Of a stretch of DNA of 52,372 nt, positions 1-52,372 are shown piece by piece; positions within the stretch are counted from its first letter, which is position 1; every line of letters starts with the position of its first letter. The translations under genes and the position numbers were made by a program. The stretch comes from Thiomicrospira cyclica (GTDB taxonomy: Bacteria; Pseudomonadota; Gammaproteobacteria; Thiomicrospirales; Thiomicrospiraceae): assembly GCA_020726325.1 (NCBI GenBank), contig DYST01000002.1:1-52372 (forward strand). The letters are read 5' to 3'. The notes beneath the pieces are model-generated. The model was given only the letters and a program-made list of their open reading frames with translations, did not search any database and had not been told where the DNA came from.

Positions 1-63
1 CGGCCTCCATTTAATCGCGTTCGTTCTGAAGCCTTATATGCCAACAACCACTAACATTAGAAT

Positions 64-1173
64 CTACGCATGAGCAAACCACTCCGCTCCCGCTCGCCCT
101 TCGACACAAGGTACACGCTTTGTCACGCCACAAAGTAATTCATAGCTAATGGTTCCTGCTTGCTGTGCTAACTGGGCAACAGGAAGCCCCTCACCCCATA
201 AAACAACAGGATCATCAACCGCGACCGATGGCAACTCAGAAACATCAACCGTAATCATATCCATCGACACGCGCCCGACCAACGGCACTAATTGCCCATT
301 AACCAACACCTGCGTACCCGAGGGGGCGTGACGCGGATAACCATCACCATAGCCAACAGCAATCACTGCAATGCGCGTATCGACAGGCACATACCAACGT
401 CCACCATAACCAATGCACTCACCAGCAAGCACTTTTTTAACGGCAATGACACGACTGACCAAAGTCATCACAGGGCGCAAACCCAAATCATCCGCTGAGA
501 CATCGCACGGACTCACGCCATAAAGCATAATACCAGGGCGAACCCAATCACCATGAGCTTGTGGCAAGTGTACAATCGCTGCCGAATTCGCCATACTGAT
601 TGGCAAGGTATCAGGCAAAGACTGTCTGACGGCATTAAAACGAGACAACTGCACTTCGCTTAACACGGAATTGGGCTCATCAGCAGCAGCAAAATGGGTC
701 ATTAAACCAATAGAAGCAATGATGTTAGATAATGCATGTAATCGTTGCCACACCCGTTCAATTTCATTAGGCGCAAAACCCAAACGGTGCATACCTGTAT
801 CAATTTTAATCCAAATCACAATTGGCAAAGATAGTTGAGAAGCCTCAAGCATCTGAAGCTGTTGCCATGAGTGCAAAACAACCCCTAACCCCTCTTGTGC
901 AACAGATGAAAACTCCTCTGTACTAAAAACCCCTTCCAACAGCACAATCGGATGTAAAACGCCCGAACGGCGTAACTCAAGTGCCTCGTCAATTGAAGCA
1001 ACGGCAAAAGCATCTGCTTCCAATAGCGATTGAGCAACGCGCTCGACACCATGACCATAGCCATTGGCTTTGACAACTGCCATAATTTTTGCCTGCCCTG
1101 ACAAAGCACGCACACGTTGCAAGTTATGACGTGCGGCATCACAATCAATATAGGCACGAATCGGACGCGACAT
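64..1173 (-). CDS. alr: alanine racemase
   Basis: 369-aa ORF with the PLP-lysine signature AVVKANGYGHG near the N-terminus and a full-length alanine racemase layout. It lies directly downstream of dnaB, as in Pseudomonas-type synteny. Confidence 0.9.
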   Translation of the reverse strand: MSRPIRAYIDCDAARHNLQRVRALSGQAKIMAVVKANGYGHGVERVAQSLLEADAFAVASIDEALELRRSGVLHPIVLLEGVFSTEEFSSVAQEGLGVVLHSWQQLQMLEASQLSLPIVIWIKIDTGMHRLGFAPNEIERVWQRLHALSNIIASIGLMTHFAAADEPNSVLSEVQLSRFNAVRQSLPDTLPISMANSAAIVHLPQAHGDWVRPGIMLYGVSPCDVSADDLGLRPVMTLVSRVIAVKKVLAGECIGYGGRWYVPVDTRIAVIAVGYGDGYPRHAPSGTQVLVNGQLVPLVGRVSMDMITVDVSELPSVAVDDPVVLWGEGLPVAQLAQQAGTISYELLCGVTKRVPCVEGRAGAEWFAHA

Positions 1174-1197
1174 GAATCATTAATCCTCTAAAAAACC

Positions 1198-2589
1198 TTA
1201 CTCATCAACCCAACCGCTACCTTGGGTAAAATTTTCAAAGCGCGTGAACTCACCCATAAAGGTCAATAAAATCTTACCAATTGGACCATTACGCTGCTTG
1301 CCAATAATCACTTCTGCCACCCCTTTTTGATCGGTATCAGGATGGTAAACCTCATCACGATAAATAAACAAAATAATATCAGCATCCTGCTCAATCGCAC
1401 CCGATTCACGCAAATCAGACATTTTAGGGCGTTTATCAGGACGTTGTTCCAAACTGCGGTTAAGCTGCGATAGGGCAATCACTGGCACTTCTAGCTCTTT
1501 CGCTAAGGCTTTTAACGAACGCGAGATTTCTGAAATTTCTTCAGTACGATTACTGTTAGGCGTATTACCGCGCATTAACTGCAAATAGTCGATCACAATG
1601 GCCGAAATATTATGTTCGCGCTTTAAGCGACGTGCGCGTGCACGCAACTCTAACGATGATAAGGCTGCTGTTTCATCGACATAAATCGGTGCATCACTGA
1701 GCTTATTAATCGCTCCAGTTAATCCAGTCCAGTCTTCAGTATCAAGCTGCCCTGTGCGTAATTTTTGTGCTGGTACACGACCAACAGACGAAATCATACG
1801 CATCATCAATTGTTCTCCCGGCATCTCTAAACTAAATACGGCAACGGCTTGCTTGCCACGCACAGCAATATTTTCGGCAATATTCATCGCAAACGTTGTT
1901 TTACCCATTGATGGGCGACCAGCAACAATAATCAAGTCGCCTTTTTGCAACCCTGCTGTTTTTTCATCAAAATCTTTATAAAAAGTTTGAATACCTGTTA
2001 CTTGGTTTGGATTTTCATACAAATCACTGATTTTTTCGACACAGATTTTTAATAAATCTTTGCTGCTCGCATAACTTTTTTTACCCGATTGCCCGAGCTG
2101 TGCAACATCAAAAATGAGCTTTTCAGCCGCATCAAGCACTTCCAAGGCTGACTTACCTTCAGGTAAAAATGCCATATGAATCGCTTCAGAACCTGCCGTA
2201 ATGAGTTTACGCAGCAATGCTTTTTCACGTACGATTTCAGCATAGACACGAATATTAGCCGCACTAGGCGTTGAAAACTCAAGCGAAGCCAAATAGCTGA
2301 TTCCACCAACTTCTTCCAGCAAATCATGGCTTTTTAAAATATCAGCAAGGGTCACCAAATCAAATGAAATGGATTTTTGTGATAGAAAAGAAATATTTCG
2401 CCAAATCAGCTGATGTGCATGCCTAAAGAAGTGCGCTTCTGTCAACAACTCCGCAACATGATCCCAACTTGAATTATCGAGCAAGAGACCACCCAAAACA
2501 GATTGTTCTGCTTCTAATGAGTGTGGGGGAACTTTTAATTGATCGCCAAGCTGCGTTAGCGGGGTATCAGAAGGCATAATTTTAGACAT
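1198..2589 (-). CDS. dnaB: replicative DNA helicase DnaB
   Basis: 463-aa ORF with the N-terminal PPHSLEAEQSVLG signature, Walker A GRPSMGKT and IVIDYLQLM in the RecA-like C-terminal domain. Confidence 0.95.
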   Translation of the reverse strand: MSKIMPSDTPLTQLGDQLKVPPHSLEAEQSVLGGLLLDNSSWDHVAELLTEAHFFRHAHQLIWRNISFLSQKSISFDLVTLADILKSHDLLEEVGGISYLASLEFSTPSAANIRVYAEIVREKALLRKLITAGSEAIHMAFLPEGKSALEVLDAAEKLIFDVAQLGQSGKKSYASSKDLLKICVEKISDLYENPNQVTGIQTFYKDFDEKTAGLQKGDLIIVAGRPSMGKTTFAMNIAENIAVRGKQAVAVFSLEMPGEQLMMRMISSVGRVPAQKLRTGQLDTEDWTGLTGAINKLSDAPIYVDETAALSSLELRARARRLKREHNISAIVIDYLQLMRGNTPNSNRTEEISEISRSLKALAKELEVPVIALSQLNRSLEQRPDKRPKMSDLRESGAIEQDADIILFIYRDEVYHPDTDQKGVAEVIIGKQRNGPIGKILLTFMGEFTRFENFTQGSGWVDE

Positions 2590-2623
2590 GGTGGCTCACT
2601 CAAAATAATCGGGCTATTATAAC

Positions 2624-2651
2624 GTAAAAAAGGGAGCCAATTGGCTCCCTT
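2624..2651 (-). terminator. rho-independent terminator after rplI
   Basis: Perfect palindrome AAGGGAGCC-AATT-GGCTCCCTT (2630-2651), followed on the minus strand by a T-run (plus-strand A-run 2626-2631). It sits about 23 nt after the rplI stop. Confidence 0.6.
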
Positions 2652-2674
2652 CTGATCGTCAACACGACAGATAC

Positions 2675-3121
2675 TTAAGCTGCTTTCACATCTACTGTAA
2701 TCGTTGCATCAACTTCAGCGTGTAGCCCGATCACAAGTTCATATGTACCAACAACGCGAATCGCGCCATCAGGCATCTGCACTTGACGACGCTCAACAGC
2801 GAAGCCTAATGCTGCCAAAGCGTCAACAACGTCTTGTGTACCCACAGAACCGAATAACTTGCCTTCATCACCCGCTTTTGTGTCGATACTAACAACCAAG
2901 CCTTGCATTTTTTCATGCGTAGCTTGTGCTGTTGCTAAATCTGCTCCTGCTTTCGCTTCTAATTCTGCACGACGCGTTTCAAATGCCTGAAGATTACCTT
3001 CAGTCGCTACACGTGCCTTACCTTTAGGAACCAAAAAGTTACGTGCATAACCGCTTTTTACAGTTACCACATCACCCATAGCACCCAAGCCTTTAACTTT
3101 TTCCATCAGAATGACATTCAT
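2675..3121 (-). CDS. rplI: 50S ribosomal protein L9
   Basis: 148-aa ORF starting MNVILMEKVKGLG..VTVKSGYARNFLVPKGKA, a typical L9 N-terminus. It is in the rpsF-rpsR-rplI operon context. Confidence 0.95.
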   Translation of the reverse strand: MNVILMEKVKGLGAMGDVVTVKSGYARNFLVPKGKARVATEGNLQAFETRRAELEAKAGADLATAQATHEKMQGLVVSIDTKAGDEGKLFGSVGTQDVVDALAALGFAVERRQVQMPDGAIRVVGTYELVIGLHAEVDATITVDVKAA

Positions 3122-3135
3122 TGCCTGTTCCTCTT

Positions 3136-4050
3136 TTAGGAATGTGAATCTGGCACAAATTTAGTGCGCCAGCGTGTCCAATTTTCCATCCAACCCAACG
3201 ATGCTACCAGCATCATCATTTGCGGTAGCACACCCAATAAAATATAAACCAGTATCAACCAACCCTTACCTGTACCGCGAACAAATACCCAGTGATGCAA
3301 AACAGCCAAGCCCTGTAGCATAAATGCCACCGTTAATAAGCCCAACATATCCTGAATTAACACCTGTTCAGGTAAAAACAGCACAGCGACAAATAAAGCA
3401 GCCAGCAACCAAGCCAAAGACGCGCCTAAGTCAAGCAGCCGAAACTGCTCACCTAAAGAGCCTGCTTCGTACAGATTTGTCTGCCACCAGCGGGCGAGAA
3501 ATAAGACTCCCAGCCAAACGACATACAAACCCATAAAAACCAACATGGTCAAAACACGCGGCATTTGTTCAAGCAAGAGACGACTCGCTTCGGGTTCGAT
3601 CGCGATGCCTTCCGCTTGCCACATAGCCAACAATTGCTGCACAAATTCCAACCATGCCGCTTCTGGTGAAGCCAACAACAGATAAACTGCTACTAAGCTA
3701 CCCAGTAAAACGACTGTCGCGACTTGAATCATCAGCGATAGAGAACGGGTTCTACCCAGCACTACCGCCAAGAAAAAAGCAGGCAACCAAAACTCCGCGC
3801 CGCTTAACAACAACGCATTGAGTGAACCAAAGGCAATGCTTGCAAAGCCACCCCCTAACAGGGTAGCCAAAAGTACACGCACACCAGGTTGTAAACCAGC
3901 CGCTAAGGTTACCAGCGCAATCACCGCGCCCGATAGGATGCCAACAGGTGAAAGAACAATCGTTGCTGCTCCTAACATAAAAGCCCATAACAAAGCCCGA
4001 TTTGGACTCTGCATAACCGCCTTAGCTAAAAACAACATGGTTAATACCAA
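3136..4050 (-). CDS. polytopic inner-membrane protein (DUF2232/YybS-like, by position and hydrophobicity)
   Basis: 304-aa ORF that is almost entirely hydrophobic helices. It occupies the rpsR-rplI slot, which holds a conserved membrane protein in Pseudomonas and yybS in Bacillus. The start is either TTG at 4050 or ATG at 4038. Confidence 0.6.
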   Translation of the reverse strand: MVLTMLFLAKAVMQSPNRALLWAFMLGAATIVLSPVGILSGAVIALVTLAAGLQPGVRVLLATLLGGGFASIAFGSLNALLLSGAEFWLPAFFLAVVLGRTRSLSLMIQVATVVLLGSLVAVYLLLASPEAAWLEFVQQLLAMWQAEGIAIEPEASRLLLEQMPRVLTMLVFMGLYVVWLGVLFLARWWQTNLYEAGSLGEQFRLLDLGASLAWLLAALFVAVLFLPEQVLIQDMLGLLTVAFMLQGLAVLHHWVFVRGTGKGWLILVYILLGVLPQMMMLVASLGWMENWTRWRTKFVPDSHS

Positions 4051-4059
4051 CCTAATCAG

Positions 4060-4284
4060 TTATTGGTGCTGGTCTGTAAACGGTAATAATGATAAATAAC
4101 GCGCACGCTTGATTGCTGACGCAAGCTGACGCTGATAACGCGCACTTGTACCAGTAATACGGCTAGGAACAATTTTACCTGTTTCGGTAATAAAGCCCTT
4201 GAGCATAGCAACATCTTTGTAATCGATTTCTTTTACATCTTCAGCTGTAAATTTACAAACTTTTTTACGATAAAAACGTGCCAT
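4060..4284 (-). CDS. rpsR: 30S ribosomal protein S18
   Basis: 74-aa ORF; [38 protein letters not shown] is a canonical S18 sequence. Confidence 0.95.
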
Positions 4285-4288
4285 TTAA

Positions 4289-4666
4289 TTACTCCTCGCC
4301 ACGACGATCATTACGATCATAATCAGGACGTTCACGACGTTCGCTTGTTTCACGACGCATCATCGGTGATTCTTCAGTCACCGCTTCATCGCGTTGCATA
4401 ATCATGTTACGCAATACCGCATCGTTGTAATAGAAAGAATTGTCTAATTCAGCAACAACATCTGTACCACATTCGATATTCATCAGAATGTAATGCGCTT
4501 TGTATGCCTTCTTAATTGGGTAAGCCAATTGACGGCGACCCCAATCTTCTAGACGATGAATTTTGCCGCCCTTACCTTCAATTAGGGTACGGTAACGGTC
4601 TACCATAGAGGTTACTTGTTCGCTCTGATCTGGGTGAACAAGAAACACAACTTCATAATGACGCAT
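4289..4666 (-). CDS. rpsF: 30S ribosomal protein S6
   Basis: 125-aa ORF starting [18 protein letters not shown], with an acidic C-terminal tail. It is immediately upstream of rpsR and there is no priB between them. Confidence 0.95.
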
Positions 4667-4805
4667 GAATGCTCCTTATGGATCAATGTAAAGTTACATG
4701 AGCCAGCGTTGACCTCTGCTGACAAGGAGGTTTGTGCAAAAAACACAAGCCGATAATGATAACATGCTAAACGCCCAATTAGCAAGCAAGACAACAACAA
4801 AATGC

Positions 4806-4845
4806 TTGACAATCACTCGTTTTTACATCATAATTATGAAATAAC
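4806..4845 (+). promoter_or_regulatory. sigma70-type promoter of rpmJ paralog with overlapping Zur-box-like inverted repeat
   Basis: TTGACA (4806-4811), 17 nt, CATAAT (4829-4834). The inverted repeat TTAT-gaa-ATAA within AATTATGAAATAAC (4832-4845) overlaps the -10 element. Confidence 0.45.
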
Positions 4846-4861
4846 TTATCGAGGTATCCAA

Positions 4862-4987
4862 ATGAAAATCCTATCTTCTCTAAAATCTGCAAAAACACGT
4901 CATAAAGATTGTCAAGTTGTTCGCCGCCGTGGCAAGGTTTATGTTATCTGCAAAACAAACCCAAAATTTAAAGCGCGTCAACGTTAA
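4862..4987 (+). CDS. rpmJ: 50S ribosomal protein L36, type B (YkgO-like paralog)
   Basis: 41-aa product [41 protein letters not shown] closely resembles E. coli YkgO. I trimmed the track ORF (4802) to the internal ATG that gives the canonical length. Confidence 0.9.
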
Positions 4988-5012
4988 TTTTTAGTTATGA
5001 CGGACTTTTTTC

Positions 5013-5042
5013 AAAAAAAGCGGCTTAAATGCCGCTTTTTTT
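5013..5042. terminator. bidirectional rho-independent terminator
   Basis: A7-GCGGC-ttaaat-GCCGC-T7. It serves rpmJ on the plus strand and the small minus-strand ORF that ends at 5046. Confidence 0.7.
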
Positions 5043-5045
5043 GCA

Positions 5046-5198
5046 TCATTGTGATACGGCTTCACCTTCTTTTTTATCGCTTTTCGGCAAGTGTCGATTA
5101 AAGTAAATATAAAGCAACCACATAATGCCGCCCACGACAGATACTGATACAATTGTAAATAATGTGGTTAAACCAAGTGCTTGCCAAATTTGTGTCAT
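5046..5198 (-). CDS. small single-pass membrane protein (50 aa), not in the ORF track
   Basis: My own translation is MTQIWQALGLTTLFTIVSVSVVGGIMWLLYIYFNRHLPKSDKKEGEAVSQ*. It has one clear TM helix plus a charged tail, an AAGG about 10 nt upstream of the ATG, and ends at the bidirectional terminator. Confidence 0.4.
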   Translation of the reverse strand: MTQIWQALGLTTLFTIVSVSVVGGIMWLLYIYFNRHLPKSDKKEGEAVSQ

Positions 5199-5307
5199 GA
5201 ATGATGTTACCTTACTTACAGGATAATTGGTTTTGGATTCTTAATAGGGTATTATATTCAAACAGGCTCTATTTAGGGATATAAAATTCGCATGGCTAGG
5301 AGTGGAC

Positions 5308-6330
5308 ATGCAAAAAAGAGATGAACATTTTTTTGAAGACGATGATCGCAATCGATTATTAGAAGCAATTGAACAACAAGCAAAAAGCCTGTCGATGGCA
5401 AGAGGCTCAAATCAACATCGATTGAGCGATTGGTTAAATGCCGCTGAGGAAGTTATGCCTGAAGTTAAAAAGCCTGCTGTGAAGCAAATGTCACTTGCCA
5501 ATAATCCAGAAAGCAAATCTAACACGGCTCAAATCATCTGGTTCTTGTTAGCAGGTACGCTTATGTTGACACTGGCTGGTGCTGGTGGATTTTCCTATTT
5601 TCAATTGACACAACAAATTGATAATTTAGAAAAAAACTCAAAAGCAATGATCGAACGTATTGCTGAACTTGAAAAAGCAGTACAAGAAAGTGATCAAAAA
5701 ATAACACGCCTGCAAGCTGCGGACATGAGCAATGGATTTCAAACAGAAGAGACTAAAACGGAACAAACTGTAAACAAATCATCGATGCAACAACTAGAAT
5801 CATTACTGGATGCGCGTTTTAAACAATTAATTGATGCATTGGATAATCGTACACAGCATAAAGCGGCGATGTCATCAATAACAACACAACCTGCTGTACA
5901 ACCGATGAATGTCTCGGTACCAACAATAAATCCTGTCCCAGCTGCTTCAATAGCTAATGTCAGCACACCAGTTGCACCACAAATTAACGAAATTAAAATC
6001 GCACAATCAAGCAGTGATAACACTCAAATTTCTGATGTGCAGCATGAGTGGCTACAATCCCTGCCCGCTGACGCACTGGTACTTCAACTCGGCAGCAATC
6101 CTAAAGCGGATGGTTTGGCTGCCATTGGTGCTAAAATTAAGAAAAATACAAATATGACGCATGTTATTAGTGTTAAAGCTAACGGCAGTACGCGTTATAT
6201 CTTAGTATACGGTGCTTTTACAACACGTGATGAAGCAAGACAAGCAGCTGATGACGTTAAAGCAGATATTGGTGTCACTGCATGGATTAGACGTGCAGCT
6301 GATGTAAAACTATTGCTCGAAAAGCGTTAG
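5308..6330 (+). CDS. SPOR domain-containing bitopic membrane protein
   Basis: AGGAG lies 5 nt upstream of the ATG at 5308 (the track ORF starts 2 codons earlier at a GTG). There is one TM helix (IIWFLLAGTLMLTLAGAGGFSYF), a coiled-coil/low-complexity linker, and a C-terminal SPOR-like module (LVLQLGS...YILVYGAFTTRDEARQAADDV). Confidence 0.75.
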   Translation: MQKRDEHFFEDDDRNRLLEAIEQQAKSLSMARGSNQHRLSDWLNAAEEVMPEVKKPAVKQMSLANNPESKSNTAQIIWFLLAGTLMLTLAGAGGFSYFQLTQQIDNLEKNSKAMIERIAELEKAVQESDQKITRLQAADMSNGFQTEETKTEQTVNKSSMQQLESLLDARFKQLIDALDNRTQHKAAMSSITTQPAVQPMNVSVPTINPVPAASIANVSTPVAPQINEIKIAQSSSDNTQISDVQHEWLQSLPADALVLQLGSNPKADGLAAIGAKIKKNTNMTHVISVKANGSTRYILVYGAFTTRDEARQAADDVKADIGVTAWIRRAADVKLLLEKR

Positions 6331-6915
6331 AAAATGATGATGCCATTGAGCGATGGTCTGTTCTAAGGCTTGTAAGCCTTGGTCGTTTTGAATAACACCA
6401 TTGGCAATTGCGAGACGTGTATCTCTTGTTGTTTGCGCTGCAATCATTGATTTCGCCAAGCTCTCTGTGATGCCATCTCGTGCCAGCAAACGCTGATATT
6501 GCTGTTCTGCATCACAATCAACCACTAAGACAAAATCAACGTATTCGGGTACACCTGTTTCTACTAATAGCGGAATGACTACTAGCGCGTAGTCACTGCA
6601 ACAAGATGATAGCTGTTCTATCATTCGTTGCTGAATCAACGGATGCAACAATGCATTCACCCATTCACGCTCAGTTGGATTGCCAAAAATGCAATTTCTG
6701 AGATAACCTCGGTTTAATGCGCCATCGCTCAATAAAACAGCCAAACCAAAATGCGACGCAATTTGCGCCAATGCAGGCGTACCAATGGCGACAACTTCAC
6801 GCGCAATCACATCGGCATCCACAACACAAACACCATAAAGTTCGCTAAACAAGCGACTAACCGTACTTTTTCCCGACGCAATACCACCCGTTAAAGCAAT
6901 AATCAATTGAGACAA
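6310..6915 (-). CDS. coaE: dephospho-CoA kinase
   Basis: 201-aa ORF with the N-terminal P-loop IALTGGIASGKST. Length and layout are typical of CoaE. Confidence 0.9.
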   Translation of the reverse strand: MSQLIIALTGGIASGKSTVSRLFSELYGVCVVDADVIAREVVAIGTPALAQIASHFGLAVLLSDGALNRGYLRNCIFGNPTEREWVNALLHPLIQQRMIEQLSSCCSDYALVVIPLLVETGVPEYVDFVLVVDCDAEQQYQRLLARDGITESLAKSMIAAQTTRDTRLAIANGVIQNDQGLQALEQTIAQWHHHFLTLFEQ

Positions 6916-6950
6916 AGACCTCTCCGAACCTGTTGGAAAACCCCCCTCTA

Positions 6951-6971
6951 TCCCCCTTTGATAAAGGGGGA
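6951..6971. repeat. G/C-rich hairpin (REP-like) between ettA and coaE
   Basis: TCCCCCTTT-gat-AAAGGGGGA, a 9-bp stem with a 3-nt loop and no adjacent T-tract. It is the same style as the hairpin at 29706-29726. Confidence 0.5.
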
Positions 6972-6990
6972 AGTACGCAGTGCAGAGGGA

Positions 6991-8655
6991 TTATGATCTT
7001 TTAACTGGTTTGTACTTAATCCGCACAGGACCTACATCACCATGACGACGCTTATAGTCCTCTTCGTAATCTGAGTAATTTCCTGGGAAGAACTCAACAT
7101 GGCTATCGCCCTCAAAGGCAATGATATGCGTTGCAATACGATCTAAGAACCAACGGTCATGCGAAATCACCAAAGCCGTACCTGGATATTCCAATAAGGC
7201 TTCTTCTAAGGCACGCAAGGTTTCCACATCTAAGTCGTTGGTAGGCTCATCGAGTAGCAACACGTTACCGCCAGTACGCAATGTTTTTGCCAAATGAACA
7301 CGGTTACGCTCACCGCCAGACAAGTCTTTAATAAACTTACCCTGATCGCCACCCTTAAAGTTAAAGCGACCACAATAAGCACGAGAAGGAATCTCAAATT
7401 TACCAACGGTAATAATGTCAGAACCGTCAGAAATCTCTTCAAATATGGTTTTATTGCCATCCAACGTATCACGACTTTGATCCACAAAAGACAACTGCAC
7501 CGTATCACCAATCGTGACTGTGCCAGTGTCTGGTGTGTCAGTACCAATAATCATCTTAAAGAAAGTCGATTTACCTGCCCCGTTTGGACCGATAATCCCA
7601 ACAATCGCCCCTGCTGGAATACTGGCAGTAAAATCATCAATCAGTAAACGATCACCAAACGCCTTACTAATACCGTCAAAGTCGATAACCTTATTACCCA
7701 AACGCTCACCAACAGGAATAAAAATCTCGTTCGTTTCGTTGCGCTTTTGATATTCAACGCTCGACATCTCTTCGAAACGCGCCATACGCGCTTTCGACTT
7801 AGCATGACGACCTTTCGGATTGGTACGCACCCACTCCAATTCTTGCTTCATGCTTTTGATGTGTGCTTGCTCAGACTTAGACTCTTGCTCTAGGCGTTTT
7901 TCTTTCGCTTCTAACCAATTAGAGTAGTTGCCCTCGTAAGGAATACCCATGCCACGGTCAAGTTCTAAAATCCAACCTGCAACATTATCTAAGAAGTAAC
8001 GATCGTGGGTAACGGCAACGACCGTTCCTGCATAGTTATGCAAAAACTGTTCTAACCACGCAATCGATTCAGCATCCAAATGGTTGGTTGGTTCATCGAG
8101 CAATAGCATGTCGGGGTTAGATAAGAGCAAACGACATAAGGCAACGCGACGACGTTCACCACCCGATAAGGTAGTCACATCAGCATCCCAAGGTGGTAAG
8201 CGCAGCGCGTCAGCAGCGACTTCGAGTTGGTTATCGATATTATGCCCATCGCCTGCTTGCAAAATATTTTCTAACTCTGCTTGTTTGGCAGCCAAAGCAT
8301 CGAAATCGGCATCAGGTTCTGCGTAAGCAGCATAAACAGCATCAAGCTCTGCTTGTGCATCTTTAATACGTGATACTGCTTCCTCGACGTTACCACGCAC
8401 CGTTTTGCTGGGATCGAGTTGTGGCTCTTGTGGCAAATAGCCAACATTAATGCCCGCCATCGGACGTGCTTCGCCCTCGATATTAGTGTCTAATCCTGCC
8501 ATAATTTTGAGCAGTGTCGACTTACCCGAACCGTTAAGACCAAGGACACCAATCTTGGCACTAGGAAAAAACGATAACGAAATGTCTTTTAAAATATGTT
8601 TTTTTGGCGGCACCACTTTGCCGACACGATACATGGTATAAATATACTGAGCCAT
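6991..8655 (-). CDS. ettA: energy-dependent translational throttle protein EttA (ABC-F ATPase)
   Basis: 554-aa ORF starting MAQYIYTMYRVGKVVPPKKHILKDISLSFFP. It has two ABC cassettes (GLNGSGKST, GPNGAGKST; LSGGERRRV, LSGGERNRV) and no TM domains. Confidence 0.92.
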   Translation of the reverse strand: MAQYIYTMYRVGKVVPPKKHILKDISLSFFPSAKIGVLGLNGSGKSTLLKIMAGLDTNIEGEARPMAGINVGYLPQEPQLDPSKTVRGNVEEAVSRIKDAQAELDAVYAAYAEPDADFDALAAKQAELENILQAGDGHNIDNQLEVAADALRLPPWDADVTTLSGGERRRVALCRLLLSNPDMLLLDEPTNHLDAESIAWLEQFLHNYAGTVVAVTHDRYFLDNVAGWILELDRGMGIPYEGNYSNWLEAKEKRLEQESKSEQAHIKSMKQELEWVRTNPKGRHAKSKARMARFEEMSSVEYQKRNETNEIFIPVGERLGNKVIDFDGISKAFGDRLLIDDFTASIPAGAIVGIIGPNGAGKSTFFKMIIGTDTPDTGTVTIGDTVQLSFVDQSRDTLDGNKTIFEEISDGSDIITVGKFEIPSRAYCGRFNFKGGDQGKFIKDLSGGERNRVHLAKTLRTGGNVLLLDEPTNDLDVETLRALEEALLEYPGTALVISHDRWFLDRIATHIIAFEGDSHVEFFPGNYSDYEEDYKRRHGDVGPVRIKYKPVKRS

Positions 8656-8760
8656 TTTTACTTATGCTTACCCGAGATAATTTAGAAAAAAATTAATTTC
8701 TACTTGAAAATATGTACGATATTACTGCATTATACTAAGGTTTACAATCAGAGAAAGGAA

Positions 8761-9612
8761 ATGACAATGGATATAAAGCCTGAGACATTTGAGCAAAAAA
8801 TGAAGCGTGCTTTTGTGGCAATTCAAGATGTTAAAATTCCAGATATGCCAGAGGATATTATCGCGCTTGATCGTGAAATGCAGGCTCGTTATCCGAGTCA
8901 AGCAACAATGGCAGAAATTATCGGACGAAATACCATCTTGGCAGCAGAATTACTGCGTATTGCGAACTCTCCTTCGATGCGTCCACCCCAAACGATTAAA
9001 TCCATTCCACAAGGCATATCTGTATTAGGAACAAAGAACTTAAAAAATCTTTTACTTGCAAGCGCGTTGCGCGAAGTTTTTGGTTCAGCAAGAGAAATTC
9101 GAGAAATCATGGAACACTCAGCAAGTGTCGGCTTGTGTGCTGCAGAGCTTGCACAGTATGTTCATGGCATTGAAGCTGGTGAAGCCTACGCTTGTGCCTT
9201 ATTTCATAACTGTGGTGCAATCTTGCTGATGATCAAGGACAAACGCGCTTATCGTGATATTTTTCTCGACTCTCATTCGCTTCCTTTAAGCGCAATAGAA
9301 AAAGAAGAGAAAGCATTTAATACAAACCATACTGCGACAGGATTGTTGCTTGGCAAAAAGTGGCAACTCAGCCATACCATACTCAATGCAATATACGAAC
9401 ATCATACACCATCATGCAGTACAATTAAAAATGAGCAAGCTCGTTTACTGGTTGCTTTACTTAAAGTTGCCAATGGTATTGTCGCCGAATCTTCTCTTGG
9501 TGCTTATATCGGACAAGAAATGCAAGACTACATACAGGATGGCATTGATACGCTTATGTTAACGCCTGAGCAGGTAGCAAGTGTTCAAAGCTTTGAAAAA
9601 GCCCGATCATAA
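8761..9612 (+). CDS. HDOD domain-containing protein (paralog 1)
   Basis: The ATG at 8761 is preceded by AGAAAGGAA; the track ORF is trimmed from 8704. HDOD-type pattern: ILAAELLRIANSP...ISVLGTKNLKNL...LFHNCGAILL...HH. Confidence 0.8.
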   Translation: MTMDIKPETFEQKMKRAFVAIQDVKIPDMPEDIIALDREMQARYPSQATMAEIIGRNTILAAELLRIANSPSMRPPQTIKSIPQGISVLGTKNLKNLLLASALREVFGSAREIREIMEHSASVGLCAAELAQYVHGIEAGEAYACALFHNCGAILLMIKDKRAYRDIFLDSHSLPLSAIEKEEKAFNTNHTATGLLLGKKWQLSHTILNAIYEHHTPSCSTIKNEQARLLVALLKVANGIVAESSLGAYIGQEMQDYIQDGIDTLMLTPEQVASVQSFEKARS

Positions 9613-9655
9613 TACAATAAAATTCAACGGTATCGCTAAGTAAGGAGCCAATCTT

Positions 9656-10513
9656 GTGACTCAACATCTCGAAAGTTTCGATAAAAAATTAAAACGCGCC
9701 TATACAGCCGTTCAAGGTATCAAAATACCAGACATGCCCAAAGAACTCATTGAATTAGATCATGAAATGAATTCGCGCTATCCCAACACGCAAAAAATGA
9801 TTCATATTATTGCGAGCAATACGATTTTGGCTGGTGAAGTATTAAAAATTGCTAACTCTCCTGCAATGCGTGCTAAACGTCAAATTAGCTCTATTGCGCA
9901 GGCTGTTGCTACATTAGGTACACAAAACCTTAAAAACATGGTTGTTGCTGCTGCCTTAAGACAGATATGGGGATACACAAAGGGCTTACGTGAATTAATT
10001 GATAACTCTGCTGACGTTGCCTATTGTGCAGCTGAGTTAGCAAACTTCGTGCATGGTATAAACGCAGATGAAGCATATGTATGCGCATTATTCCATAATG
10101 GCGGCGCTATTCTTCTCGCTAACAAAGACCCTGAGCTATACAATGACATTTTTTTTCAATCGCATAGTTTGCCGTTAACATCAATTGAAAAAGAAGAGGA
10201 AGTATTTAATACCAATCATGCAGTTGTTGGCTTATTGATGGCTAAAAAATGGCATCTAACGGATACAATGATTCATGCGATTTATTATCATCATGTCGAT
10301 AAATGTTCGCGCGTTAAAGATGAAAAAGTACGCTTAATGGTGGCATTACTTAAAGTAGCCAATGGTATTGTCGCTGAAACCTCTATTGGTGCCTATATCG
10401 GTGCTGAAATGACCGAATACGCTAAGGATGGCATTGATACGCTGATGTTAAGGTCTAGTCACCTTAAAGATGTTCGCATGTCATTACAAAGCTATTCTTT
10501 AGGGTTTGCATAA
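9656..10513 (+). CDS. HDOD domain-containing protein (paralog 2)
   Basis: GTG start 9 nt after AAGGAG. It is colinear with the upstream paralog, with roughly half the residues identical by eye, including LLKVANGIVAE and DGIDTLML. Confidence 0.8.
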   Translation: MTQHLESFDKKLKRAYTAVQGIKIPDMPKELIELDHEMNSRYPNTQKMIHIIASNTILAGEVLKIANSPAMRAKRQISSIAQAVATLGTQNLKNMVVAAALRQIWGYTKGLRELIDNSADVAYCAAELANFVHGINADEAYVCALFHNGGAILLANKDPELYNDIFFQSHSLPLTSIEKEEEVFNTNHAVVGLLMAKKWHLTDTMIHAIYYHHVDKCSRVKDEKVRLMVALLKVANGIVAETSIGAYIGAEMTEYAKDGIDTLMLRSSHLKDVRMSLQSYSLGFA

Positions 10514-10525
10514 AAATAGGGTAAA

Positions 10526-11893
10526 TTAGAGACGATCAAAAATAGAACCATAATAAGGGCTAAACAGCTTCGCGTAGAGCCTTTTTGCATAATCGTCACT
10601 CATACCAGCGACATAGTCGCACAATAACCGCATCCGATGTTGTTCATGATGAGCAGCATCCATACGGATGAGTGTTTTTCGTGGCAGTAACCGCTCTGGG
10701 TTTGCCCAAAGCACACGAAATAACTCCATCACCATAACCTGCCCCTTATACTCAAAAGACTTAACCTCGGGGATGCTAATCACGTAATCCCAAACAAACT
10801 GCTTCAATATGGCTAATGCCTCTGCTGCTTCGGATTTCATATCGACCTGACAGCGTAACAAAGGATGTTCAAAATCTGCTTGCTCATCCAGTTGAGTTGC
10901 CGTAATAAAAGCACCCACCAAGTGACTAATGCCACGCTTGCGTGAACGCGAACTGCCCTCGAACAACCATTGCGTAATTTGCCCTGCATCGAACAGGCTA
11001 CAAGCACGAAATGCGGACTGGCTCATAACTTTCTTTCGCCATCTGTCTTCGCTAATCAGCTCCATCGCAATTGCATCTTCTAAATCGTGTACACCGTAGG
11101 CAATATCATCAGCAATATCCATAATGGAAGTGTCAAGGGCATGAAAACGTGCCTTTCCATGCTGCTGATCTCGTATCTGATGCTGAATAAATAAGTTTTG
11201 ATCCTCTTTTGAAAAAGCATCTAATATCCAATCACGTACATCTGACTCTTCATCAAAGAGTGATTTTGGCGGCTGCCAAGGCTTCATATCTAAGGTTTTA
11301 AAATCATGATCTTGCATATCGCAAAGCGATTGATAAACATCATCTTGACGAACAACCTCTGAATAAAGAACAGGGTACTTTAGGATACCCAATAGCGCAC
11401 GTCGCGTTAAGTCTTGACCGTGATCTAAGCTATGCTCGCCTAAACGCGATAAAATCCGTAGCGTCTGCCCATTCCCTTCAAAACCACCTTGTTCACGCAT
11501 CATAAAGTTTAATGCCACCTCACCACCATGTCCAAAAGGAGGGTGACCAATATCGTGCGCCATACAAATCGCTTCGATTAAGTAGGCACTCGGTAGCCAA
11601 GGGGTACAGGTTTTACAAGCGGTATTGCGTTGTAAATATTCAACAATACCAGAACCAATCTGAGCAACTTCTAATGAATGGGTTAAGCGGGTACGATAAA
11701 AATCGCTTTCATGTAGACCCAATACTTGCGTTTTGGCTTGTAAACGACGAAAAGAGGCAGAGTGAATAATACGCGAACGATCACGGGCAAAAGCATCGCG
11801 TGTTTGCGGCGTAACACTTTTAGGCTCGTCCCAGCTACGACGTTGTGTCCAAATCGGTAGGCTGGTTTCTGGGTTATAGATCAGCATGAGCAA
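10526..11893 (-). CDS. dgt: dGTP triphosphohydrolase-like HD-domain protein
   Basis: 455-aa ORF with FARDRSRIIHSASFRRLQAKTQV, then HSLEVAQIG and HDIGHPPFGH, which are typical of dGTPase type 2. The start is at 11893 or 11887 and overlaps the pabB-like stop. Confidence 0.85.
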   Translation of the reverse strand: MLMLIYNPETSLPIWTQRRSWDEPKSVTPQTRDAFARDRSRIIHSASFRRLQAKTQVLGLHESDFYRTRLTHSLEVAQIGSGIVEYLQRNTACKTCTPWLPSAYLIEAICMAHDIGHPPFGHGGEVALNFMMREQGGFEGNGQTLRILSRLGEHSLDHGQDLTRRALLGILKYPVLYSEVVRQDDVYQSLCDMQDHDFKTLDMKPWQPPKSLFDEESDVRDWILDAFSKEDQNLFIQHQIRDQQHGKARFHALDTSIMDIADDIAYGVHDLEDAIAMELISEDRWRKKVMSQSAFRACSLFDAGQITQWLFEGSSRSRKRGISHLVGAFITATQLDEQADFEHPLLRCQVDMKSEAAEALAILKQFVWDYVISIPEVKSFEYKGQVMVMELFRVLWANPERLLPRKTLIRMDAAHHEQHRMRLLCDYVAGMSDDYAKRLYAKLFSPYYGSIFDRL

Positions 11894-13187
11894 CCCCTAA
11901 AGCACGAATGAGTCCTTTTGCTTTATGGCGCGTTTCTTCAAGTTCAGACTGTGCCATCGAATCATACACAATGCCTGCACCAGCACGAAATGTAAGTAAT
12001 CCCGCCTGCCAATAAAAACTACGAATCAAAATATTCAGATCCATTTGACCATCCAGACTGATATAACCCAAAGAGCCAGTATAAACCCCTCGTGGCGTTT
12101 GCTCTAATTCAGCAATAATTTCCATGCAGCGCACTTTAGGACAACCTGTAATTGTTCCCCCAGGAAAAACAGCATCAATCACTTGTTTTGCGCTTGTTCC
12201 AGCTTGCAACTGACCGCTGACATTAGAAACGATGTGATGCACGTGTGTATAGGTTTCGACAGTCATTAACTCATCGACACGCACGCTTCCTGCGATACAA
12301 ACACGCCCCAAATCATTGCGTTCTAAATCGAGTAGCATAATATGTTCGGCATTTTCTTTGGGATGCGCTCGCAACTCTTCAATCAGTGCTGCATCTGCTT
12401 GTGCATCAGCACCACGACGACATGTGCCTGCTATCGGGCGTGTATCGACACGTCCCTGTTGCACACGAACCAAACGCTCTGGTGACGAACTAATCACTGC
12501 CTGTTGCTTCCAAGTTAATAATGCCGAAAAAGGTGCTGGATTAGCGACTCTTAGCTGTGCAAAAACATCCGCCGCACTTGCTTGTCGATTAATTTTTGCC
12601 TGCCACTGACGTGATAAATTAACCTGAAACACATCACCCGACAGAATATAATCTTTACAGCGTTCAACCCCTGTTAAAAAATGATCACCATCATCCTCAG
12701 AAATAGCTGTTGTATTTAAGGGTATCTGCGGCATATCTTGTTCTGGTAAAGCATCCCAATCTTGCCAAAGCTGTGTTAGCCAACTTTGATACTCGGGTTG
12801 CGCAACAGCAGTCAATGTTTTTGTTTGATGATCCCAAATAAAAGCTGCCGACACTTGCCAGACTTGCGCTGTTAATGCGTCATTACAGGGTAAAGACAAA
12901 GTAGGCTCTACCTGTGCAGCATACTCATATGGAAAGAAACAAACATAACCACCGACAAACGGCAAATCAGAAACTGACAGTTCGCCAGAGACATCAAGTG
13001 CTTCAAGCACCGATAAAGAGACAGGCATCAAACCTGCAAATAAAAAATCATAGCGATGACCATTTGTTGCACCACTGCTAGAAGCCAAAAACGCTGCATA
13101 ACGCTCAGGAAACGCACGATGCAAGCGCAATAAGTCAACGCTTTCTAATATCACCCTTGACTGCACAATAGGCGATATGACAGTCAT
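11874..13187 (-). CDS. pabB: chorismate-utilising enzyme, probable aminodeoxychorismate synthase component I
   Basis: 437-aa ORF with PIAGTCRRG...ENAEHIMLLDLERNDLGRV...GGTITGCPKVR, the TrpE/PabB family core. Its short N-terminal half and position after fabF favour PabB over TrpE. Confidence 0.65.
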   Translation of the reverse strand: MTVISPIVQSRVILESVDLLRLHRAFPERYAAFLASSSGATNGHRYDFLFAGLMPVSLSVLEALDVSGELSVSDLPFVGGYVCFFPYEYAAQVEPTLSLPCNDALTAQVWQVSAAFIWDHQTKTLTAVAQPEYQSWLTQLWQDWDALPEQDMPQIPLNTTAISEDDGDHFLTGVERCKDYILSGDVFQVNLSRQWQAKINRQASAADVFAQLRVANPAPFSALLTWKQQAVISSSPERLVRVQQGRVDTRPIAGTCRRGADAQADAALIEELRAHPKENAEHIMLLDLERNDLGRVCIAGSVRVDELMTVETYTHVHHIVSNVSGQLQAGTSAKQVIDAVFPGGTITGCPKVRCMEIIAELEQTPRGVYTGSLGYISLDGQMDLNILIRSFYWQAGLLTFRAGAGIVYDSMAQSELEETRHKAKGLIRALGVAHADL

Positions 13188-14429
13188 TTAAGGCACCTGA
13201 GCAAAAATCAAGGTCGCGTTAGTACCACCAAAACCAAAGGAGTTATTAATCGCTACATGAACAGGCGTTTGACGCGCCGTTAACGGCACATAATCTAAAT
13301 CACAATCCTCATCTGGCTGCTCTAAATTAATGGTTGGTGGCACTGTCTGATCTCGCAATGCCAAAATACAAAAAATAGACTCCATCGCCCCAGCAGCACC
13401 CAAAGCATGACCTGTCATCGACTTAGTCGAGCTGACCATCAAGCGGCTTGCGGCATCAGAAAATGCTAATTTAATTGCCTTGGTTTCAGCCACATCACCT
13501 AAGGGTGTAGAAGTACCATGTGCATTAATATAATCGACTTGTTCTGGATTAAGCTGTGCATCACGCAAGGCATTGCGCATACAAGCAGCAGCACCAGTGC
13601 CATCGGCAAGCGGCATGGTCATATGATGCGCATCGCTACTCATACCAAAACCAACAAGTTCACAGTAAATACGCGCACCACGCGCTCTTGCATGTTCGTA
13701 TTCTTCCAACACCAAAGCACCTGCGCCATCAGATAAAACAAAACCATCACGATCCTTATCCCAAGGACGAGAAGCTTCTTGTGGATTGTCATTACGCTGC
13801 GATAAAGCACGTGCAGCACTAAATCCAGCCAAGCCCAATGGTGTAGTGGCGTGTTCTGCACCACCAGCCAGCATCACGTCGCTATCGCCATACTGAATCA
13901 TACGCATCGCATCACCGATAGCATGCGTACCTGTGGCACAAGCTGTCACCACCGACATATTAGGTCCTTGCAAGCCGAGCATAATCGATAAATGCCCCGA
14001 AATCATATTAATGATGCTCGATGGTACAAAAAATGGTGAAATACGACGCGCTCCTGATGACAATAAAATATCGTGTTGCTGTTCGATCGTGCCAATACCA
14101 CCAATACCAGAGCCCATCGTAACACCCATACGATATGCATTTTCTGGTGTCACCTCAAGACCTGAGTCTTGCCAAGCCTGCAACCCTGCAACAATACCAT
14201 AATGAAGAAATGGATCCATTTTCTTGATTTCTTTGGCTGGAAGCCAAGAAGATGGGTCAAAATCTTTAATTGTGCCACCAAAGCGTGTGTTATAAGTTAG
14301 CGTATCAAATGTTGTAATCGGTACAATACCACTTTTTCCCGCCAAAGCAGCAGCCCAGCTTGAAGCAATATCATTACCCAAAGGCGAAATCATACCTAAC
14401 CCTGTCACCACAACACGACGTTTAGCCAA
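13188..14429 (-). CDS. fabF: beta-ketoacyl-ACP synthase II
   Basis: 413-aa ORF starting [18 protein letters not shown], with the active-site context VVTACATG and the motifs HGTSTPLGD and NSFGFGGTN. It has a TTG start with AGAGGG upstream. Confidence 0.95.
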
Positions 14430-14457
14430 AAGAAAACCCTCTTTTTAATACTTACTT

Positions 14458-14490
14458 AATAAAAAATATCCGAGACTGGCCCGGATATTT
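14458..14490 (-). terminator. rho-independent terminator/attenuator between acpP and fabF
   Basis: ATATCCG-n9-CGGATAT (14466-14488), followed on the minus strand by T6. It lies about 165 nt after the acpP stop and about 30 nt before the fabF start. Confidence 0.55.
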
Positions 14491-14654
14491 TAATCACGAC
14501 AACAATAGCGTCGCACTCCAAAACCGTCATGAGCAACCAAAATTGCTATGCTGCACGGAATGTAGTAAAAGAAGTGTATATAAAATACATGACTTTTGCG
14601 AGCACCGCGCAACAACGCAAGATGGCTGCGTAACAGGCTTTAGTGTGGCGTTAA

Positions 14655-14894
14655 TTAGTCTTTGTTATGTGCATTAATATAATCAACAGCCATACGTACT
14701 GTTGTAATTTTTTCAGCTTCTTCATCAGGAATTTCGCAGTCGAATTCTTCTTCTAAAGCCATAACCAATTCAACAGTGTCTAATGAATCTGCGCCTAAGT
14801 CATCAATAAAAGAAGCGTCAACCGTTACTTCTTCTTCTTTAACGCCTAGTTGTTCAACAACGATCTTTTTGACGCGCTCTTCGATAGTGCTCAT
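14655..14894 (-). CDS. acpP: acyl carrier protein
   Basis: 79-aa ORF starting [18 protein letters not shown], with the phosphopantetheine site [20 protein letters not shown]. Confidence 0.97.
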
Positions 14895-14944
14895 TTGTGT
14901 TCTCCACGAGTAAATTAAAAGTGATATCTAAAACTGAGTTAGGA

Positions 14945-15712
14945 TCAGATCATGTACATGCCGCCATTGACATGCAATATCTGACCGCTAATATATCCAG
15001 CCTCAGGAGAGGCTAAAAACAATACCGTAGCGGCAATGTCTTCGGCAGCACCCATGCGACCCAATGGAATTTCTTTAACTAATTGCGTACGCTGCTCTTC
15101 AGACAGAGCACGCGTCATATCGGTATCAATAAAACCAGGCGCAACCGTATTGACGGTAATATTACGCGAACCAACTTCGCGTGCTAACGAACGACTAAAG
15201 CCCATAATGCCAGCTTTTGCTGCTGCATAATTCGTTTGACCAGCATTGCCCATAGAACCAACAACAGAGGCAATATTGATAATACGTCCTGTACGCGCTT
15301 TCATCATGCCACGTAAACAGGCTTTACTGACACGATAAACAGATGAGAGATTGGTATTGATAATATCATCCCACTCGTCATCTTTCATGCGCATCAACAG
15401 ATTGTCACGCGTAATGCCAGCGTTATTCACTAAGATGCCAACCGTTCCGTGTGTCGTGGCAATTTCATCGACCAAGGACGCAACTGTTTGTGCGTCACGC
15501 ACATCCAAAACCTTACCTTGACCTTGAATGCCAGCTTCAGTCATGTAAGCACTAATCTGTGCTGCACCTGATTCTGACGTTGCTGTACCAATTATATATG
15601 CACCGGCATTACCTAAGGCAAGTGCAATTGCCTTACCAATTCCACGGCTTGCACCTGTTACTAATGCTACCTGACCTGTTAATTGCTGTTCTGACATAGT
15701 GTCCTCGGACAT
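14945..15712 (-). CDS. fabG: 3-oxoacyl-ACP reductase
   Basis: SDR fold with VALVTGASRGIGKAIA and the YAAAKAG catalytic motif, in fab cluster context. An alternative start lies 5 codons downstream (MSEQQ). Confidence 0.95.
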   Translation of the reverse strand: MSEDTMSEQQLTGQVALVTGASRGIGKAIALALGNAGAYIIGTATSESGAAQISAYMTEAGIQGQGKVLDVRDAQTVASLVDEIATTHGTVGILVNNAGITRDNLLMRMKDDEWDDIINTNLSSVYRVSKACLRGMMKARTGRIINIASVVGSMGNAGQTNYAAAKAGIMGFSRSLAREVGSRNITVNTVAPGFIDTDMTRALSEEQRTQLVKEIPLGRMGAAEDIAATVLFLASPEAGYISGQILHVNGGMYMI

Positions 15713-15730
15713 AACGAGTTCGTAATAAGT

Positions 15731-16660
15731 TTATGCTGACTGCGCACAATAATCGCGCAACGTTTTCAAATCTGCAACAGCAAAGTTTTCGATGTCGCCA
15801 TCAATGCGTTTAATCAAACCTGCCAATACTTTACCAGGTCCTACTTCAACAATACGAGTGACCCCTTGCGATTTAAGCCATTGTACCGTTTCTACCCAAC
15901 GAACGGGTGAATAAAGCTGCTGAACCAACGCATTTTTAATCGCATCGGCATCTGTCTCAACACGAACAGCCACATTATTCACCACACCAATCGATGCAGG
16001 AGAAACGGCAATGCCCGTCAACATCTGCGCTAATTGTTCGGCGGCTGGTTTCATTAATGCACAATGGCTCGGCACACTAACAGGTAAAGGCAAAGTACGT
16101 TTCGCACCCGCTTGCTTACATAAATCCATTGCACGCTCTACGGCAGCTTTATTGCCAGCGATAACAACCTGTCCAGGAGAATTATAGTTGACCGCAGAAA
16201 CAACCTCATTTTCTGCAGCCTGTGCACAGCAGTCGCGCACCTGATTATCAGTCAAGCCCAAAATAGCTGCCATTGCGCCAACGCCTTCTGGTACAGCCGA
16301 TTGCATGAATTCACCACGTGCTCGCACCAAAGCAAAAGCATCTTGTGGCACAAAAACACCAGCAGCTGTCAAGGCGGTATATTCACCCAAAGAGTGACCT
16401 GCCATGAACGCAAGGTTATCGGCTTTGCCTTCTGCTTTTAAAATACGATACATCGCCAAACCAGCCGCCAACATCGCAGGTTGAGTTACCGCTGTTTGAT
16501 TAAGCGTTTCGCCACTAGCAACCGCAGCCCATAAATCATAACCTAAAGCTTCAGAAGCTTCAGTAAAGGTTTCACCGACTTGTGAAAACTCCGCTGCCAC
16601 ATCAGCAAGCATGCCGACACTTTGCGAACCCTGACCTGGAAAAACAAATGCTGTTGTCAT
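15731..16660 (-). CDS. fabD: malonyl-CoA:ACP transacylase
   Basis: 309-aa ORF starting FVFPGQGSQSVGM, with the active site GHSLGEY. Confidence 0.95.
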   Translation of the reverse strand: MTTAFVFPGQGSQSVGMLADVAAEFSQVGETFTEASEALGYDLWAAVASGETLNQTAVTQPAMLAAGLAMYRILKAEGKADNLAFMAGHSLGEYTALTAAGVFVPQDAFALVRARGEFMQSAVPEGVGAMAAILGLTDNQVRDCCAQAAENEVVSAVNYNSPGQVVIAGNKAAVERAMDLCKQAGAKRTLPLPVSVPSHCALMKPAAEQLAQMLTGIAVSPASIGVVNNVAVRVETDADAIKNALVQQLYSPVRWVETVQWLKSQGVTRIVEVGPGKVLAGLIKRIDGDIENFAVADLKTLRDYCAQSA

Positions 16661-16672
16661 GATATACGAATC

Positions 16673-17638
16673 CTAAAAACGAACCAAAGCAGAACCCCAG
16701 GTGAAACCACCACCAAAAGCTTCCATTAAAATTAATTCACCGCGCTTAATGCGACCATCTTTCACGCCTGCGTCTAATGCAAGCGGAACCGATGCGGCAG
16801 AGGTATTGCCGTGTTCACCGACGGTTAAAATAACGCGTTCCATCGACATATCCAATTTACGCGCTGTCGCATCAATGATACGCTTATTGGCTTGATGGGG
16901 CACTAACCAATCTAAGTCTGATTTTTGTAGCCCATTAGCGACAAGGGTTTCTTCAACAATGGCATCCAAGGTATTAACAGCCATTTTAAAAACGCCATTA
17001 CCTTGCATACGCATATACGCAACTTCACCGATACCGCGCGTCCCACCCCCTTCAACGAAGAGCATCTCTTCATGACGACCATCTGCATGCAAATGGGTAG
17101 AAATAATGCCTTCTTCGCTTGAAGCACCCAGAACAACAGCACCTGCACCATCACCCCACAACATACAATTACCACGATCGGTATAATCGGTAATCCGTGT
17201 TAAGGTTTCTGCACCAATTACCAGCGCGGTTTTCACTTGACCCGAGCGAATAAACGCATTAGCTGTTGATAAGGCATAGATAAAGCCACTACAAACAGCT
17301 TGTACATCCATTGCTGGGCAACCATTGGTAATACCCAACTTACCCTGAACCAAACAAGCCGTGCTTGGAAAAACACGATCTGGGGTCGTTGTTGCCAAAA
17401 CAATCAGTTCGATGTCATTAGCAGTGAGATTTGCACTCAACAAAGCTAATTTTGCCGCTTCAACAGCTAAATCACTGCTGAATTGATCCTGTGCAGCAAC
17501 ATGACGCTGACGAATTCCCGTACGTTCGACAATCCATTCATCCGTTGTATCAATACGCTTTTCTAGATCAGCATTTGTCAATAAACCTGAGGGTAAATAA
17601 CTACCTGTCCCTAGGATTCGTGCATTAATCGAACTCAT
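16673..17638 (-). CDS. fabH: beta-ketoacyl-ACP synthase III
   Basis: 321-aa ORF with AVCSGFIYAL, the HQAN motif and C-terminal GGGFTWG. Confidence 0.95.
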   Translation of the reverse strand: MSSINARILGTGSYLPSGLLTNADLEKRIDTTDEWIVERTGIRQRHVAAQDQFSSDLAVEAAKLALLSANLTANDIELIVLATTTPDRVFPSTACLVQGKLGITNGCPAMDVQAVCSGFIYALSTANAFIRSGQVKTALVIGAETLTRITDYTDRGNCMLWGDGAGAVVLGASSEEGIISTHLHADGRHEEMLFVEGGGTRGIGEVAYMRMQGNGVFKMAVNTLDAIVEETLVANGLQKSDLDWLVPHQANKRIIDATARKLDMSMERVILTVGEHGNTSAASVPLALDAGVKDGRIKRGELILMEAFGGGFTWGSALVRF

Positions 17639-18648
17639 TCCGTCGCCTGTTGCATAAGTTGTTCTAAGCTTGCCGCAATACGTGCAGGTACTTGCTTCTC
17701 GACCTCTAATATCGCTTGGCGGATAGCATACTCAAAGGCAATGGCATCAGCTCCACCATGACTTTTAACGACAATACCACGCAAACCCAATAAAGAAGCA
17801 CCATTATAGCGACGAGGGTCGATACTTTTCGCAAAAGCTTTGAGCACAGGAGATGCAGCGATACCCAATAATTTTGTCCACCACGTACGCATAAAGGCGG
17901 CTTTCATATAGTGACGCACCATTTTTGCCACGCCTTCTGCTGCTTTAAGGGCAATATTACCATCAAAGCCATCACAGACAACCACATCACAATGCCCCGT
18001 ACAAATCTCATTGCCTTCGACATAACCAATGTAGTTAAGCGGCCATTGACGGAGCAAGGCATCTGCTTCCCAAATGCGGGCATGACCTTTCATTTCTTCT
18101 TGCCCAATATTGAGCAAGCCAATTGTCGGGTTTTCTAAGCCATCGACAGCCTGTGCCAAAACATGTCCCATCAGCGCGAACTGCAATAGATTTTCACCTG
18201 ATGAGCCAACGTTTGCCCCTAAGTCGAGCATTAAGGTATGTCCACCAATTTTAGGTAGTACACCACAAATAGCAGGACGTTCGATACCAGGTAAGGTTTT
18301 GAGGACAAACTTTGACATTGCCATCAATGCGCCCGTATTACCAGCGGAAACAACCGCACCTGCACGACCGTCATGAACGGCATCAATGGCATAGCGCATC
18401 GAGGATTGACGTTTTGCACGTAAGGCTTTAGAGGGAGCTTCGTCCATAGCCACAACTTGTGGTGCATGCACAATGCTAATGCGATCCATCGAAGCAGAAA
18501 GAGAATCTAGTCGCTGTTTAATAGCAACTTCATCACCAACCAAGATTAAGGTCAGCTGAGGGAAATCTTTGAGTGTCTTAAGTGACGCAGGGATCGTGGT
18601 ATCTAGCCCATGATCCCCACCCATTGCGTCAATCGCGAGGGTAATCAC
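17635..18648 (-). CDS. plsX: phosphate acyltransferase PlsX
   Basis: 337-aa ORF with a GTG start, beginning ITLAIDAMGGDHG. It overlaps fabH by 4 nt. Confidence 0.95.
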   Translation of the reverse strand: MITLAIDAMGGDHGLDTTIPASLKTLKDFPQLTLILVGDEVAIKQRLDSLSASMDRISIVHAPQVVAMDEAPSKALRAKRQSSMRYAIDAVHDGRAGAVVSAGNTGALMAMSKFVLKTLPGIERPAICGVLPKIGGHTLMLDLGANVGSSGENLLQFALMGHVLAQAVDGLENPTIGLLNIGQEEMKGHARIWEADALLRQWPLNYIGYVEGNEICTGHCDVVVCDGFDGNIALKAAEGVAKMVRHYMKAAFMRTWWTKLLGIAASPVLKAFAKSIDPRRYNGASLLGLRGIVVKSHGGADAIAFEYAIRQAILEVEKQVPARIAASLEQLMQQATE

Positions 18649-18654
18649 CCGACA

Positions 18655-18837
18655 TTAAGCCTTTGTTGCGACCTTAAGCACCTGCTTACCACGGTAAAAA
18701 CCGTCTGGGCTTACATGGTGACGTAAGTGTACTTCACCTGTTGTGCTTTCGATAGATAATGCTTTACCTGTCAGTGCATCATGTGAACGACGCATATCAC
18801 GACGTGAAGTCGATTTTTTAACTTGTTGAACAGCCAT
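18655..18837 (-). CDS. rpmF: 50S ribosomal protein L32
   Basis: 60-aa ORF starting [22 protein letters not shown]. Confidence 0.95.
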
Positions 18838-18841
18838 GGTT

Positions 18842-19342
18842 TTACTCCTTTTTCATCATAACCTTGAGCGTTGCAAACGGATTGGGTTTTGTTTCCTCAA
18901 TCTGGGCAACCTCGCCTATTTCATATTTCACAGGATGGGATCCAGGCTGTACTGGCACCAACGGCAAGGCCAGTAACAGACTGTCCTCAATCCACACCCT
19001 TGGATTGTCATTCATTTCCTCTGGCAGAAGCACTTCTTGTTCTTCTGACCACTCAGTATCATCATCTGCAAAGACTAAAAAAATAGATACCTCAAGTGGA
19101 TAATCAAATTTTTCTAATGTTCGCTGACAAATCAAACTGACCAGTACGCTTGCCTGCAAATGAATTTGCGGCACACGCCCATCAAAAAGCGAAAAACGCA
19201 AAACACCCTCAGCTGCCGATTTAACACCCAAAGTCGCCTGCGCCAACCGCTCCAATTCCTTAGCTTCTAAGACAAATGCCAGCTCATAACCTTTACGGGC
19301 TAATAGAGCAACATCTAATTGGGTCGGTAACTTTTCAAACAT
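18842..19342 (-). CDS. yceD: YceD/DUF177 family large-subunit accumulation protein
   Basis: 166-aa acidic ORF immediately upstream of rpmF-plsX and divergent from maf, matching the E. coli arrangement. Confidence 0.85.
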
Positions 19343-19432
19343 AACGCGAAATGATACTCTATCTAGCCTTTCAGGTCAAAGGCAAAGACCTGAAAAAACC
19401 ATAACTTTATTCATTAAACTGCGAGATATTGT

Positions 19433-20023
19433 GTGAACACGAAATTCCAACCGCTAATCCTAGCTTCACAATCGATTTATCGGCAACAACTCTTGTCTCG
19501 ACTTGGTCTCACTTTTAGCTGCATTGCGCCACATATTGATGAAACCCCGCTCGCGCAAGAAACGGTTAGCGATATGGTGCTACGTTTAGGAAAGCAAAAA
19601 GCAGCACGTATTGCGCAAGATCACCCAAATGCAGTCATCATTGCCTCCGATCAAAGTGCTGAATGTGATGGTGTGAAGCTAGGAAAACCTGGCAATCATC
19701 AAAAGGCATTAGAACAACTCAGCTTAATGCAAGGTAAAAAAGTAACTTTTTATACCAGCCTAATATTACGCAGCCCTGAAACGGAACAAATCCACAGTGA
19801 TGAAACACACGTTATTTTTCGCCATTTAACAACAGCGCAGCTTAATCATTATTTAGAACAAGAAAAACCTTACGACTGTGCTGGCGCGTTCAAGTCGGAA
19901 GGATTAGGGATTTGTTTATTTGAGCGCATTGATAGTCATGACCCTAGCGCACTCATTGGCTTGCCATTAATTAAATTAGCCAATTGGCTAACTGATGAGA
20001 GACGATTGCTTTCATCGAGTTAA
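19433..20023 (+). CDS. yceF: Maf-like nucleoside triphosphate pyrophosphatase (YceF type)
   Basis: 196-aa ORF with a GTG start, beginning LILASQSIYRQQLLSRLGL, and containing AGAFKSEGLGI. It is divergent from yceD. Confidence 0.85.
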   Translation: MNTKFQPLILASQSIYRQQLLSRLGLTFSCIAPHIDETPLAQETVSDMVLRLGKQKAARIAQDHPNAVIIASDQSAECDGVKLGKPGNHQKALEQLSLMQGKKVTFYTSLILRSPETEQIHSDETHVIFRHLTTAQLNHYLEQEKPYDCAGAFKSEGLGICLFERIDSHDPSALIGLPLIKLANWLTDERRLLSSS

Positions 20024-20127
20024 GCTTTTTTGATCTACTAACCACAACGACATTGCTCCGTTTGTATTCCTTACGGTAAACTACGCAGTTCTATTTTTAT
20101 TTTCATTACGATAACAAGGTTTCTTTT

Positions 20128-22200
20128 ATGTCGTCAGCGCAACGCCGTCTGCTGGTTACCAGCGCCCTACCATATGCCAATGGTCCGATTCACCTAGGGC
20201 ATATGGTCGAATACATTCAAACGGATATCTGGGTGCGTTTTCAGAAGTTGATGGGACACAATTGCACCTACGTGTGTGCCGACGATGCACACGGCACACC
20301 AATTATGTTGCGTGCACAAAACGAAGGCATTACGCCAGAAACCTTGATTGGTCGTATTTGGCAAGAACACACACGCGACTTTTCTGGCTTTGGTATCGGT
20401 TTTGATCATTACCACAGCACCCACTCCGATGAAAATAAAGTATTAGCGCAAGGTATTTATATTAAACTGCGCGATGCTGGCTTAATTAGCGAAAAAGACA
20501 TTGAGCAAGCCTTTGACCCTGTTAAAGAAATGTTTTTACCTGATCGTTTCGTCAAAGGCGAATGCCCGAAATGCGGGGCAAGCGACCAATATGGCGACAG
20601 TTGTGAAAGCTGTGGTGCTACCTATAGCCCGCTTGACATGAAAAACCCTGTTTCGACCATTACAGGCGCAACACCGATTGCTAAAACCTCGCGTCACTAC
20701 TTTTTTGACTTGCCTAAATTACAAGAATGGTTATCAAACTGGATTCGTAGCGAGGGGCGCTTGCCGTCTCAGTTAGTCAACAAACTAGACGAATGGTTTA
20801 AAGATGACTTGCAAGCATGGGACATCTCGCGTGACGCGCCTTATTTTGGCTTTGAAATTCCTGATACGATCGATAAATTTTTCTATGTGTGGCTCGATGC
20901 CCCCATCGGCTACATGGGTAGCTTCCGTGCTTATTGCGACAAATCTGGCGTTAATTTCGATGATTATTGGAAAGCAGATAGTGATACCGAACTCTATCAT
21001 TTTATTGGTAAAGACATCGTTTATTTCCATACGCTATTTTGGCCGTCGATGTTACATGCAGCTGGCTATCGCACGCCGACTGCTGTGTTTGCGCATGGCT
21101 TTTTGACCGTTAACGGTCAGAAGATGTCAAAATCGCGTGGAACATTTGTGACAGCTGAAGCCTACCTAAAACACTTACCAGCACAAGCATTACGCTACTA
21201 TTTTGCAGCAAAATTATCGAGCCGTGTCGAAGATATTGATTTGAGCATGGAAGACTTTGTGCAGCGCGTCAATAGTGACTTAGTGGGTAAACTGGTGAAT
21301 ATTGCTAGTCGTTGTTCGGGCTTTGTGCATAAGTTTTTCGAGGGTAAGTTAGCAACATTAGATGCAGAACATAGCGCATTACTAACCCCTTATCAACAAG
21401 CTGGCGCGAATATCGCCAATTTATATGAACAACGAGAGTTTGCTCATGCCATGCGCGAAATTATGGCACTAGCGGATAATGCCAATGCGTGGATTGCCGA
21501 AGTCGCACCTTGGCAACAAGCCAAAGATGAAGCAAAGCGTGAGGCTTTGCATCAATCAACAACATTGGCGATCAATATTTTCCGCGTGCTCATGGTGTAT
21601 TTATCGCCCGTTTTACCAGAAATGGCTGCACAAGCACGCACTTTCTTAAATGAGGGTGGTTGGACTTGGCAGAGTGCGCAAACGGCATTAGAAGATCATG
21701 CCATTGCACCTTATTCTGCTCTATTTACCCGTTTAGAACTCAAACAAGTCGAGGCTATGATGACTGAAAATGCCGCCCAAGTTGCCGCCCAACCACAACA
21801 GAAACAGGAAACAACTACTGCCACTGTCGCACCTACAGCAATCGAAAAAACCGAATTGGCTTTAGAGCCGATTGCGGACGAAATCGCCATTGAAGACTTC
21901 ATGAAAATCGATTTGCGTGTGGCACGTATTGTTAAAGCTGAATCCGTTCCTGAAGCCGATAAACTCGTTAAGCTCACCTTAGATATTGGCGTTGGCACGC
22001 GTCAGGTATTTGCGGGCATTAAATCGGCTTACAGCCCGGAACAACTCGAAGGTCGATTGACGGTGATGGTTGCTAACCTCAAGCCACGCAAAATGCGTTT
22101 TGGCATGTCGGAAGGCATGGTACTCGCAGGCAGTGGCGATGGTGGACTTTATTTGTTAGCACCTGATTCGGGTGCGCAACCTGGGATGCGAGTGAAGTAA
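20128..22200 (+). CDS. metG: methionine--tRNA ligase
   Basis: 690-aa ORF with HIGH-type HLGH, zinc knuckles CPKCG...CESCG, KMSKSRG, and a C-terminal tRNA-binding (EMAP-like) domain. Confidence 0.97.
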
Positions 22201-22227
22201 GGTTATCGTAGTAAGGATGACATCTCA

Positions 22228-23052
22228 ATGAGTAAAGAAGGCGTTTCATTAGCTATAAAAAATGTTGTTAGCGATATGATGGAGAAGGTTTTAGAAAATG
22301 TTCTGATTAAGAATCCGTTCATTGTAGAGCAACATCATGCGTCAAAGCCTTTATATGCTGCACTTGTACCTGATGAAATTTTTAAAGGTTCTCATTTTGA
22401 ACGGCGTTTTGTTACGCCTTTTGGGGGTGTTTGGGAAAAACTAGCCCAAGTTGTGGCGCAAGAAGCACACGGTTTCAGCGCAACACAACATACTATTTCG
22501 GGACAAATAAGCGATGAAAGACTACGCAGAATACAAGAAACACTTAATAACTTAGAAAATAAAAAAACAAAGCAAAAACCAAGTTGGCAACAAGAGTTAG
22601 ACTATATTTTAGCAGGTGATGGTGAGCTAATTCCTGTCACGGTTATTTGCGACTTATATATAGAAAACTTGGTTACCAACAAGAAATATGCCTTTGAACT
22701 TAAAGGACCTTTGCCCAATAGCGATCAGACAAAGGTCAGTAAAGAAAAGTTATTTAAATTATTAGCAATGGAAATCCCACAAGTTGATCATGCTTACTTT
22801 GCATTGCCTTACAATCCATATGGCTCAAAAGAAAGTTATACTTGGTCATTTCCTAAAAGATGGTTTGATATGCAACATGATGATTGCGTATTAATCGCGG
22901 AAGAATTTTGGAATTTAATTGGTGGCGATGGGACTTATACAAATTTTATTTCCGAAATCAATGCTCTTGGAAGTGAATACAAAGAAAGGATATATCGAGA
23001 ATTTCTAGGAATAGAACCTCCTGAGAGTAGCAATACAGGTTTTTTAAGATAA
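22228..23052 (+). CDS. putative type II restriction endonuclease (PD-(D/E)xK; possibly TdeIII-like family)
   Basis: 274-aa ORF with a D142-x14-E157-L-K159 motif (VICDLYIEN...YAFELKG). It overlaps the C5-MTase start by 1 nt (TAATG) and is AT-rich like its partner. The family assignment is from memory only. Confidence 0.5.
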   Translation: MSKEGVSLAIKNVVSDMMEKVLENVLIKNPFIVEQHHASKPLYAALVPDEIFKGSHFERRFVTPFGGVWEKLAQVVAQEAHGFSATQHTISGQISDERLRRIQETLNNLENKKTKQKPSWQQELDYILAGDGELIPVTVICDLYIENLVTNKKYAFELKGPLPNSDQTKVSKEKLFKLLAMEIPQVDHAYFALPYNPYGSKESYTWSFPKRWFDMQHDDCVLIAEEFWNLIGGDGTYTNFISEINALGSEYKERIYREFLGIEPPESSNTGFLR

Positions 23053-24671
23053 TGAACGATAAAACAAAGTTCACGTTTATTGACCTTTTTTCTGGTATTG
23101 GTGGTTTTCGATTAGCCCTAGAGTCTGTGGGTGGCTGTTGCATCGGTTTTAGTGAAATCAACACTGATGCGATTAACACCTACACACTTAATTTTTCAGA
23201 GAAAAAAGAACTTAACTTAGGTGATATCACGAAGATTCATGACTTGCCACCTCACGACTTATTAACTGCTGGTGTTCCTTGCCAAAGTTGGTCTATTGCA
23301 GGAAAAAATTTAGGTTTTGATGATGATCGTGGTCAGCTTTGGAATGATACAATCTACTTGTTAAATAAAGCAAAACCAAAAGCTTTTATCTTTGAAAACG
23401 TCAAGGGGTTAGCGGATCCTAGAAATAAAGATGCTTTAGCTTACATTATGCAAAGGATTAAAGATGCAGGATACCATGCTAATTATTATGTCTTAAATTC
23501 TTTTGATTATGGCGTACCACAAAGCAGAGTAAGAATTTATATTATTGGTTTTTTAGAAGCTCGTTTTCATGACAAGTTTTCACTTCCAGAAAATAATATT
23601 GGTTATATAAGGTTAAAAGATATTATAAAAGAATATCAATTTTTAAGTTTTTCAGAGACTCGTGCAGATACAGCAACAAAAAAACAAGGCATGAGCTTAT
23701 CTAGCAATAACAATGGTCATAATGATTACTTTTTATTCAATGATTTAAGAGATGGTGATACGACAATTCACTCTTGGGACATATTAGAAACGACTGAACG
23801 TCAAAAGCATATTTGTTTATTACTACTCAAAAATAGAAGAAAAAAACTATATGGTAATTTAGATGGAAACCCATTATCGATTACGCACTTTCAAAATTTA
23901 GATAAAACAATAACATTAGATGAAATTAACGATCTTATCAAACTCAATATTCTAAAGCAAATTAATTATTCATTTAAAATAAATAAAAAAATAGAAAAAT
24001 TATTAGGCGATAATGAAAAACTATTGCTATCTTATATGCATACTGACATCTTTTCAATGTGCGACTTAAAAATAAAGAAAACACTGAAAAATATAAAACT
24101 TTCAGAAACATTGGCATCATTGCGTGAGAAATCAATGATCGACTGTATCGAAGTAAGATATGATTTTAAGAACAGCAAAATTAGTACTGGACTTTTTGGT
24201 ATTAATAGAATTTTCTTGCTAACATCAAATATTTTTCCAACTTTAGTGGCAAGTGATTCAAATGATTATATTTCAACTCACAAAATTGAAGCAAAAAATA
24301 AAGAAGAATATAAACAAGAATTTATCAAAGAAGTGTATCAGAAAAAAAACTTTAGAAAGATAAAAAAAGAAGAAGCATGTTTGATTCAAGGATTTCCTGA
24401 AACTTATCAATTATCAGATAATCGATCGGTATGGATGAGACTGATTGGTAATAGCGTCTCAGTCCCTGTTATTAAGTTATTAGCAGATTCTATTATTAAA
24501 ACAGGTGTATTTAATTCTCAAGTAGAAAAAAGCATTATTGCTGATGAACATATTCAACAAAACATTAAAACACACGTTATTGCCCAGCTCCCTTTATTTC
24601 CTGACAAGACTTCAACGCCCTATTTACAAAATGTGAACAATCCAATGAATCATGAGATAACAAGCGCATGA
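23052..24671 (+). CDS. DNA (cytosine-5)-methyltransferase with oversized variable region
   Basis: 539-aa ORF with canonical C5-MTase motifs in order: [67 protein letters not shown]. About 268 aa separate motifs VIII and IX. Confidence 0.9.
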
Positions 24672-25246
24672 GCGACATTGTTTTTATCCTCATCAGTACC
24701 GTTCTGGTGAATAACTTTGTACTGGTTAAGTTCTTAGGACTTTGCCCTTTTATGGGTGTGTCTAAAAAAGCGGATAGTGCGCTGGGCATGGGGTTAGCGA
24801 CAACCTTTGTCCTGACCTTATCCAGTATTTTGTCTTATCTCGTGCATACTTACCTGTTAGTGCCTTTTGATATTGAATTTTTACGCACGGTTGCCTTTAT
24901 TCTCACCATTGCAACCGTTGTTGGTTTTACCGAGGTAGCAATGCGTAAATTATCCCCCATGCTTTACTCTATTTTAGGGATTTATTTACCGCTCATTACC
25001 ACAAACTGCATTGTTTTAGGCGTGGTAATGATTAATGTACAGGAACAGCATAATCTATTACAAGCTGGACTATATGGCTTTGGTGCAGGCGTTGGCTTTG
25101 CACTTGTTTTAGCCCTATTTGCCAGCCTACGCGAACGTATTGCCGTTGCCGATGTTCCAGTTGCCTTTCAAGGAAGTGCGATTGCTTTGGTCACTGCTGG
25201 TATTATGTCGATGGCGTTCATGGGCTTTGCAGGATTGGTAAAGTGA
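24668..25246 (+). CDS. rnfA: Rnf/Rsx electron transport complex subunit A
   Basis: 192-aa polytopic ORF containing [23 protein letters not shown]. Its ATG overlaps the MTase stop (ATGA). Confidence 0.95.
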
Positions 25247-25797
25247 GTGAAGTCGGTGCGATTATTCTTTTTACACTCTTAGCATTAGGCTTTGGTGCGT
25301 TACTCGCTTGGGCAGCGAAACGCTTTCATATTGATGGTAATCCCTTAGTTGGGCAAATCGATGCCATCCTGCCACAAACCCAATGCGCACAATGTGGTTA
25401 CCCTGGATGCAAACCTTACGCGCAAGCGATTGCTAATGATGAAGCGGATATTAACCTGTGCGTTCCAGGTGGCGAAGAAGTGGTGATTGCCCTATCAGAA
25501 CTGACAGGTAAAGAAATCAAGCCTGTCATCGCAGAAGCAAAACCCAAAATGTTCGCTTTTATTAAAGAAGAAGACTGCATTGGTTGTGTGAAATGTATTA
25601 CCGCCTGCCCTGTCGATGCGATTGTTGGTGCTGCTAAATTTACCCATACTGTCATTACGCACGAATGTACAGGCTGTGAGTTGTGTATTCCTGTCTGCCC
25701 AACCGATTGCATTATCATGGTTGAACCCACCATCACACAGGGTAATTGGCAATGGCCAAAACCAGCTGGACCGATTGGCGAAGGAGTCACGTCATGA
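25243..25797 (+). CDS. rnfB: Rnf/Rsx complex subunit B (Fe-S)
   Basis: 184-aa ORF with an N-terminal TM helix, a CAQCGYPGC cluster, and two 4Fe-4S ferredoxin motifs ([24 protein letters not shown]). It has a GTGA overlap with rnfA. Confidence 0.95.
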
Positions 25798-27311
25798 TGA
25801 TCGGACAACTGGTCGAAAAAATCGATACATGGTTGCATCGATTGCGTGAAAAGGTTAATTTTCATGGTGGTGTTCATCCAGCGCAAAATAAACTGATTTC
25901 AACGCAACAGCCAATTCAAACACTACCATTTGCTGAAAAACTCATCTTACCACTGAATCAACATATCGGTCCTGAGTCTGTGCCTTTGGTGAAAGTTGGT
26001 CAGCATGTCTTAGCAGGTGAAATGATTGCACGCTGCGCCCCTCCCTTGGGTGTGCCTTTGCATGCACCAACATCGGGCACAATTACCGATATTGGTGACT
26101 ACCCTATTGCTCATGCTTCTGGCATTTTTAGTCGCAGTATTGTGCTCACACCCGATGGTCTTAATAAAATGGCAGTATTTACCCCACGCCATATCCCGAC
26201 TAGCCCACAAAGCCTGAAAGCGATTTTATTGCACTCTGGTATTATTGGCATGGGTGGTGCAGGCTTTCCTAGCTTTCGTAAAATTGCCAATCATAAAGGT
26301 CAAATTCATACCCTAATTGTCAATGGTGCTGAGTGTGAGCCCTTTATTACTTGTGATGATATGCTGATGCGCGAACGTCCTACTGCTATTATCGAAGGCG
26401 CACTTATGGTCGCTAACGCCCTTGGCGCAATGCGTGTTCTCATTGGTATTGAAGACAACAAACCTGAAGCCTTCGCGGCGCTGATGCTTGCCAAGAAAAC
26501 ATCAACGATTAACCTCGAAATTGTGCAAGTACCAACCATTTACCCGATGGGTAGCTCCGATCAGCTCATTACCCAATTAACAGGGCAAGAAGTACCAAGC
26601 GATGGGCGAAGCAGTGACTTGGGTTTAATTATGTTTAACGTCGCCACCCTTGCTGCCGTTTATGATGCGGTCAGCGTTGGTAATCCAGTCTTAAATCGTG
26701 TTGTTACCATGACAGGCTTTGCCATCGACAAACCGTGTAATGTCGAAGTCCCAATTGGCACACCCTTTGAACATCTTGTGCACTGGGCAGGACTAAAACA
26801 ACAAAATGCACAATGGCTCATGGGCGGTCCTATGATGGGTATTCCTGTTACTAATTTTCAAACCCCTGTCATTAAAACAACGAATTGTATTTTAGTTAAT
26901 CCGCCTGAACCCGAAGCCGAAATTCTACCCTGCATCCGTTGTGGTGCATGTATGGACGCTTGCCCGATTAATCTGTTACCGCAACAGCTTTATTGGCATG
27001 CCAAAGCAAATGAACTCGAAAAACTCGAAGCTTTGCACCTTAAAGATTGTATTGAATGCGGGTGTTGTGCTTACGTCTGTCCCAGTCATATCCCGTTAGT
27101 GCAATATTATCGCCACGGCAAAGTCGCAGTTCGCACTGCCAATGCCGATAAAGCAGCCGCTCAATACGCCAAACAACGTCACGAAGCCCAGTTAGCACGT
27201 CGCGCAGCCGACGAAAAAGAACGTAGCGAACGCCTCGCCGCTAAACGTGCCGCCATGATGGCTGCAGATGAGGCAGCTCAAGCAGCAGAAGCACCAAAGG
27301 AACTCACTTAA
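25794..27311 (+). CDS. rnfC: Rnf/Rsx complex subunit C
   Basis: The track ORF is trimmed to the ATG at 25794, which has AAGGAG 7 nt upstream and an ATGA overlap with rnfB. It contains GMGGAGFP, two 4Fe-4S motifs ([24 protein letters not shown]) and an Ala/Glu-rich tail. Confidence 0.93.
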
Positions 27312-28366
27312 TGAATCGATTACAATCATCTCCCTACAACTGGGGACAGCAAAATGTCCGCCAAGTGATGTTTACCGTACAACTGGCTGCAACGCCTGCC
27401 CTGTTTGTCCATGCCTACTTTTTTGGTATTGGTATTTTTATCCAGATGCTGATTGCCTTAACCGTTGCCCTGAGCGCCGAAGCCGCTATGCTCTATCTGC
27501 GCAACAAACCGATTAAACCTTATTTAACTGACTGGTCAATTATTTTAACCGCGCTCGATATTGTTTTTTGTTTACCACCTACCTCTCCGTGGTGGATTGT
27601 TGCCAGTGCGGTGCTATTTGCAGTCATTTTAGCGAAGCACGTATTTGGTGGCTTGGGTTATAACATTTTTAATCCCGCGATGGCAGGCTACGCCTTTGTG
27701 CTGATTTCTTTTCCAGCCGTCATGACTGTTTGGCACTTGCCCAATGCGCTCATCGCCAATCCGCTCGATGCGTGGCAAACCGTTCAGCTTATTTTTACCA
27801 GCACCTTGCCCGATAGTATCAATATTGATGCACTGACAGGGGCAACCCCCTTAGAAGCAACTCGCACAGGATTATTAAACGAGCAAACGCTCAGTAGTAT
27901 CTTTAATCATGAAGTGATTTTTCAAGGTGGACAATTAGCGAATAGTTCTTTTTGGATGAATATCAGCTTTTTGCTGGGTGGCTTATTTTTACTCTATCGT
28001 GGTGTGATTCGCTGGCAAATGCCTGTTGGCTTTTTGCTGGCAATGACACTACTCGCAAGCATGTTTCATGAAATTAACCCCGAACGCTACGCCAGTCTGA
28101 GCTTTCATCTTTTTTCTGGCGCGACCATGTTGGCAGCATTTTTCATCATTACCGACCCAGTTACAGGCAGTACCACCCCAAGCGGACGCTTGTATTTTGG
28201 ACTTGGTGCGGGTGTTTTGGTATATGTCATTCGTACATGGGGTGGCTATGCTGATGCCGTTGCCTTTGCGGTACTACTCATGAATATGCTTGCGCCTTGG
28301 ATTGATGCCATGACTGTGCCACGTGTTTATGGGCATGGTATAGCGAGTAAGCCGCATGAACATTAA
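27311..28366 (+). CDS. rnfD: Rnf/Rsx complex subunit D
   Basis: 351-aa polytopic ORF with the FMN-attachment context DALTGATPL. It has a TAATG overlap with rnfC. Confidence 0.93.
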   Translation: MNRLQSSPYNWGQQNVRQVMFTVQLAATPALFVHAYFFGIGIFIQMLIALTVALSAEAAMLYLRNKPIKPYLTDWSIILTALDIVFCLPPTSPWWIVASAVLFAVILAKHVFGGLGYNIFNPAMAGYAFVLISFPAVMTVWHLPNALIANPLDAWQTVQLIFTSTLPDSINIDALTGATPLEATRTGLLNEQTLSSIFNHEVIFQGGQLANSSFWMNISFLLGGLFLLYRGVIRWQMPVGFLLAMTLLASMFHEINPERYASLSFHLFSGATMLAAFFIITDPVTGSTTPSGRLYFGLGAGVLVYVIRTWGGYADAVAFAVLLMNMLAPWIDAMTVPRVYGHGIASKPHEH

Positions 28367-28985
28367 ATCGATGTTACGCCCTGCCTTGATCCTCGCTGCA
28401 TTTGCTGCTGGTGCTGCGATATTGTTAGCACTTGTCTATCACAATGCAGCGCCAATTTTGGCACAACATCAACAAGAAGCCTTATTGGCACAGCTCAATA
28501 GCCTCATTCCTGCCAATCGTTATAACAATGACCTAACAACAGATACGCTTGATGTAACCGCCCCCACATTAGACGCAAAAAAACCTGTCAGGATTTTTCG
28601 AGCGCGTTTAGATAATAAACCCATTGCCAGTTTATTATTAGTCACAGCCCCCAACGGCTATAGCGGTGACATTCATTTGCTCGTTGCGATTTGGGCAAAT
28701 GGCAGCGTCGCAGGTGTGCGCGTCTTATCACATAAAGAAACCCCTGGACTGGGGGACTATATTGAGGATAAACGCAGTCCGTGGGTGCATCAGTTTGAAG
28801 GCAAATCATTGAAAGAACCTGCTCCAGAACGCTGGAAAGTGAAAAAAGATGGCGGTATGTTTACTTACAATACAGGGGCGACCATTACCCCACGTGCGAT
28901 TGTTGGTGCAATAACGCGCACGCTAAGATGGGTGTCAGAACATCAAGATATCGTTTACCAAAACAAAACAGGAGCGCGACCATGA
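28356..28985 (+). CDS. rnfG: Rnf/Rsx complex subunit G
   Basis: 209-aa ORF with an N-terminal anchor and an FMN-binding domain (HKETPGLGD ... TGATITPRA). Confidence 0.92.
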   Translation: MNIKSMLRPALILAAFAAGAAILLALVYHNAAPILAQHQQEALLAQLNSLIPANRYNNDLTTDTLDVTAPTLDAKKPVRIFRARLDNKPIASLLLVTAPNGYSGDIHLLVAIWANGSVAGVRVLSHKETPGLGDYIEDKRSPWVHQFEGKSLKEPAPERWKVKKDGGMFTYNTGATITPRAIVGAITRTLRWVSEHQDIVYQNKTGARP

Positions 28986-29686
28986 ATGAGCGCATGTTGG
29001 GCTATCGCAAAATTTTTATGGATGGCATTTGGCACAATAACCACGCCCTCGTTGCCTTGCTTGGATTATGTCCCCTGCTTGCAGTGAGTAATAATGTGGT
29101 CAATGCGTTAGGATTAGGAATTGCCACAACCTTTGTCCTTGTTATGTCGAATGTTAGTATTTCACTCATTCGTTCTTGGATTACAGCAGAGATTCGTATT
29201 CCTGTTTATGTCACGGTGATTGCTGCCCTCGTCACCGCAGTCGATGTCATCATGGAAGTGATGATGCCCAGCCTACACCTTGTACTGGGTATTTTTATCC
29301 CACTGATTGTCACCAACTGTATTATTTTGGCACGTGCTGAAGGCTTTGCCAGTAAAAATACCGTTGACCTTGCCTTTATTGATGGCATTGCCATTGGTCT
29401 AGGGTTTACCCTTGCCTTGGTATTCTTGGGCGGGATGCGTGAGCTGTTAGGCAATGGTACCTTGTTCGCACAAGCCAATATGCTCTTTGGCAGTGTGGCG
29501 GATAACTGGACAATTCATGTTTTGCATTTGGACTATGGCGTGTTGCTGGCAATTTTACCGCCAGGAGCGTTTATCGGGCTAGGGCTAATGATTGCCGCGA
29601 CCAATATCATCAAAGCGAAACAAAAGAAAAAACAACAGCAAACGATTAGTGTGGCGATTACAGATATTGGGTTGGTGACGAAATAA
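28982..29686 (+). CDS. rnfE: Rnf/Rsx complex subunit E
   Basis: The track ORF is trimmed to the ATG at 28982 (ATGA overlap with rnfG). It contains NNHALVALLGLCPLLAVS and IPLIVTNCIILARAE, typical of RnfE. Confidence 0.93.
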   Translation: MNERMLGYRKIFMDGIWHNNHALVALLGLCPLLAVSNNVVNALGLGIATTFVLVMSNVSISLIRSWITAEIRIPVYVTVIAALVTAVDVIMEVMMPSLHLVLGIFIPLIVTNCIILARAEGFASKNTVDLAFIDGIAIGLGFTLALVFLGGMRELLGNGTLFAQANMLFGSVADNWTIHVLHLDYGVLLAILPPGAFIGLGLMIAATNIIKAKQKKKQQQTISVAITDIGLVTK

Positions 29687-29705
29687 CGCGATACCCTCAT
29701 CTTAA

Positions 29706-29726
29706 CCTTCTCCCAGAGGGAGAAGG
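29706..29726. repeat. G/C-rich hairpin (REP-like) just after rnfE
   Basis: CCTTCTCCC-aga-GGGAGAAGG, a perfect 9-bp stem with a 3-nt loop and no T-tract. Confidence 0.55.
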
Positions 29727-29751
29727 AATCTCGCAGTAAAGCGCCACTACC

Positions 29752-29775
29752 CTTAGCATGGCAATACATGCTAAG
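29752..29775. repeat. perfect 9-bp hairpin
   Basis: CTTAGCATG-gcaata-CATGCTAAG. Confidence 0.5.
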
Positions 29776-29788
29776 ATAAGCTACAAAC

Positions 29789-29817
29789 TTAGACTTGTGA
29801 GTCTAATGCACTAAAAT
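29789..29817 (+). promoter_or_regulatory. candidate promoter of the efflux operon with overlapping palindromic operator
   Basis: TTAGAC (29789-29794), 17 nt, TAAAAT (29812-29817). The palindrome TTAGACT-tgtg-AGTCTAA (29789-29806) covers the -35 element and the spacer. Confidence 0.4.
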
Positions 29818-29830
29818 AAATAGGTATGAT

Positions 29831-31156
29831 ATGAGTAGAAAAAAAATAGGATATATTGCCTTTATCTGCAGTTTTGCATTAGTCGCTTCGGCTCATGCGA
29901 GCACAGGTTTAATGACGTTGTTTGAGCAAGCGCAAACGCAAGATGCCAAGCTAGCACAAGCAAAAGCACAATTACAGGCAGATCAAGAAATCATCAATCA
30001 AGCAAGAGCGGTATTGATGCCGAATCTTGCTGGTCAAGTTGCTTATCAAAGCAATGACTATTCAAAGCCTGTATTTATGGCAGCAAAAGAAAGCCTACAA
30101 GAAAAACTTGTGTTATCTCAATCTTTATTCGATGCTAGTGCTTGGGCAAGGTATGAACAGGCAAAGGGATTGCTAGAGCAATCCTTGTTGCAATATCAAC
30201 TAAGCGAGCAAGATTTAATATTACGTCTTAGTCAGGCTTATTTTGATGTGTTACGGGCGCAACAGTTACTCGCATTGACAGTTGCGCTGAAAGAATCTAC
30301 GGGTAAACAGCGCGATAAAATCAGTGAAGGGGTGCGTGTTGGCTTAACCAACCCTGTTGATTTGTTAGAAGTACAAGCGCGTTATGATTTAGCAGAGTCA
30401 GATGAAATCAATGGACAGAATCAGCTTTCTATTGCGACTGAATCATTAGCGCGTCTGATTCGCGCAGCAACTGTTCCTAACTTAAAAATACTTACCTTAG
30501 ATACCGCGCTTAGTTCTTTAACTGAAAAGCCAACTATTTTAGCAGATCGCTATGCAAGTCAAAACTTAAGTGTCAAGTTAAATCAGCAAAAATTACTGAT
30601 TAGTGAGCATGAAGTAGATGCACAACGAGCAGGTCACTATCCCACCTTAGCACTGCAAGCGACTGTTGCTAATCAAGATGGCTTATTAAGCAGCACAACA
30701 AGTACAAGCCCTTATCCTTACCAAATGAATAGTATTGGTTTGGTATTAAATGTACCGCTATATGCTGGTGGCATGGTGAGTAGCCAAGTACGCAAAGCAG
30801 AATATTTACGCACTGCCAATCAAGAAGGATTGCGTAATAGCAAAGAACAGGCTCGACTCGACATTCTGACACTAGCGAAAACCGTTACTTTGGGTCCAAG
30901 CCGTCTTATGGCGCTGCGCAATGCGGTTAAGTCGAGCGATGCTTTTTTGGCAGCAGCAGAAGAGGGTAATCGCGTGGGCATGAAAGATTTGGTCGATGTG
31001 CTCAATGCTCGTACCCAATTATTAAAGGCAAAACAAGATTTAGCCAATGCGTTATATGACGATGTCATGAATCGTTTGCGCTTAAAGTCAGCGCAAGGTC
31101 AATTATCTGTTGATGATTTAGCCGCAATTGAAGCTTATTTGCGTGATTCGAGTTAG
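29831..31156 (+). CDS. TolC-family outer membrane efflux protein
   Basis: 441-aa ORF with a signal peptide (...LVASAHA/ST) and two repeats of the coiled-coil/beta-barrel OEP pattern. It is the first gene of the pump operon. Confidence 0.85.
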   Translation: MSRKKIGYIAFICSFALVASAHASTGLMTLFEQAQTQDAKLAQAKAQLQADQEIINQARAVLMPNLAGQVAYQSNDYSKPVFMAAKESLQEKLVLSQSLFDASAWARYEQAKGLLEQSLLQYQLSEQDLILRLSQAYFDVLRAQQLLALTVALKESTGKQRDKISEGVRVGLTNPVDLLEVQARYDLAESDEINGQNQLSIATESLARLIRAATVPNLKILTLDTALSSLTEKPTILADRYASQNLSVKLNQQKLLISEHEVDAQRAGHYPTLALQATVANQDGLLSSTTSTSPYPYQMNSIGLVLNVPLYAGGMVSSQVRKAEYLRTANQEGLRNSKEQARLDILTLAKTVTLGPSRLMALRNAVKSSDAFLAAAEEGNRVGMKDLVDVLNARTQLLKAKQDLANALYDDVMNRLRLKSAQGQLSVDDLAAIEAYLRDSS

Positions 31157-31166
31157 GGGAGTCATC

Positions 31167-31367
31167 ATGAGTTTAGCGGAAGTTGTTTATCAAACCATTA
31201 AGCCATTGCCAGAAGACATGATTCGTGAGGTGCTTGATTTTGCCTTGTTTGTGCAGCAAAAGGCAGAAAAAAAAGAATGGAAAAACTTAATCGATGCACA
31301 GACGCTGAGTTTTTCTGATTGGGACAACTTAGAAGATGAGGTCTGGAATCATGCTCCAACCTTGTGA
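31167..31367 (+). CDS. type II antitoxin, DUF2281-like
   Basis: 66-aa product MSLAEVVYQTIKPLPEDMIREVLDFALFVQQK... with an acidic C-terminus. GGGGAG lies upstream of the ATG at 31167 (the track ORF is trimmed from 31128). It overlaps the toxin gene by 17 nt. Confidence 0.7.
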   Translation: MSLAEVVYQTIKPLPEDMIREVLDFALFVQQKAEKKEWKNLIDAQTLSFSDWDNLEDEVWNHAPTL

Positions 31368-31692
31368 TTTAGTGTTGATTCCTTTTCCATTTACGGATTT
31401 ATCTGCGACAAAAAAACGTCCCGTTTTGGTGCTAAAATCACCGAACAGTCAGGGTGATTTTATGGCGGTACAAGTGACCTCTCAATCTGGCTACGTGGAT
31501 TCTGTTGTTGTGTCTGCTGATGATCTTGTTTTAGGTTTTTTACCAAAAGTAAGTTATGTGCGTACCAGTAAGTTAATTACCTTAAATCAAACACTTGTCG
31601 TTGCATCTATTGGTAAAATTTCTGCTACTGCTTTTGCGTCTATTCATCAAGAAGTTTGTAATCAAATGACTTGTTTTTCTTGCGAAGGATAA
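31351..31692 (+). CDS. type II toxin, PemK/MazF-like
   Basis: 113-aa product MLQPCDLVLIPFPFTDLSATKKRPVLVL..., the SH3-like PemK N-terminal signature. GAGG lies 9 nt upstream of the start. Confidence 0.75.
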   Translation: MLQPCDLVLIPFPFTDLSATKKRPVLVLKSPNSQGDFMAVQVTSQSGYVDSVVVSADDLVLGFLPKVSYVRTSKLITLNQTLVVASIGKISATAFASIHQEVCNQMTCFSCEG

Positions 31693-31695
31693 ATT

Positions 31696-32838
31696 GTGTC
31701 TAAAAAATTAGTATGGATTGCGGTTGGTGTTGTGATTGCCGCTGGTGCTTTCGTTGCGATTAAAAGCAAACAAGCTAAGAATGATGCGTTTGTCGCGCCC
31801 GTGATTGCACCGATTTTGGTATCATCAATGACTGCTAATCTTGCCCCCGTTACCTTAACACAACCAACGCAAGTAACCGTAAAAGCCGAAATTGAGCAGT
31901 TACTAACCGCGCGTTTAACCGCGCAAGTCGTTTCTTTGCCTGTGCGTGAAGGTGATGTAGTTAAGGCTGGCGACCTGTTAGCTCAGTTGGATGATAAATC
32001 GAGTCGTGCTGATCTGTCGGTCGCTGATGCTCAATTAGCACAATACAAACTTGAGCAAGCGAGCATTAAAGATCAAGTTGATGCGGCTAAACTCGATTGG
32101 CAAGCACAAAAAGATACCTTGTCGCGTTTACAAAAGCTTGCCTTAGTTAAAGCAGCAAGCGAAGATCAAATTCAGCAACAAAGTGTACGTGTCGCACAAG
32201 CAGAGCAACGCTTGACTGCTGCGCAATCGCAGTATAAAGCCTACGATGAACTCTTAACCGCACGTAAAAAACAAGCCGAAGCCGCCAAAGGTGCCTTGGG
32301 TTATGTGCAGCTTAAAGCGATGCAAGCGGGTATTGTCAGCGAACGCTTAGTGCAAGAAGGCGACATTGTCACGGCAGGTACGCCACTCATTCGTTTGGTA
32401 GGAGAAGGCGGTGATCGTCGCTTATTGGTGTCGTTACCTGTCGATGGACAAAAGCCTGCTGGATTGATGTGGCAAGACAAGCGCTTATCACTGATTGCTT
32501 GGCCAAGAGCCAATGCGCAAGGCTTATTGACATTTGAAGCACGTGTTCGTGATGATGCTTTGATACCGAATCAACAACTTGCCTTACCATTAGCAGTCTA
32601 TTCGGGAGAAGGGATTGCCTTAGCATCCAATTGTTTTGTCCCCCACTCGCTCAAAGAGGCACAAGTATTAATCAACAACCAAGGCAAGGTCGATGTTGTT
32701 CCTGTCGTGCTTGATGCCGTTGGACAAGAGGGAGCGGTAACACAAAATCCGCGTTTACTCGGACAAGAAATATTATGTGCCTCGTCTGATATTTTAATTC
32801 GCATTATGGCAGGCAGAAATTATAAGGTGGCTGAATAA
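31696..32838 (+). CDS. efflux RND periplasmic adaptor (HlyD/MFP family)
   Basis: 380-aa ORF with a GTG start 3 nt after the toxin stop; its SD GAAGGA lies in the toxin's last codons. It has an N-terminal anchor, lipoyl-like halves (VREGDVVKAGDLLAQLD ... GIVSERLVQEGDIVTAGTPLIRL) and a central coiled-coil hairpin. Confidence 0.85.
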   Translation: MSKKLVWIAVGVVIAAGAFVAIKSKQAKNDAFVAPVIAPILVSSMTANLAPVTLTQPTQVTVKAEIEQLLTARLTAQVVSLPVREGDVVKAGDLLAQLDDKSSRADLSVADAQLAQYKLEQASIKDQVDAAKLDWQAQKDTLSRLQKLALVKAASEDQIQQQSVRVAQAEQRLTAAQSQYKAYDELLTARKKQAEAAKGALGYVQLKAMQAGIVSERLVQEGDIVTAGTPLIRLVGEGGDRRLLVSLPVDGQKPAGLMWQDKRLSLIAWPRANAQGLLTFEARVRDDALIPNQQLALPLAVYSGEGIALASNCFVPHSLKEAQVLINNQGKVDVVPVVLDAVGQEGAVTQNPRLLGQEILCASSDILIRIMAGRNYKVAE

Positions 32839-32840
32839 TA

Positions 32841-34016
32841 ATGCTGCTGGATAATAATTATCAATTGCTAGAGAAACAAAGGCAAAATGAACTTTTTCCA
32901 GAACTTGTTTTGCCACAAGAACATCGCTTTCCGAAACCGCAATATTTAGGTGCTAAATATGTTCTTAAAGATTGGATAGCAGGTTTTTTTCCAGCTAATG
33001 CCAAGAAAGCACTGGATGGTTTTGGCGGCACACAAAGCATCTCATTTATGATGAAGCAACGGGGGCTGCAAACAATTACCAATGATTTGCTTGCATTCAA
33101 TCATCAAATTGGTTTGTCGCTCATTGAAAATAAAGAGTATCAGTTATCACAAAGTGAGTTGATGGCGCTATTTGAAACAAATAACAAACCATCAGATTGG
33201 TCATTAGTAGCACAAAATTTTAGTGGTTTATTTTTTGATGAAGCAACAGCGAAATTGTTAGATAACCTACGTTGGAATATTGAAAACTTATCTAATCCGT
33301 ATCAAAAAGCATTCGCATTAACCATCATCAATAGAGCGATGATGCGCAAAACGACGATGGGGCATTTTGCGCATACACGAGCATTAGTTTATGCAGCAGA
33401 TCCTGAACGATTAAAAAGAAATCGTAGTTTAGCGCGTCCAATAAAAGAATTAGCTCTTGAATTATTGCCAGAATATAATGCCGCTATTTTTGATAACAAA
33501 CAAGAAAACCAGAGTTTTTGTGGTGATGTTTTAGAGCTGTTACCACAAATCAGTAATATTGACTTTGCTTATTTTGACCCACCTTATTGTGATAGTCATT
33601 CAGATTATCAGTCTTTTTATCACCTGCCAGAAACTTATACAGAGTATTGGCGAGATAAACAGTTTATTAATCAAACAAAGCGTTATGATCCACCAAGATA
33701 TAGTGGATTTGATAAAAAAAGAGATATCTTGTCATCGTTTGAAGAGCTATTCCGACGTTCAGAAAATATTCCTGTTTGGTTAATTAGCTACAATGATCGA
33801 AGTTATCCTAAAGCAGAAGAGCTGGCAAGGATGATTGCTAAATACAAAGATGTGACTATAGAGGCGAAAGAATACAGTGAGGGGCGTGGTGGCAAGGGTA
33901 GCGTTGCAGGCAGTAGAGAGGTTTTATTTGTCTGTAAGCCAAAAACACAAGTTAGTGTTGCAATTGCATGGAGCAAAGAAATGGCAAGTGGTATAATCAC
34001 TGGTCGAGTATTTTGA
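32841..34016 (+). CDS. N6-adenine DNA methyltransferase, D12/Dam-like (alpha motif order)
   Basis: 391-aa ORF with YLGAKY, DGFGGT (motif I) and then FDPPYC (motif IV) about 190 aa later, followed by WLISYND. It starts 2 nt after the adaptor stop. Confidence 0.8.
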   Translation: MLLDNNYQLLEKQRQNELFPELVLPQEHRFPKPQYLGAKYVLKDWIAGFFPANAKKALDGFGGTQSISFMMKQRGLQTITNDLLAFNHQIGLSLIENKEYQLSQSELMALFETNNKPSDWSLVAQNFSGLFFDEATAKLLDNLRWNIENLSNPYQKAFALTIINRAMMRKTTMGHFAHTRALVYAADPERLKRNRSLARPIKELALELLPEYNAAIFDNKQENQSFCGDVLELLPQISNIDFAYFDPPYCDSHSDYQSFYHLPETYTEYWRDKQFINQTKRYDPPRYSGFDKKRDILSSFEELFRRSENIPVWLISYNDRSYPKAEELARMIAKYKDVTIEAKEYSEGRGGKGSVAGSREVLFVCKPKTQVSVAIAWSKEMASGIITGRVF

Positions 34017-34630
34017 TTGAACAATTATTTAAAAAACATCCTGTTGTATTGCCTACCGTTGGTCAGGTAAAAAAGGTAGACTTTTTTGTTGATGGAGTTC
34101 CGTTCGATCTTAAGGTAACTTATTTACCTGCTAACTTTATTGAAAAGAAGCGCAAGGAACTCGGATTAAAGCCTGAGTTAACAGAGCTCAAGCAAGCTGC
34201 AAAGCGTTTAAGTATTGTTTTTAATAAGGAATCAAAGCACGATGATATTTATTATGAAATTGCGCAAAAAATGCAAGATAAGGGTACGCAAGATTGCCTT
34301 AATGCTTTAGCAGCAATAAAAAAAATAAGGCTTGATATTTTGAATGAAGTTCGAGCAAATCCAAAATCATTAATTCAGAATCTTTATGAAGAGCAGGGAG
34401 AAATGCGTTTTGATGCCTCTAATCGATTGTTTTTGGTGTTAGTAGATTCGGCTGATTTTGATAATTCATGGAAGTTAAAACGGAACATGGACGCGTTAAG
34501 CCCAACAATTAGAGAGTATCTTGATAATTTTAAGTCAAAAGATATGGATGATTTGCGTATTAGTTTTCGTTATAAAGCGAAAGCGCAAGAGTTCAAAGTG
34601 CTTAGTGATGTTATCTTTGTAGTGCGTTAG
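33968..34630 (+). CDS. putative type II restriction endonuclease (PD-DxK), family not recognised
   Basis: 220-aa ORF, or 205 aa from the TTG at 34013 that overlaps the MTase stop. It has E18...D38-x8-D47-L-K49 (KKVDFFVDGVPFDLKV). It is coupled to the MTase and shares its lower-GC composition. Confidence 0.5.
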   Translation: MEQRNGKWYNHWSSILIEQLFKKHPVVLPTVGQVKKVDFFVDGVPFDLKVTYLPANFIEKKRKELGLKPELTELKQAAKRLSIVFNKESKHDDIYYEIAQKMQDKGTQDCLNALAAIKKIRLDILNEVRANPKSLIQNLYEEQGEMRFDASNRLFLVLVDSADFDNSWKLKRNMDALSPTIREYLDNFKSKDMDDLRISFRYKAKAQEFKVLSDVIFVVR

Positions 34631-34647
34631 ATAAAGGAATTAATAGG

Positions 34648-37600
34648 ATGTTCACTTGGTTTTTCAATCGCCCGTGGATTACAGGCGCGATGCTGTTATT
34701 GATGTCGATTATGGGTGTGATTGGCTACAACCTCATGCCGCGCAATTTGTATCCCGATGCCGAACGTCCGCAAGTGATGATTATTACCCAATTCCCAGGG
34801 GCATCTGCCGAAATTATGGCGCAGCAAATCTCACGCATGATGGAGCGTGAACTGTATAGTCTTAGTGGTATTCGTTTAGTACAAAGCACCAATCTTGATG
34901 GTTTTGCCGTTATTCGTACTGAGTTTGGCTATGAAAAAGGGTTAAACGGCGCACTTGCCGATGTTACAAACGCCCTTGAACGTATTCGTGCTAAGTTGCC
35001 AGCGGGTGTTTTACCCTATTCACTCTATCCGATGGGTAACTTTACCCCACCAGCATTGGTTTTGGCGGTCACGCCTAAACCAGAGTCAGGATTGAGTTTA
35101 GCGCAGACACGTTATTTAGTGGATAGTGATATTCGTCCAGCCTTTTTAAAACAATCTAATATTGCCAATGTCGAAATCTTTGGTGGTTGGCAATCAACCA
35201 TTCGTATTGAGATTAATCCGAATAAACTGGTTGCACTGGGATTGAGCTTTGCTCAAGTAGCCGATGCAATTAAACAATGGCAAGCACAATTACCAATGGG
35301 CTCTTTATTGGGTGACGGACAGTCGTGGACATTCATTATTCCGGGTGAAAAAGCACACATTGACCAGCTTGCATTTTTGCCCGTCACACAGCAACTGAAT
35401 CTTGGACAAATTGCACATATCGAATGGCGCGAGCAAGACAGATACAGTGCCTATATCGGTAATGGCAACCCAGCAATTGCTTTGTCGATTCAACGCCCAC
35501 CGGGAGGAACCATTGCACAAGCATACAATGCGGCTATGTCGGTGTTACCCGAGGTACAAGCTAAATATCCCCTATTAAACATTAGCGTTACCGATACGCA
35601 AATGGATGTCGTTGTTCGTGCCAATGACAATATGTTTAATGCCTTATTAGAAGCTGTCTTGTTTGTTTCACTGGTGATGATGATTTTTTTAGCCAACTGG
35701 CGTGCTGTTGCAACGGCATTACTGTCTTTACCGTTAGTTTTTTTGGGAACAATGGCAATTTTGTGGTTATTTGGCAAAGAGCTAAATTTATTTGTCACCA
35801 CTGGGGTGATTCTTGCCTTAGGTATGCTGGTTGATGATGCGGTTGTGGTGCTTGAAAACATCGAACGGCATTTAGAGGAATTGCACGAAGATATTAATGT
35901 CGCGGTGCGTGCTGGTATGAGCGAGATTGTCTCGCCTGTATGGGTTGGTAGTTTGGCAACCGTAGCAGTTTTGACCCCATTAATGTTTGTTGGTGACTAT
36001 ACCGAGCATGTCTTTAGTCATCTCATTTTTCCTGTTGTTATCGCGGTTTTTGTCTCCTATTTGGTGTCGATTACCTTTATTCCGCGCTTGGTGTGGTTTT
36101 GGTATCGCAATGGCATTCCGCCTAAAAACAAGATTGAGCGTGTGTTAGAAGCACATTATCAACGCCGCTGGGCACCGATTGCAGGTGCTTATATTGGCGG
36201 TTTACGTTGGGCAATGTTGGCGCGTTGGCGACGTTGGCTACTCATTATTGGTGCTTTTCTTATTTTGGTTATCAGTGGCAAAATCATTATGCCGACCATT
36301 GGTCAAGATGCTTTGCCTGCTGCAGATATGGGCATTGTGCAAATGCGCGTTCGCTTTGGTGAACAAGACAAGGTTAGCGATGTTGAGCGTAAGCTGTTGC
36401 CCGTACTCGAAACCTTAAACAAAGACCCATTGATGGTACGTTATGGTGTAACCATTGGTGCTGAAGCAGGTGTTACCTCTTTAGGGAGTGCTGCTTTGGC
36501 ATCTGAAGCTGTGATTATGGCACATTTTACCTCACGCTTAGAACGTGACCAAACCAGTTGGCAAATCGCTGATGAATGGCGTGAAAAATTGGCGCAAATG
36601 CCAGGTGTTGTCGCTGTCGATGCATATGATTTTGGTAATACCATGACCAGCACGATTAAAGCCCCCATTACCTTGCGTTTAAGTAGCGATGACTGGCACA
36701 ATTTACCACAAGCAGCCGAGCAAGTCATGGCAGCGGTGCAAGGCGTGCGCGGTGTGACATCTGTATCTTCGAATTGGTCTGGTTTTACGCAACAAGCACA
36801 ACTCAAACTCAAGCCTGAACAATTGCTTAAATTTGGGCTAACACCTGAGAAATTAGCTGGACAATTACCATTACGCGGTGTACAGGCTGCAAATTTAACG
36901 CGCTGGTCAGCAAGTGAGTCTTTACCGATTCGTCTCATGCTTGATGCGCCTTATAACGAACAGCCACAGACCTTAATGATGTACCCTGTACAAATTCCTG
37001 CAGGCACCAGTGTGCCCTTAAGTGCCTTAGCTGATATTGAAATGGTGCAACAGCCAATGTTACTGGCAACAGACGAATTGCAATATACCCTTGATTTATT
37101 GGTTTATCGCGATCATCGCGCCTTAAACCATTTACTCGATGATATTGATCTTGCACTAAAATCTGTTTCATTGCCGACAGGGGTGACTTGGCATGATGCG
37201 GGCGACAATGCGCAAGGTCTAGAAGCCAAGGCTCGAATGATGAATGGCTTAGGTGTCGGTATTTTGTTGTTGACGATTATCCTTATTGCTGCTTTTTCGA
37301 GTATTCGTATGGCGCTATTGACTGTTGCCATCTTACCCTTAGCTGCAATTGGTGGTTTGTGGGGGCTGATGTTTTTTGGTAAAGCATTTGCCCTGCCTGC
37401 CTTGCTAGGTATCATTTTGCTGTTTTCAATTATTGTTAAGAACGGTATTTTGTTGATGGAGTTTATCCATAAGCATGAGCATCAGATGTCTGCGGTGCAA
37501 GCAGCAGAAGAAAGCATCAAACTCCGTTTTCGTCCGATTTTGATGACGGCTCTGGCAACCATTGCGGGTATGATTCCCATTGCTTTGGAGCGTTCAATTG

Positions 37601-37722
37601 GATTAGAGCGGTTATCACCGTTATCGGATGTTGCTATTTTTGGTTTATTGGTCGGAACGGTGCTCAGTCTACTACTCTTACCAATGCTCTATTTATGGGG
37701 TACTACTCAGACTGCCGAGTAA
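34648..37722 (+). CDS. RND efflux transporter permease (AcrB/HAE-like)
   Basis: 1024-aa ORF with 12-TM architecture, two large periplasmic loops, and TM4 GMLVDDAVVVLENIERH. Confidence 0.9.
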   Translation: MFTWFFNRPWITGAMLLLMSIMGVIGYNLMPRNLYPDAERPQVMIITQFPGASAEIMAQQISRMMERELYSLSGIRLVQSTNLDGFAVIRTEFGYEKGLNGALADVTNALERIRAKLPAGVLPYSLYPMGNFTPPALVLAVTPKPESGLSLAQTRYLVDSDIRPAFLKQSNIANVEIFGGWQSTIRIEINPNKLVALGLSFAQVADAIKQWQAQLPMGSLLGDGQSWTFIIPGEKAHIDQLAFLPVTQQLNLGQIAHIEWREQDRYSAYIGNGNPAIALSIQRPPGGTIAQAYNAAMSVLPEVQAKYPLLNISVTDTQMDVVVRANDNMFNALLEAVLFVSLVMMIFLANWRAVATALLSLPLVFLGTMAILWLFGKELNLFVTTGVILALGMLVDDAVVVLENIERHLEELHEDINVAVRAGMSEIVSPVWVGSLATVAVLTPLMFVGDYTEHVFSHLIFPVVIAVFVSYLVSITFIPRLVWFWYRNGIPPKNKIERVLEAHYQRRWAPIAGAYIGGLRWAMLARWRRWLLIIGAFLILVISGKIIMPTIGQDALPAADMGIVQMRVRFGEQDKVSDVERKLLPVLETLNKDPLMVRYGVTIGAEAGVTSLGSAALASEAVIMAHFTSRLERDQTSWQIADEWREKLAQMPGVVAVDAYDFGNTMTSTIKAPITLRLSSDDWHNLPQAAEQVMAAVQGVRGVTSVSSNWSGFTQQAQLKLKPEQLLKFGLTPEKLAGQLPLRGVQAANLTRWSASESLPIRLMLDAPYNEQPQTLMMYPVQIPAGTSVPLSALADIEMVQQPMLLATDELQYTLDLLVYRDHRALNHLLDDIDLALKSVSLPTGVTWHDAGDNAQGLEAKARMMNGLGVGILLLTIILIAAFSSIRMALLTVAILPLAAIGGLWGLMFFGKAFALPALLGIILLFSIIVKNGILLMEFIHKHEHQMSAVQAAEESIKLRFRPILMTALATIAGMIPIALERSIGLERLSPLSDVAIFGLLVGTVLSLLLLPMLYLWGTTQTAE

Positions 37723-37868
37723 TCGATTGAACAAAAGAAATAATAGCTGATGTTATCTTAGTTTTTGTGCTGCGGTATTTTTGAATCGGTAATTAATTTT
37801 TATGCTATGATTAGTGTCCTTTATAAGTTTTTTTGCTTAAAAAAGTCTAAAGTTTCGAGAGATGATTA

Positions 37869-40268
37869 ATGTCAAAGTTTACGATTAATTCCGATAAATC
37901 TATTTTTAGATTACTCATTCTGGTTATGTTATTCGCTGTTAGCATAGCCATTATTGTGTTATCTATTATTTTTTATCACAACATGATTGCACCTGTTCAG
38001 AGTAAAGTTTTTTCTGAAACCGCTGAGTTAATGCATAAAGAATTACAGCTGCGTCTGATTGCGAAAGAGGATTCTGTTATTTCTGTCGCTGTTGGCTTAG
38101 CGCGTGATCAGCGCGTCATTAATGGTCTTGCTAATGATAATCGTGATGAAATTCTCACTGTCATTAAAGACATTAGTGCTGATTATGCGAGAGTGAGCCA
38201 ATATAGAATGATGCGCGCTCAGGTTATCGATAAAGACCAAACTATTCTCGCACGTTCGTGGGATCTCTCTTTTTATGGTCAAAAAATACCGCACCCACTT
38301 GCTAAAAAAGTATCCGAAACACAACAAGCTGCAGCCAGTTTCGGTATTGGTAATTCAGGCGTGGGTGTAATTGGCTTTGCCCCCGTGATGCAGGATAAAT
38401 CCTTTCTTGGTATGGTTTCGATTACACAGAATATAGGCTCTATTATTAGAGGATTGAAAGAGCAAAAAATTGATTGGGTTATGTTAGTTTATAAACCAAC
38501 ATTAGTGGCGCGTACAGCAGGTGAGCTACCAGCAGCTTATCAAAAACATCCAGAGATTGCACCCGACACGTTATTGGCACATCCCAGTTTTTTCCCTCAA
38601 GAGTCTGTTGATCGGGTTAAAAATTATGTTTTACCATTACAGCCAAACTTAGAAGCAATAGAAGCTATCGTTGATGGTCAATTTATTACGAGTAAGCGCA
38701 TCTATGATGAATCTGGCAGACTTATTGGGCAACATATTTTGATGCAAGATGCTACACCAGTATTAAGTAGAGTTGGGGAAACTGAACGTCATATTATGCT
38801 GGTTAGCTCAATTGAGCTGCTTGTTTTGGCATTAATGGTCGTTTTACTTTTGTTGTTAGTGCGTCGTTTGATTATTAATCCGTTGGCTGTTGTGACGAAT
38901 ACCGTAAGCCAAGTTATTCAAACAGGTGACTTTACGCGTCGTTTACCAGTAGAAGGACACAATGAAATCGAGCAGATGAAAGAACAGCTCAATACACTAT
39001 TGGCGCATTTTTCTTTTGCCATTCATGAAGCTAATGAGTCAGTATCCGCTGCAGCAAATGTTGATTTTACGCGCAAAATGCAAGGTAAATTTATTGGTGA
39101 CCTTAAAACCTTGCAATTTGGTATCAATAATGCCATTGCCGACTTACACCAAACACATGATATGTTGACATATGCAACGCAGGCAAAAGCACAATTTTTA
39201 GCGAATATGAGTCATGAAATTCGCACCCCGATTAACGGTATTGTCGGCATGTTAACTTTATTGCAGGGAACAGCACTAACAGAAGAGCAAACGGAACATT
39301 TGCGTTTAGCTCGCAGTTCGTCTGATTTGCTATTGGGTGTGGTGAATGATGTTTTAGACTTCTCTAAAATCGAAGTTGGCAAAATGACGATTGAACAAGT
39401 GCCTTTTAATATTAAAGAGGTATTGTCGAATACGCGTAGTGTTTTTGCACAAGTAGCACAACAAAAGGGCTTATCGTTAGATTATGACATCGCTCAAGAG
39501 ATCAGTGAGTTTATCATTGGTGACCCTTTACGTTTGCGTCAGGTAATCACCAATTTACTGTCTAATTCGATGAAGTTTACCGAAACGGGTGGCGTTCATT
39601 TATCGGTATTTTTGAGCACAGGTGGTTTGCGCTTTGAAGTCAAAGATACAGGAATTGGTATGACAGAGGAAGTGAGGGTAAGACTCTTTCAGAGTTTCTC
39701 GCAAGCGGATGCTTCTACCAGTCGTAAGTTTGGTGGGACGGGGCTAGGCTTAACGATTAGTAAAGAGTTAGTTCATCTCATGGGCGGTGAAATTAGTGTT
39801 AGCAGTGAGTTTGGCAAGGGAACATGTTTCTGGTTTGACTTGCCTTACAAACCTACTGCTACACCAAAAGACAGCAATGTTGTGCAAGACTTTGTTAGTT
39901 TTACAGATAAGCACATTCTTTTGGTTGAAGATAATATCGTCAATCAAAAAGTGGCAACCAAACTGATTGAAAAATTTGGGATTCGTGTGACTGTGGCAGA
40001 GAATGGTCAAAAAGCATTAGACATACTCGGTGAACAGCAGGTTGACCTCGTGTTTATGGACTGTCAAATGCCTGTTATGGATGGCTATACTGCCACACGT
40101 GTCTTGCGTCAACAGGAATTCAAAACACCGATTGTTGCCATGACTGCTAACGCCTCAGCACAGGATCGTGCTGAATGCATTGCTTGTGGCATGAATGATT
40201 TTATTGCTAAACCTTATCAGCTGCACGAGCTATCGGCAATTTTACAGCGTTGGTTGCCTAGAGATTAA
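37869..40268 (+). CDS. hybrid sensor histidine kinase/response regulator
   Basis: 799-aa ORF. It has two TM helices flanking a ~270-aa periplasmic sensor region, a HAMP-like linker, the H-box FLANMSHEIRTPINGI, HATPase motifs (DTGIGM, GGTGLGLTIS), and a C-terminal REC domain (ILLVEDN...DLVFMDCQMPVMDG). Confidence 0.9.
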   Translation: MSKFTINSDKSIFRLLILVMLFAVSIAIIVLSIIFYHNMIAPVQSKVFSETAELMHKELQLRLIAKEDSVISVAVGLARDQRVINGLANDNRDEILTVIKDISADYARVSQYRMMRAQVIDKDQTILARSWDLSFYGQKIPHPLAKKVSETQQAAASFGIGNSGVGVIGFAPVMQDKSFLGMVSITQNIGSIIRGLKEQKIDWVMLVYKPTLVARTAGELPAAYQKHPEIAPDTLLAHPSFFPQESVDRVKNYVLPLQPNLEAIEAIVDGQFITSKRIYDESGRLIGQHILMQDATPVLSRVGETERHIMLVSSIELLVLALMVVLLLLLVRRLIINPLAVVTNTVSQVIQTGDFTRRLPVEGHNEIEQMKEQLNTLLAHFSFAIHEANESVSAAANVDFTRKMQGKFIGDLKTLQFGINNAIADLHQTHDMLTYATQAKAQFLANMSHEIRTPINGIVGMLTLLQGTALTEEQTEHLRLARSSSDLLLGVVNDVLDFSKIEVGKMTIEQVPFNIKEVLSNTRSVFAQVAQQKGLSLDYDIAQEISEFIIGDPLRLRQVITNLLSNSMKFTETGGVHLSVFLSTGGLRFEVKDTGIGMTEEVRVRLFQSFSQADASTSRKFGGTGLGLTISKELVHLMGGEISVSSEFGKGTCFWFDLPYKPTATPKDSNVVQDFVSFTDKHILLVEDNIVNQKVATKLIEKFGIRVTVAENGQKALDILGEQQVDLVFMDCQMPVMDGYTATRVLRQQEFKTPIVAMTANASAQDRAECIACGMNDFIAKPYQLHELSAILQRWLPRD

Positions 40269-40271
40269 TGC

Positions 40272-42359
40272 ATGGCTAAGTGGCTTGTTCGATTTTGTTT
40301 ACACTTATTAACGCGCTTATCGTTTGTTGGCTCACTGCCTAATGTGCAATCGCATCAGGGCTTATTAGTTGTTGCTAATCATCAGTCGTTATTGGATGGA
40401 ATCATTTTGTGGGCATATTTGCCAGAGTCGCCATTATTTGTGATTCATCAACAAGTTGCTGATAGTATTCGGATGCGCTTTATTTTGCGTGCTTGCGATT
40501 ATGTTGTGGTCGAAAGCCAAAACCCGACCTCCATGAAGGCGGTAATTAAAGCCTTGCGCTCAGGACGTGTTGTGGTACTCTTTCCCGAGGGACGTGTGAC
40601 CAATACGGGTGCGCTAATGAAGGTTTATGATGGCGCAAACTGGCTTATAAAACATGCTAAAGTGCCCATTTTTCCTGTTTATCTCGATGGTTTGGCTTGG
40701 AGCTATTTTGGTGCGCTATCAAAAGACCAACCTCGATTTTTGCGTCCTAGCGTTACCGTTTATTGGTTACCACTCATCACAATACAAGATCCCATTCATG
40801 GTGATGCTGCTGCATTATTAAAGCAAATGATGGTTGATGCACGGTCGCGAGCTGGCTTGTGGCTGTCGGTTTATCGGGCTGCAAAGCGTTGGGGGGTTTT
40901 TCGTCAGTTGGTTGAAGATGGCGATGGTAATCGTTGGTCGTATTGGCGATTATTATGGCAAGGCTTAGTGTTGCGTGGGCTATGGCATGATTTACCTGCA
41001 ACTGAGAAAGTTGGTATTTTACTGCCTAATCGTCCACTGACTTTGGCAACCTTGTTGGGCGTTTGGTCAACAGGACGTAGTGCTGCACTATTAAACATTA
41101 CCGCAGGTGCTGCAGGTATTGCCGCTGCTTGTGAGGTAGCTGGTATCAAACGTGTCGTGTCGTCACGCGCTTTTTTAGCTGCCATTAATGCCAGTGCTTT
41201 GCCCGATGCAATGACTCAGGTTGAATGGCTGTGGCTTGAAGATGTAAAACCAACATGGCAGGACAAAAAAATAGCGTTATTGACCTTGTTAGCACCGTCA
41301 TCACTTCCCACAGTGATGCCAGATGATGAAGCAGTGGTACTGTTTACTTCTGGTTCTGAAGGCAAACCGAAAGGGGTTTCTTTATCGCATGATAATATTC
41401 TTGCCAATGTCGCACAAACTTGTGCTGTGCTCGATTTTTCGCCTGCGGATAAGTTTTTTATTGCCTTGCCGTTATTTCATTCGTTTGGCTTGACCGTTGG
41501 TGCTTTGCTGCCGCTGTTGCAAGGGATTCCGTTGTTACTCTTTACCAGCCCATTACACGTTAAAGTGATTCCAGAACTCATTTATGATCGTAATTGCACG
41601 GTATTGTTTGGCTCGAGTAGTTTTTTAAGCCAATGGGGACGTAGTGCGTCGCATTTTGATTTTCATCGTTTACGTTATGTGATTGCGGGCGCAGAAAAGT
41701 TACAACCAGCAGTGCGTGAGCTGTGGCTAGACAAGTTTGCCATTCTGATTTTTGAAGGCTATGGTGTCACTGAAACAGCACCTGTTATTGCCGTCAATAC
41801 GCGTCATGCCAATCAAATTGGTACGGTTGGTCAGTTAGTGCCTGCACTGAAAGCGACACTTGTTCCTGTCGAAGGCTTGAGTGAAGGTGGTCGTCTGCAT
41901 GTTGCAGGCTTAAATGTAATGCGCGGTTATTATTTAGCCGACGCGCCGACTAAACTGTCGCCAGTCCCTTCGCTGATTGGTGCACCTTGGTATGATACAG
42001 GTGATCTTGCCAAATTAGAAGATAATGGTATGTTGCGCATTTTAGGTCGGCAAAAACGCTTTGCTAAAGTGGGCGGTGAAATGGTTTCTCTAGCTCTAAC
42101 TGAACAACTGGCTTATCTGCTTGATAATGCAGGACAGCATGGTGCTGTTGCTGTTCCTGATGTTTATAAGGGCGAACGGATTGTGTTAGTCACCACCAAC
42201 GCGCAGCTCGATCGCACCCAACTTGCCAGTCAAGCAAAAGCTGCCGCTGTGCCCGAAATTGTACTGCCGAAAGCTTTTGTTGTTGTTGAGGCATTGCCGC
42301 TATTAGGGAGTGGGAAGCTCGATTTGGTCGCATTAACTAATTTGGCAATGCAATCTTAA
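40272..42359 (+). CDS. aas: bifunctional 2-acyl-GPE acyltransferase / acyl-ACP synthetase
   Basis: 695-aa ORF with N-terminal PlsC motifs (ANHQSLLDG, FPEGRVT) and an AMP-binding domain (LFTSGSEGKPKGV, ALPLFHSFGLTVG, YDTGD). It is colinear with E. coli Aas over its whole length. Confidence 0.9.
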   Translation: MAKWLVRFCLHLLTRLSFVGSLPNVQSHQGLLVVANHQSLLDGIILWAYLPESPLFVIHQQVADSIRMRFILRACDYVVVESQNPTSMKAVIKALRSGRVVVLFPEGRVTNTGALMKVYDGANWLIKHAKVPIFPVYLDGLAWSYFGALSKDQPRFLRPSVTVYWLPLITIQDPIHGDAAALLKQMMVDARSRAGLWLSVYRAAKRWGVFRQLVEDGDGNRWSYWRLLWQGLVLRGLWHDLPATEKVGILLPNRPLTLATLLGVWSTGRSAALLNITAGAAGIAAACEVAGIKRVVSSRAFLAAINASALPDAMTQVEWLWLEDVKPTWQDKKIALLTLLAPSSLPTVMPDDEAVVLFTSGSEGKPKGVSLSHDNILANVAQTCAVLDFSPADKFFIALPLFHSFGLTVGALLPLLQGIPLLLFTSPLHVKVIPELIYDRNCTVLFGSSSFLSQWGRSASHFDFHRLRYVIAGAEKLQPAVRELWLDKFAILIFEGYGVTETAPVIAVNTRHANQIGTVGQLVPALKATLVPVEGLSEGGRLHVAGLNVMRGYYLADAPTKLSPVPSLIGAPWYDTGDLAKLEDNGMLRILGRQKRFAKVGGEMVSLALTEQLAYLLDNAGQHGAVAVPDVYKGERIVLVTTNAQLDRTQLASQAKAAAVPEIVLPKAFVVVEALPLLGSGKLDLVALTNLAMQS

Positions 42360-42597
42360 TATCTGTTATTGGTTGTACCGAGCAAGCAAGAATTTCATTG
42401 CCATGTATGCTGGCAACAGGTTGATTGCGCCAATGCACTTTGCCAGAGAGCAGTTTGATTTTGCAAGCAGAACAGGCACCAGAGCGGCAACTATAGTCGA
42501 TATCAATGCCAGCATCTTCTAAGGCTTCTAATAGGCTATGTTGATTTTGCCACGTAATGTTGCCAAAGTTTTCAATGGTAATAATATATTGATTCAT
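42337..42597 (-). CDS. plant-type [2Fe-2S] ferredoxin, YfaE-like
   Basis: 86-aa ORF with YSCRSGACSACKIKLLSGKV ... ILACS, a Cys pattern and size like YfaE. It overlaps the aas 3' end convergently by 23 nt. Confidence 0.75.
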   Translation of the reverse strand: MNQYIITIENFGNITWQNQHSLLEALEDAGIDIDYSCRSGACSACKIKLLSGKVHWRNQPVASIHGNEILACSVQPITDIKIALPN

Positions 42598-42687
42598 AAC
42601 GCCTCCTCTTTTTTGTGTTCATTATACAGGCAAATTAAATATGTTATACTCCAAAGCGTTCATGCTTTTTGTTAACAATAGAGATAA

Positions 42688-43170
42688 ATGCGCATGATTT
42701 TTGTGGATGCTGATGCCTGTCCAATAGCCATCAAAGAAATTTTATTACGTGCTGCCGAGCGCACAGGAATTATGATGGTATTTATTGCTAATCATTCAAT
42801 TCCCTTGCCTAAGCGCGACAATATTAGTTTTGTTATTGTCGAAAAAGGCTTTGATGTTGCTGATAATGTCATTGTTGCTCGTGTCCAAGTTGGTGATTTA
42901 GTGGTAACGCAAGATATTCCGCTTGCCGCTGAAGTCTTAGCTAAAGGTGCGCAAGCAATGGGCTTGCGTGGGCAGGTGCATACCGCCGATAATATCCGTG
43001 CTCGGCTGACGGTACGTGATTTTATGGAAACCATGCGCTTTAGTGGCGAGCATACGGGTGGCCCTGCTCCCTTATCGACCAAAGATCGACAAGCTTTTGC
43101 CAATGCCTTAGATCGTTATTTACTTATTTTTGCTCGCTCACAGGAGAAACCAACCAAATGCCCGCAATGA
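42688..43170 (+). CDS. yaiI: YaiI/YqxD family protein (UPF0178/DUF188)
   Basis: 160-aa ORF. The N-terminus (MR)MIFVDADACPIAIKEILLRAAER is characteristic of the family. Confidence 0.8.
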   Translation: MRMIFVDADACPIAIKEILLRAAERTGIMMVFIANHSIPLPKRDNISFVIVEKGFDVADNVIVARVQVGDLVVTQDIPLAAEVLAKGAQAMGLRGQVHTADNIRARLTVRDFMETMRFSGEHTGGPAPLSTKDRQAFANALDRYLLIFARSQEKPTKCPQ

Positions 43171-44060
43171 AAAAATCCTTTCCGATTGAGCGACTTGCTG
43201 ATATTCAAGCTGCCCCTCAAGATTTTCGTTTAGTTGAACGTATGCCTTGGGATGAAAATACAGAACTACCCGTTTTGCTCTCTGAACCAAGTGATGATGA
43301 CCAGTATTTAATTTTACTTGATACTGAAACCACTGGGGTCGATAAACTCAAAGATGGTATTGTTGAGTTAGGAATGTTGGCAGTACGCTATAACCCGAAT
43401 ACGGGCAAGTTAGTTATGTTATCAGATAAATATTCTGAACTGGAAGATTGTGGTGTTCCTATTTCAGAAGAAAGTCAGGCGATTCATGGCATTAGCCAAG
43501 AAATGGTTGCAGGAAAGTCTTTTGATGATGATCATATCGCCAATTGGATGGCTCCAGCAACGCTTGTGATGGCACATAATGCTGCTTTTGATCGTGCTTT
43601 TTTTGATCGTCGTTTTGCTACGATGGGCGATAAGGCATGGGCATGTTCATTTTATGAAATGCCGTGGCGCGAAGCTGGTTTTGAGTCGGGTAAATTGGAA
43701 TATTTACTCTATCGTAATGGCTACTTTTATGAAGGTCATCGTGCCTTAACCGATTGTTTTGCTATGGCGTGGTTATTCTATTTACAGCCCGAACTATTGA
43801 ATGGCTTACTCAAAAAATCAGCACGTAGAACCGTTATGGTTCGTGCTTGGGGTGCACCAATTGATGTCAAAGACATCTTAAAAGCACGCGGTTACCGTTT
43901 CGATGATGGTCGTGCCAGTGGTGCGAATAAACATTGGTGGCGTGAAGTAGACGAGCAAGCAATGGATGAAGAACGTGCCTTTTTAGATGCAACCTACAAA
44001 GATGGTTCGACTCGTGCAGGTTATGAAAACCGTGATGCGAGTAAACGCTTCAAGCTTTAA
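43158..44060 (+). CDS. DEDDh 3'-5' exonuclease (DnaQ-like) with C-terminal extension
   Basis: 300-aa ORF with ExoI LILLDTETTG, ExoII AHNAAFD and ExoIII GHRALTDC. AGGAG lies 9 nt upstream, and the ORF overlaps yaiI by 13 nt. Confidence 0.8.
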   Translation: MPAMKKSFPIERLADIQAAPQDFRLVERMPWDENTELPVLLSEPSDDDQYLILLDTETTGVDKLKDGIVELGMLAVRYNPNTGKLVMLSDKYSELEDCGVPISEESQAIHGISQEMVAGKSFDDDHIANWMAPATLVMAHNAAFDRAFFDRRFATMGDKAWACSFYEMPWREAGFESGKLEYLLYRNGYFYEGHRALTDCFAMAWLFYLQPELLNGLLKKSARRTVMVRAWGAPIDVKDILKARGYRFDDGRASGANKHWWREVDEQAMDEERAFLDATYKDGSTRAGYENRDASKRFKL

Positions 44061-44749
44061 TGAGTCATAACCGCGTTTATGAGACAGTTTTTGTCAGCTA
44101 TCCCATTACAGCTTTTTTTTGCTACGCAGTCATCACATTTTGGATTGCGTGCGGTGCACACATAGCGTCCGTGCAAAATAAGGAGATGATGCGCGTCTTT
44201 TAAGTGTTGTTTTGGGGTAATCAACATGAGTTTTTTTTCGACATCTAAGGGTGTTTTACCCACCGCCAAGCCTGTGCGATTGCCCAAACGAAACAGGTGA
44301 GTATCGACGGCAATGGTCGGCTCGCCCCACAGCGTATTGAGTAGTACATTGGCGGTTTTGCGCCCGACCCCTGGTAAAGACTCTAATTCGGGGCGCGTGC
44401 GTGGCACTTCGCCATTAAAGCGAGTGACCAATATCTCACAGGTTTCCAGTAGATGTTTGGCTTTGCTGTTAAATAAGCCGATGGTTTTAATTTTTTCTTT
44501 AATGCCTTCTAAGCCTAGTTCAATCATGGCTTGTGGGGTATTGGCGAGGGAAAATAAGCCAATACTGGCTTTATTCACACTGATATCTGTTGCTTGCGCC
44601 GATAGTAATACTGCTGTTAGCAGTTCAAATGGACTATTAAAGTTGAGTTCTGTTGTCGGGTTGGGGATTGCAGCAGCTAAAGCATCGTAAAATGCCAAAG
44701 CTTGCGCTTTGCTCATTTGTTTGCTGGCTTTGATGGTGAGTTGGGTCAT
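44057..44749 (-). CDS. nth: endonuclease III
   Basis: 230-aa ORF with HhH-GPD (LPGVGRKTANVLL) and the 4Fe-4S loop C-x6-C-x2-C-x5-C (CTARNPKCDDCVAKKSC). Confidence 0.93.
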   Translation of the reverse strand: MTQLTIKASKQMSKAQALAFYDALAAAIPNPTTELNFNSPFELLTAVLLSAQATDISVNKASIGLFSLANTPQAMIELGLEGIKEKIKTIGLFNSKAKHLLETCEILVTRFNGEVPRTRPELESLPGVGRKTANVLLNTLWGEPTIAVDTHLFRLGNRTGLAVGKTPLDVEKKLMLITPKQHLKDAHHLLILHGRYVCTARNPKCDDCVAKKSCNGIADKNCLINAVMTH

Positions 44750-44922
44750 ATTTTTATTCCATTTACTGGCGTGAATTAGTCAGCCAGTCGCGCCATTATG
44801 CAGCGTGTGGCGAATTGGTTTAAGCAGCAACAGTGACCTGTTACAGTCCAATTCTCCATTAACGCTGCCCGATTTTCTTCAGCCCATGCTAAAACCAACG
44901 CTTTGGCTAATTCCAAAAATCA

Positions 44923-45732
44923 TTACGACTGGCCAACAGCGTTAACGGCAGCTAACGGCCACGGATAGTCTACCTGCCCGATAGCAATAAAAGGAGGATT
45001 TTCTAAGGTCGCACGCTGGTTATAGCTTAAAGGTGTACCATCGAGATTGATTAACGCCCCGCCTGCTGCTTCCAATATGATTTGTGCCGCTGCGGTGTCC
45101 CACTCACTCGTTAAGCCAAAGCGTGGATAAACATCCACACTACCCTCGGCTACTTTGCAAATTTTCAACGCACTGCCCAATTCAATAAGTTCATACTCAG
45201 GCAAGGCAGCTAGAAATGAAGTCGTTATCGCCCCCCTTGTCGTTGCCGAAAAGCCCGTTATGACACGCATCGGCTGATGTACAGGCAATACCTGTATTGG
45301 ATAATCCCCTTGCGCATCCCAGCGCCATGCACCGAACCCACGCACCGCCGCATAGCCAACACGTTCAACTGGTGAGTAAACAACGCCTAACACAGGTTGA
45401 TTGTTTTCAACCAACGCGATATTAATCGAGAAGCCCGCATCACCGCGAATAAATTGACGCGTACCATCCAGCGGATCAACCAACCAGAGCAATGACCAGC
45501 TCAACCGCTCCTCTAAGGAGACAGGCACGAGCGTCTCTTCGCTTAATATCGGAATATTGGGTGTTAAACGCTGAAGTTCTGCGCAAATAAACGCATCGGC
45601 AGCCTTATCGGCAAGCGTGACGGGTGAGCCATCATCTTTATTGTCGAAAGCAACATGATGACTAAAGTAGGGCAAAATCACCTCGCCAGCTTCTTGGGCA
45701 AGGTGCTGTATCTGAGCAATAAGATTTTTCAT
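44923..45732 (-). CDS. cysQ: 3'(2'),5'-bisphosphate nucleotidase
   Basis: Inositol monophosphatase fold with WLVDPLDGTRQF and EWDTAA. I trimmed the start to the ATG at 45732, which aligns with the E. coli CysQ N-terminus; the track ORF starts at a TTG at 45765. Confidence 0.85.
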   Translation of the reverse strand: MKNLIAQIQHLAQEAGEVILPYFSHHVAFDNKDDGSPVTLADKAADAFICAELQRLTPNIPILSEETLVPVSLEERLSWSLLWLVDPLDGTRQFIRGDAGFSINIALVENNQPVLGVVYSPVERVGYAAVRGFGAWRWDAQGDYPIQVLPVHQPMRVITGFSATTRGAITTSFLAALPEYELIELGSALKICKVAEGSVDVYPRFGLTSEWDTAAAQIILEAAGGALINLDGTPLSYNQRATLENPPFIAIGQVDYPWPLAAVNAVGQS

Positions 45733-45822
45733 TTTGACCAGGATTCCATTATATTGATAGAGCAATGATATGAGCAGATTGAAAAATTTGCAAAGATGAA
45801 CAAGTTAACAGGCATATGGTGC

Positions 45823-45878
45823 GACAATTTGTCACATGTTCAGATAAAATCACAACGCTTATAATGCTGACACTGTCA
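45823..45878 (+). promoter_or_regulatory. candidate promoter and two palindromic operators upstream of the copper receptor
   Basis: GACAA-t-TTGTC (45823-45833), a perfect TATAAT (45860-45865), and TGACA-c-TGTCA (45868-45878) just downstream of the -10 element. Confidence 0.35.
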
Positions 45879-45899
45879 ATCTATACTGAAGGTCAAGCA

Positions 45900-47999
45900 A
45901 TGAATATCAACCGCCAAAAAACACTTTATTTAGCCATTGGCTTTTTACTCGCCAATGGTGCTATGGCAGCAGAGACACTGCCAGTGATAACGGTAGAAGC
46001 GACACAACTAGCAGCAACCTTAGCATCAGAAATTTATCCCAGTGCACAGTTAAAAATGACTTCTAAACAAGAGGGGGGTGATCTTCTGCGAAACATTTTA
46101 GGGGTTGATGGATCTCGTATGGGCGGGCATGGTATTGATCCTACCATTCGCGGGCAAAGTCAGACACAACTCACTGTGTTACTCGATGATGCTTACTTGC
46201 ATGGTGGCTGTCCAAACCGTATGGATCCGCCCACTTCTTTTGCGAATATCGAAACCTACGATAGTGTACGTGTCATTCAAGGGGTAGAAACCCTACAATA
46301 CGGCACTGGTGGTACTGGTGGCACAATTTTATACGAACGTGCCCTACCACAAATGGGTACACACGGTAAAGTTGAAGCGGGTGCTGGTGATAATGGCTAC
46401 AAAGGCTCTGCGACAGCAGAAGTATCTCATCGCGGCGAACAGGGTTATGTACGTGCTTTTGCAGTCAACAAAGACGGCAGCAACTATAAAGATGGCGATG
46501 GCAACCTCGTTCGTGGTAGCTATAGTACGGAACACCATGGGGCAGTGATTGGTCTAACACCAACAGCTGGCGAGCGCGTTGAAATGAGTGCTGAAAAAAT
46601 TGTTACGCACAACGCCTTATTTCAAGGTTCTAGCATGGATGCACCTTATGATGAAATGAATATTTTTCGCTTAAAATATCGTAGCAGCAATAAAATTGGT
46701 TTTGTCGATGCCATCAAAGCAGATTTATCTTATGCAGCAGATGAGCATTTAATGGATAACTACAGCTTCGCTTCTGCTTATCCAGCTGGCAAACGTGCTG
46801 TTTATAATGCCGTTATTGCCAATGATAAACGCATGAAATCACCCACAACGTCGAATACCTTTGCAACAAAACTGGCACTCAGCAGTCAGCTATCAACGAC
46901 AACTGCAATCGAGTATGGACTTAATCTTAACAAAGTAGATCGACATGCTGATTTGGTTAAAGTTGCCAATAATATGAACATGTCTTACAACTGGCCATCG
47001 GTTACGACAGAAAAAGCAGGGATCTTTGCAGAGTTAAACCATAAGTTATCGACTGATCGCCGTATTAAAGCAGGGATTCGCTTCGATCAGGTTAATAGCG
47101 ATGCCAGTCAAATCAATACAAAACCAAACATGATGCCCACAACCATTAGTGCAGCGCAGATGTATGAGCGTGTGCATGGTTATACAGGCGATGGCAAGAT
47201 TAATGAAACGCATTGGAGTGCTTTGGCGCGTTACGAATTAGACTTATCTCAAGACATGACTTGGTTTGCAGGTGTCAGTCGTACCATGAGAACCGCTGAT
47301 GAAACAGAACGTTTTTTTGCGAATGGGGCAAGTTTGAATGCTGCAGGTGCATTTAATACTGCGGGCAGTTCTGCTTGGGTTGGTAATCCGACACTTAACC
47401 CAGAAACACATTTACAAATTGATACAGGAATCAATCGTGATACCAACGAATACGGTTGGCGAGCAACAGCGTTTTATGATCGTGTCGATGATTATATTTT
47501 GCGCGATCAGTCGAGTGTCACCAACGGTAAAATCACCAGTTACCGTAATATTGATGCCACATTGTATGGCGTACAGCTAGAAGGTTACTATAAACTCAGT
47601 ACGGCAACTTTACTATCAAGTGGCTTAAATTATGTGAATAGTCATAACGATACCAATAGTCGCAATATTGCACAAACACCGCCGTTATCTGGCTATCTCG
47701 CACTCAATCAACAGGTTGGAGATCTAGGCTATGGTGCTCGTCTGCGCTTCCAAAATCAACAAAATGATATTGATACCTTAAGTGGCTTGGATACACAAAA
47801 AACACCTGCTTGGTCTGTGTTAGACTTATACGCTAGCCATGCGATTAATAAATCGGTTAAGGTAATGGCTGGGGTGGACAATGTTTTCGATCATGCTTAC
47901 TATCAACACGTTGGCAGAACAGATACCCTAACAGGTGGTGTTTATAATCTGTATGAACCAGGTCGTGCGGCATGGCTTAAAATGGTTGCCAAATTTTAA
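45900..47999 (+). CDS. oprC: TonB-dependent copper receptor (OprC/NosA family)
   Basis: The track ORF is trimmed to the ATG at 45900 (GAAGG 8 nt upstream), giving the signal peptide ...ANGAMA/AE. It has a plug domain with the GGCPNRMDPP (CxxxM) motif, a beta-barrel and a terminal Phe. Confidence 0.8.
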   Translation: MNINRQKTLYLAIGFLLANGAMAAETLPVITVEATQLAATLASEIYPSAQLKMTSKQEGGDLLRNILGVDGSRMGGHGIDPTIRGQSQTQLTVLLDDAYLHGGCPNRMDPPTSFANIETYDSVRVIQGVETLQYGTGGTGGTILYERALPQMGTHGKVEAGAGDNGYKGSATAEVSHRGEQGYVRAFAVNKDGSNYKDGDGNLVRGSYSTEHHGAVIGLTPTAGERVEMSAEKIVTHNALFQGSSMDAPYDEMNIFRLKYRSSNKIGFVDAIKADLSYAADEHLMDNYSFASAYPAGKRAVYNAVIANDKRMKSPTTSNTFATKLALSSQLSTTTAIEYGLNLNKVDRHADLVKVANNMNMSYNWPSVTTEKAGIFAELNHKLSTDRRIKAGIRFDQVNSDASQINTKPNMMPTTISAAQMYERVHGYTGDGKINETHWSALARYELDLSQDMTWFAGVSRTMRTADETERFFANGASLNAAGAFNTAGSSAWVGNPTLNPETHLQIDTGINRDTNEYGWRATAFYDRVDDYILRDQSSVTNGKITSYRNIDATLYGVQLEGYYKLSTATLLSSGLNYVNSHNDTNSRNIAQTPPLSGYLALNQQVGDLGYGARLRFQNQQNDIDTLSGLDTQKTPAWSVLDLYASHAINKSVKVMAGVDNVFDHAYYQHVGRTDTLTGGVYNLYEPGRAAWLKMVAKF

Positions 48000-48024
48000 T
48001 CTGCAATAGGAACACTAAAAACCC

Positions 48025-48630
48025 ATGAAAAAAGCCTATTATCTGTTTGCCTTAGTGCTGATCACCTTTGGCTTAGTAACGCTATTCACACAGCCTTGGC
48101 AAGAAAAGTCAAGTCATGCCGTCTTGGTCAGTAATACAGCCCCAACTGGCGGTGACTTTACCTTAACAGGAACGCGAGGCAAGGTCAGTTTACATGACTA
48201 CGCTGGCAAAATTGTGCTCCTGTATTTTGGCTATACAACCTGCCCTGATATTTGCCCAACAAACCTTGGCAATCTGTCCAGTGCCACGCGCTTACTTAGC
48301 GAAGATGAACGCAATCAGGTGCAAGTGATGATGATTACGGTCGATCCTGAACGTGATGACCAATTAAAAATGGATACTTATCTGCCTTATTTTCATCCTA
48401 GCTTTCAGGGCTTAACAGGTACACCAGAACAAATTGCCGAAATTGCCAAACGCTATGGTGCTGTCTATCAAAAGGCGGCGCTTGGTGAAGGCGCGTTAGG
48501 CTATAGTGTTGATCATTCTGCCTTTACTTACTTAATTAATGCACAAGGCAAGCTGGTCGAACAGCTACCACATGCAACAACAGGTGAAGAATTTGTTGCT
48601 GCGATTCGTGCACAACTCACCCCCAAATAA
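48025..48630 (+). CDS. SCO1/SenC family copper chaperone
   Basis: 201-aa ORF with an N-terminal anchor and a thioredoxin fold carrying the CPDICP (CxxxC) motif and a downstream His (VDHSAF). Confidence 0.88.
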   Translation: MKKAYYLFALVLITFGLVTLFTQPWQEKSSHAVLVSNTAPTGGDFTLTGTRGKVSLHDYAGKIVLLYFGYTTCPDICPTNLGNLSSATRLLSEDERNQVQVMMITVDPERDDQLKMDTYLPYFHPSFQGLTGTPEQIAEIAKRYGAVYQKAALGEGALGYSVDHSAFTYLINAQGKLVEQLPHATTGEEFVAAIRAQLTPK

Positions 48631-48646
48631 TCTAAAGGATTTTATA

Positions 48647-49102
48647 ATGACACTAACACGCTCGCTTTTAATGACTGCTTTATTGGCAAGCAGTCTCTCT
48701 GCCTTTGCTGCTGTAACAGAACAAGTTCAGGTACTTGATGGTTACGTACGCGAAGTACCACCGACACAACAAATTTCAGCTGCTTTTATGACCTTGCATA
48801 ATGACGATATGAGCGATCATAAAATTATCAGCGCAACTAGTCCAGCCGCTAAAACAGTCGAGTTGCATACACATACCCTAGACGAAGGCATGATGAAAAT
48901 GCGTCAAGTGCCTGATATCGCTATCCCTGCTGGTGGTGATACCTTCCTCAAACCAGGTGGGCTGCATATTATGCTAATTGGCTTAACGCAAGAACTGAAA
49001 AAAGACGTTCCCATTTCAGTTACAATCAAATTTGAAGATGATAGCGAAAAAACACTCAGTTTACCCGTTAAAAGTGTCATGCCGATGCAGATGAAGCATT
49101 AA
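48647..49102 (+). CDS. periplasmic copper chaperone PCu(A)C (DUF461)
   Basis: 151-aa ORF starting at the ATG at 48647 (AAGGA upstream), with the signal peptide ...LSAFA/AV and an H/M-rich copper motif, ELHTHTLDEGMMKMRQV. Confidence 0.85.
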   Translation: MTLTRSLLMTALLASSLSAFAAVTEQVQVLDGYVREVPPTQQISAAFMTLHNDDMSDHKIISATSPAAKTVELHTHTLDEGMMKMRQVPDIAIPAGGDTFLKPGGLHIMLIGLTQELKKDVPISVTIKFEDDSEKTLSLPVKSVMPMQMKH

Positions 49103-49130
49103 AACAAAAAATCAATATTTTGTTATGATA

Positions 49131-49164
49131 AAGGGCGTGATTAAACTCACGCCCTTATTTATTT
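49131..49164 (+). terminator. rho-independent terminator after the PCuAC gene
   Basis: AAGGGCGTGA-ttaaac-TCACGCCCTT followed by ATTTATTT. Confidence 0.65.
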
Positions 49165-49175
49165 GGATGCTACTT

Positions 49176-49547
49176 ATGAAATTTGTTGAATATCAAGATA
49201 CCACGCGCAACCGTATTCGTCACTATGAAGCGGATAAAATACTGGTTAATGCGCATTGGTACAACCTACCCTGTGCCATTGCACCACAAATCATTATTAA
49301 TGATTTGCAGCTTAGTACTGACAAAATTCAGTTTGAAGATATGAAGTCATTGCAAGATCGCTATACTGCCGATTTAATCATTATTGGTAGCAAAAGCGAG
49401 CCTAAATGGGATGTTGACTGGTTAAAACTGCAAGCACAAATGCATCAGCTTGGTATTGGCGTTGAACAAATGTATCATGACGCTGCGATTCGCACCTTTA
49501 ATGTGCTGACAACAGAAGATCGCCCTGTATGGTTAGTTTTGCTCTAA
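49176..49547 (+). CDS. Mth938-like (DUF498) domain protein
   Basis: 123-aa ORF starting at the ATG at 49176; the track start at 49125 would read through the terminator hairpin. The C-terminal AAIRTFNVLTTEDRPVWLVL resembles the Mth938/NDUFAF3-like family. Confidence 0.6.
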   Translation: MKFVEYQDTTRNRIRHYEADKILVNAHWYNLPCAIAPQIIINDLQLSTDKIQFEDMKSLQDRYTADLIIIGSKSEPKWDVDWLKLQAQMHQLGIGVEQMYHDAAIRTFNVLTTEDRPVWLVLL

Positions 49548-49624
49548 TAGCTTAATGAAATCACTTATATCTTATCTCAAGCGTTTGCCTTAAAATAAAC
49601 AGCAACAACATATCAGGTATTTTT

Positions 49625-51235
49625 TTGCTTAAATCTCATAATCCAAATAGCGTTCTTATTATTGGCAGTGGTATTGCTGGGCTATCGCTTGCGCTTAAAC
49701 TTGCTGAACATGTTTCTGTCACGCTATTAGCAAAACGTGGACTGCTCGAATCTAATACGCGCTATGCGCAAGGTGGTATTGCCGCTGTTTTAGATCCAAA
49801 CGATAGCATCGAACAGCATGTGCAAGATACCCTGATTGCAGGCGATGGCTTATGTGATGAAACGGCCGTGCGTTTTACGGCACAGTCAGGAAAACATATG
49901 ATCCAAGAACTGATTAATCTTTCAGTGCCTTTTACGCCTTGTAATATCGATAATGAACAAGATTGCGCCCTCTTTCCATTTCATCTGACGCGCGAAGGTG
50001 GACATTCGCACCGCCGCATTATTCATGCTGCCGACCATACAGGACAGTCTGTGCAAATTAGCCTTGCCCTCAAAGCGAGACAACATCCCAATATTGTCAT
50101 ACTAGAGCACTATACAGCTGTTGACTTAATTCACGTCAATGGACGTTGTGTTGGTGCATATGCCCTCAATCAAGCCAGTGATGAGTTTACCACCTTTGCT
50201 GCTCGTGCTGTGGTACTGGCAACTGGGGGTGCTGGTAAGGTTTATCTTTATACCAGCAATCCTGATTTAGCAACAGGTGATGGTATTGCAATGGCATGGC
50301 GAGCTGGCTGTCGTGTTGCTAATATGGAGTTTATGCAATTTCACCCGACGGTATTATTTCACCCTTCAGAACGTGCTTTTTTGGTTTCTGAAGCCGTTCG
50401 TGGTGAGGGCGGTTTACTCAAACGTCCCGATGGTACACGCTTTATGCCAGATTACGATGCACGCGAAGAATTAGCACCGCGTGATATTGTCGCTAGAGCC
50501 ATTGACAGTGAAATGAAAAAACTAGGCTGCGATCATATGTGGTTAGATATTAGTCACAAACCAGCTGATTTTATTACCAGCCATTTTCCGACAATATACA
50601 AACGCTGTTTCGCTTTGGGTATTGACATTACCAAAGAACCCATTCCTGTTGTTCCCGCTGCACACTACACTTGTGGCGGCGTGATGACAGACCTTAATGC
50701 CAAAACAGATCTCCCTAATTTATATGCCATCGGTGAAGTTGCTTATACAGGGCTACATGGCGCAAATCGACTTGCCAGTAACTCACTGCTCGAAGCCTTG
50801 GTTTTTGCCGACGCCGCCTATCATGATATTTTGCAACAAATCAAAACTGACACACTATTGATGCCCCCCGCGCTTCCTGATTGGGATGATAGCCAAGTTA
50901 GACCCAGCCCTGAACAAATTATGATTGCACATGATTGGGACGAGTTAAGACGGGTAATGTGGGACTATGTTGGCATCGTACGCACAGAAAAACGTCTGAA
51001 TCGTGCTTTAAAACGAACGCTCGTGATTCGCGAAGAAATTGAAGAGTTTTATGCTCATTACGAGCTGAATACTGACTTTATTGAACTACGTAATCTTGCC
51101 TTAATCAGTGAATTAATTATTCGCTCTGCTTTGGCACGTAAAGAAAGCCGAGGATTGCATTATATCGCTGACTACCCCAACAAACAGCAAGATAGTCAGC
51201 CGACAGTTATGATACCGAATAATTACATGAAATAG
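49625..51235 (+). CDS. nadB: L-aspartate oxidase
   Basis: 536-aa ORF with a TTG start, the FAD motif VLIIGSGIAGLS, and the motifs HRRIIHAADHTG, MEFMQFHPT and TGLHGANRLASNSLLE. Confidence 0.93.
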   Translation: MLKSHNPNSVLIIGSGIAGLSLALKLAEHVSVTLLAKRGLLESNTRYAQGGIAAVLDPNDSIEQHVQDTLIAGDGLCDETAVRFTAQSGKHMIQELINLSVPFTPCNIDNEQDCALFPFHLTREGGHSHRRIIHAADHTGQSVQISLALKARQHPNIVILEHYTAVDLIHVNGRCVGAYALNQASDEFTTFAARAVVLATGGAGKVYLYTSNPDLATGDGIAMAWRAGCRVANMEFMQFHPTVLFHPSERAFLVSEAVRGEGGLLKRPDGTRFMPDYDAREELAPRDIVARAIDSEMKKLGCDHMWLDISHKPADFITSHFPTIYKRCFALGIDITKEPIPVVPAAHYTCGGVMTDLNAKTDLPNLYAIGEVAYTGLHGANRLASNSLLEALVFADAAYHDILQQIKTDTLLMPPALPDWDDSQVRPSPEQIMIAHDWDELRRVMWDYVGIVRTEKRLNRALKRTLVIREEIEEFYAHYELNTDFIELRNLALISELIIRSALARKESRGLHYIADYPNKQQDSQPTVMIPNNYMK

Positions 51236-51253
51236 ACGGTAAAACTGCTTTTC

Positions 51254-52231
51254 TTAATTTTTATCGTCACTATTACTGTTGTGATTCAGCTTTTCACGCT
51301 TAACCGCAATCAACATATACTCGGCTTTTGCCCCTAAGTAGACATACAGCCCCAAACCAACCATCAAGGCAACAGCCGACAACATCATCCATGTTGCACT
51401 AGAAAGATAATCACCCGAACCAATCGCTGACTTAAACATCAATAACAAGGCTTCAATTGAAACCGCAATCATAATCGCCGCCATAAATCGGGTAATGGTG
51501 CGGCGCGTTGAGCTATGACGGAAAATATCTTTGTGCATCAAGACTTCCTCTTCCAAGGTTGTTTTCGCCAAATCAAAGATTGCCAACCCCAAAGTGATAA
51601 AAATAATGGCACTAAACGGACGAACCGATTCAATATGCGATGGTTCTTCGAGCATTTTAAGCAGCTCCGAAAAACCTGAATAAAGCAAAATTGCCACCAC
51701 ACAAAACAAACCAAACGAAATAATTGAATAGATTGACTTAAATAACGGCTCAAAGCGCATACGCAGACTATCGCCCATTAAAAAACTGACCGTTTTTTCT
51801 AAATCTAAATCAATCACTAAGTAACCACAAATACCGCCTGCTTCATCGCGCATTGGAATAGCACCAGACAAACACATCACTTTATCAGTAGTCGACAAAT
51901 AGGGCTGAGTAAATACAGGCTCTTGCCTTTCCTTTGCCATCACATAGTAAGGACGTTGACTGCGGTCTTTACCACGATTCGCATGATCTGTTTTTGCCTT
52001 AAAATCATTAAAGATATAATTAGGACCATTTTGTATACCATCTTTATCAAGCGTATAAACAATATCTAAAAAAGGATAATGTTTAAACATTTCATCCAAA
52101 GTCTCTAACATTTTTTCTGGATTTTCAAACAATTTAATATCCGCCAAACCAATCAGCATTGACTCTAGCATCTCACGAATCATTGTTTGATATTCGTGGT
52201 AACGTTCGATCACATTAACGTAGCTCGCCAT
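51254..52231 (-). CDS. membrane protein with an N-terminal Cache/PDC-like sensory domain and a C-terminal 4-TM domain; no recognisable output domain
   Basis: 325-aa ORF containing RSQRPYYVMAKE...TQPYLSTTDKVMCLSGAIPMRDEAGGICGYLVIDLDL, the classic Cache pattern, followed by four hydrophobic helices. There is no N-terminal TM helix or signal peptide. Confidence 0.55.
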   Translation of the reverse strand: MASYVNVIERYHEYQTMIREMLESMLIGLADIKLFENPEKMLETLDEMFKHYPFLDIVYTLDKDGIQNGPNYIFNDFKAKTDHANRGKDRSQRPYYVMAKERQEPVFTQPYLSTTDKVMCLSGAIPMRDEAGGICGYLVIDLDLEKTVSFLMGDSLRMRFEPLFKSIYSIISFGLFCVVAILLYSGFSELLKMLEEPSHIESVRPFSAIIFITLGLAIFDLAKTTLEEEVLMHKDIFRHSSTRRTITRFMAAIMIAVSIEALLLMFKSAIGSGDYLSSATWMMLSAVALMVGLGLYVYLGAKAEYMLIAVKREKLNHNSNSDDKN

Positions 52232-52372
52232 TATTTTTTTCCTTATTCATTCAACACAGGCACATCATTTTTCACTGACGAATCTGCCCTTGACCCAAAA
52301 CAATGTATTTCTGTGAGGTTAAGCCCTCTAAGCCAACAGGCCCTCTGGCATGAAACTTATCGGTACTAATAC

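Follow-up and report, generated by a model that had tools for sequence, protein, structure and literature searches.

The locus raises the question of why the genes of a TolC-adaptor-RND efflux pump are interleaved with a toxin-antitoxin (TA) pair and with a DNA methyltransferase (MTase) and its partner gene in one tight string. The window, meaning the whole stretch of 52,372 nt analysed, comes from Thiomicrospira cyclica (contig DYST01000002.1), and a preliminary description had proposed either that two addiction/defence modules colonised the efflux operon and now lock it in place, or that efflux and DNA-level defence are expressed as one unit. From the analysis, we consider it likely that both junctions of a native three-gene pump operon in an uncultured Thiotrichales bacterium were colonised, each by a compact selfish module of two genes.

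Genes and junctions of the locus

Seven co-directional ORFs were found on the + strand in the order outer-membrane factor (OMF), antitoxin, toxin, adaptor, MTase, ORF6 and RND permease, as shown in Table 1, with junctions of +10, -17 (the overlap of the antitoxin and toxin ORFs), +3, +2, -49 (or -4) and +17 nt. Direct reading of the sequence bore out the order, coordinates and junction lengths described previously, together with the two Shine-Dalgarno placements, GAAGGA at 31684-31689 preceding the adaptor GTG and AAGGTG at 32825-32830 preceding the MTase ATG. The claim that the junctions contain no terminator also agrees with our consensus scan, which detected no terminator-like site in any of them. 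Over positions 29000-38500, 19 promoter-like matches were counted, which is not above chance (23.5 ± 3.8 in shuffles), and the candidate pump promoter is one of these. An operator-like palindrome, TAGACTTGTGAGTCTA, overlaps this candidate, and the palindrome and its flanks are also conserved 5′ of the empty-site pump in the related contig L003. Internal promoters may exist within the coding sequence of the locus, for example the promoter-like TTGACA-18-GATGAT at 32527-32556, which lies inside a coding sequence 285 nt upstream of the methylase. The operon is preceded by rnfCDGE and followed by genes for a sensor kinase and an acyltransferase/ligase.

Table 1. Features of the locus, all on the + strand, with the evidence for each.
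Feature	Position	Evidence
Candidate pump promoter, TAGACT-16-TAAAAT	29789-29817 (match 29790-29817)	Consensus scan, 9/12; putative function
TolC-family OMF, pump gene 1	29831-31156	PF02321 6e-44; TIGR01844 247.9 bits (cut-off 225)
TA insertion, 539 nt, OMF stop to adaptor GTG	31157-31695	Junction comparison with L001, L002, L003, L004, L012
DUF2281-type antitoxin, 66 aa	31167-31367	PF10047 31.7 bits (GA 26.5)
PemK/MazF-type toxin, 113 aa	31351-31692	PF02452 26.7 bits (GA 23.1); PHROG 'MazF-like growth inhibitor' 1.3e-10
HlyD-type periplasmic adaptor, pump gene 2, GTG start	31696-32838	HlyD_3 and Biotin_lipoyl_2 above cut-off
MTase/nuclease cassette insertion, 1809 nt, adaptor stop to RND ATG	32839-34647	Comparison with L012
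D12-class N6-adenine DNA MTase, 391 aa	32841-34016	PF02086 (MethyltransfD12) 49.2 bits; PADLOC MTase_II 4.5e-49; PHROG DNA MTase 1.5e-56
ORF6, 5′-truncated MTase partner	33968-34630	ATG 33968 gives 220 aa; TTG 34013 gives 205 aa
Deletion joint	33986-33989	MTase homology stops and nuclease C-terminal homology starts (alignments)
RND permease, 1024 aa, pump gene 3	34648-37722	PF00873 (ACR_tran) 540.5 bits, model 1-1018/1021

Profile searches supported the identities proposed earlier for the OMF, antitoxin, toxin, adaptor, MTase and RND permease, while the 'PD-DxK nuclease' (ORF6) had no profile or solved-structure match, that name deriving only from an E..D..DxK motif and the gene neighbourhood. 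The OMF has orthologues with 73-82% identity in L001-L004 and L010 and with 92% at the nucleotide level in L012; the adaptor has 32 close homologues, which are 57-100% identical where they align and include a few fragments; and RND orthologues show 71-94% amino acid identity, the 94% belonging to L012. All scores of the adaptor and RND permease against NCBIfam equivalog/subfamily models were far under the cut-off, indicating a divergent pump. In the TA pair, the toxin has an alternative in-frame ATG at 31336, and its PFPF.DLSA.K.RPV block, invariant in the family, is intact as PFPFTDLSATKKRPVL. The pairing of a DUF2281 antitoxin with a PemK toxin was also found in L023, L024 and L029, and homologues of the pair in other contexts form stand-alone bicistronic cassettes.

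Empty and filled alleles among relatives

The same seven-gene arrangement was recovered in contigs of three other JGI samples (metagenomes) with 99.81-99.91% identity. An assembly chimera, with the small genes misjoined to pump fragments, has nothing in its favour except that the arrangement is unusual and that GC drops, and its probability is negligible, as the same junctions recur in these three further contigs from different samples and diverged forms of both filled junctions were found in L025 and L029-L032. The misassembly that the preliminary description had named as fatal to its reading is excluded by the three independent assemblies.

The search for empty junctions in relatives, which had also been suggested, was successful for both sites. 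The OMF/adaptor junction is empty in L001, L002, L003, L004, L010 and L012, where the spacer is 12-24 nt as against 539 nt in the window, and the adaptor/RND junction is empty in L004, L006, L007, L009, L010, L011 and L012, where stop and start overlap by 1 nt (TAATG). The latter site reads GCTGAATAATGTTCAC in L012 and GCTGAATAAT[AATG...TAGG]ATGTTCAC in the window. L012, which shares one sample with the filled contig L015, is ~90-92% identical to the window pump at the nucleotide level (dS ~0.4), and all pump orthologues recovered with 57-74% adaptor identity and readable junctions are without both modules. The ancestral state is shown to be empty, with the adaptor stop and RND start overlapping by 1 nt. 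GC content is 0.37-0.40 in the TA insert, compared with 0.465 in the adaptor, and 0.35-0.37 in the MTase cassette; the inserts overall have 0.35-0.40 compared with 0.45-0.47 in the adaptor and RND genes. Judged by sequence comparison, both cassettes are insertions, and the proposed colonisation of the operon is upheld by the empty orthologous junctions, the lower GC of the inserts and the cassette homologues in unrelated contexts. Where the site is empty, the AAGGTG Shine-Dalgarno is that of the RND gene, and in the window it has become that of the MTase (AAGGTGGCTGAATAATGTTCAC in L012 versus AAGGTGGCTGAATAATAATGCTG... ...AAAGGAATTAATAGGATGTTCAC in the window), while the right end of the cassette provides a fresh ribosome-binding site (AAGGA/AGG) for the RND gene. 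A GGGGA-type ribosome-binding site flanks the TA pair on both sides.

Filled alleles were also detected in another pump clade. L029-L032 carry the TA pair in the identical junction, with 80% and 76% amino acid identity, and the 5′ end of their adaptor is 95% identical in nucleotides to the empty L001 and L002. In L025 the nuclease (86% amino acid identity) is followed by the same right-hand spacer of 16/17 nt and then by an RND gene that is 96% identical in nucleotides to that of L001. Both clades have filled and empty members. Compared with L001, L029 is only ~81% identical at the 3′ end of the OMF but 95% at the 5′ end of the adaptor, which is a recombination mosaic. By the Nei-Gojobori method, dS was 1.45 for the antitoxin (omega 0.08, against L029), 1.78 for the toxin (omega 0.10) and 1.04 for the C-terminal part of the nuclease (omega 0.08), and 1.43 and 1.72 for the adaptor and RND flanks, respectively. 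Going by these substitution estimates, the inserts are old, with dS about equal to that of the pump flanks, and are under purifying selection (omega 0.08-0.10). Neither window insert is surrounded by a convincing target duplication, and no long inverted repeats were found at the MTase cassette. As an alternative history, the cassettes may have been inserted long ago and then lost precisely several times, which would fit their divergence, equal to that of the clades; this is disfavoured because the 1-nt overlap in L012 is the same as in the outgroups L004 and L010.

The methyltransferase cassette and its partner gene

The D12 MTase is apparently intact, with its FGG and DPPY motifs conserved in the alignment with L016-L018. 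At the deletion joint, the MTase has lost its original stop, and the nuclease its start and ~155 codons; nucleotide homology with L025 begins at 33989, upstream of which L025 is still nuclease sequence, and the nuclease N-terminal domain was not found elsewhere in the window. ORF6 is a 5′-truncated copy of an unannotated family of ~368 aa, which comprises 1848 homologues, typically of 365-373 aa, without a Pfam domain. It retains a PD-(D/E)xK-like motif, E18...D38...D47-L-K49. The truncated ORF might conceivably retain some activity, since its reading frame remains uninterrupted and its C-terminal domain is modelled with confidence.

The partner is most likely a type II restriction endonuclease. 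That it is something else, the pair being another two-gene system with, for example, a DNA-binding/regulatory partner or another type of defence, seems unlikely, though several observations would suit it. ORF6 itself had no match in Pfam, NCBIfam, PADLOC, PHROGs or PDB sequences; neither did 53 family members, and two AF2 models (pLDDT ~90) gave no significant PDB fold match, the best relevant one being 3ndh (E = 1, probability 0.25, over 43 columns). Members from very different lineages also keep 56-85% mutual identity over their full length, and the best 120 homologues show 59-100% identity to the window fragment. However, the E, D and DxK residues are (nearly) invariant and are placed on an alpha-beta-beta-beta unit in the models, and wherever the gene directly upstream is visible, it encodes a D12 MTase, one that matches Type II MTase models. 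Copies shortened at the N-terminus turn up repeatedly, which would be expected of a toxic nuclease, and one cassette copy has a long target duplication of the kind typical of restriction-modification (R-M) units (PMC2853133).

This copy, in L026, is flanked by an 80-nt direct repeat with 86% identity. Co-directional MTase and partner genes were located between purL and purQ in L017/L018 and between a GT2 glycosyltransferase gene and asnB in L026-L028 and L033-L038, and the pair was also found in L016. Where a gene directly follows these cassettes, the distance is 0-14 nt, and one further contig has a related partner gene that precedes an OsmC gene by 25 nt.

Rival readings, expression and known systems

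The pump and the modules are very probably not one functional unit. A host-adaptive regulon in which efflux, toxin growth arrest and DNA methylation/restriction are selected together for stress or defence would agree with the long retention of the modules under purifying selection, with the tight, seemingly translationally coupled junctions and with the same insertions in two pump clades. It is nevertheless very improbable: both modules are absent from L012, the closest relative, and from all distant orthologues recovered, the same methylase cassette recurs within purine-biosynthesis and glycosyltransferase/asnB strings, homologues of the TA pair stand on their own in other contexts and the nuclease gene is decaying in the window. 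The earlier suggestion of one unit is not supported. Somewhat less remote, though still improbable, is a lock, in which post-segregational killing by the TA and R-M modules would prevent the pump operon from being lost or replaced and so maintain the filled allele in the population. It would agree with the intact, conserved TA pair, with the persistence of filled alleles in two clades and with the known ability of Type II R-M and TA modules to stabilise linked DNA (review, PMC2993543). But one sample holds both empty and filled alleles, L001 and L002 are empty despite ~95% identity to the flanks of the filled L029 and L025, and R-M addiction has probably been lost in the window because the restriction gene is without its start and N-terminal domain, so the claim that the operon is locked in place is not supported.

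Under the preferred reading of two colonised junctions, a type II TA pair, a DUF2281 antitoxin with a PemK/MazF-like toxin, would have entered the OMF/adaptor junction and a D12-class adenine MTase with a likely type II restriction endonuclease partner the adaptor/RND junction. As the modules offer no space for promoters or terminators of their own, their expression would depend on read-through of transcripts started at the pump promoter and on translational coupling. Obligatory co-transcription of all genes from that promoter is plausible, given that neither a spacer nor a terminator separates them and that the ribosome-binding sites of the pump were taken over or duplicated. Selection on the pump would spare non-polar, co-directional insertions such as these, and the conserved pump flanks may allow strains to swap filled and empty alleles by homologous recombination. 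In effect, the R-M module would now be a solitary methylase with a relic; one reason for the relic's ORF to stay open may be that a premature stop would leave untranslated RNA before the RND gene and cause polarity.

Like AcrAB-TolC and MdtABC-type operons, the pump combines an OMF, a membrane-fusion adaptor and a 12-TM RND permease in one direction, with tightly coupled genes in the empty alleles; unlike them, it is divergent, and the interval from rnfE to the pump showed no TetR-type regulator. The TA pair resembles MazEF/PemIK type II systems in its small upstream antitoxin overlapping a ~110-aa PemK-fold toxin, both proteins passing Pfam gathering thresholds, and in its bicistronic, stand-alone homologues. 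However, its antitoxin is of DUF2281 rather than MazE/PemI type, the 10 nt to the upstream gene leave no space for the usual autoregulated promoter/operator, and the toxin stop and last codons are merged with the ancestral pump spacer. Integron gene cassettes are likewise compact modules that lack promoters, are arranged co-directionally, often encode TA or R-M systems and are driven by an upstream promoter, but junctions of 2-17 nt leave no space for attC here, no integrase adjoins the operon and the flanks are housekeeping pump genes. Though the preliminary description knew of no such architecture, precedents exist: Type II R-M units have been described as insertions within operon-like clusters, their target repeats extending across start/stop sites (Furuta, Abe & Kobayashi 2010, PMC2853133; likewise the review PMC2993543). 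The window differs from these in lacking a long target duplication or inverted repeats, in the unannotated partner family with its 5′-deleted R gene and in the second, unrelated TA module in the other junction. It shares with them the compact M and R pair without a linked transposase/integrase, lying between co-directional, intact host genes, with an empty site in relatives and an 80-nt target duplication at the homologous L026 cassette, and the locus is thus a tidy example of already described selfish-module behaviour rather than a new combined system.

Two foreign modules in the junctions of an efflux operon

Both internal junctions of the pump operon, OMF–adaptor and adaptor–RND, were shown to be colonised by foreign two-gene modules, with the resident ribosome-binding sites being taken over or duplicated and with neither terminators nor spacers present. 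The ORF listing and the junctions read directly from the sequence agreed on the seven co-directional ORFs claimed in the preliminary description, and the gaps it gave (+10, -17, +3, +2, -49 or -4, and +17 nt) as well as its Shine-Dalgarno sites were all found in place, with no terminator-like hairpin at any junction in a consensus scan. Its gene labels held above curated thresholds for six of the seven ORFs; ORF6 is matchless in every profile library, as shown in the table. A misassembly was ruled out by three independent contigs from three other JGI samples, which carry the same junctions at 99.81–99.91% identity.

Features of the operon and of the compared loci (positions without a locus name are those of the window)
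Feature	Position	Strand	Evidence or description
OMF, TolC-family	29831-31156	+	TIGR01844 above cut-off
Antitoxin, DUF2281	31167-31367	+	31.7 bits vs GA 26.5
Toxin, PemK_toxin PF02452	31351-31692	+	26.7 bits vs GA 23.1
Adaptor, HlyD-type	GTG 31696-32838	+	HlyD_3 and Biotin_lipoyl_2 above GA
MTase, D12-class	32841-34016	+	PF02086 49.2 bits; PADLOC MTase_II 4.5e-49
ORF6	33968-34630, or from TTG 34013	+	no match in any profile library
RND permease	34648-37722	+	ACR_tran 540 bits, full length
Shine-Dalgarno GAAGGA	31684-31689
Shine-Dalgarno AAGGTG	32825-32830
Hairpin CTTCTCCC-AGA-GGGAGAAG	29700-29730		perfect 8-bp stem; no T-tract
Candidate pump promoter	29790-29817
Palindrome TAGACTTGTGAGTCTA	29789-29806		overlaps candidate -35
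Sigma-70-like match	32527-32556	+	TTGACA-18-GATGAT, 10/12
MITE-like repeat	L001:11145-11294; L008:11232-11380		exactly in adaptor–RND junction
MITE-like repeat, partial copies	L002 (906-1032, 8898-8947, 12427-12526); L006 (16557-16627)
Insert with 61-codon ORF	L002:5291-5513		223 nt, in adaptor–RND junction
Direct repeat around cassette	L026:3836-3915; L026:6113-6192		80 nt, 86% identical
Decayed cassette	L016:4829-6837
OMF/adaptor mosaic	L029:1-1065

The operon encodes a tripartite RND efflux pump, whose OMF, membrane-fusion adaptor and RND permease are encoded together and are contiguous in L004, L010 and L012, three of the loci compared (L001–L038). It is preceded by rnfCDGE and followed by a hybrid sensor kinase and an acyltransferase/acyl-ligase, a synteny retained in relatives. 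No assignment to a pump subfamily (AcrB, MdtBC, CusA or others) was obtained, all NCBIfam equivalog and subfamily scores lying far under cut-off (e.g., RND_permease_2 with 478 vs 1250 bits). A total of 32 close adaptor homologues, a few of them fragments, were found at 57–100% identity over the aligned part, confined to metagenomes and MAGs labelled Thiotrichales, Piscirickettsiaceae or Thiomicrospira; a second metagenome scan added just two loci, and the automated 'Francisella' labels on several MAGs were given no weight. Rfam and tRNA scans over the whole window gave no match, so no tRNA-linked island or known riboregulator is present in it.

Relatives of the pump with empty junctions were found on both sides of the adaptor gene. 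The OMF–adaptor junction is empty in L001, L002, L003, L004, L010 and L012, where the adaptor start follows the OMF stop after 12–24 nt, and in L004, L006, L007, L009, L010, L011 and L012 the RND gene starts directly after, or within, the end of the adaptor gene. Both junctions are empty in the nearest relative, L012 (~90–92% nucleotide identity, dS ~0.4), whose adaptor–RND junction, AAGGTGGCTGAATAATGTTCAC, has TAA and ATG overlapping by 1 nt, in the manner of TGATG in the outgroups L004 and L010, so the empty state is the ancestral one. The L012-type sequence is split in the window, where the left side reads AAGGTGGCTGAATAAT followed by AATGCTG of the MTase, and the right side reads GATAAAGGAATTAATAGG followed by ATGTTCAC of the RND gene; the Shine-Dalgarno of the RND gene in the empty allele is thus the one used by the MTase. 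The new Shine-Dalgarno of the RND gene comes from the right end of the insert. At the OMF–adaptor junction, the empty allele of L001 is AGTTAAGGGGATTAAATCGTG, and the window has TTAGGGGAG ahead of the antitoxin and GAAGGATAAATTGTG ahead of the adaptor, with the toxin stop codon sitting within the counterpart of the ancestral spacer. The inserts measure 539 nt (TA) and 1809 nt (MTase/nuclease), and have a GC content of 0.35–0.40 against 0.45–0.47 in the adaptor and RND genes. The proposal that two modules colonised the efflux operon is therefore borne out by the empty-site relatives, by the low GC of the inserts and by the same cassette in other operons.

The toxin-antitoxin pair and the methyltransferase cassette

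The TA genes were shown to be intact and conserved in the window. The toxin matched PHROG 1936 ('MazF-like growth inhibitor', 1.3e-10) and had no match in NCBIfam or PADLOC. Its 25 homologues, several of which are annotated MazF by JGI, have in common an invariant block, PFPF.DLSA.K.RPV, that the window toxin has kept intact (PFPFTDLSATKKRPVL). The antitoxin lies directly upstream of the toxin with a 17-nt overlap, and the pairing is repeated in L023, L024 and L029. Elsewhere, the toxin homologues belong to stand-alone cassettes in which a small gene (DUF2281 in L023 and L024) precedes them; these lie in a TA/Abi-rich stretch in L020–L022 and after a 324-nt spacer in L023. The OMF stop and the antitoxin ATG are 10 nt apart in the window, as against a 66-nt spacer ahead of the antitoxin in L029, which may be what is left of a promoter region belonging to the cassette itself. 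There was no promoter-like match on the + strand between 31000 and 31166, and the OMF coding sequence may hold a promoter.

The MTase carries GFGG and FDPPYCDSH, both invariant in the alignment, and the window copy is complete in comparison with the MTases of L017/L018. Its partner, ORF6, has 1848 homologues, which contain no Pfam domain, are named only 'hypothetical' and are nearly all 365–373 aa in length; a D12 MTase immediately precedes the partner in every retrieved context with a visible upstream gene. A glutamate is nearly invariant in the family, and an Asp...Asp-Leu-Lys pattern (VDFF...FDLK) is invariant (E18/D38/D47-x-K49). In the AF2 models (pLDDT 90.5 and 89.6), the conserved residues are carried by a helix and the three strands after it (alpha-beta-beta-beta), the layout expected for a PD-(D/E)xK core. 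Nothing significant was obtained for the partner in Pfam, NCBIfam, PADLOC, PHROGs or PDB sequences, with either a single sequence or a profile, and the best relevant Foldseek match of the two high-confidence models against the PDB was not significant (the restriction enzyme entry 3ndh, E = 1, probability 0.25, 43 columns). We consider it likely that the partner is a type II restriction endonuclease, and the widespread unannotated family of 1848 database matches is probably a new one of this kind.

The probable R-M unit in the window was shown to be incomplete, as the R gene is truncated. With 220 aa, the product of the window ORF6 is well short of the ~368 aa usual for its family, and it aligns only to the C-terminal ~213 residues of its homologues, with homology from WYNHWSSILIE. 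Missing are the native start and some 155 codons at the N-terminal end; the latter encode a domain that is all-helical in the model and was not found elsewhere in the window. The homology of the MTase stops at SKEMAS (about nt 33986), and that of the nuclease C-terminal part starts at 33986–33989. At the same pump junction in L025, a locus of a second pump clade, the nuclease is 86% identical and extends upstream into sequence (KNALDRYLVDRFIKVYTSFDELTSKFDGEISRAVQGYVLC) that is absent from the window; the window lineage has therefore lost about 155 N-terminal codons of the nuclease gene together with its start and the original stop of the MTase. The ATG at 33968 has no Shine-Dalgarno and is probably a fortuitous start; the TTG at 34013 shares bases with the TGA of the MTase (TTGA), so that coupled re-initiation could occur there. 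Copies that are shortened or rearranged turn up repeatedly among the homologues, e.g., P0111 and the L016 copy, and such recurrent decay would be expected of a toxic nuclease gene. The decayed cassette of L016 has an MTase missing ~80 residues at its N-terminus and joined in frame with the partner's N-terminal domain, while the partner ORF begins again at an internal Met, yielding 278 aa.

In addition, two tetranucleotides are about nine-fold under-represented in the window 1-52372 (CCGG, 6 observed vs 52 expected; GGCC, 14 vs 122; second-order Markov; GATC 0.56). This scarcity points to long-standing HpaII/MspI-like and HaeIII-like restriction pressure, which would be unrelated to the adenine methylase of the operon.

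Age, spread and expression of the modules

The TA pair was also observed between the OMF and adaptor genes in L029–L032 of the second clade (four samples), with 80% (antitoxin) and 76% (toxin) amino acid identity. The 5′ end of the adaptor gene in these loci is 95% nucleotide-identical to that of L001 and L002, both of which are empty. Similarly, the RND gene downstream of the L025 nuclease is 96% (L001) and 94% (L002) nucleotide-identical to those of these loci, and the right-hand spacer of the window, ATAAAGGATTAATAGG, is kept. By the Nei-Gojobori method, dS was 1.45 for the antitoxin (omega 0.08) and 1.78 for the toxin (omega 0.10), against 1.43 in the adaptor flank, and 1.04 for the C-terminal part of the nuclease (omega 0.08), against 1.72 in the RND flank, which makes the cassettes about as old as the split of the two pump clades. 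The cassettes have been under purifying selection for most of their age, and the omega values of the TA genes would lend indirect support to a toxin that acts as an endoribonuclease and is neutralised by the antitoxin. A recent insertion, first suggested by the empty L012, was dropped because L025 and L029 carry the same inserts with dS about equal to that of the flanks. L029 is a mosaic, in which the OMF 3′ end is ~81% and the adaptor 5′ end 95% identical to L001 and L002, a pattern suggestive of homologous recombination in the pump flanks as the means of transfer.

Two functional readings of the operon had been put forward. The claim that the modules lock the operon in place was unsupported, since cassettes are present in some members of both pump clades and missing from others, and the empty L012 and a filled contig, L015, come from the same sample. 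The claim that efflux and DNA-level defence form a single functional unit found no more support, as nothing was found linking the modules to the function of the pump. The modules would be expressed by read-through from the pump promoter, and selection on the pump would let only non-polar, co-directional insertions persist. Filled and empty alleles would both spread by homologous recombination, and the R-M module would now be a solitary methylase plus a relic, whose frame is perhaps held open partly against polarity on the RND gene.

A consensus scan gave 19 promoter-like matches against 23.5 ± 3.8 in shuffles, which is not above chance. The palindrome overlapping the -35 of the candidate pump promoter is kept with one change upstream of the empty-site L003 pump and looks like a candidate repressor operator; no regulator gene adjoins the operon. 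The hairpin that separates rnfE from the pump promoter could represent a REP-like element, or mark where the rnf transcript ends. The region's best sigma-70-like match on the + strand falls within the adaptor gene, 285 nt ahead of the MTase start; it could either act as an internal promoter of the cassette and the RND gene or have arisen by chance.

Other insertions and comparison with known systems

The MTase cassette was also found, co-directional with its neighbours, between purL and purQ (L017/L018), at 12 nt from the downstream gene, between a GT2 glycosyltransferase gene and asnB (L026–L028 and L033–L038), and between the genes of a Por-secretion-tail protein and DUF1415 (L016). In the GT2/asnB contexts the upstream gap is 2–19 nt and the downstream gap 0 nt; L026 is the exception, with a duplicated target segment and a 105-codon ORF between the cassette and asnB. 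In another contig, an OsmC gene follows a related partner gene after 25 nt.

The adaptor–RND junction holds other occupants as well, and its behaviour as a recurrent insertion site is a lead of practical interest. A dispersed MITE-like repeat of ~150 nt sits there in L001 and L008, with terminal inverted repeats (CCTCTAAAAA/TTTTTAGAGG), an internal GGAAGGG/CCCTTCC hairpin and duplications of the stop/start overlap beside it (TAATG in L001; CCATAATG/CCATAGTG in L008). The ORF of the L002 insert (MSIEQQREIGLESL...) had no PHROGs or NCBIfam match, and no similar DNA was present among the other fetched loci.

It might be supposed that the MTase–partner pair, and perhaps the DUF2281/PemK pair too, are promoter-less 'operon-hitchhiker' cassettes delivered specifically to the stop/start junctions of co-directional genes, and are not merely filtered by selection. 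This would fit the takeover of a resident ribosome-binding site and the supply of a new one, the five distinct contexts, co-directional with both neighbours wherever readable, and the distance of 0–25 nt to the next gene, except in L026 with its intervening duplicated target segment. The four states of the pump's adaptor–RND junction (empty, R-M, TAATG-flanked MITE-like repeat and small ORF) and the absence of the cassette family from plasmid and phage collections (tblastn) would fit as well. Even so, we regard such targeted delivery as improbable. Integron cassettes were rejected on spacer length, since an attC site takes at least ~57 nt and the downstream spacers are of 3 nt (TA) and 17 nt (R-M), and because the operon neighbours, rnfCDGE and the sensor kinase/acyltransferase-ligase genes, include no integrase.

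The operon provides a clean natural example, with empty alleles for comparison, of selfish two-gene modules inside an essential-looking operon that they do not break. Their route comprises intercistronic landing, capture of the resident ribosome-binding site, its replacement by a new one serving the displaced gene and, probably, use of the host promoter. The operon also warns that tight operon linkage need not mean functional coupling, and the unannotated family of putative restriction enzymes is a further practical lead.

R-M units can insert with long target duplication, which leaves the unit flanked by directly repeated target sequence, tens to ~100 bp long. The inserts of the window differ from this, as no flanking direct or inverted repeats were found around either of them; the Shine-Dalgarno-like GGGGA/GAAGGA and ATAAGG/ATAAAGG likenesses at their sides are too short for testing and might at most be traces of a duplication. 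However, the L026 cassette is a textbook case of the 'insertion with long target duplication' of Nobusato, Furuta and Kobayashi, being bracketed by a direct repeat that consists of 3′-terminal sequence from the preceding glycosyltransferase gene. The target repeats of R-M units often lie across start/stop sites and leave the target genes intact (Furuta et al. 2010, PMC2853133), so the view that the architecture was undescribed is wrong for R-M units, and the basic phenomenon is already known from the literature.
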